This document shows positions 1 to 42,898 of a DNA stretch of 42,898 nucleotides, in pieces. How positions within the stretch are numbered: the first letter of the stretch is position 1; the number at the start of each line of letters is the position of its first letter. The translations under genes and the position numbers were made by a program. The notes below the pieces were generated by a model. The model made no database searches. It had not been told where the DNA came from and saw nothing but the letters and a program-made list of their open reading frames with translations. The DNA lies in the NCBI GenBank assembly GCA_016199485.1, contig JACQGO010000135.1, positions 1-42,898 of the forward strand, in the 5' to 3' direction. The stretch comes from Betaproteobacteria bacterium (GTDB lineage: Bacteria; Pseudomonadota; Gammaproteobacteria; Burkholderiales; SG8-41).

Positions 1-34
1 GTTTCCGGTGGCGATCAATTTGGTTTTCAACCCC

Positions 35-418
35 CTACCCCCAACGGCCATTCTCCAACGCAGTCTTCCGGCTGTGGCAATCCCGACACAACGACTGGTG
101 ATTCGTCGGCTCCCAGAATAGCGGATCGGCTGGCCCGTTGACAGCGCGGATGTGATCCACCTGCGTGGCGGCGGTCGTTCGGCCATCGGCTACGCAACGG
201 GAGTGCTCCGACGAAGGCCCATCCAGCCGGTCGCCACAGAGCGGGTGCTGCCGCCGCCATGCGCGGCTGTACGCAGCCCACCGCGACCCGTAACCACGCT
301 CCTGCGCTGTTCCGCGGCGGGCATCCATCGCGCGCGCATGGGCAGGGCAATGGGTCTGACCAGGCGGCAACAGCGTCGAGCAGCCCGTGGCAGCACAATG
401 TTTCATGGCTGCGATCAT
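35..418 (-). CDS. Terminase-associated HNH endonuclease (HK97 gp74-like)
   Basis: C..GC..L....CP.H N-terminus, RGY..RW, HPLC, VDHI...W...NHQSLCRDCHSRKT; directly upstream of terS on the circular map. Confidence 0.92.
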   Translation of the reverse strand: MIAAMKHCAATGCSTLLPPGQTHCPAHARAMDARRGTAQERGYGSRWAAYSRAWRRQHPLCGDRLDGPSSEHSRCVADGRTTAATQVDHIRAVNGPADPLFWEPTNHQSLCRDCHSRKTALENGRWG

Positions 419-588
419 CGCTCAGGCTCCCTCATGTCGCACCGCTGCGGCCAGTCCGGGCACCAATACGACATGGTGACGCCGGGTGAATCACCGGAGA
501 AGTCTGACACGCCCCCGATCACCATCAGCGGTTTTCCGCACTTCGGGCAGGGCGGGGGCCAGTCAAGCGCGGTGTCGCTCAGGCACAT
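415..588 (-). CDS. Small Zn-ribbon hypothetical protein
   Basis: CPKCG...WCP...C; TGATG overlap with the upstream gene and an RBS-bearing junction motif. Confidence 0.6.
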   Translation of the reverse strand: MCLSDTALDWPPPCPKCGKPLMVIGGVSDFSGDSPGVTMSYWCPDWPQRCDMREPER

Positions 589-866
589 CACGTCTCTTTC
601 GGTCGGTGCTTGCCGCATGTGTGGCGATAGCCCTGAGCCGTCGGCGTCCCGCAGGTGACTTCCCGATGGCAGTTGGGCTCGTCGCACTCGCCTTCCGGGT
701 AGGGTTTGGGATCGGGCCAGCCCAGCGCCTCAAACGCATCCTCAAGCGCCGAGAGACCGCCCGTGTACAGGCTGAGGCGCCCATTGGTGCTGCGCCGGTA
801 GGCGAACTGATACACCATGGCCTTCAGGACATCGCGCATGGTCGGTGCATCATCAAGTATGGGCAT
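588..866 (-). CDS. Cys-rich hypothetical protein
   Basis: MPILDDAPT...CDEPNC...TCG....GYRHTCGKH; AAGGAGG RBS. Confidence 0.7.
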   Translation of the reverse strand: MPILDDAPTMRDVLKAMVYQFAYRRSTNGRLSLYTGGLSALEDAFEALGWPDPKPYPEGECDEPNCHREVTCGTPTAQGYRHTCGKHRPKET

Positions 867-880
867 CACGCCTCCTTGTG

Positions 881-1051
881 CTATCCAGTGTCCTCCTCCT
901 CCAGAGCCCGTTCCTGCATGCGCTCCTGCGCAACATCCATCTCGACATGCGAGCACGCAACGTTCAAGGGCACGCGAGCATCTACGAGGTAGATGTGCCT
1001 CTTGTGATAAATCCAATAGGCGTCACGCAACAAGTCGTACTCAGCCCACAT
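881..1051 (-). CDS. Hypothetical protein (56 aa, MWAEYDLLRDAYW...)
   Basis: Read manually (below the ORF-track cut-off); AAGGAG RBS and TGATG overlap; fills the gap in the operon. Confidence 0.55.
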   Translation of the reverse strand: MWAEYDLLRDAYWIYHKRHIYLVDARVPLNVACSHVEMDVAQERMQERALEEEDTG

Positions 1052-1242
1052 CACGTCTCCTTGTGCTGCTTCCAGGCTTTCGTCGCTGCGCGCATGGCGG
1101 CGCAGCCATCATCGTGGCCGCTCTTCCACGGTTCAATGCACCAGCAGTTGGCGTGACGACGCTGCATGCGCGGCTCGTAAGACCTGATCTGGAGCGCAGC
1201 GTGGCCCAGCATATCCGCGAGTTCGCGGTCAGTCAGTTCCAT
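1051..1242 (-). CDS. Hypothetical protein (CWC...H..GC motif)
   Basis: AAGGAG RBS; stop overlaps the next start. Confidence 0.65.
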   Translation of the reverse strand: MELTDRELADMLGHAALQIRSYEPRMQRRHANCWCIEPWKSGHDDGCAAMRAATKAWKQHKET

Positions 1243-1507
1243 CACGTCTCCTTGTTCTTGCCCTAACGCCGCTGCCACCGCAAGCGACGCATCGCTCTGG
1301 ACCAGCGAATGTCAAGGGTTCTCCGCTCCCTTCAACTCTTGCTCGCCGTATGCCCTTCCCGGTGCCCTCGCAAGAAGGGCACCGATCACGCACAATCCGC
1401 GCTTCCTGCACGCAATCCGGGTCCCCGGCCGGGTACTCCGGGTGCTCGGCTGCACGGATCAATCTATCCAGCAGGTCACGCGGGATGGTGACATTTGGAT
1501 CATCCAT
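1229..1507 (-). CDS. DnaJ-type CxxCxGxG zinc-finger protein
   Basis: CPSCEGTG and CVACGGSG repeats. Confidence 0.7.
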   Translation of the reverse strand: MDDPNVTIPRDLLDRLIRAAEHPEYPAGDPDCVQEARIVRDRCPSCEGTGKGIRRARVEGSGEPLTFAGPERCVACGGSGVRARTRRRDGTD

Positions 1508-1739
1508 TGCTTTCCTTGTGCTTGCCGGTGCCGTTGCAGTCGGGGCATGGCTGCAAGCACGGGTACTCGTGGATCAGATGGTGTGTGAATCCCCGGCACC
1601 CCGTTCCGTCGCACCGCTCACACTTGTCGAGTTCGGCGCGGGCAGCCGACACCGCTTCATCGGCATTCCGCACTGGACGGCCAGCCAGCGCCGCCTCAGC
1701 GACTTGGTAAAGCCGCTCGAACACTTCGCGCTTTGTCAT
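1500..1739 (-). CDS. DnaJ-type zinc-finger protein, paralogue of 1736-1984
   Basis: REVFE.LY...AAR.ELDKCE.C...CPDCNGTGKHK. Confidence 0.72.
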   Translation of the reverse strand: MTKREVFERLYQVAEAALAGRPVRNADEAVSAARAELDKCERCDGTGCRGFTHHLIHEYPCLQPCPDCNGTGKHKESNG

Positions 1740-1984
1740 GGAGCGTCCTTGTGCTTGCCGGTGCCGTTGCATATTGAGCAAGGCAAAATCTGCCAGCGTG
1801 TTCCAGGTGGATTGGTCCGTATTAGAGTACGGAGTTCTTTCTTACCACAGCACCACTCGCATTTATCAAGCTCAACACGGGCTGCGAGCATCGCCGCGTC
1901 AAGCGTGCGCCATCGGCAGTCCTCGGCAAGCTCGTCGCAAGCTGCGTAGAGCTGCTCGAACACTTCCCGCTCATGGCTATTCAT
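1736..1984 (-). CDS. DnaJ-type zinc-finger protein, paralogue of 1500-1739
   Basis: REVFEQLY...AARVELDKCEWC...CSICNGTGKHK. Confidence 0.72.
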   Translation of the reverse strand: MNSHEREVFEQLYAACDELAEDCRWRTLDAAMLAARVELDKCEWCCGKKELRTLIRTNPPGTRWQILPCSICNGTGKHKDAP

Positions 1985-2002
1985 CTTGGCATTCCCCTTT
2001 GT

Positions 2003-2614
2003 TCACAACCAGCCCGCGCTCGTCCTCTTGGAGCATAATGCAAGCCTCCGCTGGCCCTTGCGATTCTGCCCACTCCGCCTGCCACCGTAATCGCGCCTGC
2101 CGTAGAAGAGCCCCGTGCGCCGATCTGTCATGCGTCGCTCCTCGTGGTAGCCACAATAGCCTCGCTGTCTGTAGCGTGTGCCCGTTGGACATGGTGTTGC
2201 ACCAGCGTAGTGCAGCCACCTTTCACCGCGTAGGCAAACCTGTCTGCTGGGCGTGCATCCGCACCACAGGTTGTACTCTTCGGTTGGCGATGGCTTTGGT
2301 GTGGATGTTTGAGCAAACACCTGTAGCAGCCCCTCCAACTCGGCGATGCGCTTCTGGCCCTTGGCCCATCCGTGGTCACAGCCGCGCCACCATGCGGGGC
2401 AGGCGCCATCGGTTGTGTCGAACGTGGCGGAATTGCAGATATCCTCCCGCGCCTTTTCCAAGGAGGCGACGCGGGCGCGGAGGACGGCAATCTCGTCCTC
2501 ATGCTCCGGCGCTCGCGCGTTCCAGCAATCGAGGCAATAGCCGCCATACTTCGTGCCGTAGAAATTCGGCCTGCCGCAGTTCTTGCAGGCTGGTGCCTCA
2601 CTTTGGTTTTTCAT
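2003..2614 (-). CDS. Cys-rich/coiled-coil mosaic hypothetical protein
   Basis: CKNCG...YCLDC, coiled coil, TDGACPAWWRG; GAGG RBS; the C-terminal end is uncertain. Confidence 0.6.
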   Translation of the reverse strand: MKNQSEAPACKNCGRPNFYGTKYGGYCLDCWNARAPEHEDEIAVLRARVASLEKAREDICNSATFDTTDGACPAWWRGCDHGWAKGQKRIAELEGLLQVFAQTSTPKPSPTEEYNLWCGCTPSRQVCLRGERWLHYAGATPCPTGTRYRQRGYCGYHEERRMTDRRTGLFYGRRDYGGRRSGQNRKGQRRLALCSKRTSAGWL

Positions 2615-2993
2615 ACGCTTCCTCTAGAGGCCCGCTTGTTACTTGCCACCGACCTTGATCGTCTTTTACTTCACAGCGGATATTTCTATCGTCCATTGCG
2701 ATTTCGACAGCCTCCTGCAAGCGATCCTCTTCTCCGGAGCGACGCGCGATTTCCGCGCGAAGCCAAGCCTTGAAGATGGATGATTCAGCCATTTTGCGGA
2801 ACGCGGCATGGCGATTCTGCAACTGGCTACGCTGCTCTTGTGCAAACGCCGATGCTCCTGATGCCCGATGCGTCACACGAACGGCGTTGCTGGTTTTGTT
2901 GCGCTTCTGTCCACCAGCACCAGAACCGCGAATGTATTCCCAATCACAGTCATCAGCAGTGACCCGCAGAATCAATTTCCTATCGTTCATCAT
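2598..2993 (-). CDS. Stand-alone class I release-factor catalytic (RF-1/GGQ) domain protein
   Basis: RGSGAGGQKRNKTSNAVRVTH..SG.....QEQRSQLQNR matches RF domain 3; GGAGG RBS. Confidence 0.9.
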   Translation of the reverse strand: MMNDRKLILRVTADDCDWEYIRGSGAGGQKRNKTSNAVRVTHRASGASAFAQEQRSQLQNRHAAFRKMAESSIFKAWLRAEIARRSGEEDRLQEAVEIAMDDRNIRCEVKDDQGRWQVTSGPLEEAYEKPK

Positions 2994-3250
2994 CCCTCCA
3001 ACTCGCTCGCGCGGCGCACCAGCGCCCGCATGTGGTCCGCGAAGCGCCGCTCGTGCCGGGTGAGATTCTTGCCGCTCCGGCCCCGGTAGCAGCGGTAGGC
3101 CCGCGACCAGAACGGCGGCGGATTTTCCGCTAGGCGCAGAGGGAGGCGCCTTCGGCAATGCGCACAAGCACGAATGCCGCTGTGAGGCCGATTACAAGTA
3201 TCGCTGTCATTGCGAGTGCAAACCGGCCCCATGGCCCGATTCTCCACCAC
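2990..3250 (-). CDS. Hypothetical protein
   Basis: ORF with CAHC; stop overlaps the start of the RF-like gene; start uncertain. Confidence 0.4.
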   Translation of the reverse strand: MVENRAMGPVCTRNDSDTCNRPHSGIRACAHCRRRLPLRLAENPPPFWSRAYRCYRGRSGKNLTRHERRFADHMRALVRRASELEG

Positions 3251-3276
3251 CAGCGGTCGAAGTTGTGGCGACTCAT
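3130..3276 (-). CDS. Small membrane protein
   Basis: MSRHNFDRWWW...FALAMTAILVIGLTAAFVLV; ATGA overlap with the upstream gene. Confidence 0.55.
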   Translation of the reverse strand: MSRHNFDRWWWRIGPWGRFALAMTAILVIGLTAAFVLVRIAEGASLCA

Positions 3277-3425
3277 TTCTTGCACGCGATGGCGAGGAGC
3301 GCAGCTACTATGCCCACGCCGAGATAGTAAACCGCTTGATTGAGGTCTACGGGCTGGGCCAACTTTACACTCGCCCAGCCCACACTTCCCCACGCCGCAA
3401 GCATCCACGCGATTCGGTAACTCAT
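3273..3425 (-). CDS. Small 2-TM membrane protein (50 aa)
   Basis: Read manually: MSYRIAWMLAAWG...YYLGVGIVAALLAIACKK; GGAGG RBS. Confidence 0.55.
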   Translation of the reverse strand: MSYRIAWMLAAWGSVGWASVKLAQPVDLNQAVYYLGVGIVAALLAIACKK

Positions 3426-3610
3426 ACCGCCTCCTCCCCGAACAGTTTCTTGTAGGCGCGCTTGGCACGGCTAAGGGCGGTCTTGGCAGCACGCCACTTC
3501 CCGCGCGGTATCACGGCTTCCGCGTTCTCCAAGGCCCGAATCGTGCGGAGCCATTCGTTCTGGACACACTCCTGGTACCCGGCACTCCACACACCGCTTT
3601 CTTGGCTCAT
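3422..3610 (-). CDS. Hypothetical protein
   Basis: Operon-packed ORF with ATGA overlap. Confidence 0.55.
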   Translation of the reverse strand: MSQESGVWSAGYQECVQNEWLRTIRALENAEAVIPRGKWRAAKTALSRAKRAYKKLFGEEAV

Positions 3611-3636
3611 GTCCAGTCCGGGGTCTTGGGGCTGTC

Positions 3637-3864
3637 CTATGCCTGTTCGCTTGGATCAGACCAGTCCGGCTTACCGGGGTTGTCCATCGCGCGGTCAATA
3701 GCGCGAGCAAGGGTCGTGGCTTCCCAGAATCCAATTTTGGTTCTCCTGCGGACAGACCATGTCCCGTCACCGCTATGGTCTACAAACCAGAGGTTCTTCT
3801 GCATCCAGCGCATACGTTCGGCGTCGGTATGCCCCATGCCATTCACCTTTCTATCAATTTCCAT
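3637..3864 (-). CDS. Hypothetical protein (DAER.RW...L..AID.AM type, common in phages)
   Basis: DAERMRWMQKN...TLARAIDRAM. Confidence 0.6.
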   Translation of the reverse strand: MEIDRKVNGMGHTDAERMRWMQKNLWFVDHSGDGTWSVRRRTKIGFWEATTLARAIDRAMDNPGKPDWSDPSEQA

Positions 3865-4009
3865 TTGCCGCGTTGTGGCTCAAATCGCGCATGGCACCTA
3901 CGGCAGCCGCAGGTTCCGCCTAGATAAACCAAGGTCGAATTGGTGGAAGTGCGTCGTTGCCAGCAAAGCATCTTCCATCGACACATCGGGCATGGCACGC
4001 CTTTGACTT

Positions 4010-4324
4010 TCATTCTTTTTCAGCCTCCAGTGCGGCGGGGCAGGGCTGGCCATCGGGATCACCATCCGGAGGCGCGTGTTGTTCTTTTCCGTATTCCCAC
4101 TCGCTGCCACAGGTGAGACATCCACGCCGGTTGGGTCTTGCCAATGTGGACGTGTTGACGATGGTTCGATCCCGCAGCGCCGTCAACCGTCGCGCGCTCA
4201 TGGCGCGGGCCTCAGCAAGCTCGGCCTCCAGGGCGGCGATGTGCCCTGCCAGTCCCTCCTCGTCCGGGCTTCGGTACAAGGCAATCATCAGTTCAGAATC
4301 GCTCATCCGCTTCGGCTCGCTCAT
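4010..4324 (-). CDS. Coiled-coil/Zn-binding hypothetical protein
   Basis: IAALEAELAEA coiled coil; CLTC...H...CP. Confidence 0.65.
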   Translation of the reverse strand: MSEPKRMSDSELMIALYRSPDEEGLAGHIAALEAELAEARAMSARRLTALRDRTIVNTSTLARPNRRGCLTCGSEWEYGKEQHAPPDGDPDGQPCPAALEAEKE

Positions 4325-4447
4325 TTCGGGAACTCCTTGTGTCCACGCCCATCATCACGGCCCAGATCGTCTCGCTGCTCCGGCCGGTGTCGTCGCCGAG
4401 CAGCCATTCCACGGGCTCCATCTCCACTCTCCTCAGCAGTAATTGGT

Positions 4448-4729
4448 TCAGTATCCTCGTCTCGCCTTCACAAGTTTCACGGCATATCCTCGCCATTTGA
4501 TGCTCGGCAGCGTGATTTCTTTATCCTTGAGCATCTGCTTGAGTACATCCACGCAGGCGGGTGAACATCCCGTCAACATATCGGCCGGGCAAGTATCCTC
4601 CATCAGAATCGAGCCGTAGTTCATCCACCCGGATTGCCATACATCCTCACGATGGCAACAGTCACAATGCCAGATTTGGCGTCCATTGGCTAATGCACGC
4701 ATACCATCTATTGGCCTTGCATAGCTCAT
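4448..4729 (-). CDS. Cys-rich hypothetical protein
   Basis: CDCC...W...W...CSPAC; TGATG overlap with the RuvC-like gene. Confidence 0.65.
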   Translation of the reverse strand: MSYARPIDGMRALANGRQIWHCDCCHREDVWQSGWMNYGSILMEDTCPADMLTGCSPACVDVLKQMLKDKEITLPSIKWRGYAVKLVKARRGY

Positions 4730-5271
4730 CAGAAGGGCCTCAGAGCCTCGTCCACGTCGTCGATGTCGGTCGCCACTACAGCGGCGCCTCCGTTGAGGTG
4801 CCGGTGGCCCCACAGGGCGATCAGGGCCGCGTCAGCGCGGCCGTCGCGCAACCGGAAGTCCTGTCCTGGGAACTGCTGCCGCGCGGCCTGGAGCAGCCGT
4901 TCCTTGTGCGCCTTGGGCGGCTCCTTAGGCTTCCGGGTGATGAACTCGTACTGCCACTTCTGGGCCGTCGTTTCGTCGAATGGGATGCCAGCGGACGTGA
5001 GCGCCATCAGCCATAGCCCGTAGCCGTAGCCGATGGTGACGGCGCTGCTGCGGCCCTGGCCCGGCATGGCCTGCTGGCGCTCGATCACAGCCCGCGCGGC
5101 GTCCAGCCTCATAAGACAATGCCGCGTGCAATCCAGTAGCATGTCGAGCATGGCGGCACGGTTGTACTCGCCGCCCAGCAGCGGGGTTCTCTCCGCCTTC
5201 ACGATCAGCCCCTCTCGGTCGAGCAGCACCAGGGCGCCGGACTTGCCAGGGTCGATCCCGATGGTGTTCAT
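4729..5271 (-). CDS. RuvC-like Holliday junction resolvase
   Basis: IGIDPG.SG, VIE, G.GYG.W, DGRADAALIA. Confidence 0.88.
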   Translation of the reverse strand: MNTIGIDPGKSGALVLLDREGLIVKAERTPLLGGEYNRAAMLDMLLDCTRHCLMRLDAARAVIERQQAMPGQGRSSAVTIGYGYGLWLMALTSAGIPFDETTAQKWQYEFITRKPKEPPKAHKERLLQAARQQFPGQDFRLRDGRADAALIALWGHRHLNGGAAVVATDIDDVDEALRPF

Positions 5272-7271
5272 GGCGCGTCCAGCAGGGAGAGTTGTCCGGC
5301 GGCTTCGGCGGCCACGGCTTCCGGGCCTTTGGCGGCGACTTCGCAGGCGTGGGCGATGCGGGCGCGGGACAGTTCGACGTACTCGGCCTCGCGTTCGATG
5401 CCGAGGAAGCGGAAGCCCTCGATCGAACACGCCTTGCCGGTCGAGCCGGAGCCCATGAACGGATCGAGCACCAGCCCGCCGGGCGGCGTCACCAGCCGCA
5501 CCAGCCATCGCATCAGATCGGTCGGCTTGACCGTCGGGTGGGTGTTGCGAGCGAACGGCATCTTCCGTTCTGTGCCATCCTGACGGAGAGGCATACCCTC
5601 TCCACTCCAATGTGTGACTTGGGTTTCCGTCTCGCGGAGTCCCGCCTCGCGGTCTTCGCGGCTCGCCTTCGCCGTGTAGAAGAAGCGAGCGGCGGAACCG
5701 GAGTCGCCTCGGGCAGGGGCAGCGCCGCGCAGATTGAATGTCCCGTAAGCATTGCCGTTACGCGGCTCTATCGAGGTTGGTTCGCGGCCGGTAACGTCAC
5801 CGGCCTGTCCAGCCGAATCAGGAAACCCCGCCAGCACCTCGTCGCTCCCGTCATGCACCACGTTCGCGGGCCAGCGGCCGAGCCCATCGACAGGCAATCC
5901 ACGCTTTCCATTGAGGCCATCGCCTAGCACTCGCGCCCCGGCCCCGGCCCCGGCCCCAGCCGTTCCACCTTCAACTCCGATCCTGCACCCGTCGATGTTC
6001 AGCGCACCGGTGCCGTGCTTCGCGACGTTTGCGGCGACCGTGCCATCCAGCGGCTTGCGGGCGACCGCAATGTACTCAAGCCCTACGCCCCCGTCCGGGA
6101 AGGCCGCCAGATGCCGCGCGATAGCAGGTACGGTTGCAAAATGTTCTCGGGTGACGCGCCACTTCGTGACCTCGGCGTTGAAAGCTACAACCGCAATGGA
6201 GGCAATGGCACTCAACAAATATCCCGGTTTGTGGGCCTCGATGATGGCGGCGGGTGTGATCTCCGACAGACAGCACTTCAAGATTTTCAAGTCGATTGTC
6301 GTGCTTGATTCCGTTTCGGTGGTGGACGTGTTCCCATCGTTCCAGGCGTCGGCCAAGATGCTTTTCCATGAGCGCACGGTGCTCAAGCTGGAAATCGTCG
6401 CCAATGCGAACAGCGACGTACCCATCGCTCCTGACAAAGCGGCCTGTGTACTCTGCCGCCCGCCGGCAGGCCATTGAGCAGAAGCGCACGCCGCGTCGTA
6501 TTCGCTTGGGCTTAACGCAAAACTCTCTACCGCAATGCTCGCAGGTAACAGCGACCATAAGCACCCTTCCAATCTCGTTAGATGGGAGCCTATTGTTGCA
6601 TAGAGTTCTTCGCTTGGCAATGGTTTGCGCGCCTTGATGATGATTTCATGTCCAGGTTTCAGCGCCGTGCCCCAGCCATTCCATTTGACGCCCTCCGGTG
6701 TGGCTGGGATTGTACGCTCCCAATCGATCATAGGGCGTTGTTCACTTGCACCGTGGAAATTACCGCCGCGTTTATCGGAACGGCGTTCTATCCCCACCAC
6801 TTCTCGCTCCGCCCCAGCCCCCCGATCGATGGCCTTGCTCACATTCAACGATTTCGGGAAGCCCTGGCCGAACAGCCAGCAGAGCGTATCCCGCAGCTCG
6901 AACCCGGCATCCTCCAGCGCGCACATCAGGCGATGGAACCGGCGCGGCGAGCCGAAGCAGAGCAGGTGCCCACCTGGCTTGAGCACGCGCAGGCATTCCG
7001 CGAACGCGGCGGCCATGGCGTGCTGGTACTCGTCGTCCCGGCGCGGATCGTATTCCCCTGCGTGCATTGATCCGCAGCGTTCTCGCGTTTTGTGGTAATC
7101 CATACCGATAGGACCGCCGAATTTGTCCCAGGTCTTGCCCATGAAGTGCAGGCCGTAGGGCGGATCGGTCACGACGGCATCCACGCTCGCCTCCGCCAGC
7201 GTGGGCAGCACCTCCAGGGAGTCGCCCCGGTAAAGGACGTGCGGCCCGATCTCGATGCGCTCGAAGGTCAT
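5268..7271 (-). CDS. Orphan N6/N4 DNA methyltransferase (beta class) with a 190-codon in-frame insertion
   Basis: GDSLEVL, VTDPPY (motif IV), GFPKS, GWGTALKP, HPTVKP, VLDPFMGSGSTG (motif I); duplicated ARKPL flanks the insert. Confidence 0.93.
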   Translation of the reverse strand: MTFERIEIGPHVLYRGDSLEVLPTLAEASVDAVVTDPPYGLHFMGKTWDKFGGPIGMDYHKTRERCGSMHAGEYDPRRDDEYQHAMAAAFAECLRVLKPGGHLLCFGSPRRFHRLMCALEDAGFELRDTLCWLFGQGFPKSLNVSKAIDRGAGAEREVVGIERRSDKRGGNFHGASEQRPMIDWERTIPATPEGVKWNGWGTALKPGHEIIIKARKPLPSEELYATIGSHLTRLEGCLWSLLPASIAVESFALSPSEYDAACASAQWPAGGRQSTQAALSGAMGTSLFALATISSLSTVRSWKSILADAWNDGNTSTTETESSTTIDLKILKCCLSEITPAAIIEAHKPGYLLSAIASIAVVAFNAEVTKWRVTREHFATVPAIARHLAAFPDGGVGLEYIAVARKPLDGTVAANVAKHGTGALNIDGCRIGVEGGTAGAGAGAGARVLGDGLNGKRGLPVDGLGRWPANVVHDGSDEVLAGFPDSAGQAGDVTGREPTSIEPRNGNAYGTFNLRGAAPARGDSGSAARFFYTAKASREDREAGLRETETQVTHWSGEGMPLRQDGTERKMPFARNTHPTVKPTDLMRWLVRLVTPPGGLVLDPFMGSGSTGKACSIEGFRFLGIEREAEYVELSRARIAHACEVAAKGPEAVAAEAAGQLSLLDAP
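6076..6564 (-). CDS. HNH homing endonuclease nested in the -1 frame within the methyltransferase gene
   Basis: CEHC...FCSMAC; GYV...EHRALME..LGRRL...EHVHHRNGIKHDNRLENL; CLHC...FCNRTC; own GGAAGG RBS (ATG at 6558 or GTG at 6564). Confidence 0.9.
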   Translation of the reverse strand: MLMVAVTCEHCGREFCVKPKRIRRGVRFCSMACRRAAEYTGRFVRSDGYVAVRIGDDFQLEHRALMEKHLGRRLERWEHVHHRNGIKHDNRLENLEVLSVGDHTRRHHRGPQTGIFVECHCLHCGCSFQRRGHEVARHPRTFCNRTCYRAASGGLPGRGRRA

Positions 7272-7564
7272 CCGATCCGCTCCCATGCGTCGTGAAAGCC
7301 GCCCGGCATGCGGTCGGGGCCGTGCGGGGAGCCCACATCGGGCCTGCGACCGTCCGGGGCCGGCGGGAGCTTGGGCACCGGGCCGTGCAGCGCGACCCAC
7401 TCCGCCACCGTGCGCGCCGGGGCGCTGCCGGGCGGGCGGGTGCGCAGCGGTCTGCCGTAGCGCGTTTGGCTACCATGGCGCCCCTCGTGCAGCATCGCTC
7501 GCAAGCGTCGGATCGTCTCCCGGGCGCAAGCCAGGTGGCGACCTGCAAGGTCATCGAGATTCAT
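7268..7564 (-). CDS. Hypothetical protein
   Basis: Operon-packed; overlaps both neighbours. Confidence 0.5.
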   Translation of the reverse strand: MNLDDLAGRHLACARETIRRLRAMLHEGRHGSQTRYGRPLRTRPPGSAPARTVAEWVALHGPVPKLPPAPDGRRPDVGSPHGPDRMPGGFHDAWERIG

Positions 7565-7886
7565 CGTCCGCGACTCCGTACATGCCGACGCCGAAGCGCC
7601 GGATGGCTCCCTTGTGGAACAGCGCCTCTAGTGCGCTGCGCACCCTGCGGCCCTCCATCCCCAGCGCACGTGCGATCACGTATGTATGCGCAGGCTCACG
7701 CCCGATCAGCCAGTGCAGCACCCGATCCTGGTAGGTGCCGGCGTACACCGCATCGTGCAGGGTCGAGGCATCCCTCGCCGACCATCCGATGGGGTTCACA
7801 ACCGGCCGCTGCGGCAGCATACGAGCCGCATCACGGCGCCTGAGCGGGGGAAACGGCCGCCGCGCGAACTGCGCGCTGTAGTTCAT
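7551..7886 (-). CDS. Winged-helix DNA-binding protein
   Basis: QDRVLHWL....TYVIARALGMEGRRVRSALEAL..KG.I; GGAGG RBS. Confidence 0.65.
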   Translation of the reverse strand: MNYSAQFARRPFPPLRRRDAARMLPQRPVVNPIGWSARDASTLHDAVYAGTYQDRVLHWLIGREPAHTYVIARALGMEGRRVRSALEALFHKGAIRRFGVGMYGVADDESR

Positions 7887-8701
7887 GCGTTCCTCCTCCA
7901 GTTGCGCATGCCCGTGAAGTCGAGCACAAGCGAGGCATCGTGCCGCACCAGGCGGGAGAGCGCCGGCTCCGGGTACAGCTCGGCCAGGCGCGCCGGCGAG
8001 AGGTTGGTGGTGATCCAGGTGTGCCGGCCGGCCCGGTCGCGCGTGCTCAGGATCTCCGCAAACACCCGGCACTCGAAGTCGCTCACTCTTCCGAGGCCGG
8101 GATGGCCGCCCCCCAGCTCGTCCAGCAGCAGCACCGCGGGGGCCGTGAACCGATCGAGCACGCGGCGCTCGGTGAGGCCGCTGTCGTCGAGCTCCGGCGG
8201 GGTGAACAGCCCCTTGGCCCGCGACCAGGCGAACGCCATCACCCGCTCCGGCTTCCGGTGCAGGGTGCGCAGGGCCAGCAGGGCCAGCTCCGTCTTGCCC
8301 GTGCCGGTAGGCCCCCAGAGGAGCGCGTTGCGCGGGCCTGGGCCTGACTCCAGCACGGAAAGCATCTTCCGCTGCGGCGCGGACAGGGCCTCCCGCGCCC
8401 GGGCCCGCGGCTCCCCGTTCTGCCGCAGCAGGCATCCCTCGACCAGCAACGCGCGCCACCGGCCCGGCTCGAGATCCGGGTCGTCCCGGACGATGCGGGC
8501 CACGTCTCGCCCCTGGTCGTCGCGACTCATCACGAACCGCACGACGCCGTCGCTCGCCGTAATGGAGCCGGCCAGGGTTGGCTGGGCGGCCGGGGCGATC
8601 GGGGCTGCCTCAGCGCCGGTGCCGAACCGGGCGGCGGTCTCGCAACCGTTGCACGGGCAGTCCGGTCCGTGGGGGACGGGGTTGGGCGATTGTTCGCTCA
8701 T
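7883..8701 (-). CDS. DnaC/IstB-like AAA+ helicase loader
   Basis: Walker A GPTGTGKT, Walker B LLLDELG, ITTNL, SRL; follows the initiator gene. Confidence 0.88.
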   Translation of the reverse strand: MSEQSPNPVPHGPDCPCNGCETAARFGTGAEAAPIAPAAQPTLAGSITASDGVVRFVMSRDDQGRDVARIVRDDPDLEPGRWRALLVEGCLLRQNGEPRARAREALSAPQRKMLSVLESGPGPRNALLWGPTGTGKTELALLALRTLHRKPERVMAFAWSRAKGLFTPPELDDSGLTERRVLDRFTAPAVLLLDELGGGHPGLGRVSDFECRVFAEILSTRDRAGRHTWITTNLSPARLAELYPEPALSRLVRHDASLVLDFTGMRNWRRNA

Positions 8702-8871
8702 GGCTCCCCGATCCGTTCCACACCGAAATCGCAGCCATCGTCCGGGGCCGTACTCGGCCGGATGTTGGTCAGTTCGCCGTCGACGATCATCACCGCAGGC
8801 GGGCTCATGCGGCACTCGCCGGTTTTGTCATCCAGCCGTTTCCAGCAGCGGCAGTCCTTGCACGCGATCAT
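8698..8871 (-). CDS. Small Cys-rich protein
   Basis: CKDC.CW....GEC...PP......T...DGC; ATGA overlaps on both sides. Confidence 0.65.
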   Translation of the reverse strand: MIACKDCRCWKRLDDKTGECRMSPPAVMIVDGELTNIRPSTAPDDGCDFGVERIGEP

Positions 8872-9737
8872 GGGAGATCCTCTCCGCGGATGGTCGGCAC
8901 GCCGTCGAACACGGTACTGCGGGGCGGCGTGGCAGCACCGGCGGGGCGTCCGTTCCCGGGCGGTGCGCGCTTGCCGAAGTCGGTGGTCCAGTTCGTGATC
9001 CAGTTGCGCCAACCGGCCTCCCAATCGGCCAGCAGCGTGCCTCGGCTGCGGTGGTAGTCGAGCATCGCCTCGGTCTGCGCCTCCAGCGCCGGCTCGCAGG
9101 CGGTGCCGTACTTCCGCCGGAACCACGCCCGCATGCCCTCGCTGATCAGCAGCGCATCCGGTGCACCCGTGCGTGGCCGTGCCCGTCGGCGCTTCGGCGG
9201 CAGGGCATCCGTCTGTTCGCCCCCCTGCAAGGGGGGTAAGGGGGGTCCCTGTTCCGAAGGAACAGATCTAACAGCTAATGCTGATGTGGCAGGGTCTGAG
9301 CACATGCTCGGGCTCTGCTCGGGCTCTGCTCGGGCTCTGCTTGTGGTCTGCTCAACCACTTGCTCGGGCTCTGCTTGAGGTTGTGCCTGGCGCTTGCCCG
9401 GAGCATGCTTGGCCTGTGCCGCACGCTGCGCCTTGAGGTAGCGCGCCTCCGCATCACCGAGATCCTGGTCGAGCCGCGCGTGCCGCAACTTCGCCGCCTC
9501 GATCCGGAACAGGGCGAGCACGGGCTCCTTCATGCGTCGCCAGTCGCCGATGTGCATCATGACGATCCGCGCAAGCACGATGTCCTCGTTCGGCGGCGGG
9601 CCGTTGCACCAATAGTCGTCGCACAGTCGCTCGTAGGCCCCGCGCTGCGCCGCCGTGAGCCGTGAGGTTTCGATCATCGTCGCCGCCACGAACACGCGCC
9701 GCCATTTCCGCCAGGGGTCAGTCATGGCAAACCACAT
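8868..9737 (-). CDS. Phage replication initiator (DUF1376/YdaU-like)
   Basis: T..LT....GAY..L...YW..GP.P.....LARI N-terminus; DWEAGWRNW C-terminus; internal iterons. Confidence 0.85.
   Translation of the reverse strand: MWFAMTDPWRKWRRVFVAATMIETSRLTAAQRGAYERLCDDYWCNGPPPNEDIVLARIVMMHIGDWRRMKEPVLALFRIEAAKLRHARLDQDLGDAEARYLKAQRAAQAKHAPGKRQAQPQAEPEQVVEQTTSRARAEPEQSPSMCSDPATSALAVRSVPSEQGPPLPPLQGGEQTDALPPKRRRARPRTGAPDALLISEGMRAWFRRKYGTACEPALEAQTEAMLDYHRSRGTLLADWEAGWRNWITNWTTDFGKRAPPGNGRPAGAATPPRSTVFDGVPTIRGEDLP
9305..9371 (+). repeat. Iterons / probable replication origin inside the initiator gene
   Basis: TGCTCGGGCTC three times in tandem (9305-9337) plus a copy at 9361-9371, as in lambda O. Confidence 0.75.
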
Positions 9738-9779
9738 CCTCCTGAGTCAGGCGGTCAGAAGGCCTCATCGGCTGCCTTC

Positions 9780-10025
9780 TTAGTTGAAGCCCGCTACGTA
9801 ATAGATCAACTTCCACCGCCAGAACGATTCGTAATCTTTGCGCCACACATGCCGTCCATGGCGCGAGCACGGCCAGCCAGAGCCTCTAAGGCCCGACAGA
9901 TATGTTTTTTCACACACGCATGGCCGGTAAAGTCGCGTGAATATCCAGGTAATCGCGAATGCGACGCCGTAGAAACATAGCCACATGAAAAAAATTACAA
10001 ATAACGCCACACCCATCGCTTCCAT
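9780..10025 (-). CDS. Small membrane protein (lower GC)
   Basis: N-terminal TM helix; CVC...C..HG. Confidence 0.55.
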   Translation of the reverse strand: MEAMGVALFVIFFMWLCFYGVAFAITWIFTRLYRPCVCEKTYLSGLRGSGWPCSRHGRHVWRKDYESFWRWKLIYYVAGFN

Positions 10026-10229
10026 CTATTCGCCCCGCGTTGATGGTTCTTTGGCATCCGCGGTCTTCTGCACAGCGCGCACCTGCCGGTCGATCCGGAT
10101 CAGCACCTCGATCTGCCGCGCCAGCCCGAAGGCCACGCTGTCCGGCTCCTCCATCGGCAGCGGCCGGCAGCGCATTTCCGCCGCGTACCCGTCACCCAGG
10201 CGGTCCTCGATCACGAACACGATGCGCAT
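10026..10229 (-). CDS. Hypothetical protein
   Basis: ORF with GGAG RBS, packed in the operon. Confidence 0.55.
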   Translation of the reverse strand: MRIVFVIEDRLGDGYAAEMRCRPLPMEEPDSVAFGLARQIEVLIRIDRQVRAVQKTADAKEPSTRGE

Positions 10230-10240
10230 GTCCCGCTCCG

Positions 10241-11146
10241 TCAGGCCGTGGGCTGCTGGTGTCCTTCCGCCGGCGCGGCGCTATCGGATGCCGGCGCGGC
10301 GGCCTTCGAGATCTCCGCCTCGATGTAGGCCGCGATCCGCGCAAAGTCGTCATAGGTGGCCTTCTCCCGCACCTTCGGCTTGACTTTGGCCCACCACGTG
10401 CGGAGGGCGCCGGCATTCGATAGCGCAGGATTGCCGACCTGCTCCTCGACCCACGCCCGGATCAAACTCTTCCCGGTGCGCAGCCAGGCGATGATCTGCT
10501 TGCCTGTCTCCTCGGTCGGGGCGAACGGGATGGTGGGCGAGAAGAGCCCTGTGCGATCCTTGCTCGCAAGCGCCTGGTGCTTGATGTCGAGGTCGAGCAC
10601 CAGATCGAACTCGTAGTCCATGCCTTCGCGCTGGATCGGGGCCATGCCGACCTTGCGGGGCACCTGCTTGCCGCGCTTGTCCTCCTCCAGCACATACGCC
10701 ACCTTGCTGCGCATGGTGGCGATCAGGTGGATGCGGGGCCGGAGGATGGCGGCGCGGAACCGCTCATGCTCTGGAGTGAGCTGCCCCCAATTCGTGAAGC
10801 TGTTCCCTCCCCGGGCGTCGAGTTTTTCCTTGCGGTCTAGAATGCCGCCCTCGCCCGACCACTGGTGCGAGGCGGAATCGACGATCATGCCCATGTAGCC
10901 GCCGTCGCTGGCGGCCTTCATGGCCTCGATGTACTTGTCGACCGTGTAAGGTGGATCGAGCTGGCAGACATCAAACGTGAAGCGGTCTGCGTAGAGCGCC
11001 GCCGAGCCATTCTCGGTATCGATCAGCGCCCACTTCCCGCCAAGGCCCTTGGCGAGCACCAGTGCCGTCCAGGTCTTGCCGCTCCCGCTCGGGCCCGTCA
11101 GGGCGGCCCGCAAACGCGTCTCGACCCGTTCCGCCGGTCTGAACAT
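10241..11146 (-). CDS. AAA_24-family (Sak4-like) recombination ATPase
   Basis: GPSGSGKT, LIDTE.GSA..YA, IVDS.SH.W...GG, HLIATMRSK, YEFD, KDRT. Confidence 0.88.
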   Translation of the reverse strand: MFRPAERVETRLRAALTGPSGSGKTWTALVLAKGLGGKWALIDTENGSAALYADRFTFDVCQLDPPYTVDKYIEAMKAASDGGYMGMIVDSASHQWSGEGGILDRKEKLDARGGNSFTNWGQLTPEHERFRAAILRPRIHLIATMRSKVAYVLEEDKRGKQVPRKVGMAPIQREGMDYEFDLVLDLDIKHQALASKDRTGLFSPTIPFAPTEETGKQIIAWLRTGKSLIRAWVEEQVGNPALSNAGALRTWWAKVKPKVREKATYDDFARIAAYIEAEISKAAAPASDSAAPAEGHQQPTA

Positions 11147-11165
11147 TTCATCTCTCCGATGGATA

Positions 11166-11358
11166 GAGGCCATGGCCGGGCTTGAGTACCGGCTCCTTTT
11201 CGGATGCCAAGGCAGCCTTATGCGCAAGCATCTTCGGGCCTGGCGTTGTGCATAGGTGCTTCCGGTTGTCTGCCCGTCGCCGTAGCTTGGGTTCGACTTT
11301 CCGCACCAGTTGCTATCAGTGCAACGCGAGGGCGTGTCCATCCACGCCGCATGGCCTC
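11166..11358 (-). ncRNA. tRNA-like structured RNA with expanded central domain
   Basis: GAGGCCAUG/CAUGGCCUC terminal stem stacked on a GCCGG-UACUCAAGC-CCGGC T-like arm; GCGUG-GAUGGA-CACGC D-like arm; intergenic. Confidence 0.6.
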
Positions 11359-11443
11359 CGGAACCGGCCGGATGCTCGTAGGGTGGAGTCCCCTGGCAGG
11401 CGTTGCCGCTCTGCCCAGCCGGCCGGCACCGCAGGCTGCGCGG

Positions 11444-11794
11444 TCAATCCCTCCGCTCGCCCGTGGGGGTGTAGTGCCGGGCATGCGAGGCGAGCGCCTC
11501 CATCGCGCATTCGAGCGCGTGGTGCTCCGCCAGCAGGCGCTCGACCCGCCGGGCCACCACAGCCACCAGCGCGGCCTGCTGTGCGCGGGCCGCTGCCGGG
11601 GACAGGGCGCACTCGCGGGGGAAGGCGCCCACCGCCAGTTCAGCCCCCGCTCGGGCGATGTCCTTGCACTGCTCGATCAGGTCGTCCGCTTGCCGGTCCA
11701 CCCGCGGCCCGGGGCCGAACGCGACGCGGCCCACCCGGGGCTTCTCGGTCAGCACGGCGATACCGCCCACTGCTCCATCAGGGAAGTTCGTCAT
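11444..11794 (-). CDS. Hypothetical protein
   Basis: ATGA overlap with the upstream ORF; phage-like codon usage. Confidence 0.6.
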   Translation of the reverse strand: MTNFPDGAVGGIAVLTEKPRVGRVAFGPGPRVDRQADDLIEQCKDIARAGAELAVGAFPRECALSPAAARAQQAALVAVVARRVERLLAEHHALECAMEALASHARHYTPTGERRD

Positions 11795-12030
11795 CGGCTT
11801 GCCCTCAGCTTGCGGTTCAGGTCTTCCCCCATCCGCGCGCGGCGCACCCGCACCGCACGGTGCCAGGCCATTCCCCCGGCCTCGTGCTCGAGGGCTGGCA
11901 GGCGCCCCAGCACCTCGCGCAGCAGCCCTTCGATCCGGGCGCCCTGCTCGTACGAGGCCGCGATCTGCCGGCGCAGATCGTCGTGCGCATCGCCGGCGGT
12001 CGGTTTCGGATCAGGGTGTGGCCCGGCCAT
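11791..12030 (-). CDS. Hypothetical protein
   Basis: GAGG RBS; helical. Confidence 0.6.
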   Translation of the reverse strand: MAGPHPDPKPTAGDAHDDLRRQIAASYEQGARIEGLLREVLGRLPALEHEAGGMAWHRAVRVRRARMGEDLNRKLRASR

Positions 12031-12166
12031 GCCTACCTCGCTTGGGATAGCGCCCCAGCCCCATGCAAGAGCCGGGGCGCCGCACTATGACACGCAACGC
12101 GCCCGTCGCCGGGCAGCAGGTACGGCTCCGCGGGATCGGATCGTGAAGGAGTACACGGTCCGCGCA

Positions 12167-12415
12167 TCATGGCCGCCCTTCCGCTGTGCCCGCCGATATT
12201 GGCCCCTCGGCGGTACGGGTGGACTTCTCGTGCTGCCGACGCGCATTCTCGCGCAGCATCCGGCCGAACAGCGCACGCCCGCGGGCCACCTGCCCGGGCA
12301 GGGCCGCCCGCGGCCGCTGCGCCAGCGTGCGCACGCTGGCATAGCGCTGCTGCGGCGTCTCGCCGCTGGTGAGGCGCAGGCGCTCCGCCTGCCGGGCCCG
12401 CGAGGCGGCGCTCAT
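12167..12415 (-). CDS. Hypothetical basic protein
   Basis: ATGA overlap with the upstream ORF. Confidence 0.45.
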   Translation of the reverse strand: MSAASRARQAERLRLTSGETPQQRYASVRTLAQRPRAALPGQVARGRALFGRMLRENARRQHEKSTRTAEGPISAGTAEGRP

Positions 12416-12756
12416 GCGCGTTCCCCATTGAGCCGGCGTGCCTCTGCCAATTCCTCCGCCCGCCGGGCCAGGAGTCGGGCCAGCGGAGGCACGATCGTGA
12501 CTTCGGCTCCCCGCAGAACGAGCGTGCCGGCCTCGACTTCAAATCGGTCATCGAATCGCGCGACCCGCCTGCAGCCGTTGAGGATTTCAACCCTCAATGG
12601 AACCTCGTAGCGCTCGAGTTTGACTCTCGACGCCTCGCCGACACAGCCCGACACCATGAATGCGAAGACGGAATCGCTGAAATCTATGCCGTCGATGATG
12701 ACGGAGCCGAAGCCCATGCTGTTCAAGTGGATCGTGACGTCATGCTTTCCGCTCAC
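12412..12756 (-). CDS. Hypothetical protein
   Basis: GTG start overlapping the CII-like stop; GFGSVIIDGIDFS beta-rich segment. Confidence 0.6.
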   Translation of the reverse strand: MSGKHDVTIHLNSMGFGSVIIDGIDFSDSVFAFMVSGCVGEASRVKLERYEVPLRVEILNGCRRVARFDDRFEVEAGTLVLRGAEVTIVPPLARLLARRAEELAEARRLNGERA

Positions 12757-13259
12757 GCTCCCCTCCGCCGCTGGTCGAGCCGCACCACACCCGCCCCGGC
12801 CGCCTGCTCGGCGCCGGCCAGCAGCCGGTGCACGTCCTCCAGCAGGGCGTAGGCCGCATCGCCGATGCGCCGGAGTTCCGGCCCGCTGATCGCCGCCCCC
12901 GCATCTCCCCCGGGCGCCAGCGCCGTGCGCAGCTCGCCCGAGACGCGCCCCAGGTCCTCGGCCAGCCGCAGCCCCACGTCGCGCAGCTCGCCCGCCGCCG
13001 GCCGCGCGCGCCATGCCGCGACCGCCACGTGGCCGTAGCGCCGGCAGAGCCAGTCCAGCACCGGGCCTGCCCCACCGGCGAGGTCGAGCACGTCCAGCGC
13101 CCGCTCGATGCCGAGCTTGTGCGCCTCGGCGTGCGGGTTGAGCTCGTTCATGAGCGTCGAGTACGGGATGCCCAGGTCGGCCGCGACGGCCTTCGGGCCG
13201 TGGTCGCGCATCGTCAAACGGATCAGGTCGTACAGCTCCTCCTTCTCGCCGGGTCGCAT
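12753..13259 (-). CDS. Phage regulatory protein CII (CP76-like)
   Basis: KAVAADLG.PYSTL.NELNP.....KL; L.WLC...G.VAV; DG.IS..E-like helix. Confidence 0.78.
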   Translation of the reverse strand: MRPGEKEELYDLIRLTMRDHGPKAVAADLGIPYSTLMNELNPHAEAHKLGIERALDVLDLAGGAGPVLDWLCRRYGHVAVAAWRARPAAGELRDVGLRLAEDLGRVSGELRTALAPGGDAGAAISGPELRRIGDAAYALLEDVHRLLAGAEQAAGAGVVRLDQRRRGA

Positions 13260-13427
13260 CGGTCGGTAATCTCCGGTTGATCGCACCGTTGTAATCAGCC
13301 CGCGGGGCGGGCACGCTGGGGGTGTCCGTTACCCCGGCCCCGCCCCGCCGGCCTTGGCCGTCCGTGGCGTCCCTCCGTGGAGGACTGCGGCGCCATCCCT
13401 GGCCCGGCGGCCGTCCTGGCCGCCCTC

Positions 13428-13532
13428 TCACTCTCCTTCGTCCAACATCACCGCGAAGTTCCAGCCGATCCAGACCAGGATGGCCAGAGCCACGCCGAGA
13501 AGCCCCGCAACCGCACCGATCAGCCAAGCCAT
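13428..13532 (-). CDS. Small single-TM protein (34 aa)
   Basis: Read manually: MAWLIGAVAGLLGVALAILVWIGWNF; GAGGAG RBS. Confidence 0.5.
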   Translation of the reverse strand: MAWLIGAVAGLLGVALAILVWIGWNFAVMLDEGE

Positions 13533-13542
13533 GCGCTCCTCC

Positions 13543-13857
13543 TCAGTTCATTCCGGGCGGCGGGGACGCCCCGACCAGCAGCCCGGCCGCGCGCAGGTTC
13601 GCCAGCAGCATCGCCTGGGCATGCACCTGCGCCTGCAGCTCGGCCGGCGAGCCGCCGGGCGCGGTGGTATCGCGCAGCATGGCCATCCCCGCCGGCGTGA
13701 ACGCGCGGAAGAACGGCAGGTAGGCGACGACCCAGACTGTCTCCGGCGTGAAGAACTCCGGCTTCACACAGACGCTGGCGAGGATCGGGCCATCTCCGGC
13801 CGCCTCGTTCCGCGCCCGCCCGAGCCACAGCCTCCGCCAGAAGGGACGCATCTCCAT
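13543..13857 (-). CDS. Hypothetical protein
   Basis: ORF with GGAG near the start. Confidence 0.55.
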   Translation of the reverse strand: MEMRPFWRRLWLGRARNEAAGDGPILASVCVKPEFFTPETVWVVAYLPFFRAFTPAGMAMLRDTTAPGGSPAELQAQVHAQAMLLANLRAAGLLVGASPPPGMN

Positions 13858-13936
13858 CTCCGATGGAAGGGCGCCGGGCCGCCCGAGAGAGGGCATCCGC
13901 CGGCCGATCCCGGCGGACGCACGGCCCGGCGCCTGC

Positions 13937-14194
13937 TCACGCCGCCGGGGGCGACTCGGGGTCGGGCGCCTCGATCGCGCGCACCTCGAGACCACGCACC
14001 AGCGGCTTGCGGCGCCGCATCGACTCCAGCCCGGCCACGACCAGCGCCTCCAGCGCGTTGCTCCAGGAGCCGCGCATGTCGTCCACGCCGAACCGGTCGA
14101 CCGCCTCCACCACGTCCCTGCGCAGCCGGGCGGTCTTGCTGACGCGGATATCCGAGTTCATCTCCTCGCGGGTTGCGTCCTGCAGCGCCGTCAT
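13937..14194 (-). CDS. Ribbon-helix-helix (Arc-like) regulator in the cro position
   Basis: VSKTARL.RDVVEAV.......GSWSNALEALVVAGL; first gene after the leftward promoter; GGAGG RBS. Confidence 0.6.
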   Translation of the reverse strand: MTALQDATREEMNSDIRVSKTARLRRDVVEAVDRFGVDDMRGSWSNALEALVVAGLESMRRRKPLVRGLEVRAIEAPDPESPPAA

Positions 14195-14216
14195 CGTGCC
14201 CTCCGATCTCGCGTGT

Positions 14217-14271
14217 GGTAAGGTGTCGCCTCAGGTAAGACGATGGTAAGCGGCTATGATCGTTCTGTCAA
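14217..14271 (-). promoter_or_regulatory. Sigma-70 leftward early promoter with three CTTACC boxes
   Basis: TTGACA(14271-14266)-N17-TACCAT(14248-14243); GGTAAG on + at 14217, 14234 and 14245. Confidence 0.75.
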
Positions 14272-14874
14272 GTGGAAAATGACGTGGCTGCGGGCTCCGC
14301 CGGCGCGCGTCCCTGGGCGCGGCTCCACCTGCGCGCCGCCATGGTGCTGCTCGGCACCGGCCTCCGCGCCGAGGAGCTGCTGCACCTGCCCTGGCGCCAC
14401 GTCGACCTGGCCGGCGGGGCCGTCCACATCCGCGCCCACGGCGGTTGGGCGCCCAAGGAGCGCCGCGAGAAGACCATCCCCTTGCCGGCCGGGCTGCTCG
14501 AGTACCTGCGCGCCGAGCGCGCCGCCCGGCCCGGCGAGACGTGGCTGCTCGACGACGGCCACGGGGGCCGCGCCTACCCGCGCCGGAACACGCTCACCGC
14601 CGCGTTCGCCCGCCACCTGGCGGCCATCGGCGCCCCGCCCGGCGTCAAGCCCCTGCACGGCTTCCGCGCCCTCTACGCCAGCACCCTCCACCAGGCCGGC
14701 GTCGACGTCGCCACCATCCAGCAGCTGATGGGCCACCGCCAGATCGCCGTCACCCAGGGCTACCTCGCCGATCCCTCCGCCCGCGCCCGCGACGCCGTCG
14801 CGCGCCTCACCCTGCCCGCCCCTGCTGGCAACACGCTTGGCAACGCACCTGCGCGGAAGATCGCACCACGCTGA
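14272..14874 (+). CDS. Tyrosine recombinase, catalytic domain only
   Basis: TGLR.EEL, PK, HGFR, LMGH, TQGY: full R-K-H-R-H-Y set; no N-terminal core- or arm-binding domains. Confidence 0.85.
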   Translation: MENDVAAGSAGARPWARLHLRAAMVLLGTGLRAEELLHLPWRHVDLAGGAVHIRAHGGWAPKERREKTIPLPAGLLEYLRAERAARPGETWLLDDGHGGRAYPRRNTLTAAFARHLAAIGAPPGVKPLHGFRALYASTLHQAGVDVATIQQLMGHRQIAVTQGYLADPSARARDAVARLTLPAPAGNTLGNAPARKIAPR

Positions 14875-15026
14875 TACGACATACAATCCCGCGCACGCCG
14901 ATGTGGACGATGAGGATAGACACTCCACGCAGCGGATCGCGCGTAAGGCCTACTCCGCGTGTAATGTCCGTCCGCGCCTCCGTCGCAATCTCGACTGGCA
15001 ACAACTGGCAACGATGTGGCGTTGCC
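14826..15026 (+). repeat. Paired TGGCAAC direct repeats (attP arm-like)
   Basis: TGGCAAC at 14826, 14838, 14996 and 15006; inverted GTTGCC at 15021; next to the recombinase 3' end. Confidence 0.5.
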
Positions 15027-15196
15027 GCCACACATGGCCTATCTGTCTAAGTCACTGATAAGATTGACGGTGTGGTGTATGCGCCACACGACGGCATGCA
15101 GAGTGTGTGTCAATTTTGCAAAGTAGGCCTCAAACCGAAACTTAACACATTGTAACGACAGATGATTTCCTGGGATACATTGGCACGCATACTGCA
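15015..15196 (+). promoter_or_regulatory. Sigma-54 (-24/-12) promoter with upstream IHF site and two palindromic boxes
   Basis: TGGCACG-N4-CTGCA at 15181-15196; IHF consensus TATCAGTGACTTA on - at 15048-15060; TGTGGYGT-N4-GCCACAC at 15015 and 15071. Confidence 0.65.
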
Positions 15197-15264
15197 TAGA
15201 TATAGGCAGATACGAGGCAGCAGCGCCCCGGCCGCCCGCCGGGATCACGAACAGGGAGAGCGCC

Positions 15265-15621
15265 GTGATCGAGTACACAATACCCGCCGATTGCAGCAAT
15301 GCAGCCCTAGTGGGGCGGACAGTGCACATCTACAGCCGCGCACGGCACCCACAGCACGGCGACGTGCTCTTCGCCCTCCTCGGCGAGTCGCAGCAGGTAA
15401 TCCTCCGTGCGGCGGCGAATCCCGAGGCGGTCAGGGTGTACGAGGCCGGCATTGCCGCGATACGAGCCGCAAGGCGGGCGGAAATGTTGGCCGAGACACG
15501 GGCCGCCGATGCGTGGGATCGCGTCTACAATGAGGGTGGCGACGGCTACAATCTGTACCGCAGCCCGCGCGACCAGCGAGACAACACCCCCTGGCATAAG
15601 GGCGACGACCAGATGGAGTAG
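15265..15621 (+). CDS. Hypothetical protein with NEGG.GYN motif
   Basis: WDRVYNEGGDGYNLY; GGGAG RBS. Confidence 0.7.
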   Translation: MIEYTIPADCSNAALVGRTVHIYSRARHPQHGDVLFALLGESQQVILRAAANPEAVRVYEAGIAAIRAARRAEMLAETRAADAWDRVYNEGGDGYNLYRSPRDQRDNTPWHKGDDQME

Positions 15622-15663
15622 GCGCCCCGGCGCAACCGGGATCACGTGCAACACGAGGACACC

Positions 15664-15981
15664 ATGGACACCACCTACGCGATCTACAGCAGTGCATTCC
15701 ACGGCGGGGGCCGTGAGGGCGCACACTACTCGGAGCGTGGCTATCTCTTCAGCCGCCATCGGAGCGAGGCCGCAGCGATCAGGCACTATCGCTCTTGGAT
15801 TCGAGGGCACGGCGATTGCCGGTGCGGCGCCCCGATCCTGATAGTGGAGTACACCGGCGCGGGCCGCAGAGCATTCTTGCACCCGCGCTGGCCGGACGAC
15901 ACACTCCCCGACTTGGTCGAGCGCCACGGGAGCGTCACGCATAACGACCGGACCGGCGGCTATCGCATCGTGCTCGATTGA
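15664..15981 (+). CDS. Hypothetical protein (AFHGGG...SRHR...CRCG)
   Basis: GAGG RBS; probable metal-binding motif. Confidence 0.7.
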   Translation: MDTTYAIYSSAFHGGGREGAHYSERGYLFSRHRSEAAAIRHYRSWIRGHGDCRCGAPILIVEYTGAGRRAFLHPRWPDDTLPDLVERHGSVTHNDRTGGYRIVLD

Positions 15982-16163
15982 CCACAACAAGGGGACTCCC
16001 AAAGATACTTTGGGACCATACTCGCTGGGTAGCCGGGAAGGCGGACGGTAAACGCGCCGACCTGCACTGCGCCGACCTGCACTGCGCCAAGCTGCCGACT
16101 GGCTGGCGCAACAACCCCCGCCCGCCTGAGCCCAGCGGCGAGCGCGGGAACGTCCCGCGCTGA
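15978..16163 (+). pseudogene. Very short pentapeptide-repeat protein or remnant
   Basis: L.KIL.DH..W..G...G.RADLHCADLHCAKL; 15-bp tandem repeat at 16054-16083. Confidence 0.55.
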
Positions 16164-16296
16164 TTGGTGGGCTCGACCAGCCATCCGTGGGGCGCCGCCG
16201 TACCGTGGCGCTCGGCCCTACTCCGTCGGCCAGATATCGGTACGGGGCGGCCCGACCGGCGAGCCGCAATCGCCGGCAACCCTTACGAGATCCTCC

Positions 16297-16548
16297 GTGA
16301 CCGGCTCTGCCATCAAGGCCCTGCGCCGCGCCCTCGGCCTCTCCGCGCGCCAGTTCGGGGCCATCCCCCTGATCGACGTGGCCGAGTGCACCGTGGTACG
16401 CTGGCAGTCGGGGGCGGTGCCGGTGCCTGCGCGCATCGCCGCCGTATGCGACCTGCTGGCCGCCGGCGAGCTGACCGGCCATCTGCCGCCCCTGGCCGAG
16501 CGCCGGGGCTGGCGCCCAGGACCACGGACGAGGAAGGACGCACCATGA
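16297..16548 (+). CDS. XRE-family HTH regulator
   Basis: IKALRRALGLSARQFG...V...TV.RW.SG..PVP. Confidence 0.75.
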   Translation: MTGSAIKALRRALGLSARQFGAIPLIDVAECTVVRWQSGAVPVPARIAAVCDLLAAGELTGHLPPLAERRGWRPGPRTRKDAP

Positions 16549-16946
16549 GCGAGAACGGCTGGCAGCTAATCGCAGAGCACGTCCAGTGCAAGGCCTTCCG
16601 CAGCGGGTGGCTGGGCCTCCTCGATCACGCCTTGGCGGTGCTCCTGCGCCGGCCCCCGCCCTATGTCCTGGAGCACATGACGTTCTCGGTCTGGGTCAAG
16701 ACGGATGGGCGACCGGCGCTGTCCACCGTGCAGCAATCTCCGGAACCGATAGCCGATCCGCTGGAAGGCCGGGCTGGCCCGGTCGGAATCGCTACCGATG
16801 GGAAGCCGCCGGAGCGATGGCATAGCTATTGGGTTGGCGACGTTCTCCACCTGTGTTGCGAAGATGGCACCGCGCGCCGATACAAATTCGACGCAGATAC
16901 GTGGCGTATCCTCCCCGACCCGCCCGCTACTCCCACGGCTCCCTGA
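16545..16946 (+). CDS. Hypothetical protein
   Basis: AAGGA RBS; ATGA overlap with the HTH gene. Confidence 0.6.
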   Translation: MSENGWQLIAEHVQCKAFRSGWLGLLDHALAVLLRRPPPYVLEHMTFSVWVKTDGRPALSTVQQSPEPIADPLEGRAGPVGIATDGKPPERWHSYWVGDVLHLCCEDGTARRYKFDADTWRILPDPPATPTAP

Positions 16947-16971
16947 GTTAGGCGCGGAGCCGGTCACGGTT

Positions 16972-17295
16972 CTACCCCACGATGACCGGGACCTCCTTCG
17001 GCTTCGCCGCCTGCCAGCGCGCCCACAGCGTGCCCAGGTAGCCGAGCATGATCAGCACCAGCCGGCCGATTGCGGCCTCGTCGCGCTGCATCGCGCGCGC
17101 GATCAGATCGAGAATCTCCGGCGTGAACAGCCCGACCGTGCCCGTCGCCGCCCACTGCGTTTTCGAGGCCAGCAGGCCGACCAGCGCCCCGGCGGCCTTC
17201 TTCTCGATCAGCGCCTTGACCAATCCCGCGATCAGTTGTACCATCACGCCTCCGTCCGGTTTGAGTGTCGTTTGCTGCGTCCGCGCCAGGATCAC
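16972..17295 (-). CDS. Holin-like membrane protein
   Basis: SKT.W motif, hydrophobic helices, LW.RW.A C-terminus; end of the lysis cassette; start may be 17244 (GGAGG RBS). Confidence 0.55.
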   Translation of the reverse strand: MILARTQQTTLKPDGGVMVQLIAGLVKALIEKKAAGALVGLLASKTQWAATGTVGLFTPEILDLIARAMQRDEAAIGRLVLIMLGYLGTLWARWQAAKPKEVPVIVG

Positions 17296-17501
17296 TTCTC
17301 GATTTCGTCTTGCGTCTCAAGGTATCCCTTGCCGGCATCCACACAATCCACACAGCCGTGCGTGAAGAAGGCATGCGTCACTGTGTGGCCGGCATCCCTG
17401 AGCCGCTGGACGAATTCCGCCGCCATGCGGTTGGCATCCTTGTAGGAATGCTTGTTGTGATGCTGCCCGGTTCCCTGGATGCTGATGTTCCAGTTGCCCA
17501 T
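17292..17501 (-). CDS. Hypothetical protein (MGNWNISI.G.G.HHN)
   Basis: AGGAGG RBS. Confidence 0.7.
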   Translation of the reverse strand: MGNWNISIQGTGQHHNKHSYKDANRMAAEFVQRLRDAGHTVTHAFFTHGCVDCVDAGKGYLETQDEIEK

Positions 17502-17504
17502 CTT

Positions 17505-17624
17505 TCACCTCCTATCGGTTCGTTTCCTCCCGCGCCCGCCCAGGGCCATCGCCAGCAGCCCCAGCACGCACGCGGCCACGATGGCCCACAGCATCATCTT
17601 CACGAGGCCCGCGTCCGTCGCCAT
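17505..17624 (-). CDS. Small single-TM protein (39 aa)
   Basis: Read manually; TM helix then basic tail. Confidence 0.45.
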   Translation of the reverse strand: MATDAGLVKMMLWAIVAACVLGLLAMALGGRGRKRTDRR

Positions 17625-17628
17625 GCCT

Positions 17629-17799
17629 CTATCTCTTCGGCCAGAAGGAGTCCCCCGTGCGGTAGAACCAGAGCGCCACCAGCAGCAGGGTGATCGGGTC
17701 AGCGAACCCCAGCGACGGCGCGCGGGCCTGCACGATCGCGTAGATGGACAACGCGCACAAACCGACAGCGAATCCGAAGAGCCACGACAGCCTGTTCAT
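17629..17799 (-). CDS. Small 2-TM protein (56 aa), holin candidate
   Basis: Read manually: MNRLSWLFGFAVGLCALSIYAIV...ITLLLVALWFY; GAGG RBS. Confidence 0.5.
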   Translation of the reverse strand: MNRLSWLFGFAVGLCALSIYAIVQARAPSLGFADPITLLLVALWFYRTGDSFWPKR

Positions 17800-17808
17800 G
17801 GTGACGCC

Positions 17809-18318
17809 TCACAAGAGGTCCCCCAAGAGCCAAGTGATCGCCGGCCAGAACCCCGGCGCTGGAGGCGTCCCGGCCTGCCGCAGTGCGGTCGGCGTCGGCG
17901 GCATCGGCGCTGGACTCGGCTTGGCGGGCTCCGGCTCCGGCGCGACGCAGATCACACGCCGGATTTCCTGATCGTGGGCCAGGAGCCGCCAGCCCAGCGG
18001 CGTAAGCAGCGAGCAGAAGAGAGCGGCATCGTCGGTTGATGCGGTATCGCCGCCCAGGCAGATCGACTTCCATTCGCCTGGTTTCCACGCGGGCCACCGG
18101 AAGAATGCCGCAGGCGTTCCGCCGGAGCGACAGACGGTTCCGGCATCGCCATCCGTAGGCGCTCGCACCTCAGCCCCAATGCGCAAGAGGAATCGCCGCA
18201 CGCTGCCCAGGTCGTCATAGTTGAGGATGTAGACATCGACGATTGGCTCGCCGCGGGCCGACGGTGTGGCCAGCCCCAGCAGCAGCACCATCGCCGCCAC
18301 CACCATCGCTCGCATCAT
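17809..18318 (-). CDS. Secreted/periplasmic protein in the lysis cassette
   Basis: Signal peptide, four Cys, Pro-rich tail; AAGGAGG RBS. Confidence 0.6.
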   Translation of the reverse strand: MMRAMVVAAMVLLLGLATPSARGEPIVDVYILNYDDLGSVRRFLLRIGAEVRAPTDGDAGTVCRSGGTPAAFFRWPAWKPGEWKSICLGGDTASTDDAALFCSLLTPLGWRLLAHDQEIRRVICVAPEPEPAKPSPAPMPPTPTALRQAGTPPAPGFWPAITWLLGDLL

Positions 18319-18348
18319 GGGAAGCGCCCTCCTTGGGCGCGTGCCCCG

Positions 18349-19077
18349 CTACGGCACCAGCCGATCGTGCCGCTCCGCCACATCGGAAATGTACCGGGCC
18401 GCCCCGGCGCCTGCGTTGTAGCCTGCCGCGTAGCAGGCCAGCTCCTCACGTCCCCGGCATGCCGGCCGCACCACCTGGGCCAGGTAGCGCCCCGACCAGT
18501 AGAGCGCGGAGATAGGCTCCCTGAGCCATCCCGCCGCCCTGGTCAGGTTCTCCGGCGTCGTCGGCCAGCCCAGGGTCAGCAGCACGGTGGCCGGCTTCAT
18601 GTGCGCCAGCCCCACCTCGCCGGCGCCGCCGTCCGGTACGCCCGGGTCCCATGCCCGGTTCTCCTGCTCGACGATGGCGCGCAGCACCCCGGGCGGGAGA
18701 CCCCAGCAGGCGCCCATCATGTCGGCGGCCGCCTGCAGCGAGGTAGGCTGCTCACGGTATGCCTGGCGCACGGCTTGGTAGCAGGTGAGCGGCGCGGCCT
18801 CCGCGGCGACCGGGAACACCAGCGCCAGCGCCAGCACCCCCAGCGCCCTGAGCAGCCCCGCCAGCTTGTCCCGACTCAACACGAGGAACCCCAGCACGGC
18901 GGCCCCGCCCCACAACAGGAACCGCCATCGCTGCAAGGAGGAAATCCGCCGTGAGTGCTCGTTGAGCCTGTCGCGGTGCTCATCGAGGGAGGCGAGCGCG
19001 CGATCCACCTTGCCCTCGGTGCGCGCCACGCTCTCCCGGATCGTCGCCAGATCCCCGAACAGCCGCTGCTCATCCAT
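18349..19077 (-). CDS. Membrane-anchored lytic transglycosylase (holin-like N-terminus + SLT domain)
   Basis: Coiled coil + 2 TM, then GLPPGVLRAIVEQEN, GEVGLAHM and AGYNAG SLT motifs. Confidence 0.75.
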   Translation of the reverse strand: MDEQRLFGDLATIRESVARTEGKVDRALASLDEHRDRLNEHSRRISSLQRWRFLLWGGAAVLGFLVLSRDKLAGLLRALGVLALALVFPVAAEAAPLTCYQAVRQAYREQPTSLQAAADMMGACWGLPPGVLRAIVEQENRAWDPGVPDGGAGEVGLAHMKPATVLLTLGWPTTPENLTRAAGWLREPISALYWSGRYLAQVVRPACRGREELACYAAGYNAGAGAARYISDVAERHDRLVP

Positions 19078-19090
19078 GGGCCCCCGCCGT

Positions 19091-19639
19091 TCAGAGGGTC
19101 ACGCGGCCGAACCACCCGCGCACGAATGCCTCGTCCGTCTCCCGCCGCTCGGTGAGCGCCAGGTAGTACGTGCCGCGCTGGCAGAGCAGCATCTTGAGGC
19201 ACGTCAGCTTGTCGAGCGCCAGCATCAGCCGCGGCAGCGCCGCCAGCGTCACCGGCCCGATCCGGCCGTCAACTTCGAGATTCGGGTAGAGCTCGCCCGC
19301 GCGGTTGAGCGCGTTGAGCGCGATCTGCAGGAAGCGCCCCGCCATCACCGACCCGAGGTTCACCCCCACGTCGAACAGCTCGAGCGCCACGGGCTCATGC
19401 CACCGCGCCACGTCATCGAGCCGCAGCGGGCGCCAGTAGTCCTCGTCGTAGATCATCTGCGCGACGCCGACCGGCAGGGCGCGCATGTCGCCCTCGTACC
19501 CGTGCCGCCGGGCCACCGCCTCCGTGATGCCCCAGCGCGTCGCGCCGCCGTGGTCGCGCGGGTCGTTGCCGTACCCGCCCTCGTGGCCCAGCGTGCGCGC
19601 GAGCGCCCGGTAGAACGGCCCCGTCAGTCCCTCGCCCAT
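19091..19639 (-). CDS. Endolysin, glycoside hydrolase family 108 with PG-binding C-terminus
   Basis: HEGGY.NDP.D.GG.T.WGIT, Y...YW, FD.GVN.G, LQ.ALN, VDG.IGP.T, F.RGW..R. Confidence 0.92.
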   Translation of the reverse strand: MGEGLTGPFYRALARTLGHEGGYGNDPRDHGGATRWGITEAVARRHGYEGDMRALPVGVAQMIYDEDYWRPLRLDDVARWHEPVALELFDVGVNLGSVMAGRFLQIALNALNRAGELYPNLEVDGRIGPVTLAALPRLMLALDKLTCLKMLLCQRGTYYLALTERRETDEAFVRGWFGRVTL

Positions 19640-19739
19640 CGCTCTCCTCCAACCAGGAACCATAAACCAGAAACCACGAACCGTAGTCCCGGTAATCGTG
19701 CCCCTTGCGCTACCGCCTCGCCCCGCGCCATCATGGGGC

Positions 19740-19952
19740 ATGGAAACTCTGGTGCTCGCCCTCGTGATGCTGCCCGTCGCGCTCTTGGTGCCGGTGCTCG
19801 TCTTCATGCCAACACGCTTCGTCGTTTCCCGATTTTACGCATGGGCCTTCTACGGGTTGATTGCCGGCATGAGCATCGACCTGGTCCTCTTTGTAGTCGG
19901 GGGCGCGGCGATCCTTCTCGCGGGTTTCTACATCGGGCCTTCCGGGCGATGA
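19740..19952 (+). CDS. Small multi-TM moron protein
   Basis: Almost wholly hydrophobic, 70 aa; opposite strand to the late operon. Confidence 0.55.
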   Translation: METLVLALVMLPVALLVPVLVFMPTRFVVSRFYAWAFYGLIAGMSIDLVLFVVGGAAILLAGFYIGPSGR

Positions 19953-20338
19953 ATCCGGGCATGCGCACCATCCTCTCCGCCCTCGCCCTGCTCGCCCTGC
20001 TGCTCGCCCTGGCCCGCCCCGCGGCCGCCTGGAGCCCCGACCCCTGGACCGCCGAGCAGGTGGCGCTCCAAGGCGCGTTCCTTGGCCTGCTGGCGATCGA
20101 TGCCGCGCAGACCATGGACTTCCGCGGTGCCCGAGTCGGTGAACTCAACCCGCTCCTGGGATCGCACCCCACGGATACCGGAATCGCCCGGTATTTCATT
20201 GCCACCGCCCTGCTGCATGGCGCTGTCTCCGCCGTCCTGCCTTCCTCGCTGCGCACCCGCTGGCAGTACGTCACCGCGGGCGTTCAGGCACATTCCGTGT
20301 GGGTCAACTGGCAACTTGGCCTCACGTTTGGGTTTTAA
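19949..20338 (+). CDS. Exported membrane moron protein (D..QT...E.NPL motif)
   Basis: Signal peptide ...RPAAA, IDAAQT, GELNPLLG, C-terminal GLTFGF. Confidence 0.7.
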   Translation: MNPGMRTILSALALLALLLALARPAAAWSPDPWTAEQVALQGAFLGLLAIDAAQTMDFRGARVGELNPLLGSHPTDTGIARYFIATALLHGAVSAVLPSSLRTRWQYVTAGVQAHSVWVNWQLGLTFGF

Positions 20339-23300
20339 TATGGTGAAAACGCGAGGCGATAAGCGGCAATCTTATCATTAGAATTATCTGAAAACGCAAT
20401 ATCTACCGCATTTATTTTGGCAAGTGCACCGGTTGTCGCGCTTGCAATAGCAGCCAAGCGACTGCCAGATTGTTGCCAAATAGAACCGGTGAATCTATAA
20501 ACGCGCAGTTCATCATTCGTCGCATCGAAATACGCAACGTCTGTGACGTTCAATGCAGCAAGTGCGGGGGTTCCAATACTGCTAATTGCCAGCCCGCTCC
20601 CGACCAGAGACCATGCGGAACCATTGAAACGATATGTGCGAAGCTCCGCGTTGGTGCTTCCGATAAGGGCCACGTCTGTATCATTCAACGTCGCCAATGC
20701 GGGGTTTCCAACGCCACTAATTGCCAGCCCACTCCCGATCAAAGACCACGCAGAACCGTCAAACCGATACGTGCGGAGTTCTCCCGTTGATCCGAAAAAA
20801 GCAACATCGGTGCTATCCAATGCCGTAATTGCCACCGAAATTGCGGTGGCGATTGATAACCCACTCCCAACTAAAGCCCATGTCGAACCATTGAACCTAT
20901 ATGTACGAAGTTCATCATTGTTAGTGTCAAAGTATGCAACATCTGTGTCATTAAGTGCCGCAATAGCAACAGTCCCGCCGGCGTTCGTTATATTCAACCC
21001 ACTCCCGACCTGAGCCCATATAGAACCGTTAAATCGATATGTGCGGAGTGTATTTGTCGCGGAATTATGAGCAACCGCAATGTCCGTGTTGTTAAGCGCT
21101 GCGAGTGATGGGTTTCCGAGCGGCGCAACAGATAATCCAGTGCCCAAAGGGACAGCGGATGTCCACTCCCATGTGAAAATCAGATCGCCGGTCTGCACCA
21201 CCTCGACCCAGGCGCTCTTGGCGCCGAGGCTGTTGACGGAGCGCAGGCGCGCCTCGTAGCGGGTGGCGTTCGCCACGTCGAACAGGTTCCACTCGGTCGT
21301 GGCGCCGGGCACCTTGACCACGGGCAGCCACGAGGCGCCGCCGACGGCGCGGTACTCGATCTCGATGTGGCCGCCTTGGGTGACGTACTGGTCCACCGGC
21401 GCCGTCCAGGCGAGGCGCAGCCGCGCGAGCCGCTTGCCCTCGCTCACGCTCGTCTGTGCCGCAAAGGTCAGCCCGCTCGGGGTGCGCACGTCGAACGGGT
21501 TGGGCAGGTTGCTCGCCGGGGGCTTGACCACCTCCTGCTCGTCGGTGCCGGCCGTCCAGGCGTAGGCGGTGCTGTCGAGCTCGGCGAGCAGCAGCGTGCA
21601 GCCGAGCATGGGCACGCCGCCGGACTCGTCGAGCGTGAGCGCCGCCTGCGCCACCTCGAAGGACTTTGCGCTCCACCCGAGCACGTCGTTGTCGAGCGAG
21701 AGGGTATCGCCGGGCTGCACCTGGTAGGCGGCCAGGCTGGCCGGGTACACCACGCGCAAGGGGCGCTGCACGCGCTCGAGCATGATCTTCGCGAGCCGCT
21801 GGCAGCCGGAGCCCGATTGCGAGAACGGGAACGTCACGTCGCGGTAGAGCCGCTCGTTCCCCTGCATCAGCGCCTGGTAGGTCGCGTTGGTGACCTGCGG
21901 GAACTCCGTCGCCTGGTAGTCGTGGTCCGGGCTGGCGAACATGCCCTTGACCGCGTTGAAGTTGTCGCGGTTCGCGATCAGCGAGGATACCTTGAGCGGC
22001 CCGCGCAGGTCGCCCTCGTCGAGCGTGACGGTGGGCGCGCGCCACACCGCGGCGTAGAGCCCCCACAGCGCGTTGACGTGGGAGAGGCCGCCGCCCATGG
22101 CGGAGAGCAGGTTGCGCAGCGCATCGCCCCGCGCCTGCGATTGCAGGTACACGCCGTCGGCGCGGTAGCGCGGCTCCGACTTGCGCGTGAGCGTGTGCGT
22201 GCCGGTGCCGGCCGTGGTGATGTCGATGGCGGTGCCCGCCCGCGCGGCGCCGAGCGTCGTCGCGAGCTTGAGCGTGTCCTCCGTCACGCGGATCACGTAG
22301 TAGTCGGTCGAGGCCGCCAGCCCGCCCGGCAGGCCGCCCCCGCTGTTCGACGTCCACACCTTGTCGCCCGTGGCCCAGAAGACTTTGTCGCTCTTCGTGC
22401 AGAGGTCGCTGGCGGCGACGGCGGTGAAGGTCGCCGTGGTCTCGACCACCACCACCATCTCGTCGCAGGCGTTGGCCGCGGCGACGTTGAGCGTCGAGTC
22501 CTGCTCGTCGAGCGCGACCCGTGCGCCGTAGTCCTCGTCCAGCACGGCATCGAGCGCCGCCAGCGCCGCGTTGTCGCTCCAGCCGTGGTAGTAGACGACC
22601 GTGTGCACGCCGGCGCCGGCATCGGTGATGTCGATCGCCGTGCCCGCGCGCGCGTTGGCGAGCGAAGTCGCCAGCTTGAAGGTCGTGCTGCTCTGCCAGA
22701 TCAGGTAGTAGTCGGTGGCGAGCGCCAGCCCGGCCGGGAGCGTGTCGGTGGTGGTGAGCCGCACCACCTCGCCCGTCATGATCTGCCCGCCGGCCGCGGT
22801 GCACACGTCCGTCGCCGCTACGGCCGTGAAGGTGTAGCTCTGGATGGAGCGCGGGTCGTACAGCCGCCGGCCCTTCACTTCGAATGTGATCGAGCCCGGG
22901 GAGAAGTTGGAGAACAGGCTTTCATTCCAGAGCAGCCGCAGCCACGCGAGCGCACACCCGCGCTGGCGGTGGGCGGTGCTCCAGCTCGCGTTGAGCGTGA
23001 GGTCGTTGTTGTTGGCGTCGCTGTCGCCGGCGCTGGTGCCCGACCCCTCGTTCATCAGCCACAGCCCCTCCAGGCTCGCCTCGGCGCCGGTGAGCTCCGT
23101 GGTCTGGTCGGTGTCGATCTCGGCGGGGGTGCGCACCGCGCTCCAGATGGCGAGGTAGGCGATATCGCCCGCGGCGTAGGGCGTCTCGCCGTCGAGCGAC
23201 CCCACCCGCAGCGTGCCGGAGCCGGCGCCGCCGCTGTAGGCCGTGCCGGTGGTGGCCTCCTCGACCAGCGTGTCATCGACATCCGCCATGTAGAGCTGCA

Positions 23301-24129
23301 TCCCGCCGGCGCCGCCGCGCATGGCGATCCGCGCCGAGCCGTGCAGCCCGAGGGCCGTGCCGCTGGTGATCGTCGTGCCGGCCGAATCGATGAAGCTCAG
23401 GGTGCCGTCCGCGTTCTGCCGCAGCCGCCAGTCCCAGCTCCCCGTCTCGCCCATGGCGAGGATCGTCTGCACGTCGCCAATCCGGTGCGGGCGCCAGAAC
23501 AGCTCGATCGTGATCGAGGCAGGACGGAGCGCGGTGTTGCTCGGGCTGGAGAGGGTATGGCCCGTCCCGTTCAGCGCGATCGAGCCGAGCCCGAGCGCGA
23601 CGGTGGTGAGATCGTCAGGCCCCCAGGCGGGGCGCGTCTCGTTGACCAGGGCGGTGAGCGCCGCCTGCTCGTGCGTGCCGAGGGCCTTCTCGCAGTGCAC
23701 GTACCCGGCGAAGCGCCCGGTGGCGTCCCCGGAGCCGTCCAGCGGCACGCGCTCGTTGTTGAAGAACGGATCGCCGATCTCCTGCATCTGGTGGCCGGCG
23801 AGCGTGATCACGTAGTTCATGTACTCGTTGCTCGCCCCGGAGACGTGCGCGAACGTCACCACGCCGCCGAGCCGGGTCTGCCCGATCACCACGCGCCGCG
23901 GGGCCGCCGGGTCCACGCCGGTCGCCAGGGTGCCGGTCAGATCGCCCGGCCCTGCCTTGGGCGGCTTGGGCGCCAGCAGCACCCCGAGCAGCGCCAACGC
24001 TGCGACGACCGCGACTACCTCCCAGCTGATAAGTCCCAATCCCGCCAAGACTACGGGCACCACGACCTGCGACCCCACAGTCCGTGCGGCGTTCTGGGCC
24101 CATCCCGACATTTGGAAGGCCTTGCTCAC
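20335..24129 (-). CDS. Tail tip / host-specificity protein (lambda J-like) with inserted LamG, repeat and propeller domains
   Basis: PRRVVIG..R.GG, GRRLYDPR, WS.N.AL, FNAVKG.F..P...YQ, QRLAKI.L.R, FN3; C-terminal six-fold LRTYRF.GS.W..VGSGL repeats. Confidence 0.88.
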   Translation of the reverse strand: MSKAFQMSGWAQNAARTVGSQVVVPVVLAGLGLISWEVVAVVAALALLGVLLAPKPPKAGPGDLTGTLATGVDPAAPRRVVIGQTRLGGVVTFAHVSGASNEYMNYVITLAGHQMQEIGDPFFNNERVPLDGSGDATGRFAGYVHCEKALGTHEQAALTALVNETRPAWGPDDLTTVALGLGSIALNGTGHTLSSPSNTALRPASITIELFWRPHRIGDVQTILAMGETGSWDWRLRQNADGTLSFIDSAGTTITSGTALGLHGSARIAMRGGAGGMQLYMADVDDTLVEEATTGTAYSGGAGSGTLRVGSLDGETPYAAGDIAYLAIWSAVRTPAEIDTDQTTELTGAEASLEGLWLMNEGSGTSAGDSDANNNDLTLNASWSTAHRQRGCALAWLRLLWNESLFSNFSPGSITFEVKGRRLYDPRSIQSYTFTAVAATDVCTAAGGQIMTGEVVRLTTTDTLPAGLALATDYYLIWQSSTTFKLATSLANARAGTAIDITDAGAGVHTVVYYHGWSDNAALAALDAVLDEDYGARVALDEQDSTLNVAAANACDEMVVVVETTATFTAVAASDLCTKSDKVFWATGDKVWTSNSGGGLPGGLAASTDYYVIRVTEDTLKLATTLGAARAGTAIDITTAGTGTHTLTRKSEPRYRADGVYLQSQARGDALRNLLSAMGGGLSHVNALWGLYAAVWRAPTVTLDEGDLRGPLKVSSLIANRDNFNAVKGMFASPDHDYQATEFPQVTNATYQALMQGNERLYRDVTFPFSQSGSGCQRLAKIMLERVQRPLRVVYPASLAAYQVQPGDTLSLDNDVLGWSAKSFEVAQAALTLDESGGVPMLGCTLLLAELDSTAYAWTAGTDEQEVVKPPASNLPNPFDVRTPSGLTFAAQTSVSEGKRLARLRLAWTAPVDQYVTQGGHIEIEYRAVGGASWLPVVKVPGATTEWNLFDVANATRYEARLRSVNSLGAKSAWVEVVQTGDLIFTWEWTSAVPLGTGLSVAPLGNPSLAALNNTDIAVAHNSATNTLRTYRFNGSIWAQVGSGLNITNAGGTVAIAALNDTDVAYFDTNNDELRTYRFNGSTWALVGSGLSIATAISVAITALDSTDVAFFGSTGELRTYRFDGSAWSLIGSGLAISGVGNPALATLNDTDVALIGSTNAELRTYRFNGSAWSLVGSGLAISSIGTPALAALNVTDVAYFDATNDELRVYRFTGSIWQQSGSRLAAIASATTGALAKINAVDIAFSDNSNDKIAAYRLAFSPY

Positions 24130-24548
24130 CCGATCCTCCACGCGCAGGCGAAGCGCTCCAGCCGGAGGAAGTCGAGCCCGGCCGGCCCCAGCACGGCGCC
24201 CTCCGCGCCCAGGCATACCCCCAGGTGCTCGACGCCCCGCGCGTCCACCAGCAGCAGCACGTCGCCGCGCTGCGCCTCCATCCAGCCGACAGGCTCCGCG
24301 TCCAGCACGGCGTTGACCGCCTCCCGCAGCCCGCCCCCGCCGAGCCGGCGCATGAGGCGGAGCGAGCCCGCCTCCGTGTCGTACCGCCCGCGGACGGCCT
24401 CGCCGAGGTCATGGCCGGTCAGCTCGCGCACCACGTCGAGCGCGAACAGCGCGCAGTCGTGCGTGCCGATCACGTATGGCTCGCGCCGCGCGCGCGCGAC
24501 CGCGGCGTACAGCCGCGCCTCCCAGCCCTCGCTGCGATGCAGGATCAT
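24126..24548 (-). CDS. NlpC/P60-like tail assembly protein
   Basis: W..RL......Y..G.HDCALF...V..LTG.D; RGDV; HLGVC.G. Confidence 0.82.
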   Translation of the reverse strand: MILHRSEGWEARLYAAVARARREPYVIGTHDCALFALDVVRELTGHDLGEAVRGRYDTEAGSLRLMRRLGGGGLREAVNAVLDAEPVGWMEAQRGDVLLLVDARGVEHLGVCLGAEGAVLGPAGLDFLRLERFACAWRIG

Positions 24549-25174
24549 TAGTCCCCTTCTGTCGGATCATCGGGCTGCGGCGCCGGTCGCCGGCTGATCG
24601 TATTCAGCCGTGCGGTCGTCGAGCCCCAAGCGAAGGTGGCGTTGGCGAGGCTGGCCACGTATTCGTAGCCGAGATCTCCCGCGTAGCGCGCCTGCTGATC
24701 CTCGTCGGTGTAGCGCCCCCCGGGGGCGCGCTGGAGGATCGCCAGCCGGCTCTCCGTGTTGACCGTGAGCGTGCCGCCATCGCCGCGGTGCTCGATCTCC
24801 GGCACGTCCATCCGCCCGCCGTACCACTGGTAGGGATCGGCGATCACGGCCCCGGTGGAGTCCAGGAAGGCCAGCCAGGCGTTGACCGGCATCCCCTGCC
24901 GCGCCTGCGAAAGCGCGGCGGAGAGCAGGCTGGTCGTCAGGCCGTTGAGCGTGAACACCGCCCCGGCCGCCTCGACCCGCAGCGTCTCCGCCGCCGGCTG
25001 CACGCCGATCAGCCCGGCCGCGCTGGTCCAGCTCTTGCCGTCCCAGGAGAGCGTGCCCAGCCCCGACCACAGCCGGACGTAGCCCGACGACCATTCCGTC
25101 TCGACCAGCAGGGCGATGCTCCTGGCGCTGGCGGTGAGCTCGGTCACCATGCCGGCCGTCAGCCCGCGCGTCAT
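24548..25174 (-). CDS. Baseplate hub / minor tail protein
   Basis: RLWSG.G.L.WDG..W, G.MD...I, RYT.EDQ..RY.GD.G.EYV; position between Dit and NlpC. Confidence 0.78.
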   Translation of the reverse strand: MTRGLTAGMVTELTASARSIALLVETEWSSGYVRLWSGLGTLSWDGKSWTSAAGLIGVQPAAETLRVEAAGAVFTLNGLTTSLLSAALSQARQGMPVNAWLAFLDSTGAVIADPYQWYGGRMDVPEIEHRGDGGTLTVNTESRLAILQRAPGGRYTDEDQQARYAGDLGYEYVASLANATFAWGSTTARLNTISRRPAPQPDDPTEGD

Positions 25175-26358
25175 ATCGCCTCCACCGCGTCGAACGCGAT
25201 CCCGTAGATGCCCTGGTGGTCCATGTCCCAGGGCGACAGCCGCTGCGCCAGCCGGAACACCCCCTTGCACGAGCTGGTGACGATGCTAGCGCCCGCCGCG
25301 GGTGACTCGCGCAACCCGGGCCAGATATTGAGCGTGAGGTTGCCCCACACGTCACTGTTCGCGTCCAGCAACATCTTATAGAGCCGCGACGTACTGCCGG
25401 TGCCGTGTTGTATGTAATCACCGGCCTTGAGGACACCATCCGCGCTTGCAGGCCATCCATCAGTGTAGAGCACCTGTGCGCCAACGGCGGGGACAACATT
25501 TACTTGAATAGCCGCGCCCGTCGTCACATATGTTGATGGCCCGACTGTATCTGCAACATCGTCCTGCGCGCCGAATAGATAGAGCGCGACCGCACCTGCT
25601 GCAATAGTGCAAGCTCCCACAGCATCACCATCAACTGCGTAGACTCGGGCCGATGAAATTGTTGCCCCTGCCAGCACATCAAATTCCGCTGAACATCTAT
25701 ACCAACCAGAACCAAGCGAATTAATCCCTCCAGTGATTCCAGCTTCAACCGTTCCGATTACTCCCGTATTGAGATTGAACCAAACGTTTCTTTCCGTTCC
25801 GTCCTTACGCAAACAGAGAAACCTAAACCACGTTTTTGTTCCGGCCTTGATGTGAATCGATACGGTATGTATCCCGCTTTGCGTATCAAATTCCTGAAAA
25901 CATCCTGGTGTGACGTTCAATGCTGATGCTACCAGCGCATCTGCTGTCACTTCAGCATTGATTGGGTTGGCAACGGCATTCGCAGTGATAGTAGCGTTAT
26001 CTTTCGCCCAAATCGCATTATCGAATTGTTCAGAATAATAGAAGCGATTTTGACGATACCGTACAGTAGGCGTCCCGCCAGCACTGCCGCGCGGGGTGGC
26101 GCCCAGCGGATCGCCGGCCAGGAAGGTGTAGCGCGGGCCGTTCAGCTTGAGCAGGAACGCCGCCCACTCCTCGGCCTCCGCGCGCTTCATCGGCGGGAGC
26201 GCGGCCGAGAAGCGCCAGAGCTTGCCGCCCCAGTCCTGCACCTGCTGCTCGCCGGTGAAGGGCGAGTCCTCCAGCGCCACGCGTGAGTCGCCGATCAGCC
26301 GCATGCCGCGGAAGGCGGTCGGGCTGCTGGGCATCGAGAGCGGGTAACTTATGCTCAT
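25171..26358 (-). CDS. Distal tail protein (Dit-like) with inserted carbohydrate-binding-type domain
   Basis: SPFTG.QQVQ..GG.W, AFL.KL.G, F..GDP, LKAGDYI, I.P.LR; insert N..YYSEQFDN..W...GWYRC...FGAQ. Confidence 0.8.
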   Translation of the reverse strand: MSISYPLSMPSSPTAFRGMRLIGDSRVALEDSPFTGEQQVQDWGGKLWRFSAALPPMKRAEAEEWAAFLLKLNGPRYTFLAGDPLGATPRGSAGGTPTVRYRQNRFYYSEQFDNAIWAKDNATITANAVANPINAEVTADALVASALNVTPGCFQEFDTQSGIHTVSIHIKAGTKTWFRFLCLRKDGTERNVWFNLNTGVIGTVEAGITGGINSLGSGWYRCSAEFDVLAGATISSARVYAVDGDAVGACTIAAGAVALYLFGAQDDVADTVGPSTYVTTGAAIQVNVVPAVGAQVLYTDGWPASADGVLKAGDYIQHGTGSTSRLYKMLLDANSDVWGNLTLNIWPGLRESPAAGASIVTSSCKGVFRLAQRLSPWDMDHQGIYGIAFDAVEAI

Positions 26359-26361
26359 CGC

Positions 26362-27975
26362 TCACGTCCTCCGCGCGCGGCTTTCGACGGCGGCCACGCT
26401 CATGGCGACAATCTGCGGCGCCGCCTGGCGCATCATCGCCTCCACCCGCGGGATGATCGTCGGGTCTGCGCCCCGGAAGTCGTTGTTGATGACGGTGGTG
26501 CTGCCGCCCCCGCTCGGCGCGATTCTGATGGCCGGGACTCCGCTGAACGGGACCTCTGTCCCTGGTGTGGTGGCGGGCGCCCCGGTTGCCGCAGGTCCCG
26601 CGCGGAGATCGCCGATCGGGAAGGATATGAGCCCGGCTGCCTGCAAGCCACGCCGCACCTGCTGGAGGATTATCTCGTAGAGAATCATCTGGAGGATATT
26701 CTTGCTGATGTCCCGCAGCGTGTCGGCAAAGTTCTTGCCCTGCATGATGGCATCGGCGAAGCCCGAGGCGATGATGCCGGCTCCCTGCTCAAAAAGCGTA
26801 TTCTGTTCCGCAACGCGCCTGTTGAGATCATCGATGATGACGGCCTGCTGGCGCAGGGCCTCGGCCTTGTCGTAGGCAAGTTGCACATCATAGGCGTCGT
26901 TGAACCTCTTTTCTTTCATCAGTGTGGCCGATTCCATCAAAAATTGTGTCCAACGTTTCGCTGCATCATTCGCCATACCGATTGCTTTGGACAATTCCAT
27001 TCCCTGATCGGAATTTATTTTCAGCGCCAATGCATTCTCTCTGATCGCAGCCGTTAGCGCCTTGAATTTGATGGTCGGATCTTCGCGCGGTATCGACGGC
27101 TCGACTTCGATCACGCGATTCTGCCGGATCGGCTCTTTGGTGACGACATCCACTTCGATCATGCGATTCAACCTCTGCGGCTGCGCCAGCGCTTCCTCGA
27201 CGAGGCGATTCGCTTCTTTCGCCACCCTGTAGACATCGCCGAGCCATCCGAGTGCGGTGCGCCCCCAACCTTCGATGGCCGCCGCCAATTCATCCCAGGA
27301 TCGCATCTGCTCTTTTGCCTGTTCAGCCTGATCTTTGGTGATTGTGGCGCCAGCGGCATCAGCGGCGAGCATACCTTCCTTGAGCCCCTTCGCTCCTTCG
27401 GCAACGAGCCGCAAACCGTGCTCACCCCGCATCCCCATTAATTCCAGCGCGAGCCGCGTCCGCACAGTCGTATCTTGAACGAGACTCAACGCATCGACGA
27501 CCGCCAGCAATCGTTCATCTGCCGGCATTTTTGCAAGGTTCTCAAAGCTCAGGCCAAGTTGCAGGAACAATTCAATCGCTTTGGGGGACTCCGCCTGCGC
27601 TTGACCGATGGCATCGTTGAGCATTTTCATGCTCATAAAAAGGCCCGATGCGCCAACACCGGCCGCTTTGGATGCAAAGTTCAACTGAGAAAGTTTTTCG
27701 ACAGTGAGGCCGAGCGCATCCGCAGCTGTACCGGCATCGTCGGCCATGGCTGTGAGATGCTTTCCAAAAGCAACAATCCCGCCGACAGACAGCCCCACCC
27801 CGACCGCACCGAGCGCGTTCTTTAACAGGCCGAACGCGGAGGCGGCGCGGGCGTTGTGCTGGTGCGCCGCCGCGGCGAACTGCTTGACGGACTCGGCCCC
27901 TTCTCTCAGCCCCTCGACGAGCCGCACCGTGTCCGCCGAAAGCTCGACCCTCACCCCACCGATCGCTTCCGCCAT
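26362..27975 (-). CDS. Tape measure protein (short, 537 aa)
   Basis: IG..RV.L.AD N-terminus, Ala-rich helices; position after chaperones and gp10-like gene. Confidence 0.85.
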   Translation of the reverse strand: MAEAIGGVRVELSADTVRLVEGLREGAESVKQFAAAAHQHNARAASAFGLLKNALGAVGVGLSVGGIVAFGKHLTAMADDAGTAADALGLTVEKLSQLNFASKAAGVGASGLFMSMKMLNDAIGQAQAESPKAIELFLQLGLSFENLAKMPADERLLAVVDALSLVQDTTVRTRLALELMGMRGEHGLRLVAEGAKGLKEGMLAADAAGATITKDQAEQAKEQMRSWDELAAAIEGWGRTALGWLGDVYRVAKEANRLVEEALAQPQRLNRMIEVDVVTKEPIRQNRVIEVEPSIPREDPTIKFKALTAAIRENALALKINSDQGMELSKAIGMANDAAKRWTQFLMESATLMKEKRFNDAYDVQLAYDKAEALRQQAVIIDDLNRRVAEQNTLFEQGAGIIASGFADAIMQGKNFADTLRDISKNILQMILYEIILQQVRRGLQAAGLISFPIGDLRAGPAATGAPATTPGTEVPFSGVPAIRIAPSGGGSTTVINNDFRGADPTIIPRVEAMMRQAAPQIVAMSVAAVESRARRT

Positions 27976-27976
27976 C

Positions 27977-28591
27977 TCAGGTTGCTCCGATCTTGGTCAG
28001 GATCTTCGCCTGGCGGCGGGCGAGCTGGCGCACCTTGCGCTCCATCGCGCGCCAGAGCTCCGCGCCGATGCTGCGGGCAGCCTCGACCTTGCCCGCGTCC
28101 CATGCGCGCTGCAGGTAGCGCCGCGCCGTCACGCGGCCGGTCGGGTGCGGCTTGCGGCCGAACGCCGCGAAGATGCGCCCGCGACGCGAGAAGCGACCGG
28201 TGAAGCGCCGCCCCTTCGTTGCACGCTCCTTGGTGCCGAACTCGATCAGGTGACCGGTGCTGGCCGTCGGGCCGACGAACACCGCGGCCTCCTGGGTCGA
28301 AACGCCACGGTAGCGCGCCTGGCTGCGGGTGAGCCGGCGCAGCACCTTCACCCCGCCACGCCGCAACGAGTTGCGCGCGAGCCCGCGCAGCCCCTTCCGC
28401 CCGCCCGCGACCGGGCGCAGCGTGGCGCGCAGGTTGGCCGTCGCCGCACGGGCGATGGGGCGCCCGGCGGCAGTGAGCGCCCCCATCACGATCTCGCGGG
28501 AGAGCGCGGCCGGCAGCTCGGCCAGCGCGGCCCGCACCTCCTCGGCGCCCACGATGCGCAGCACCTGCTCGCTGCGTTGCCCGATAGCCAT
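27977..28591 (-). CDS. HK97 gp10-like tail completion protein (displaced position)
   Basis: I.G.EE...AL.EL, GHLIEFGT, ARRYLQRAWD. Confidence 0.8.
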   Translation of the reverse strand: MAIGQRSEQVLRIVGAEEVRAALAELPAALSREIVMGALTAAGRPIARAATANLRATLRPVAGGRKGLRGLARNSLRRGGVKVLRRLTRSQARYRGVSTQEAAVFVGPTASTGHLIEFGTKERATKGRRFTGRFSRRGRIFAAFGRKPHPTGRVTARRYLQRAWDAGKVEAARSIGAELWRAMERKVRQLARRQAKILTKIGAT

Positions 28592-28788
28592 CAGCGCCTC
28601 GCGTGCAGGAGTTCGCCCAGCCCGGCCTGTGCGGCGCCGTACACTTCCGCCTCCATCCGCCAGCGCTCGCGTCGCGCGGCGTCGGCGGCGTAGTACGCGG
28701 CCCACAGGGCCAGCTCGCCCATCGTCACCCGGCCCAGGAGGTCGCCCACCGTCATGTGCAGCTCGCGGGCGAGGTCGAACAGGAACAT
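28591..28788 (-). CDS. Tail assembly chaperone, frameshift (gpT-like) part
   Basis: FLF.LA.ELHMTV.DL......EL..W.AYY; in the -1 frame of the upstream gene. Confidence 0.82.
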   Translation of the reverse strand: MFLFDLARELHMTVGDLLGRVTMGELALWAAYYAADAARRERWRMEAEVYGAAQAGLGELLHARR

Positions 28789-29216
28789 CAGCCCGGGCCG
28801 GGCCCCGAGTTTTTTGCGAGGTCTCCGGTCTGCGCCCCCGTCGGGTTCAGCCCCTGCACTTCACGGTATAGGCGGACCAGCACCCGGCTCTGGTCGAGCG
28901 GCGCCTCGACGAGCCGCGCCACGTCCTCCGCGCCGAACAGCCGCCGGCCCTCGGCGTCGGTGAGGGAGAACGCCAGCAGCAGCGACGCCGCCTCGATGTT
29001 CTTGAGCACCTCGGGGCGATCGCCGGCGAGCAGGGCGTCCAGGGCGTCCACGTACTCGACGTATTCCGTGCCGCGCAGGGAGTTCACGTAGACATGCCCG
29101 CCCCACTCCGGCACCTCGATCCTCCGCCGCTGCGGGGCCACCAGCGCCAGGATGCCCTCGCGCGTGAGCGGCGTGGAGCCGCCGGCCCCGTCGCCACCGT
29201 TGCCGTTCTCGCCCAT
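28788..29216 (-). CDS. Tail assembly chaperone (gpG-like)
   Basis: LTRE.IL, VPEWGG.VYV, SL.D.EG.RLF, ending AKNS. Confidence 0.88.
   Translation of the reverse strand: MGENGNGGDGAGGSTPLTREGILALVAPQRRRIEVPEWGGHVYVNSLRGTEYVEYVDALDALLAGDRPEVLKNIEAASLLLAFSLTDAEGRRLFGAEDVARLVEAPLDQSRVLVRLYREVQGLNPTGAQTGDLAKNSGPGPG
28809..28815 (-). other. -1 programmed ribosomal frameshift site A AAA AAC
   Basis: GCA AAA AAC; the -1 frame reads KLGARPGLMFLF into 28591-28788. Confidence 0.8.
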
Positions 29217-29225
29217 CTGTGCCTC

Positions 29226-29660
29226 CTACGGCGTGATGTCCCGGATGATGGCGATTCCGTCCGAGCCCTTGATCGTGACGTCGATCACGGCCACGTCGCC
29301 GACCTTGAACGGCGCCGTGTAGTCGAAGATCATCCCGCTGCCCTGGTACTCGGGATTGGCCGCGCTGATCGCGGCGTCCTTGTCGAGGATGAGCGCCATG
29401 GTGCGGGAGGTTCCCGCCTGCGCATCGGCGAGCAGGCCGGAGAGCTGTTCGTCGATGGCGTTGTCCGCCACGTCGAGGAACAGCCTGCATCGCACCTCCC
29501 ACGCCTCGACGCCGCCCCCGATCATCTTCTTCCCGGTGCTGCCCATCGGCGTGATGTCGATCTCCGGGAACCCCCGCACCAGCGTCACCTCGGGGTGGTA
29601 GGACAGCCAGGAAACGGCGTTGAACGTCACCCGCACGTTCCGATAGGTCGTGACGGCCAT
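29226..29660 (-). CDS. Tail tube protein
   Basis: EIDIT..G.TG...GG, AANPEY.G, KVGD; directly before the chaperones. Confidence 0.7.
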   Translation of the reverse strand: MAVTTYRNVRVTFNAVSWLSYHPEVTLVRGFPEIDITPMGSTGKKMIGGGVEAWEVRCRLFLDVADNAIDEQLSGLLADAQAGTSRTMALILDKDAAISAANPEYQGSGMIFDYTAPFKVGDVAVIDVTIKGSDGIAIIRDITP

Positions 29661-29669
29661 GCTTCCCTC

Positions 29670-30401
29670 CTATGGGGTCTGGATGCCTACGGTGACCACG
29701 AAGGTGAACGAGATGCCGGCACCGCCCACGGTCCAGTCGATCCGCCACCACGTGTCGGTGATCGCCCCGGCCGCGGACTTCCACTCCGACGTGATCCCGG
29801 CCGCCTGCGTGAACGTCAGGCGCGTGGTGTAGGCCCCGCCCTGGGTGGCGGAGCTCTTGACCGTCACGTCGAGGGTGTCGCCAGCGCTCGCCGCAATGAC
29901 GTGCAGGGCGCCGTAGACGTACTGCGCCGCGCCCACCGCGCCGAGCTCGACGCCGGTCGAGTTGGAGCTGGTGGTGCGCGTGGCGTTGTGCATCAGCGTG
30001 CCGCGCACGATCCGCTCGCCCGGGGAGCACACGCCGCCGAGGCTGAACCGGTAGAGGTCGCCGACCTTCACCGCGCCCTCGAACTTGCCGAACAGCGCGC
30101 GGCCGAGGTAGGCCACGTCCGTCAGCGCGCCGCCGGCTCCGCCGATCGGCGCCACGCTGAACACCGTGTCGGCCTCACCGAGCGCCGCCTCTGCCGCAGC
30201 GCCGGCGTTCGCCTCGTCCATGTATCCCTCGATGTTGAGGGCATGGTCGGGGATGCCGCCCAGCAGCCGCCTGCCGGTGTCCGTGAACACCGTGGCGTCG
30301 ATCTCGTCGAGCTTCTGCCCGAGGGCCACGGCGTGCAGGTTCGTGGTGAGCCGGTACGCGCCAATCCAGGTCTCGGCATCGCGGAAGGTCTGAATCGCCA
30401 T
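29670..30401 (-). CDS. Second tail-tube-like protein with C-terminal beta-sandwich domain
   Basis: EIDAT.F..TG...GG and KVGD shared with 29226-29660. Confidence 0.65.
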   Translation of the reverse strand: MAIQTFRDAETWIGAYRLTTNLHAVALGQKLDEIDATVFTDTGRRLLGGIPDHALNIEGYMDEANAGAAAEAALGEADTVFSVAPIGGAGGALTDVAYLGRALFGKFEGAVKVGDLYRFSLGGVCSPGERIVRGTLMHNATRTTSSNSTGVELGAVGAAQYVYGALHVIAASAGDTLDVTVKSSATQGGAYTTRLTFTQAAGITSEWKSAAGAITDTWWRIDWTVGGAGISFTFVVTVGIQTP

Positions 30402-30404
30402 CGC

Positions 30405-30830
30405 CTACTCCCTGTAGGTCACGCGGAACTCGATCGTGGCGCGATGGGTGAAGATCGAATCCGACCCGGCCGCCACCGCAATCTGCTCCTCGGTAACGCC
30501 GTCGCTTTCGTCGATCACGAACACGTCCTCGACCGTGGTGCCGGTGGTGGTGCTCCAGCGTTGCAGCGCCTGCCGCACCTGGTCGGCCAGCGCGCGCGCG
30601 GTGAGGTACGTCGCGGCGTAGCAGTCGAAGGCGAACGTCGCCTTCACGATCCCGACATCGGCCCCGCCCATCACCGGAAACCGCTCGGGCGGCGGATCGC
30701 CCCGCTGGTAGACGATGCAGGGCAGCGTGACGTTCTTCGGCGCGATCTGCGGGTAGAGCCGCGTCCCGATCAGTGCGGAGACGCCGGCGTAGCCGGTCAC
30801 GCGATCCCCGAGCACCGATTCGATCGTCAC
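30405..30830 (-). CDS. Tail terminator (DUF3168-like)
   Basis: LIGTRLYP..AP....P.IVYQ, F.FDCYA.TY..A..LA..VR.AL. Confidence 0.85.
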   Translation of the reverse strand: MTIESVLGDRVTGYAGVSALIGTRLYPQIAPKNVTLPCIVYQRGDPPPERFPVMGGADVGIVKATFAFDCYAATYLTARALADQVRQALQRWSTTTGTTVEDVFVIDESDGVTEEQIAVAAGSDSIFTHRATIEFRVTYRE

Positions 30831-31000
30831 CGCTTACCCCCGGTGTAGAGGCCGAGCTCGCAGCACCATAGGGCGACTTGCATCATCCGCTCTTCGCCGG
30901 TGAGCCAGGCCAGCACTCGCCATGGTCGATCGCTCCAGAGGATGGCTCGCACCCACCACCGAGCACGGAACTCGGGCGGATACGCGAACTCCATTGTCAC
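30827..31000 (-). CDS. Small Trp-rich protein, paralogue of 30997-31167
   Basis: RWWVRAILWSDRPWRVLA; GTGA overlaps on both sides. Confidence 0.6.
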   Translation of the reverse strand: MTMEFAYPPEFRARWWVRAILWSDRPWRVLAWLTGEERMMQVALWCCELGLYTGGKR

Positions 31001-31167
31001 GGCGCCACCTTGGCGACGAGGCCATGAGCGACGGCCCACTTCGCAACCCGGAGCGTTCGCGCCTCACCGGCGATCCGAGCCAATGCCCGCCACGGCCAGA
31101 GGCTCCAAAGCATGATCCGGAGCCACCAGCGGAAGACGAGCGTCAGTTCAAATTGCTGGACTGCCAT
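30997..31167 (-). CDS. Small Trp-rich protein (56 aa), paralogue of 30827-31000
   Basis: Read manually: MAVQQFELTLVFRWWLRIMLWSLWPWRALARIAGEARTLRVAKWAVAHGL. Confidence 0.6.
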   Translation of the reverse strand: MAVQQFELTLVFRWWLRIMLWSLWPWRALARIAGEARTLRVAKWAVAHGLVAKVAP

Positions 31168-31170
31168 CGT

Positions 31171-31488
31171 TCACACCCCCACCGCTTCGACCATCAGCTC
31201 AAGCGCGTCCTGTCGCCCGAGCGGGATCACCCCGCGGATGTTGTACGTGCGGCCGTCATGCCGGATGCGCATGGCCGGGGTCACATCGCTGCGCCAGCGG
31301 ATGCGGAACTTCCCCTCGATCGTCGACTGCATCGAATCCGCGACGATCCGCTCCTGGCCGCGCAGCGCTTCCCATGAGGCCGCCACCACCGCCAGCACGG
31401 TCCAGGTGACCGTCGTGCCGTAGGCGGCATCCTGCGCCTCGCTGGGCTGCTCGATCGTGATCCGGCGGTCCATCCGCCCGATGTTCAC
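31171..31488 (-). CDS. Head closure / head-tail joining protein (SPP1 gp16-like)
   Basis: GRMDRRITI, G.E, IRWR.DVT..MRI...GR.YNI. Confidence 0.9.
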   Translation of the reverse strand: MNIGRMDRRITIEQPSEAQDAAYGTTVTWTVLAVVAASWEALRGQERIVADSMQSTIEGKFRIRWRSDVTPAMRIRHDGRTYNIRGVIPLGRQDALELMVEAVGV

Positions 31489-31491
31489 CGG

Positions 31492-31713
31492 CTACTCCAC
31501 GGGGCTGCCGCCCCTGTCGCGCCGCCCGCGCGAGGCCTCGGCCGGGACCGGCGCGGGCCCCAGCGTGGCCGGGTTGACCCACTCGCGCGTTTCCGGATGG
31601 CGGACGAAGACGATCCCCTCGCCGGCCGCGGCGAAGCGGGCCGCCTTGTCGCGCTCCACCCACACCCGGTTGCCCTTGTCCTTGCCCACCAGCATCTCCA
31701 CCATCACCGCCAT
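31492..31713 (-). CDS. Small hypothetical virion-region protein
   Basis: GGAGG RBS; V.ML.G..KG..V......A..F...G, resembling 32867-33049. Confidence 0.6.
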   Translation of the reverse strand: MAVMVEMLVGKDKGNRVWVERDKAARFAAAGEGIVFVRHPETREWVNPATLGPAPVPAEASRGRRDRGGSPVE

Positions 31714-31727
31714 GGCCAGTCCTCCCG

Positions 31728-32693
31728 TCAGGTGAAGCGCAGGTCGTACCGATCCGCGCGGAAAGGGTCCAGCAGCCCCTCGACGGTGCCCTTGATTTCC
31801 GTGACGGCAGCCCCGACGATCACCGACTGCCGGTGCTCGTAGAGGTCGCCGATAGCCAGCAGCATCCACTGCTTGATGCCCTGGGGCACCGCCCCGGCCG
31901 CGCCGTAGCCCGCCACGAATGTCACGATCACGGCCTCCATCTGCTCCCGGGTCGAGGGCCAGTATTCCCCGTAGGCCGGGAGGATGCCCCCATGCATCGC
32001 CCGTGGACCAGCCGGCGTGGTGACCTGGTACTTGCTCGCCGCCCAGGTCTGCGAATCGCCGGCCGTGTCCACGTACACGATCGAGGTCACCGACTGCAGC
32101 GGCGGCAGCGGCAGCCAGAGCTGGCACGCGCTGTCGTCCGGGAAATCGTTGAGCGCCAGCTTCCAGGTCTGCGTGATCAGCGCCCGGTTCGTCAGATCCT
32201 CGGCCCTCTGCCGCACGGTCGTGATCAGCGCCGTCAGGTACGGATCGCCGGTGGTGTTGGTCGTTGGCGCCCCGGCTCCCAGGCTCGCATCGGCCGTGTT
32301 GTCCGTGTACGTGGTGGTCGTGTTGTCGGCCAGCGTCGCCAACAGGAAAAAGGAGTTCTGCGCCGCGATCTTGTTCCGCCAGAGCCTGCGCGAGGTCGCC
32401 GCGCTCCCGCCCACCGGGATCGCCGTCAGGGCCACCTTGCCGTTGACGGTCTTGTCGGCGACGGTCACCGCGTCGCTGACCGTGCCGCCCTCCGTCTCCC
32501 CGTCCGCGGTGACGAACGTGACGCGGTAGCGGTGCGCGCCGTTGTCAACGTTCCCCGCGCCTGCGCCGGCCAGCGCCGCCGTAGGCGCCGTCGGGGCCGG
32601 CTCGGCATTGGTGCCGTCGATCTTCAGGTGCGTGCGCACCTCCGCCAGCGTGAGCGGCTCGGTCGCGGGGGCGGTCACCAGGTCGAGCGGCAT
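31728..32693 (-). CDS. Head-tail connector (gp6-like) with a ~120-aa inserted domain
   Basis: PA.EPLTL.EVR.HL.ID; E..T.RALITQTW; LP.PPLQSV; F.AGYG; LYEHR. Confidence 0.88.
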   Translation of the reverse strand: MPLDLVTAPATEPLTLAEVRTHLKIDGTNAEPAPTAPTAALAGAGAGNVDNGAHRYRVTFVTADGETEGGTVSDAVTVADKTVNGKVALTAIPVGGSAATSRRLWRNKIAAQNSFFLLATLADNTTTTYTDNTADASLGAGAPTTNTTGDPYLTALITTVRQRAEDLTNRALITQTWKLALNDFPDDSACQLWLPLPPLQSVTSIVYVDTAGDSQTWAASKYQVTTPAGPRAMHGGILPAYGEYWPSTREQMEAVIVTFVAGYGAAGAVPQGIKQWMLLAIGDLYEHRQSVIVGAAVTEIKGTVEGLLDPFRADRYDLRFT

Positions 32694-32696
32694 CGG

Positions 32697-32870
32697 CTAC
32701 CCTCGCATCGCGGCCAGCGCCTCCGCGGCGGCCCGCTGCGCCGCATCCTTGCCCTGCACCCGGCCGATGCCCGGCACGGCGTACCATCCGTCGCCCAGGC
32801 TCTTCACGCGGATCGAGCGCACCCCCGGCGGCTTCGGGGCGGCCGGGACAACCGTTTCGTTCGGGTTCAT
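32697..32870 (-). CDS. Small protein (LG.GWY....RVQGK..A)
   Basis: ATGA overlap; motif typical of small genes near head-tail genes. Confidence 0.6.
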   Translation of the reverse strand: MNPNETVVPAAPKPPGVRSIRVKSLGDGWYAVPGIGRVQGKDAAQRAAAEALAAMRG

Positions 32871-33049
32871 CGGCCGCGCTTCGCCTTGCCGGCCACCGGT
32901 GCGGCGCGACGCTGGCGATCCCGCTCGACCACCGCGCGATCGCGCACGTACGCCACGGCCACGCCGGACTTGATGAGTTCCTTCGCCTGCGCGTCCTCGT
33001 GCCAAGCGACGCTCCCCTTGTGGGGGCCGCTCACGAATCGCACCTTCAT
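32867..33049 (-). CDS. Small protein (MKVRF...G......AKELI..G.A)
   Basis: GGAGG RBS; typical post-capsid small gene. Confidence 0.65.
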   Translation of the reverse strand: MKVRFVSGPHKGSVAWHEDAQAKELIKSGVAVAYVRDRAVVERDRQRRAAPVAGKAKRGR

Positions 33050-33052
33050 GGG

Positions 33053-33448
33053 TCACCCTCCGAGCGCGTAGTAAATCTGGATCACCGTCACGGCGCTGTT
33101 CACGTTGTTGCCGCCGATCTTGAGCGTGAGCGTGTCGGCCTCGTCCACGGTGGGATGGAGGCTGGTGCCGCTGTAGACGATCGCCACCTTCTCGGTGTTC
33201 GCCGTATCGCGGTTCGCGCCCACGCCCTCCAGCACGTCGTGGCCGTGCTGGTCCTCGACGGTCACGTCGTAGTTGTCCTGCGGCGCCACCGCCCCGGGGT
33301 TGGTCACCAGATCCAGCAGGCGACCCTCGATTTTCGGGAGATCCGTATCCGGGAACGTCGCCGCCGCCGCATCCGCGGTCGCCGTGTAGACCAGCGAGCG
33401 GATGTTCCCGCCCTGGTTGTGCGCCGTCAGCGTCACCGTGCCGGCCAT
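33053..33448 (-). CDS. Virion structural protein
   Basis: G.L....TNPG..AP..NYD....D..G.D.L.G.G.NR; GAGG RBS. Confidence 0.7.
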   Translation of the reverse strand: MAGTVTLTAHNQGGNIRSLVYTATADAAAATFPDTDLPKIEGRLLDLVTNPGAVAPQDNYDVTVEDQHGHDVLEGVGANRDTANTEKVAIVYSGTSLHPTVDEADTLTLKIGGNNVNSAVTVIQIYYALGG

Positions 33449-33493
33449 GGCTCACCTCGGCTGTGGGCGGGCCGGAGCCCGCCCGGGTCAGGA

Positions 33494-35227
33494 TCAGGCC
33501 GCCACGATCGCGCCATCCGCACTGCGCGGGCGCCACATCAGGTAGTAGTCGATGGTGCCGCCCGTGAGGCCGCCGACGCCGATCGTCTGGATGATGTCCT
33601 GGCCGTTCGTGAGGATGAACGTCTTCGCGTCGGCGTCCCACGGCTCGACAGTGGTGGTCGGCGTTGCATCCACCCACACCTCGTTCGCGATCAGGTCGCG
33701 CGCATCGGCGATCTGGGCGATGAGGACCGCCGTATTGCCCGCCACGCCGAGCTCGAGCGTGACCGCGCCGCCGGCGGTGATGGCATTCGTGTTGCACACC
33801 CCGAACACCTGCACCTCCACCACGCCGGTCACGGTGAAGACCGTGAACGCTCCGGCCGCCCCAGCATCCGTGGCGAAGTCCCAGTTGCCCATCAGCGGGC
33901 GCCAGCCCTGCTTTTCGGAGAGGTGGCGCACCGCGGCATACAGCGACACGTCATTCCCGGGGGCCGCCGCAGCCGCGGCCGCGGCCGGGCCTGCACCGTT
34001 GATCTGGTCGTACAGCGACCGGTCGGCCAGCTCGGTATCCGTCCCGAGCTTGCCGGCGATCAGATCTGTGGTGGCCGCTTCGGCGCCGCCCAGGAGATTC
34101 TCGACGATGTGACGCACCGCGGCATACAGCGACACGTCGTTTGCCGGCGCCGCAGCCGCGGCCGCAGCCGCCGGGCCTCCGCCATTCACGATGTCGTACA
34201 GGGACCGATCGGCGAGCTCCGTGTCGGTGCCCAGCTTGCCGTTGATGCTCTCGGTGGTGGCGCCGTTCGGCCCGCCCAGCATGTCGTACAGCGAGACATC
34301 CGCCATTTCCGTATCGGTGCCGATCTTGCCGTGCAGCGAGTCGGTGGTGGTGTCGTTGGCCGCGCCGATCGAGGCGTTCTCGGAGTTGTTGTCCTGGTCG
34401 GCGACATTCGCATCGTAGCTGTTGGGCCCGATCGCGTTGCCCACCATGTTCGTGGTATTGGCCAGCGCCACCACGGTCTGCCCGTTGCCGTGGAACCGGC
34501 AGTGGCGGATGTTGAGGTTGGTCGTCGCCACCGAGTCGTTGTTGATGCAGCCATCGTCGTACGGGTTGGTGCCATCCGACCCCACGAACAGGCAGTCCTC
34601 GACCACCGGGTTGTCGATCACTCCCTCGATCTTCACGCCGCAGTCCGGGCCGTTGGCCGTGACGCGCCAGATGCAGCGCCGGAAGCGCACACGCTCCGCC
34701 GCCGCCGTGAGCGTGACCCCCAGCAGGTCGCTCGCACCCTGGTTGAATTCGCACTCATCGAAGAGCACGTCCGCTGCCGCGATGTTCGCCAGCCCCGTTG
34801 CCGCATGGGCGGCCGTCGCTTCGTTGAACAGGAAGTTCTTGAACACGATGTTGGCCGCGGTGATGCTCACGCCGTCCACGTTACCGTTGAGCGTGATCTG
34901 CGGGCGATCGGAACCATCCCCGCTCCCGATCACGCGCACACCGGCGATATCGGCGGCGATCGCGGCGGTCAGCGTCTCGGAATGGCCCGGGGCCACCAGC
35001 ACCACATCGCGCTGGCCGGCCGTCAGCAGGTCAGACGAGAAGGCATAGGCCAGCGTGGCGAAGGGCAGGTCCGGGCTGCGCCCGTGGCCCACCGTGTCAC
35101 CCTTGTTGGCGTGGTTGCCGTCCACGTAGAAGATCTTGCCCGGCACGTCCGTGACGCTGGCGATGGTGTACACGCCGCCCGGGGTCTTGCGCGAGAACAG
35201 CTCGGTTCCTTCGACCGCGAATGCCAT
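33494..35227 (-). CDS. Head fibre/spike-like protein: beta-helix domain plus internal repeats
   Basis: IFYVD....G.SP..PFATL..A, D.VLVAPGH.E (pectin-lyase-like start); GKLGTDTELAD.SLYD three times. Confidence 0.7.
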   Translation of the reverse strand: MAFAVEGTELFSRKTPGGVYTIASVTDVPGKIFYVDGNHANKGDTVGHGRSPDLPFATLAYAFSSDLLTAGQRDVVLVAPGHSETLTAAIAADIAGVRVIGSGDGSDRPQITLNGNVDGVSITAANIVFKNFLFNEATAAHAATGLANIAAADVLFDECEFNQGASDLLGVTLTAAAERVRFRRCIWRVTANGPDCGVKIEGVIDNPVVEDCLFVGSDGTNPYDDGCINNDSVATTNLNIRHCRFHGNGQTVVALANTTNMVGNAIGPNSYDANVADQDNNSENASIGAANDTTTDSLHGKIGTDTEMADVSLYDMLGGPNGATTESINGKLGTDTELADRSLYDIVNGGGPAAAAAAAAPANDVSLYAAVRHIVENLLGGAEAATTDLIAGKLGTDTELADRSLYDQINGAGPAAAAAAAAPGNDVSLYAAVRHLSEKQGWRPLMGNWDFATDAGAAGAFTVFTVTGVVEVQVFGVCNTNAITAGGAVTLELGVAGNTAVLIAQIADARDLIANEVWVDATPTTTVEPWDADAKTFILTNGQDIIQTIGVGGLTGGTIDYYLMWRPRSADGAIVAA

Positions 35228-35335
35228 CTGGGTTCCCTCGCTAGAGGTTGACCATTGTTGGCGGGGCGGTCTCAAGCCGCCCGGCATGCAGAAGGCGCCC
35301 GGGCCGCCCCGGGCGCTTACCTTCCATCAGCAAGG

Positions 35336-35821
35336 TCAGACCTTGTTGATGTAGAGCTTCGAGGCCGCCACGGCGGCGCCGCTCTGCTCGGGCTTCATCA
35401 GCGACATCATCTTCACGTAGACGCAGGAGATGTTGTCCGCGCTCGTGTTGCCCGTCTCCGCCCCGTAGAAGCGGATGTGCGTGAAGTTGTTCGCTACGTC
35501 GAGGTCTTCCGGCCGGATGTCGAACACGATAAAGTCCCCGTCGGCGTCGATCGGCGTGTCGGTGTCGTAGTCCCCCGTGGCGCTCGACGTGGTGAGGTCC
35601 TTCTTGCCGGCACCCGCGGAGCTCGTGGCCTGCTCGATGTTCGCGGTGTCGAGGTCGTCGGCCGCATCCCAGGTGCCGAGCTCGACGTAGACCAGGGCGC
35701 GCTCGACCCCCACCATCGAGGTCCAGTGCACCGTATCGTCGCTGCCCGCGGTGTTGGTGCCGCCGATGTCCGTCTCGGTGAACGGCAGGCTGACGGCCAG
35801 GCATTCGCTCAGGAGGTTCAT
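35336..35821 (-). CDS. Capsid decoration/cement protein
   Basis: Directly after the major capsid; EQATS..G.G.K, EDLD..N.F.H. Confidence 0.7.
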   Translation of the reverse strand: MNLLSECLAVSLPFTETDIGGTNTAGSDDTVHWTSMVGVERALVYVELGTWDAADDLDTANIEQATSSAGAGKKDLTTSSATGDYDTDTPIDADGDFIVFDIRPEDLDVANNFTHIRFYGAETGNTSADNISCVYVKMMSLMKPEQSGAAVAASKLYINKV

Positions 35822-35891
35822 CGCTGCCCTTGAAGCTGGAGGTGGATGGAGCCGGGCGACTCAGCGCCCGGCGGGAGACGATGCTCCGGCG

Positions 35892-37256
35892 TTACGCGCG
35901 GGTCGCCAGCGCCACGAATGGCGAGGTCGAGTTGGAGCCCTTGGCCGGGGTCTTCGCGGCCGACCACCAGGGCTTTCCGTTGATGCGCATCGTGAAGCGA
36001 AACGTTTCCTCGCCGTTGAGGAAGCGCACGTGCATCGACGTTGCGATGTCGAGCCCGCCCTTCTCGGCGATGACGTACTGGCTCAGGTCGGCAAGCACGA
36101 TGTCGCCCACCGTGCCGAGCGTCGCGCACTGCTCGACGGGGATCACGGGCATGCCGTAGAGCGTGTCGAAGGGAGCGCCGGCGAGCCCGTTGGCCGGCAG
36201 GTACACCGGCACCCCTCCCGTGCCAACGGCCAGCGACATCAGGTGCAGCTGCGGCTCGATATCCTGGTTGATGAACCACGCCGCGTTGCGGCGGCTGCGT
36301 GCCCAGAGCCGCGCGCGCATCTTGACGATGTTCTGCGGGACGAGCGTCTTCAGCGGCTGGCCCGCTTCCTTATCGATGGTCACCAGCGCGGCGGCATTGA
36401 GGACGCCCAGGCACTGCCCTGCGCCGGTGCCGTTCAGGATCTCGTCGTCGCTCTTGTAGGCGAACTCGTTGCCGAACACGGTGCGCAGGATCGTGCCGAA
36501 CGCCGGCGCATCCTGCATCAGCTCGTCGGTCTGGTACGAGATCGCCATCAGCTTGAGCAGCGTGATCTCGAGCTGCGCCAGCGCCGGCTTGGTCGCCGTG
36601 GCGGTGCCGGCCTCCGGCTCGCGGTAGACCACCACCCCGCCCGCGCGGCTGCCGTCCGCCCGGCTGGTCTCGTTGATGTAGGGGAGCCTGATCGAATTCG
36701 AGGGGCTGCTGACCGGGATGCGCATGCAGCGCGGCAGCAGCACCGCCTGTTGTTCCGCCGTGGCAAGCAGCGCCAGCGACATGTCGTGGCCGACGAGGAA
36801 TCCGCCCTCCGAGCCGATGGACTCGTTCGCCCCGGAAGCGGCGGCCTGGAACAGGCGCGGGTCGGGCTGCGCGCCAGGCCGGCCGGCCTTCATCACGGCC
36901 TGGAAGAACTCTCCCATGGCCTCGGCCTGGATCATCTCGCGCTGGCGCGGCGTGAACGCATCGAGGCTGCGCCCCGTCGCCAGCCGGCCCCAGGGCCTGT
37001 CGGCGGCGTTGTCGTGCAGCGCCGTGACGCGCAGCTGGTCGAACGGCAGCGCGACGGCCGTGCGCTCGATCGCCTCCTGCTGTTCGCAGGTCTTGATCTG
37101 CGCATCGACCTTGCCGATCTCGGCGTGGATGACGTCGAGCTTCGTCTGATGCTCGGCGGTGATGCCGCCGGCTGTCGTGGCCTCGGCGAGCACCGCCTGC
37201 GCATCGCGGACGAACCCGGCCCGCTTGTCCTGGAGCACCTGCTTGAGGGAAGGCAT
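35892..37256 (-). CDS. Major capsid protein, HK97 fold
   Basis: N-terminal delta domain, GGFLV, G.GAGQ.LG.LN, TL.G.PVI, SMHVRF, SPFV.L..R. Confidence 0.95.
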   Translation of the reverse strand: MPSLKQVLQDKRAGFVRDAQAVLAEATTAGGITAEHQTKLDVIHAEIGKVDAQIKTCEQQEAIERTAVALPFDQLRVTALHDNAADRPWGRLATGRSLDAFTPRQREMIQAEAMGEFFQAVMKAGRPGAQPDPRLFQAAASGANESIGSEGGFLVGHDMSLALLATAEQQAVLLPRCMRIPVSSPSNSIRLPYINETSRADGSRAGGVVVYREPEAGTATATKPALAQLEITLLKLMAISYQTDELMQDAPAFGTILRTVFGNEFAYKSDDEILNGTGAGQCLGVLNAAALVTIDKEAGQPLKTLVPQNIVKMRARLWARSRRNAAWFINQDIEPQLHLMSLAVGTGGVPVYLPANGLAGAPFDTLYGMPVIPVEQCATLGTVGDIVLADLSQYVIAEKGGLDIATSMHVRFLNGEETFRFTMRINGKPWWSAAKTPAKGSNSTSPFVALATRA

Positions 37257-37510
37257 CGTTCGTGTCCTCACGCTGCGGCGCGGGGACACGAAATGGAAAA
37301 CGCGGGAGCCCCGCGCCAGGTTCAACACCTGGGCAGGCACTCCCGCGCCGATCGTCGGATCACGTGGGACGTGCGTCGCACTGCGGATCGGCCCATCGTC
37401 GGATGGGCGGCACCGCAGCGTCTGGTCGTGGGCCGGTTACGCGCGCCGTCGGGCGCCCGGTTGTTCCGGCCACGTTGCGTTCAGACTACACGTTCGTTCG
37501 GGCTTGTCAA
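37257..37510 (-). promoter_or_regulatory. Capsid promoter and structured 5' leader
   Basis: TTGACA-N16-TAGTCT (37510-37483); three cCGACg hairpins; terminator-like stem; RBS-sequestering stem. Confidence 0.6.
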
Positions 37511-37812
37511 GCCCTCTGCATTCTCGAACCGTCATTCCGCAGCGGCCAACCGTCAGAATCGAATGCTCTGTTGCGCAGTACCTCGACCGAGTTGGGGAGA
37601 TACCCTCGCGTATGGTGATACGAAAAACCGCACCGCCCGCAAACGCGCCAGAACTCATAGTTTACCGCCGGCTCCGCGAACCAAGTGAGCGTGACACCCA
37701 GCTCTCGATGTTCGGTGCTGGCGTGCTGGTGCCCAACGATTGAGCACCAAGCCCAGATCAGGACACGAACCGCCCACCGCAGTTGGGCGGATCTGGCTGG
37801 TCCTTCCGCCAT
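37507..37812 (-). CDS. Moron-like hypothetical protein (C..VGH...CGRCG)
   Basis: Lower-GC ORF between the protease and capsid genes; GAGG RBS. Confidence 0.55.
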   Translation of the reverse strand: MAEGPARSAQLRWAVRVLIWAWCSIVGHQHASTEHRELGVTLTWFAEPAVNYEFWRVCGRCGFSYHHTRGYLPNSVEVLRNRAFDSDGWPLRNDGSRMQRA

Positions 37813-37815
37813 GGC

Positions 37816-38736
37816 TCATCCCCTCAGCGCCAGCCGCGCCCTCGCGATCTCCAGCGCCGCCGCCGGGGAGAGCGGGGGCGGCACGGCCGCCAGCTCCGGC
37901 GCCTCCGCCTCGGCCCGCATCCCGCGCCTGCGCTTGCCGCCCATCAGCCCGGCCAGCACGGTCTCCATCGTGCCCAGCCGGTCGGCCATCCCGGCCGCCA
38001 CGGCATCCTGCGCCAGCAGCACGCGGCCCTGCCCGAAGTCGGCGTTCACCTTCGCCTGCGAGACGCCGCGCCCTGTCGCCACGGCGCGCACGAAATCGCG
38101 GTGCAGCGCGTCCACCTGGGCTTGGAGATGCGCCCGCGCACCGCCGCTCAGGGGCATCTCCGGCGCACCGTCCGCTTTGTACTGCGCCGACGTGATGTAG
38201 GTGGGGGTGATGCCCTCCGCATCGAGCGCGCGCGAGAAATCGTAGTGCAGCGCCAGCACGCCGATGCTGCCCACCTGCGACGAGGGCGCGGCCACGATGC
38301 TGTCCGCAGCCGAGGCGATCCAGTAGGCCGCCGAGGCCATGAAGCCATCGGCGAAGGCGACGATCGGCTTCGTGCCACGCCCCGCCAGGATCTCCGCCGC
38401 CATCTCGGGCACGCCGAACACGCCGCCGCCGGGGGAGTCCACGTGCAGCACGATCGCCTGCACCTGGGGATCGGCCAGCGCGCCCCGGAACCGCTCGCCG
38501 AACGTGTCGAGCCCGGTCGCCCCGAACAGCATGGCCAGCGGCCCGGGCCGGCGCGTGATCACGCCCATCAGCGGGATCACCTGCACGCCCACCATCGGGG
38601 CGGCCAGCCGCGACTCCCCGAGCGCGGCCTGCATCTCCAGCGCGGCCTCGATCGGCACAGCGGCCGCGCGGATCGCATCGAGCCGTTCCGGCATGATCGC
38701 CCACAGCCGGTCATCCGAAATGAGCAACGGGTTCAT
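37816..38736 (-). CDS. Prohead protease, S49 (SppA/ClpP-like)
   Basis: DSPGG, ASAAYWIAS, GSIGV, YK, F...VA.GR, G.AD. Confidence 0.93.
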   Translation of the reverse strand: MNPLLISDDRLWAIMPERLDAIRAAAVPIEAALEMQAALGESRLAAPMVGVQVIPLMGVITRRPGPLAMLFGATGLDTFGERFRGALADPQVQAIVLHVDSPGGGVFGVPEMAAEILAGRGTKPIVAFADGFMASAAYWIASAADSIVAAPSSQVGSIGVLALHYDFSRALDAEGITPTYITSAQYKADGAPEMPLSGGARAHLQAQVDALHRDFVRAVATGRGVSQAKVNADFGQGRVLLAQDAVAAGMADRLGTMETVLAGLMGGKRRRGMRAEAEAPELAAVPPPLSPAAALEIARARLALRG

Positions 38737-40364
38737 GCCGCCTCCTCAAGAGCGAGAGCTGCAAGGGTATCGGGCAGGGTGCGCTCCCACGCCGCGGAGG
38801 CGATCAACCCCTGCTCGCGCAAGGCCGCCTGCTGCGAATCGCAGTAGCGCCGCGCCCGGCCGGGCTCGATGGCCAGCGCCTCGGCCACGAGCACGGCGTG
38901 CTCGGCGTAGAACGTCTCCAGCCAGGCATGCCAGCCGGGCAGGTCCTGGGCATGGCGCTCCGCCGCCTTTGCCACCGCCGCGATCTCGCGCCGCGCCAGC
39001 CGTTCCGCAGCCGCGCGGACCACCGCATGCATGCGCGTGCTCTCTGCAAGCATGCTGGGCTGAATCGGCGCTGAAACAGCCATGGGGGCTGGTGCCGGCG
39101 CACCCATCCCCTCGGCAACGTCCATCTGCGCCACGGTGCCCGGCTCGCGGGCGGGCTGCGGAGCGTTCGCCCCCTGGCGCATGTTCAGCGGGGAGAGCGG
39201 CTCGTCGAGCCCATCGAGCGGGTTCAGGTTTTCGAGCACGCGCACCTCGTTCCGCGTCATCCACCCGTTCAGGATCGCGCCGGTGTAGAAGGCCGAGCGC
39301 GCAGCGCCGTCCGCCCACATGCGCGCATCGACCAGGAACTCCGCGAACCACGTCTCGGGCGCGGCGATCAGGTCGCGCGAAACCGCCTGCGCGATGCGCT
39401 TCAGCCATGGCGCCAACGTGTCCTGGACGAATTCGAGCGCCTGCTGCTCCACGTTCGCTCGGGTGGACTGGTCGTAGATGCCGATCTTTGCCGGCTGCAC
39501 CCGGAACACGCGCGCGATCTCGATGGCCTGCTCCTTCCGCACCGCCTGGAGCTGCGTCTTCTCGGCATCGAGGCCGATCGGCTGCCACTTGAACCCACGG
39601 TCGAGGAAGGCCGTCTTGTGGGCATTCTCCACCCCGGCCCGCGCGGTAGCCCAGGATTCCTCCAGCGCCTTGCGCTGCTCGGCCGGCAGCACCTGTTCCG
39701 TGGAGAGGATCCCGAGCGTGGAGCCCTGCCTGAACAGCCGCGCCGCATAGCCCTCCGCCGCCAGCGCTAGGGCGATCGTCTCGCGCACCAGCGCCAGCAC
39801 CGGCTGGCCGATCAGTCCATCCAGGCTCAGCCCGGGGATGCGCAGCACCTCCTCCTGCAGCAGGATACGCTCTCCGCCGGTCGCGGGATCGCGCACCTTG
39901 TACCGCAGCCGCCGGCCGGGCAGCCATTCCGGCTTCACGGTATCCGGATGGAGCGGCCAGAGCTGATCGACGAAACCGCGGGCGCCCGGCTGGATCTCCG
40001 CGTAGAACGTACCCCACAGCGCCGCGAACACGATCGCGAGCTGCCAGAAGTCGAACGCGCTCATGAGGTCGTTGGGGCGGTCGTGCAGGATCGAGTAGAG
40101 CGGCTGTTCGGGATCGCGGCTTTTCAGCACCCGCCCCTGCGCGTCGCGCTCGCGGCGGTAGAGCACGCAGGGCAGGGCGGCCACCGACTCGGAGAGCACG
40201 CGCACGCAGGCCAGCGCGGCGGACGCCTTGAGCACGTCCGCCTCGGCGAAGCGCAAGCCGGTTGCGCTCGCCGTGCCGTAGGGCCGATACCAGTAGTCGT
40301 CGCCCGGCGCCGGCGTGCCGGCCGAGAAGATCCGCTCCATCTGCTGCGCGAGGACGCCCATCAT
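38733..40364 (-). CDS. Portal protein, HK97 family
   Basis: ACVRVLSESVA.LP, L..RPN, GLSLDGL.G, EIAR.F.V.P, G.MTRNEVR..EN. Confidence 0.95.
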   Translation of the reverse strand: MMGVLAQQMERIFSAGTPAPGDDYWYRPYGTASATGLRFAEADVLKASAALACVRVLSESVAALPCVLYRRERDAQGRVLKSRDPEQPLYSILHDRPNDLMSAFDFWQLAIVFAALWGTFYAEIQPGARGFVDQLWPLHPDTVKPEWLPGRRLRYKVRDPATGGERILLQEEVLRIPGLSLDGLIGQPVLALVRETIALALAAEGYAARLFRQGSTLGILSTEQVLPAEQRKALEESWATARAGVENAHKTAFLDRGFKWQPIGLDAEKTQLQAVRKEQAIEIARVFRVQPAKIGIYDQSTRANVEQQALEFVQDTLAPWLKRIAQAVSRDLIAAPETWFAEFLVDARMWADGAARSAFYTGAILNGWMTRNEVRVLENLNPLDGLDEPLSPLNMRQGANAPQPAREPGTVAQMDVAEGMGAPAPAPMAVSAPIQPSMLAESTRMHAVVRAAAERLARREIAAVAKAAERHAQDLPGWHAWLETFYAEHAVLVAEALAIEPGRARRYCDSQQAALREQGLIASAAWERTLPDTLAALALEEAA

Positions 40365-40537
40365 CTCCTCATCCGTGAGGCGATGTACGGAGCGGCGGCC
40401 AGCAGCAGCGTCAGCACCAGGCCGATGCCGCCGACCACCACGTACGCCGCGGGCTCGTTCCACCGGATCAAGCCATACACCATCAGGAGCGCGAACGCCA
40501 GCCCAAACGCATCGACCAGCCATTCCTTGCCGCGCAT
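40361..40537 (-). CDS. Small 2-TM protein between terL and portal
   Basis: Read manually: MRGKEWLVDAFGLAFALLMVYGL...PAAYVVGGIGL. Confidence 0.65.
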   Translation of the reverse strand: MRGKEWLVDAFGLAFALLMVYGLIRWNEPAAYVVVGGIGLVLTLLLAAAPYIASRMRR

Positions 40538-40540
40538 CGG

Positions 40541-42265
40541 TCAGGCCCAGGTGAGGGTGGGGGCGGGCGCGGCCCCGCCGCGCATGCGCAGGGCGTTTGC
40601 GGCAATCAGCGCGTCGATTCCGTCGATCTTGTGCGGGCTGTTGGCCGTGGCCTTCTTCGGCAGGATCGATCCGTCCACCTTGCGCGTGACCACGGCGTTG
40701 CTCGCCATCCACCGCAGCACCGGGTTTCCGTCATGCCGGAACAGGCGACCCTTGACCCGCGCCTCCAGGTCCAGGGCGGGGTCGGTCACGTTCTTGGCGT
40801 TCTTGCCTTCGATCACGGCGGTCAGCCCGTCGGTCATGAGCCGCGAGGCGATGTGCGCCGAACCGTACTGGTCAAACTGGGCGCCCTGCACGTCGAACCG
40901 CTTCCACAGGGCGCGGATGTGGCGCTCAATCAGGTCGTAATCGGTGATGTTGCCCTCGGTGATGGTCAGCAGCCCCGCCTTCTCCCAGGCGTAGTAGTGG
41001 GCGATCTTCTTGGCCCGCTCGGCGATGCACTCGCGTGCGATGAAGAACCACGGGAAGCCGACCAGCTCCTCGCCGCGCTCGAACAGGAGGAACAGCGCCG
41101 TCAGGTCGTCGCGGTCGGCCAGGTCGGCCCCGAGCCATGCGCGCTGGCCCTCGAACTGCTCCAGCCGCAGATCGCGATCCGTGCAGCGGTTCCACGCCTC
41201 CATGTTGAGCCAGCCGTTGGCCGCGTTGAGCCAGAGGTTCATGCGCTTGGTCTTGTACTCGCCCTCTGCCGCCGGGTTTACGCGGGCCTCGACCGCCTCC
41301 TCGCGCAGCACCTTCGGGTCGCACGACACGCCGAGGTTCGGGTTGGCCTTGATCCACACGTCCTCGTCAAACGGGTCGTCGCCCGCCGCGATGCCCTGCG
41401 ACACGTCCGCCAGGTCCAGCGTGTAGATGATCCCGAAGTAGTTGTCGGCATCGAGCACGCCTTCAAGCACCTTGGTCAGGAAGGTGCGCTGCTCCATGCA
41501 CACGCTCTCCAGGTGATACCCGGCCGTGGTGACGTAGAGGCTCAGCGGGTTCTTGCGCGCGCCCCGCGCCGAGCGCAGCACGTCGAACAAGGCGCGATCC
41601 TTGTGGGCGTGCAGCTCGTCGATGATGGTCATGTGGGGGTTGAGCCCGTCCTGGGTGGACGCCTTGGCGTTGATCGGGCGGATGTTACCGCCGTTGACGG
41701 TGCTGCTGATGGCGTGCGCCCACACCTCGACGCCGAAGGCGGCGCACAGGGCCGGCGTGCGCTCGGCCATCCTCTTCGCCACGCCGAACACGATCTCGGC
41801 CTGGTCACCCGTGGTCGCCGCGCACTTCACCTGCGGGCCCGGCTCCCCCTCGCAGCAGAGCCCGTAGAGCGCAAGTCCGCTCGCAAGCGGGCTCTTGCCG
41901 TTCTTGCGGCCGCATTCGATGTAGGCGGTGTTGAACCGGCGCGCTCCCGTCTCCCGGTGGCGCCAGCCGTAGAGCGTGGTGAGGATGAACACCTGCCACG
42001 GCTCGAGCACCAGCGTGGGCGATTGCCACTCGCCCTCGACGTGGGGCAGTTTCTCGACAAAGTCGCACACATCGGCCGCGTACCACTTGCCGAACCGGAA
42101 GGGCCAGGAGGAGTCCCGCTTCGCACGCGCCAGGTCGTCGAGCTGGCGCTGGCAGGCCAGCCGCACCCAGCGGCAGTGCCGCTTGCCGGCCGTGTCGCGC
42201 GCCGCCTTCCTGGCGTACGCGAGCGCGATCTTGATGTAATCCCGTCCCTGGGATGCCGTCGTCAT
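40541..42265 (-). CDS. terL: Terminase large subunit
   Basis: LEPWQ, GRKNGKS, IIDELHAH, TTAG, KANPNLG, DLA...D, KIDGIDA. Confidence 0.97.
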   Translation of the reverse strand: MTTASQGRDYIKIALAYARKAARDTAGKRHCRWVRLACQRQLDDLARAKRDSSWPFRFGKWYAADVCDFVEKLPHVEGEWQSPTLVLEPWQVFILTTLYGWRHRETGARRFNTAYIECGRKNGKSPLASGLALYGLCCEGEPGPQVKCAATTGDQAEIVFGVAKRMAERTPALCAAFGVEVWAHAISSTVNGGNIRPINAKASTQDGLNPHMTIIDELHAHKDRALFDVLRSARGARKNPLSLYVTTAGYHLESVCMEQRTFLTKVLEGVLDADNYFGIIYTLDLADVSQGIAAGDDPFDEDVWIKANPNLGVSCDPKVLREEAVEARVNPAAEGEYKTKRMNLWLNAANGWLNMEAWNRCTDRDLRLEQFEGQRAWLGADLADRDDLTALFLLFERGEELVGFPWFFIARECIAERAKKIAHYYAWEKAGLLTITEGNITDYDLIERHIRALWKRFDVQGAQFDQYGSAHIASRLMTDGLTAVIEGKNAKNVTDPALDLEARVKGRLFRHDGNPVLRWMASNAVVTRKVDGSILPKKATANSPHKIDGIDALIAANALRMRGGAAPAPTLTWA

Positions 42266-42789
42266 GAGGGTCTGCGCCCGTTGCGGGTGAAGGGGTTCTG
42301 CGCGGCCGGCGGGAGAGCCTTGACGCGGCTCCGCGAGCTCGGGGTCAGCCCGAACTCAGCCTCGTACCGCAGCATCACCAGGATGTGTTCCCGTTGCGAG
42401 TTGAGCGCCGGGTGCTTGATCGTCATGCCCGTTTCGGGGTTCGTGATGTAGCGCCCGGCAGTCGCGAGCACCGCCTGCGCCTGCACGACCTCACTGTACG
42501 CGATGCAGTAGTTCGCCAGGCCGCTCAGGTCGGCGCTGGTGAGCACGCGGATCTCCGCGAGCAGCAACACCATCGTGCGCCACTTGGCGGCGGCATGCTC
42601 GTCCAGGTGCGCGGGCGGCGGCACATCGCACGCGAGGATCGCTCCGGCCGCGGCCGTTGCCTCGCCAGCACCCCATGGCCCGACGATGACTTTCGGCGGC
42701 TGTGGCTCCTCGGTGTTCAGCTTCCGGCGCCCCGGATTGCCGCGCGCCTTTTTGATCTCCGTCGGTGTCGCTTTACGGCCTTTCGCCAT
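42262..42789 (-). CDS. terS: Terminase small subunit, P27 family
   Basis: GRK..PT..K...GNPG.R, PP.HL...A..KW, YC..Y, HPA, FGLTPSSR. Confidence 0.95.
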   Translation of the reverse strand: MAKGRKATPTEIKKARGNPGRRKLNTEEPQPPKVIVGPWGAGEATAAAGAILACDVPPPAHLDEHAAAKWRTMVLLLAEIRVLTSADLSGLANYCIAYSEVVQAQAVLATAGRYITNPETGMTIKHPALNSQREHILVMLRYEAEFGLTPSSRSRVKALPPAAQNPFTRNGRRPS

Positions 42790-42840
42790 GGCTTCCCATC
42801 AATTTCCAGTTCCGCGCGCGCAAAAAAAGCGGAGGCGAGG
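42790..42840 (-). other. Probable cos/packaging region (continues at 1-34 on circularisation)
   Basis: Noncoding, between the HNH stop and terS; T-run then GCGCGCGCG on one side, G-run on the other. Confidence 0.5.
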
Positions 42841-42898
42841 CTTTTAAGCTCCTATTTGAACTCGAAGTGAAATATCCAACGCCTCAGTAAGTTTTTTA

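What the first reader, a model, noticed from the sequence alone, without database searches (positions are those of the whole stretch)
6048..6632. Homing endonuclease overprinted inside an uninterrupted methyltransferase: a splice-free, intein-free selfish element
Seen: the MTase segment GWGTALKP.HE.I..ARKPL|DGTVAANV is split by an insert of exactly 570 nt (190 codons). The peptide E-x-I-x-x-ARKPL is duplicated on both sides with different codons (6618-6632 and 6048-6062). A complete Zn-finger/HNH/Zn-finger endonuclease gene with its own RBS (6076-6564) fills nearly the whole insert on the same strand in the -1 frame, yet the MTase frame has no stop. The insert is visibly lower in GC than the genome. 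Established: phage homing endonucleases usually spare their host gene through group I introns or inteins, or they are free-standing. Here the MTase-frame junctions lack Cys/Ser...His-Asn intein ends, and only ~55 nt and ~25 nt lie outside the HNH ORF, too little for a ribozyme core. Inference: the element neutralises its insertion by dual coding, so the host frame is read through as a tolerated loop, or the insert is removed by an unrecognised route such as ribosomal bypassing between the ARKPL copies. The recoded duplicate could also be what makes the occupied allele immune to cleavage.
Basis: partly seen in the sequence, partly recalled or inferred. Interest (0 to 1): 0.9.

Follow-up and report, generated by a model that had tools for sequence, protein, structure and literature searches.

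The report
HNH endonuclease overprinted in phage methylase
A selfish homing-endonuclease gene sits out of frame inside a phage DNA methyltransferase gene whose own reading frame stays open; this arrangement was already described in mycobacteriophages as the "ShiLan domain", and it turns out to be widespread in environmental phages.

Summary
The methyltransferase ORF (5268-7271, minus strand, 667 aa) carries a 570-nt insert. The insert holds an intact Zn-finger/HNH ORF at offset +2, has no stop in the methyltransferase frame, and is flanked by two 12-aa copies of the same motif.

It is not new as a kind. It is a homologue of the "ShiLan domain / hidden HNH" of mycobacteriophage methylases (PMC11855218, PMC9957025), with the same host family, site and relative frame, the same duplicated 11-12 aa, and 47.6% identity to ShiLan's HNH.

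- In 108 of 111 non-redundant related loci the methyltransferase frame has no stop across the HNH region. The third frame has 2-27 stops in all 111, at 31-66% GC.
- In 98 of 102 loci with both flanks, the flanks are in one frame with no stop between them.
- No intron model matched and no intein domain was found.

The best reading is read-through dual coding of a tolerated insert. This rests on comparison only; no expression data exist.

Additions here:
- a conserved Shine-Dalgarno site before the HNH start;
- complementary conservation of the two motif copies;
- a low-GC3 tract marking foreign origin;
- spread well beyond actinophages.

The parts
5268..7271 (-). Uninterrupted DNA methyltransferase ORF (667 aa) with DPPY near the N terminus and DPFMGSGSTG near the C terminus. 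Its TGA overlaps the ATG of the next gene, a RuvC-like resolvase.
   Evidence: Pfam N6_N4_Mtase. PHROG 67. The fold matches CcrM, M.BceJIV and RsrI. Next gene: PHROG 1770.
6654..7271 (-). N-terminal part of the methyltransferase, up to GWGTALKP (residues 1-206).
   Evidence: Alignment with empty alleles Xeno gp59 and Daenerys gp61.
6654..6821 (-). Methyltransferase codons 151-206. GC3 is 0.55 against 0.83 in codons 1-150. Probably a co-converted foreign flank.
6084..6653 (-). The 570-nt insert (190 codons) if copy 1 is counted as its first 12 codons. It has no stop in the methyltransferase frame.
6618..6653 (-). Copy 1 of the motif (GHEIIIKARKPL, residues 207-218). Element-borne, GC 0.47. Modelled as strand 204-215.
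6559..6617 (-). Linker between copy 1 and the HNH start, coding in the methyltransferase frame only.
6565..6570 (-). Shine-Dalgarno-like GGAAGG, 6 nt before ATG 6558.
   Evidence: An SD core is present at -18..-4 in 79 of 98 related alleles, against 0.21 in random windows.
6076..6558 (-). HNH endonuclease ORF (160 aa from the ATG; 162 aa from GTG 6564), with CxxC pairs at both ends and a central HNH. Offset +2 to the methyltransferase frame.
   Evidence: Pfam HNH_3. PHROGs HNH endonuclease. Alignment A1.
6048..6083 (-). Copy 2 of the motif (GLEYIAVARKPL, residues 397-408). Native, with GC3 0.83 in the bin for codons 399-410. Its first codons carry the HNH stop.
5268..6047 (-). C-terminal part of the methyltransferase: the GTVAANV...HGTGALNIDGCRI block, the variable region, and the AdoMet-binding motifs.

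Best explanation
This is a ShiLan-type element. It is a mobile cassette made of a recoded copy of 12 methyltransferase codons, a short linker carrying a ribosome-binding site, and an HNH homing endonuclease gene. It sits in a phage beta-class DNA methyltransferase gene just after GWGTALKP.

The HNH protein is made from its own start codon in the +2 frame. Ribosomes translating the methyltransferase read straight through the 190 extra codons, so the enzyme is made as one 667-aa chain with the insert as a tolerated excursion next to the conserved E-x5-R-K-P strand.

Selection keeps the host frame free of stops but hardly constrains its amino-acid sequence over the overlap.

What is shown: the anatomy, the homology to the published element, the conserved openness and the conserved relative frame. 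What is inferred: read-through at the protein level, an active methyltransferase, and homing.
For: Homology and site.
- Full-length HNH homologues lie inside single annotated methylase CDSs in Cr-LKS3 (69% identity), ShiLan, Bipolar and others (about 48%), and Mantra (44%).
- 10 of 10 loci first fetched with a full-length HNH homologue have the HNH at +2 in an open methyltransferase frame.
- All 5 occupied alleles have the same site and the same duplicated 12-mer. Xeno and Daenerys are empty alleles.

Openness.
- 163 of 166 loci and 108 of 111 clusters have 0 stops in the methyltransferase frame. None of the 166 is open in the third frame.
- 98 of 102 clusters with both flanks are in one frame with no stop between the flanks.
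- This holds at GC 0.31-0.66.
- Synonymous shuffles expect 1.7 stops on average, and the median fraction left open is 0.098. The third frame has 10.1 stops observed against 10.3 shuffled.
- The two non-overprinted HNH relatives, L164 and L172, have 12 and 9 stops in that frame.
- Three clusters with a broken HNH frame still keep the methyltransferase frame open.

Passenger peptide.
- Amino-acid identity in the methyltransferase frame is about that of the third frame (0.400 against 0.385, with HNH at 0.636).
- Nucleotide change is highest at HNH codon position 3.

Other routes.
- No Rfam match near the gathering score was found in the window, and none in 6 loci.
- Pfam shows no Hint domain.

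Mobility.
- GC3 is 0.40-0.58 over codons 151-238 and in the HNH frame, against 0.83 in the native parts.
- Some HNH pairs are 93-94% identical inside methyltransferases only 62-68% identical.

The published analysis reaches the same reading for ShiLan (PMC11855218; sections 1, 3, 4 and the legends read).
Against: - No RNA or protein data exist. No RNA run holds the locus.
- The model is mediocre (mean pLDDT 66.9). It gives copy 2 and the strongly conserved GTVAANV...HGTGALNID block pLDDT of 29-50, so it does not show how the C-terminal part docks.
- Openness could be selected partly for translational coupling to the overlapping downstream gene (ATGA at 5271-5268) rather than for methyltransferase activity.
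More distant relatives were not examined, and the two weakest kept are the non-overprinted ones.
- Two clusters (L097, L150) have one stop between copy 1 and the HNH start, so a two-chain form is possible.
Confidence: 0.8

Rival explanations
1. Two-chain methyltransferase. The N half (ending with copy 1) and the C half (starting before copy 2) are made or work as separate fragments that complement each other. The duplicated strand gives each fragment an overlapping end.
For: PHROGs hold half-size families: phrog_3008 starts at residue 403 and phrog_6025 covers residues 79-206. L172 has a free-standing HNH between separate N and C ORFs. L097 and L150 have a stop just after copy 1. Both copies are conserved at the protein level.
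Against: There is no stop in 108 of 111 clusters, and none in the window. I saw no ATG, GTG or TTG with an obvious ribosome-binding site just before copy 2 in the window (my reading). If the C half started downstream of the HNH gene, the overlap would not need to be open.
Confidence: 0.07
2. The insert is removed from the mRNA by an unrecognised self-splicing or host-assisted intron that carries the HNH ORF.
For: Phage HNH genes often sit in group I introns (established knowledge). The paper notes that the 5' end of the insert resembles the sequence 3' of the site, as seen for some group I introns (PMC11855218, section 3.1).
Against: The only Rfam matches at E<=10 over 5200-7400 were two chance-level hits to unrelated families. 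There were no matches at E<=0.01 in 6 related loci. The authors' RNAweasel search was negative. Only about 90 nt lie outside the ORF. A spliced intron gives no reason for 108 of 111 lineages to avoid stops in the exon frame.
Confidence: 0.05
3. The insert peptide is cut out after translation by a non-canonical protein-splicing route.
For: This would need the open frame that is observed. In the paper's set, invaded mycobacteriophage alleles have Thr or Ser after the insert (PMC11855218, section 3.2).
Against: Pfam shows no Hint or intein family at E<=0.1. The window's junction residues are P|G and V|G. The peptide in the overlap evolves about like the non-coding third frame, which does not fit a catalytic fold.
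Confidence: 0.04
4. Ribosomes hop from copy 1 to copy 2 (translational bypassing).
For: The two peptide copies could be seen as take-off and landing sites. T4 gene 60 links a bypass to a homing endonuclease (recalled, not checked here).
Against: The codons differ (AAA CCA TTG against AAG CCG CTG). At positions with the same residue, the two copies share a codon in 0.31 of cases, against 0.31 with shuffled partners. The distance is 570 nt, against about 50 nt in known cases (recalled). A bypassed gap needs no open frame.
Confidence: 0.02
5. The methyltransferase is a dead gene, and its frame is open by chance in GC-rich DNA.
For: High GC makes long open frames common, and many spurious ORFs overlap this region.
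Against: The window's own shuffle test gives 0.033. The frame is open in lineages with 31-45% GC where the third frame has 12-27 stops. All family-invariant residues are kept in the window.
Confidence: 0.02

Closest known systems
ShiLan domain / hidden out-of-frame HNH endonuclease in mycobacteriophage DNA methylases (Arsenault, Gosselin & Gogarten 2025, PMC11855218; 2023 paper PMC9957025)
   Same: Same methyltransferase family, same insertion site after GWGTALK(P), no stop in the host frame, and the HNH with two zinc fingers in the third frame. The first 11-12 aa of the insert repeat the 11-12 aa after the site. No intron or intein signs. Distribution is patchy. The window's HNH is 47.6% identical to ShiLan's over 97% of its length.
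   Different: The window's insert is 190 aa against 202 aa. The host is not an actinophage: this is a 42.9-kb phage-like contig binned with a 65% GC genome from groundwater metagenome runs. A clear Shine-Dalgarno site precedes the start, whereas the paper reports no detectable RBS and proposes leaderless initiation. Here the HNH stop overlaps copy 2.
Inteins with a homing endonuclease domain
   Same: A selfish insert at a conserved site that is translated in frame with the host protein. The same methylase family also carries a true intein (Starcevich; PMC11855218).
   Different: In an intein the endonuclease is in the host frame and the insert splices itself out. Here the endonuclease is in another frame and no splicing domain exists.
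Group I intron-encoded HNH endonucleases of phages (such as I-HmuI; recalled)
   Same: An HNH homing enzyme carried inside a phage gene.
   Different: No ribozyme was detected, and the exon frame is kept open through the insert.
Free-standing homing endonuclease genes that split a host gene
   Same: L172 shows a relative of this HNH lying between separate N and C methyltransferase ORFs.
   Different: In the window, and in 108 of 111 clusters, the host gene is not split.
Mitochondrial homing-endonuclease insertions that bring a copy of the displaced host segment (Allomyces atp6, Ophiostoma rps3; recalled, not checked)
   Same: The element carries a recoded duplicate of the host coding segment next to its insertion point.
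   Different: Those replace the 3' end of the gene and are in frame or follow a stop. Here the duplicate is internal and the endonuclease is overprinted.

Membership tests
ShiLan-type out-of-frame HNH insertion | Host gene is the same N6_N4 methyltransferase family. | tested here: met
   Pfam PF01555. Aligns along its length with Bipolar, Mantra, Starcevich and Xeno methylases.
ShiLan-type out-of-frame HNH insertion | Insertion at the conserved site after GWGTALK(P), before x-x-E-P-I-x-x-A-R-K-P-L. | tested here: met
ShiLan-type out-of-frame HNH insertion | No stop codon in the methylase frame through the insert. | tested here: met
ShiLan-type out-of-frame HNH insertion | HNH ORF in the third frame (+2), homologous to the ShiLan HNH. 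| tested here: met
   Offset +2 in the window and in 9 other loci. tblastn against ShiLan: 47.6% identity, residues 4-160, E 6e-33.
ShiLan-type out-of-frame HNH insertion | The start of the insert repeats the 11-12 residues that follow the site. | tested here: met
   8 of 12 residues are identical in the window. Both copies are present in 79 of 79 alleles.
ShiLan-type out-of-frame HNH insertion | Patchy distribution consistent with homing. | tested here: inconclusive
   HNH identity against methyltransferase identity gives rho 0.40, with discordant pairs. A foreign GC3 tract is present. No empty allele was found in the same genome or runs. Cleavage was not tested.
Intein | Hint splicing domain, with Cys/Ser/Thr at the first and +1 residues and a terminal Asn. 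| tested here: not met
   No Hint family at E<=0.1. Junction residues are Gly/Pro and Val|Gly.
Group I intron | Match to the ribozyme covariance model. | tested here: not met
   No group I intron match in the Rfam scan of 5200-7400 at E<=10. The two listed hits are to unrelated families and far below their gathering scores.
Programmed translational bypass | Matched take-off and landing codons, and a short gap with a stop after take-off. | tested here: not met
   The codons differ, there is no stop, and the gap is 570 nt.
HNH homing endonuclease | Site-specific cleavage of the empty allele. | not testable with these tools
   Only the HNH_3 domain and conserved His/Asn/Cys columns are shown.

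The most novel reading that the evidence does not exclude
The duplicated 12-mer is a working part of the solution, not a scar. The element brings its own copy of the strand so that the invariant Glu is supplied by copy 1 and the invariant Arg-Lys-Pro-Leu by copy 2.

- In 118 of 118 uninvaded representatives, Glu and Arg are both invariant.
- In invaded alleles, copy 1 keeps Glu in 79 of 79 but Arg in only 18 of 79. Copy 2 keeps Arg in 67 of 79 but Glu in only 41 of 79.
- Neither copy has both residues in 37 of 79 alleles.
- The two copies of one allele resemble each other more than copies from different alleles do: 6.03 against 5.04 identical residues, exceeded in 0 of 5000 shuffles. They do not share codons more than chance.

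This would make it a self-complementing insertion that repairs the motif it splits. Shared amino-acid composition (GC content) within a lineage could account for part of the within-allele likeness.
Probability: 0.3. Interest if true: 0.6.

Novelty: new member of a known kind. Interest (0 to 1): 0.4.

Why it matters
Homing endonuclease genes are thought to survive inside essential or useful genes by hiding in self-splicing introns or inteins. This element uses a third way: it is simply translated through in another frame.

That idea is already in print for about ten mycobacteriophages. The data here show it is a large, old and widespread family in environmental phages. There are hundreds of relatives across GC contents from 31 to 66%, with strict selection against stops in the host frame.

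This makes it one of the clearest natural cases of selection for an open but otherwise nearly unconstrained overlapping frame. It also warns annotators that many long "DNA methylase" ORFs hide an uncalled endonuclease gene.

Tried and rejected
- Group I intron. The Rfam scan of 5200-7400 at E<=10 gave only two chance-level hits to unrelated families. Six exceptional loci gave nothing at E<=0.01.
- Intein. There are no Hint families in Pfam.
- Expression. No RNA holder is listed for the locus. Four DNA runs from one groundwater study, which may be the source of this DNA, were laid as contigs. They cover the occupied allele with no joint across the insert, which says nothing about an empty allele.
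- Empty allele or second copy in the same genome. None was found, only a distant methyltransferase C-domain hit on another contig.
- Genome-contig scan with the single HNH protein. It gave one distant relative that is not in a methyltransferase.
- PDB sequence search. It did not align the duplicated motif, so the structural role of the motif rests on the model only.
- AF2 model. It gave helices with pLDDT 82-92 for insert residues 221-310. I do not take this as proof of a folded domain, because amino-acid identity in that frame is about that of the third frame, and the conservation in the alignment is largely imposed by the HNH frame.
- Host taxon. The tmRNA tag ANDERYALAA suggests a proteobacterial genome only by recall, and binning of the contig with that genome is unverified.
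- The supplements and the GitHub repository of PMC11855218 were not seen. They may list non-actinophage examples, which bears on my claim that the wide spread is an addition.
Full report
**What is there**

On the minus strand an ORF runs from ATG 7271 to the stop at 5268 (667 aa, P0002). It is a beta-class DNA methyltransferase.
- Pfam N6_N4_Mtase matches at E 1.7e-31.
- DPPY is at residues 36-39 and DPFMGSGSTG at 603-612.
- An AlphaFold model of it matches CcrM, M.BceJIV, TTHA0409 and RsrI.

After GWGTALKP (residue 206) come these parts:
- copy 1, GHEIIIKARKPL (6653-6618);
- a 19-codon linker;
- about 160 codons that overlap an HNH ORF;
- copy 2, GLEYIAVARKPL (6083-6048);
- the strongly conserved DGTVAANV...HGTGALNIDGCRI block.

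The two copies are exactly 570 nt apart. The HNH ORF (P0001) matches Pfam HNH_3 at E 3.9e-08 and several PHROG HNH families. It lies at offset +2 to the methyltransferase frame.

GGAAGG at 6570-6565 lies 6 nt before ATG 6558, so that ATG is the more likely start than GTG 6564. The TGA stop (6078-6076) lies inside the first codons of copy 2.

The window is a whole 42.9-kb contig with terminase, portal, tape-measure, tail-fibre, DnaC-like and RuvC-like genes, so it is a phage or prophage. It is binned with a 3.95-Mb, 65% GC genome assembly and is held by groundwater metagenome runs.

**It is a member of a published kind**

tblastn of the HNH protein against phage records placed full-length homologues inside single annotated "DNA methylase/methyltransferase" CDSs:
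- Cylindrospermopsis phage Cr-LKS3 (69% identity);
- Mycobacterium phages Starcevich, Bipolar, OwlsT2W, ShiLan, Pollywog, Filuzino, MISSy and Murica (about 48%);
- Mantra and Totinger (44%).

In every locus I fetched at that stage, the HNH sits at offset +2 in a long open methyltransferase frame, while the third frame is closed (10 of 10). The protein alignment shows the same insertion point and the same duplicated 12-mer in all five occupied alleles. Xeno gp59 and Daenerys gp61 are empty alleles reading ALKP|xxEPIVVARKPL.

A literature search then found the description.
- **Arsenault, Gosselin and Gogarten 2025** (PMC11855218). I read the abstract, sections 1, 3 and 4, and the legends and tables. 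They call it the "ShiLan domain". It is a roughly 202-aa insert in ShiLan gp65 and related methylases of clusters A1, E, F1 and J. It has no stop in the methylase frame and a hidden HNH with two zinc fingers in the third frame. Its first 11 residues resemble the 11 residues after the site. No intron or intein signature was found, the structure is predicted as a loop, and the patchy distribution is taken as homing.
- **The 2023 paper** (PMC9957025). I saw passages only. It showed that the domain moves between divergent methylases.
- **A 2025 genome announcement** (PMC12613952). I saw the search listing only. It mentions another case.

A search for "homing endonuclease" together with "overprinting" found nothing.

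I aligned eight HNH proteins (A1) and scanned metagenome contigs and IMG/VR with that alignment.
- The best 80 of each were kept.
- With the earlier loci and the window this gave 173 loci.
- 166 of them have an HNH match of at least 100 residues.
- Clustering at 95% nucleotide identity or more gave 111 groups.

Results for the methyltransferase frame:
- It has no stop across the HNH region in 163 of 166 loci and in 108 of 111 groups.
- The third frame has 2-27 stops in every one.
- This holds from 31% to 66% GC.
- Of 102 groups with both methyltransferase flanks, 98 have both flanks in one frame, the HNH at +2, and no stop between the flanks.
- In 79 of 79 alleles whose flank matches reach the junction, the distance is a multiple of 3 (489-684 nt, median 588).

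The exceptions:
- L164 and L172 carry the HNH relative free-standing between methyltransferase genes or halves, with 12 and 9 stops in that frame.
- L097 and L150 have a single stop between copy 1 and the HNH start.
- L148 has a frameshift in the N flank.

Three groups (L011, L093, L128) have a stop in the HNH frame yet keep the methyltransferase frame open.

Shuffling synonymous codons within each HNH ORF keeps the codon usage, so the test is conservative. It gave these figures:

| Measure | Methyltransferase frame | Third frame |
|---|---|---|
| Mean stops expected from shuffles | 1.7 | 10.3 |
| Mean stops observed | 0 in 108 of 111 groups | 10.1 |
| Median fraction of shuffles left open | 0.098 | 0.0 |
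| Fraction left open, window only | 0.033 | 0.0 |

The lineages are related, so the per-lineage fractions cannot simply be multiplied. Still, openness is kept through divergence down to 40% HNH identity.

**What is selected**

On a codon alignment of 99 intact alleles, amino-acid identity is highest in the HNH frame. The methyltransferase frame is only 2-3 points above the non-coding third frame. For pairs with 60-70% HNH identity the values are 0.636, 0.400 and 0.385. Nucleotide differences are greatest at HNH codon position 3.

So over the overlap the HNH sequence is the constrained one. The host frame is mainly kept free of stops.

The AlphaFold model used an alignment of 92 sequences (A2) and has mean pLDDT 66.9.
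- It places copy 1 in a strand (204-215).
- It gives helices of pLDDT 82-92 for residues 221-310.
- It gives low confidence for copy 2 and for the variable region.

I treat the helices with caution, because the conservation in that alignment is largely imposed by the HNH frame.

**Points that add to, or differ from, the paper**

1. **Ribosome-binding site.** An SD core lies at -18 to -4 of the HNH start in 79 of 98 alleles, against 0.21 in random windows. A 5-mer is present in 55 of 98, against 0.09. Bipolar, Starcevich and Mantra read ctGGAGGAcgaGTG. The paper states that no RBS is detectable and proposes leaderless initiation.

2. **The two copies are conserved in a complementary way.**

| Position | 118 uninvaded representatives | Copy 1, 79 invaded alleles | Copy 2, 79 invaded alleles |
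|---|---|---|---|
| Glu | 118 | 79 | 41 |
| Arg | 118 | 18 | 67 |
| Lys | 118 | 79 | 77 |
| Pro | 118 | 72 | 78 |

   Neither copy has both Glu and Arg in 37 of 79 alleles. Copies within one allele are more alike than copies across alleles (6.03 against 5.04 identical residues, exceeded in 0 of 5000 shuffles). Their codons match no more than chance (0.31 against 0.31). Part of the Glu loss in copy 2 follows from the HNH stop lying there.

3. **GC3 marks a foreign tract in the window**.

| Segment | GC3 |
|---|---|
| Methyltransferase codons 1-150 | 0.83 |
| Codons 151-206 | 0.55 |
| Copy 1 | 0.58 |
| Linker | 0.40 |
| HNH ORF, own frame | 0.57 |
| Copy 2 (bin, codons 399-410) | 0.83 |
| Neighbouring genes | 0.83-0.93 |

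   The foreign tract therefore includes about 170 nt of upstream flank and ends at copy 2. This fits acquisition from a lower-GC donor with one-sided co-conversion, and it marks copy 1 as element-borne.

4. **Evidence of transfer.** HNH identity and methyltransferase-flank identity correlate only moderately (rho 0.40, 861 pairs of 42 alleles). Some pairs have HNH 93-94% identical inside methyltransferases that are 62-68% identical.

5. **The protein database holds many such single ORFs.** They are named only "DNA modification methylase".

**Verdict**

The alternatives fare as follows:
- Bypassing, intron splicing, protein splicing and chance openness are each unlikely.
- A two-fragment enzyme remains a minor rival.

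The arrangement is a new member of a known kind, now shown to be common outside actinophages. Nobody has yet shown at the bench that the 667-aa protein is made and active, or that the HNH cuts the empty site.

Noticed in passing
L008:1834-2541 (+), inside the open methyltransferase frame 108-2771: A second, different HNH ORF (235 codons) is overprinted at offset +1 between LVTPP and LVLDPF of the same methyltransferase, which also carries the ShiLan-type insert. One gene therefore holds two out-of-frame endonuclease genes.
   Followed up: partly
L172:2369-3355 and L164:2285-2995: The most distant HNH relatives kept (39% and 42% identity) are free-standing genes between methyltransferase ORFs or halves. 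They have 9 and 12 stops in the frame that is open elsewhere. This may be the non-overprinted state of the family.
   Followed up: partly
L097:2472-2474; L150:about 2493-2495: A single stop in the methyltransferase frame lies between copy 1 and the HNH start, while the frame stays open through the HNH region. These may be split enzymes or recent nonsense mutations.
   Followed up: no
L003 (Mantra) and L006 (Starcevich) methyltransferase CDSs; L010:1211-2025: The same methyltransferase family carries an in-frame LAGLIDADG domain (Mantra) and a Cys...Asn intein-like insert (Starcevich). Both are known from PMC11855218. L010 has a further insert of about 800 nt between residues 46 and 92 in an open frame.
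   Followed up: no
window 5923-5967 (-): GGGGCC repeats encode (Gly-Ala)n in the variable region of the methyltransferase. The read-laying tool flagged this stretch as a repeat.
   Followed up: no
window 5268-5271: The methyltransferase stop TGA overlaps the ATG of the next gene (ATGA), a RuvC-like resolvase. Translational coupling could add to selection for an uninterrupted frame.
   Followed up: no
proteins P0155 and P0180: Some relatives have a complete single motif (ALEPITVARKPL) followed by a different insert of about 200 aa before ...TVAxNV. This is another occupant of nearly the same site.
   Followed up: no
window 6654-6821 (-): GC3 drops to 0.55 in methyltransferase codons 151-206, upstream of the insert. 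Downstream of the insert it returns at once to 0.83. This looks like a one-sided co-conversion tract.
   Followed up: partly
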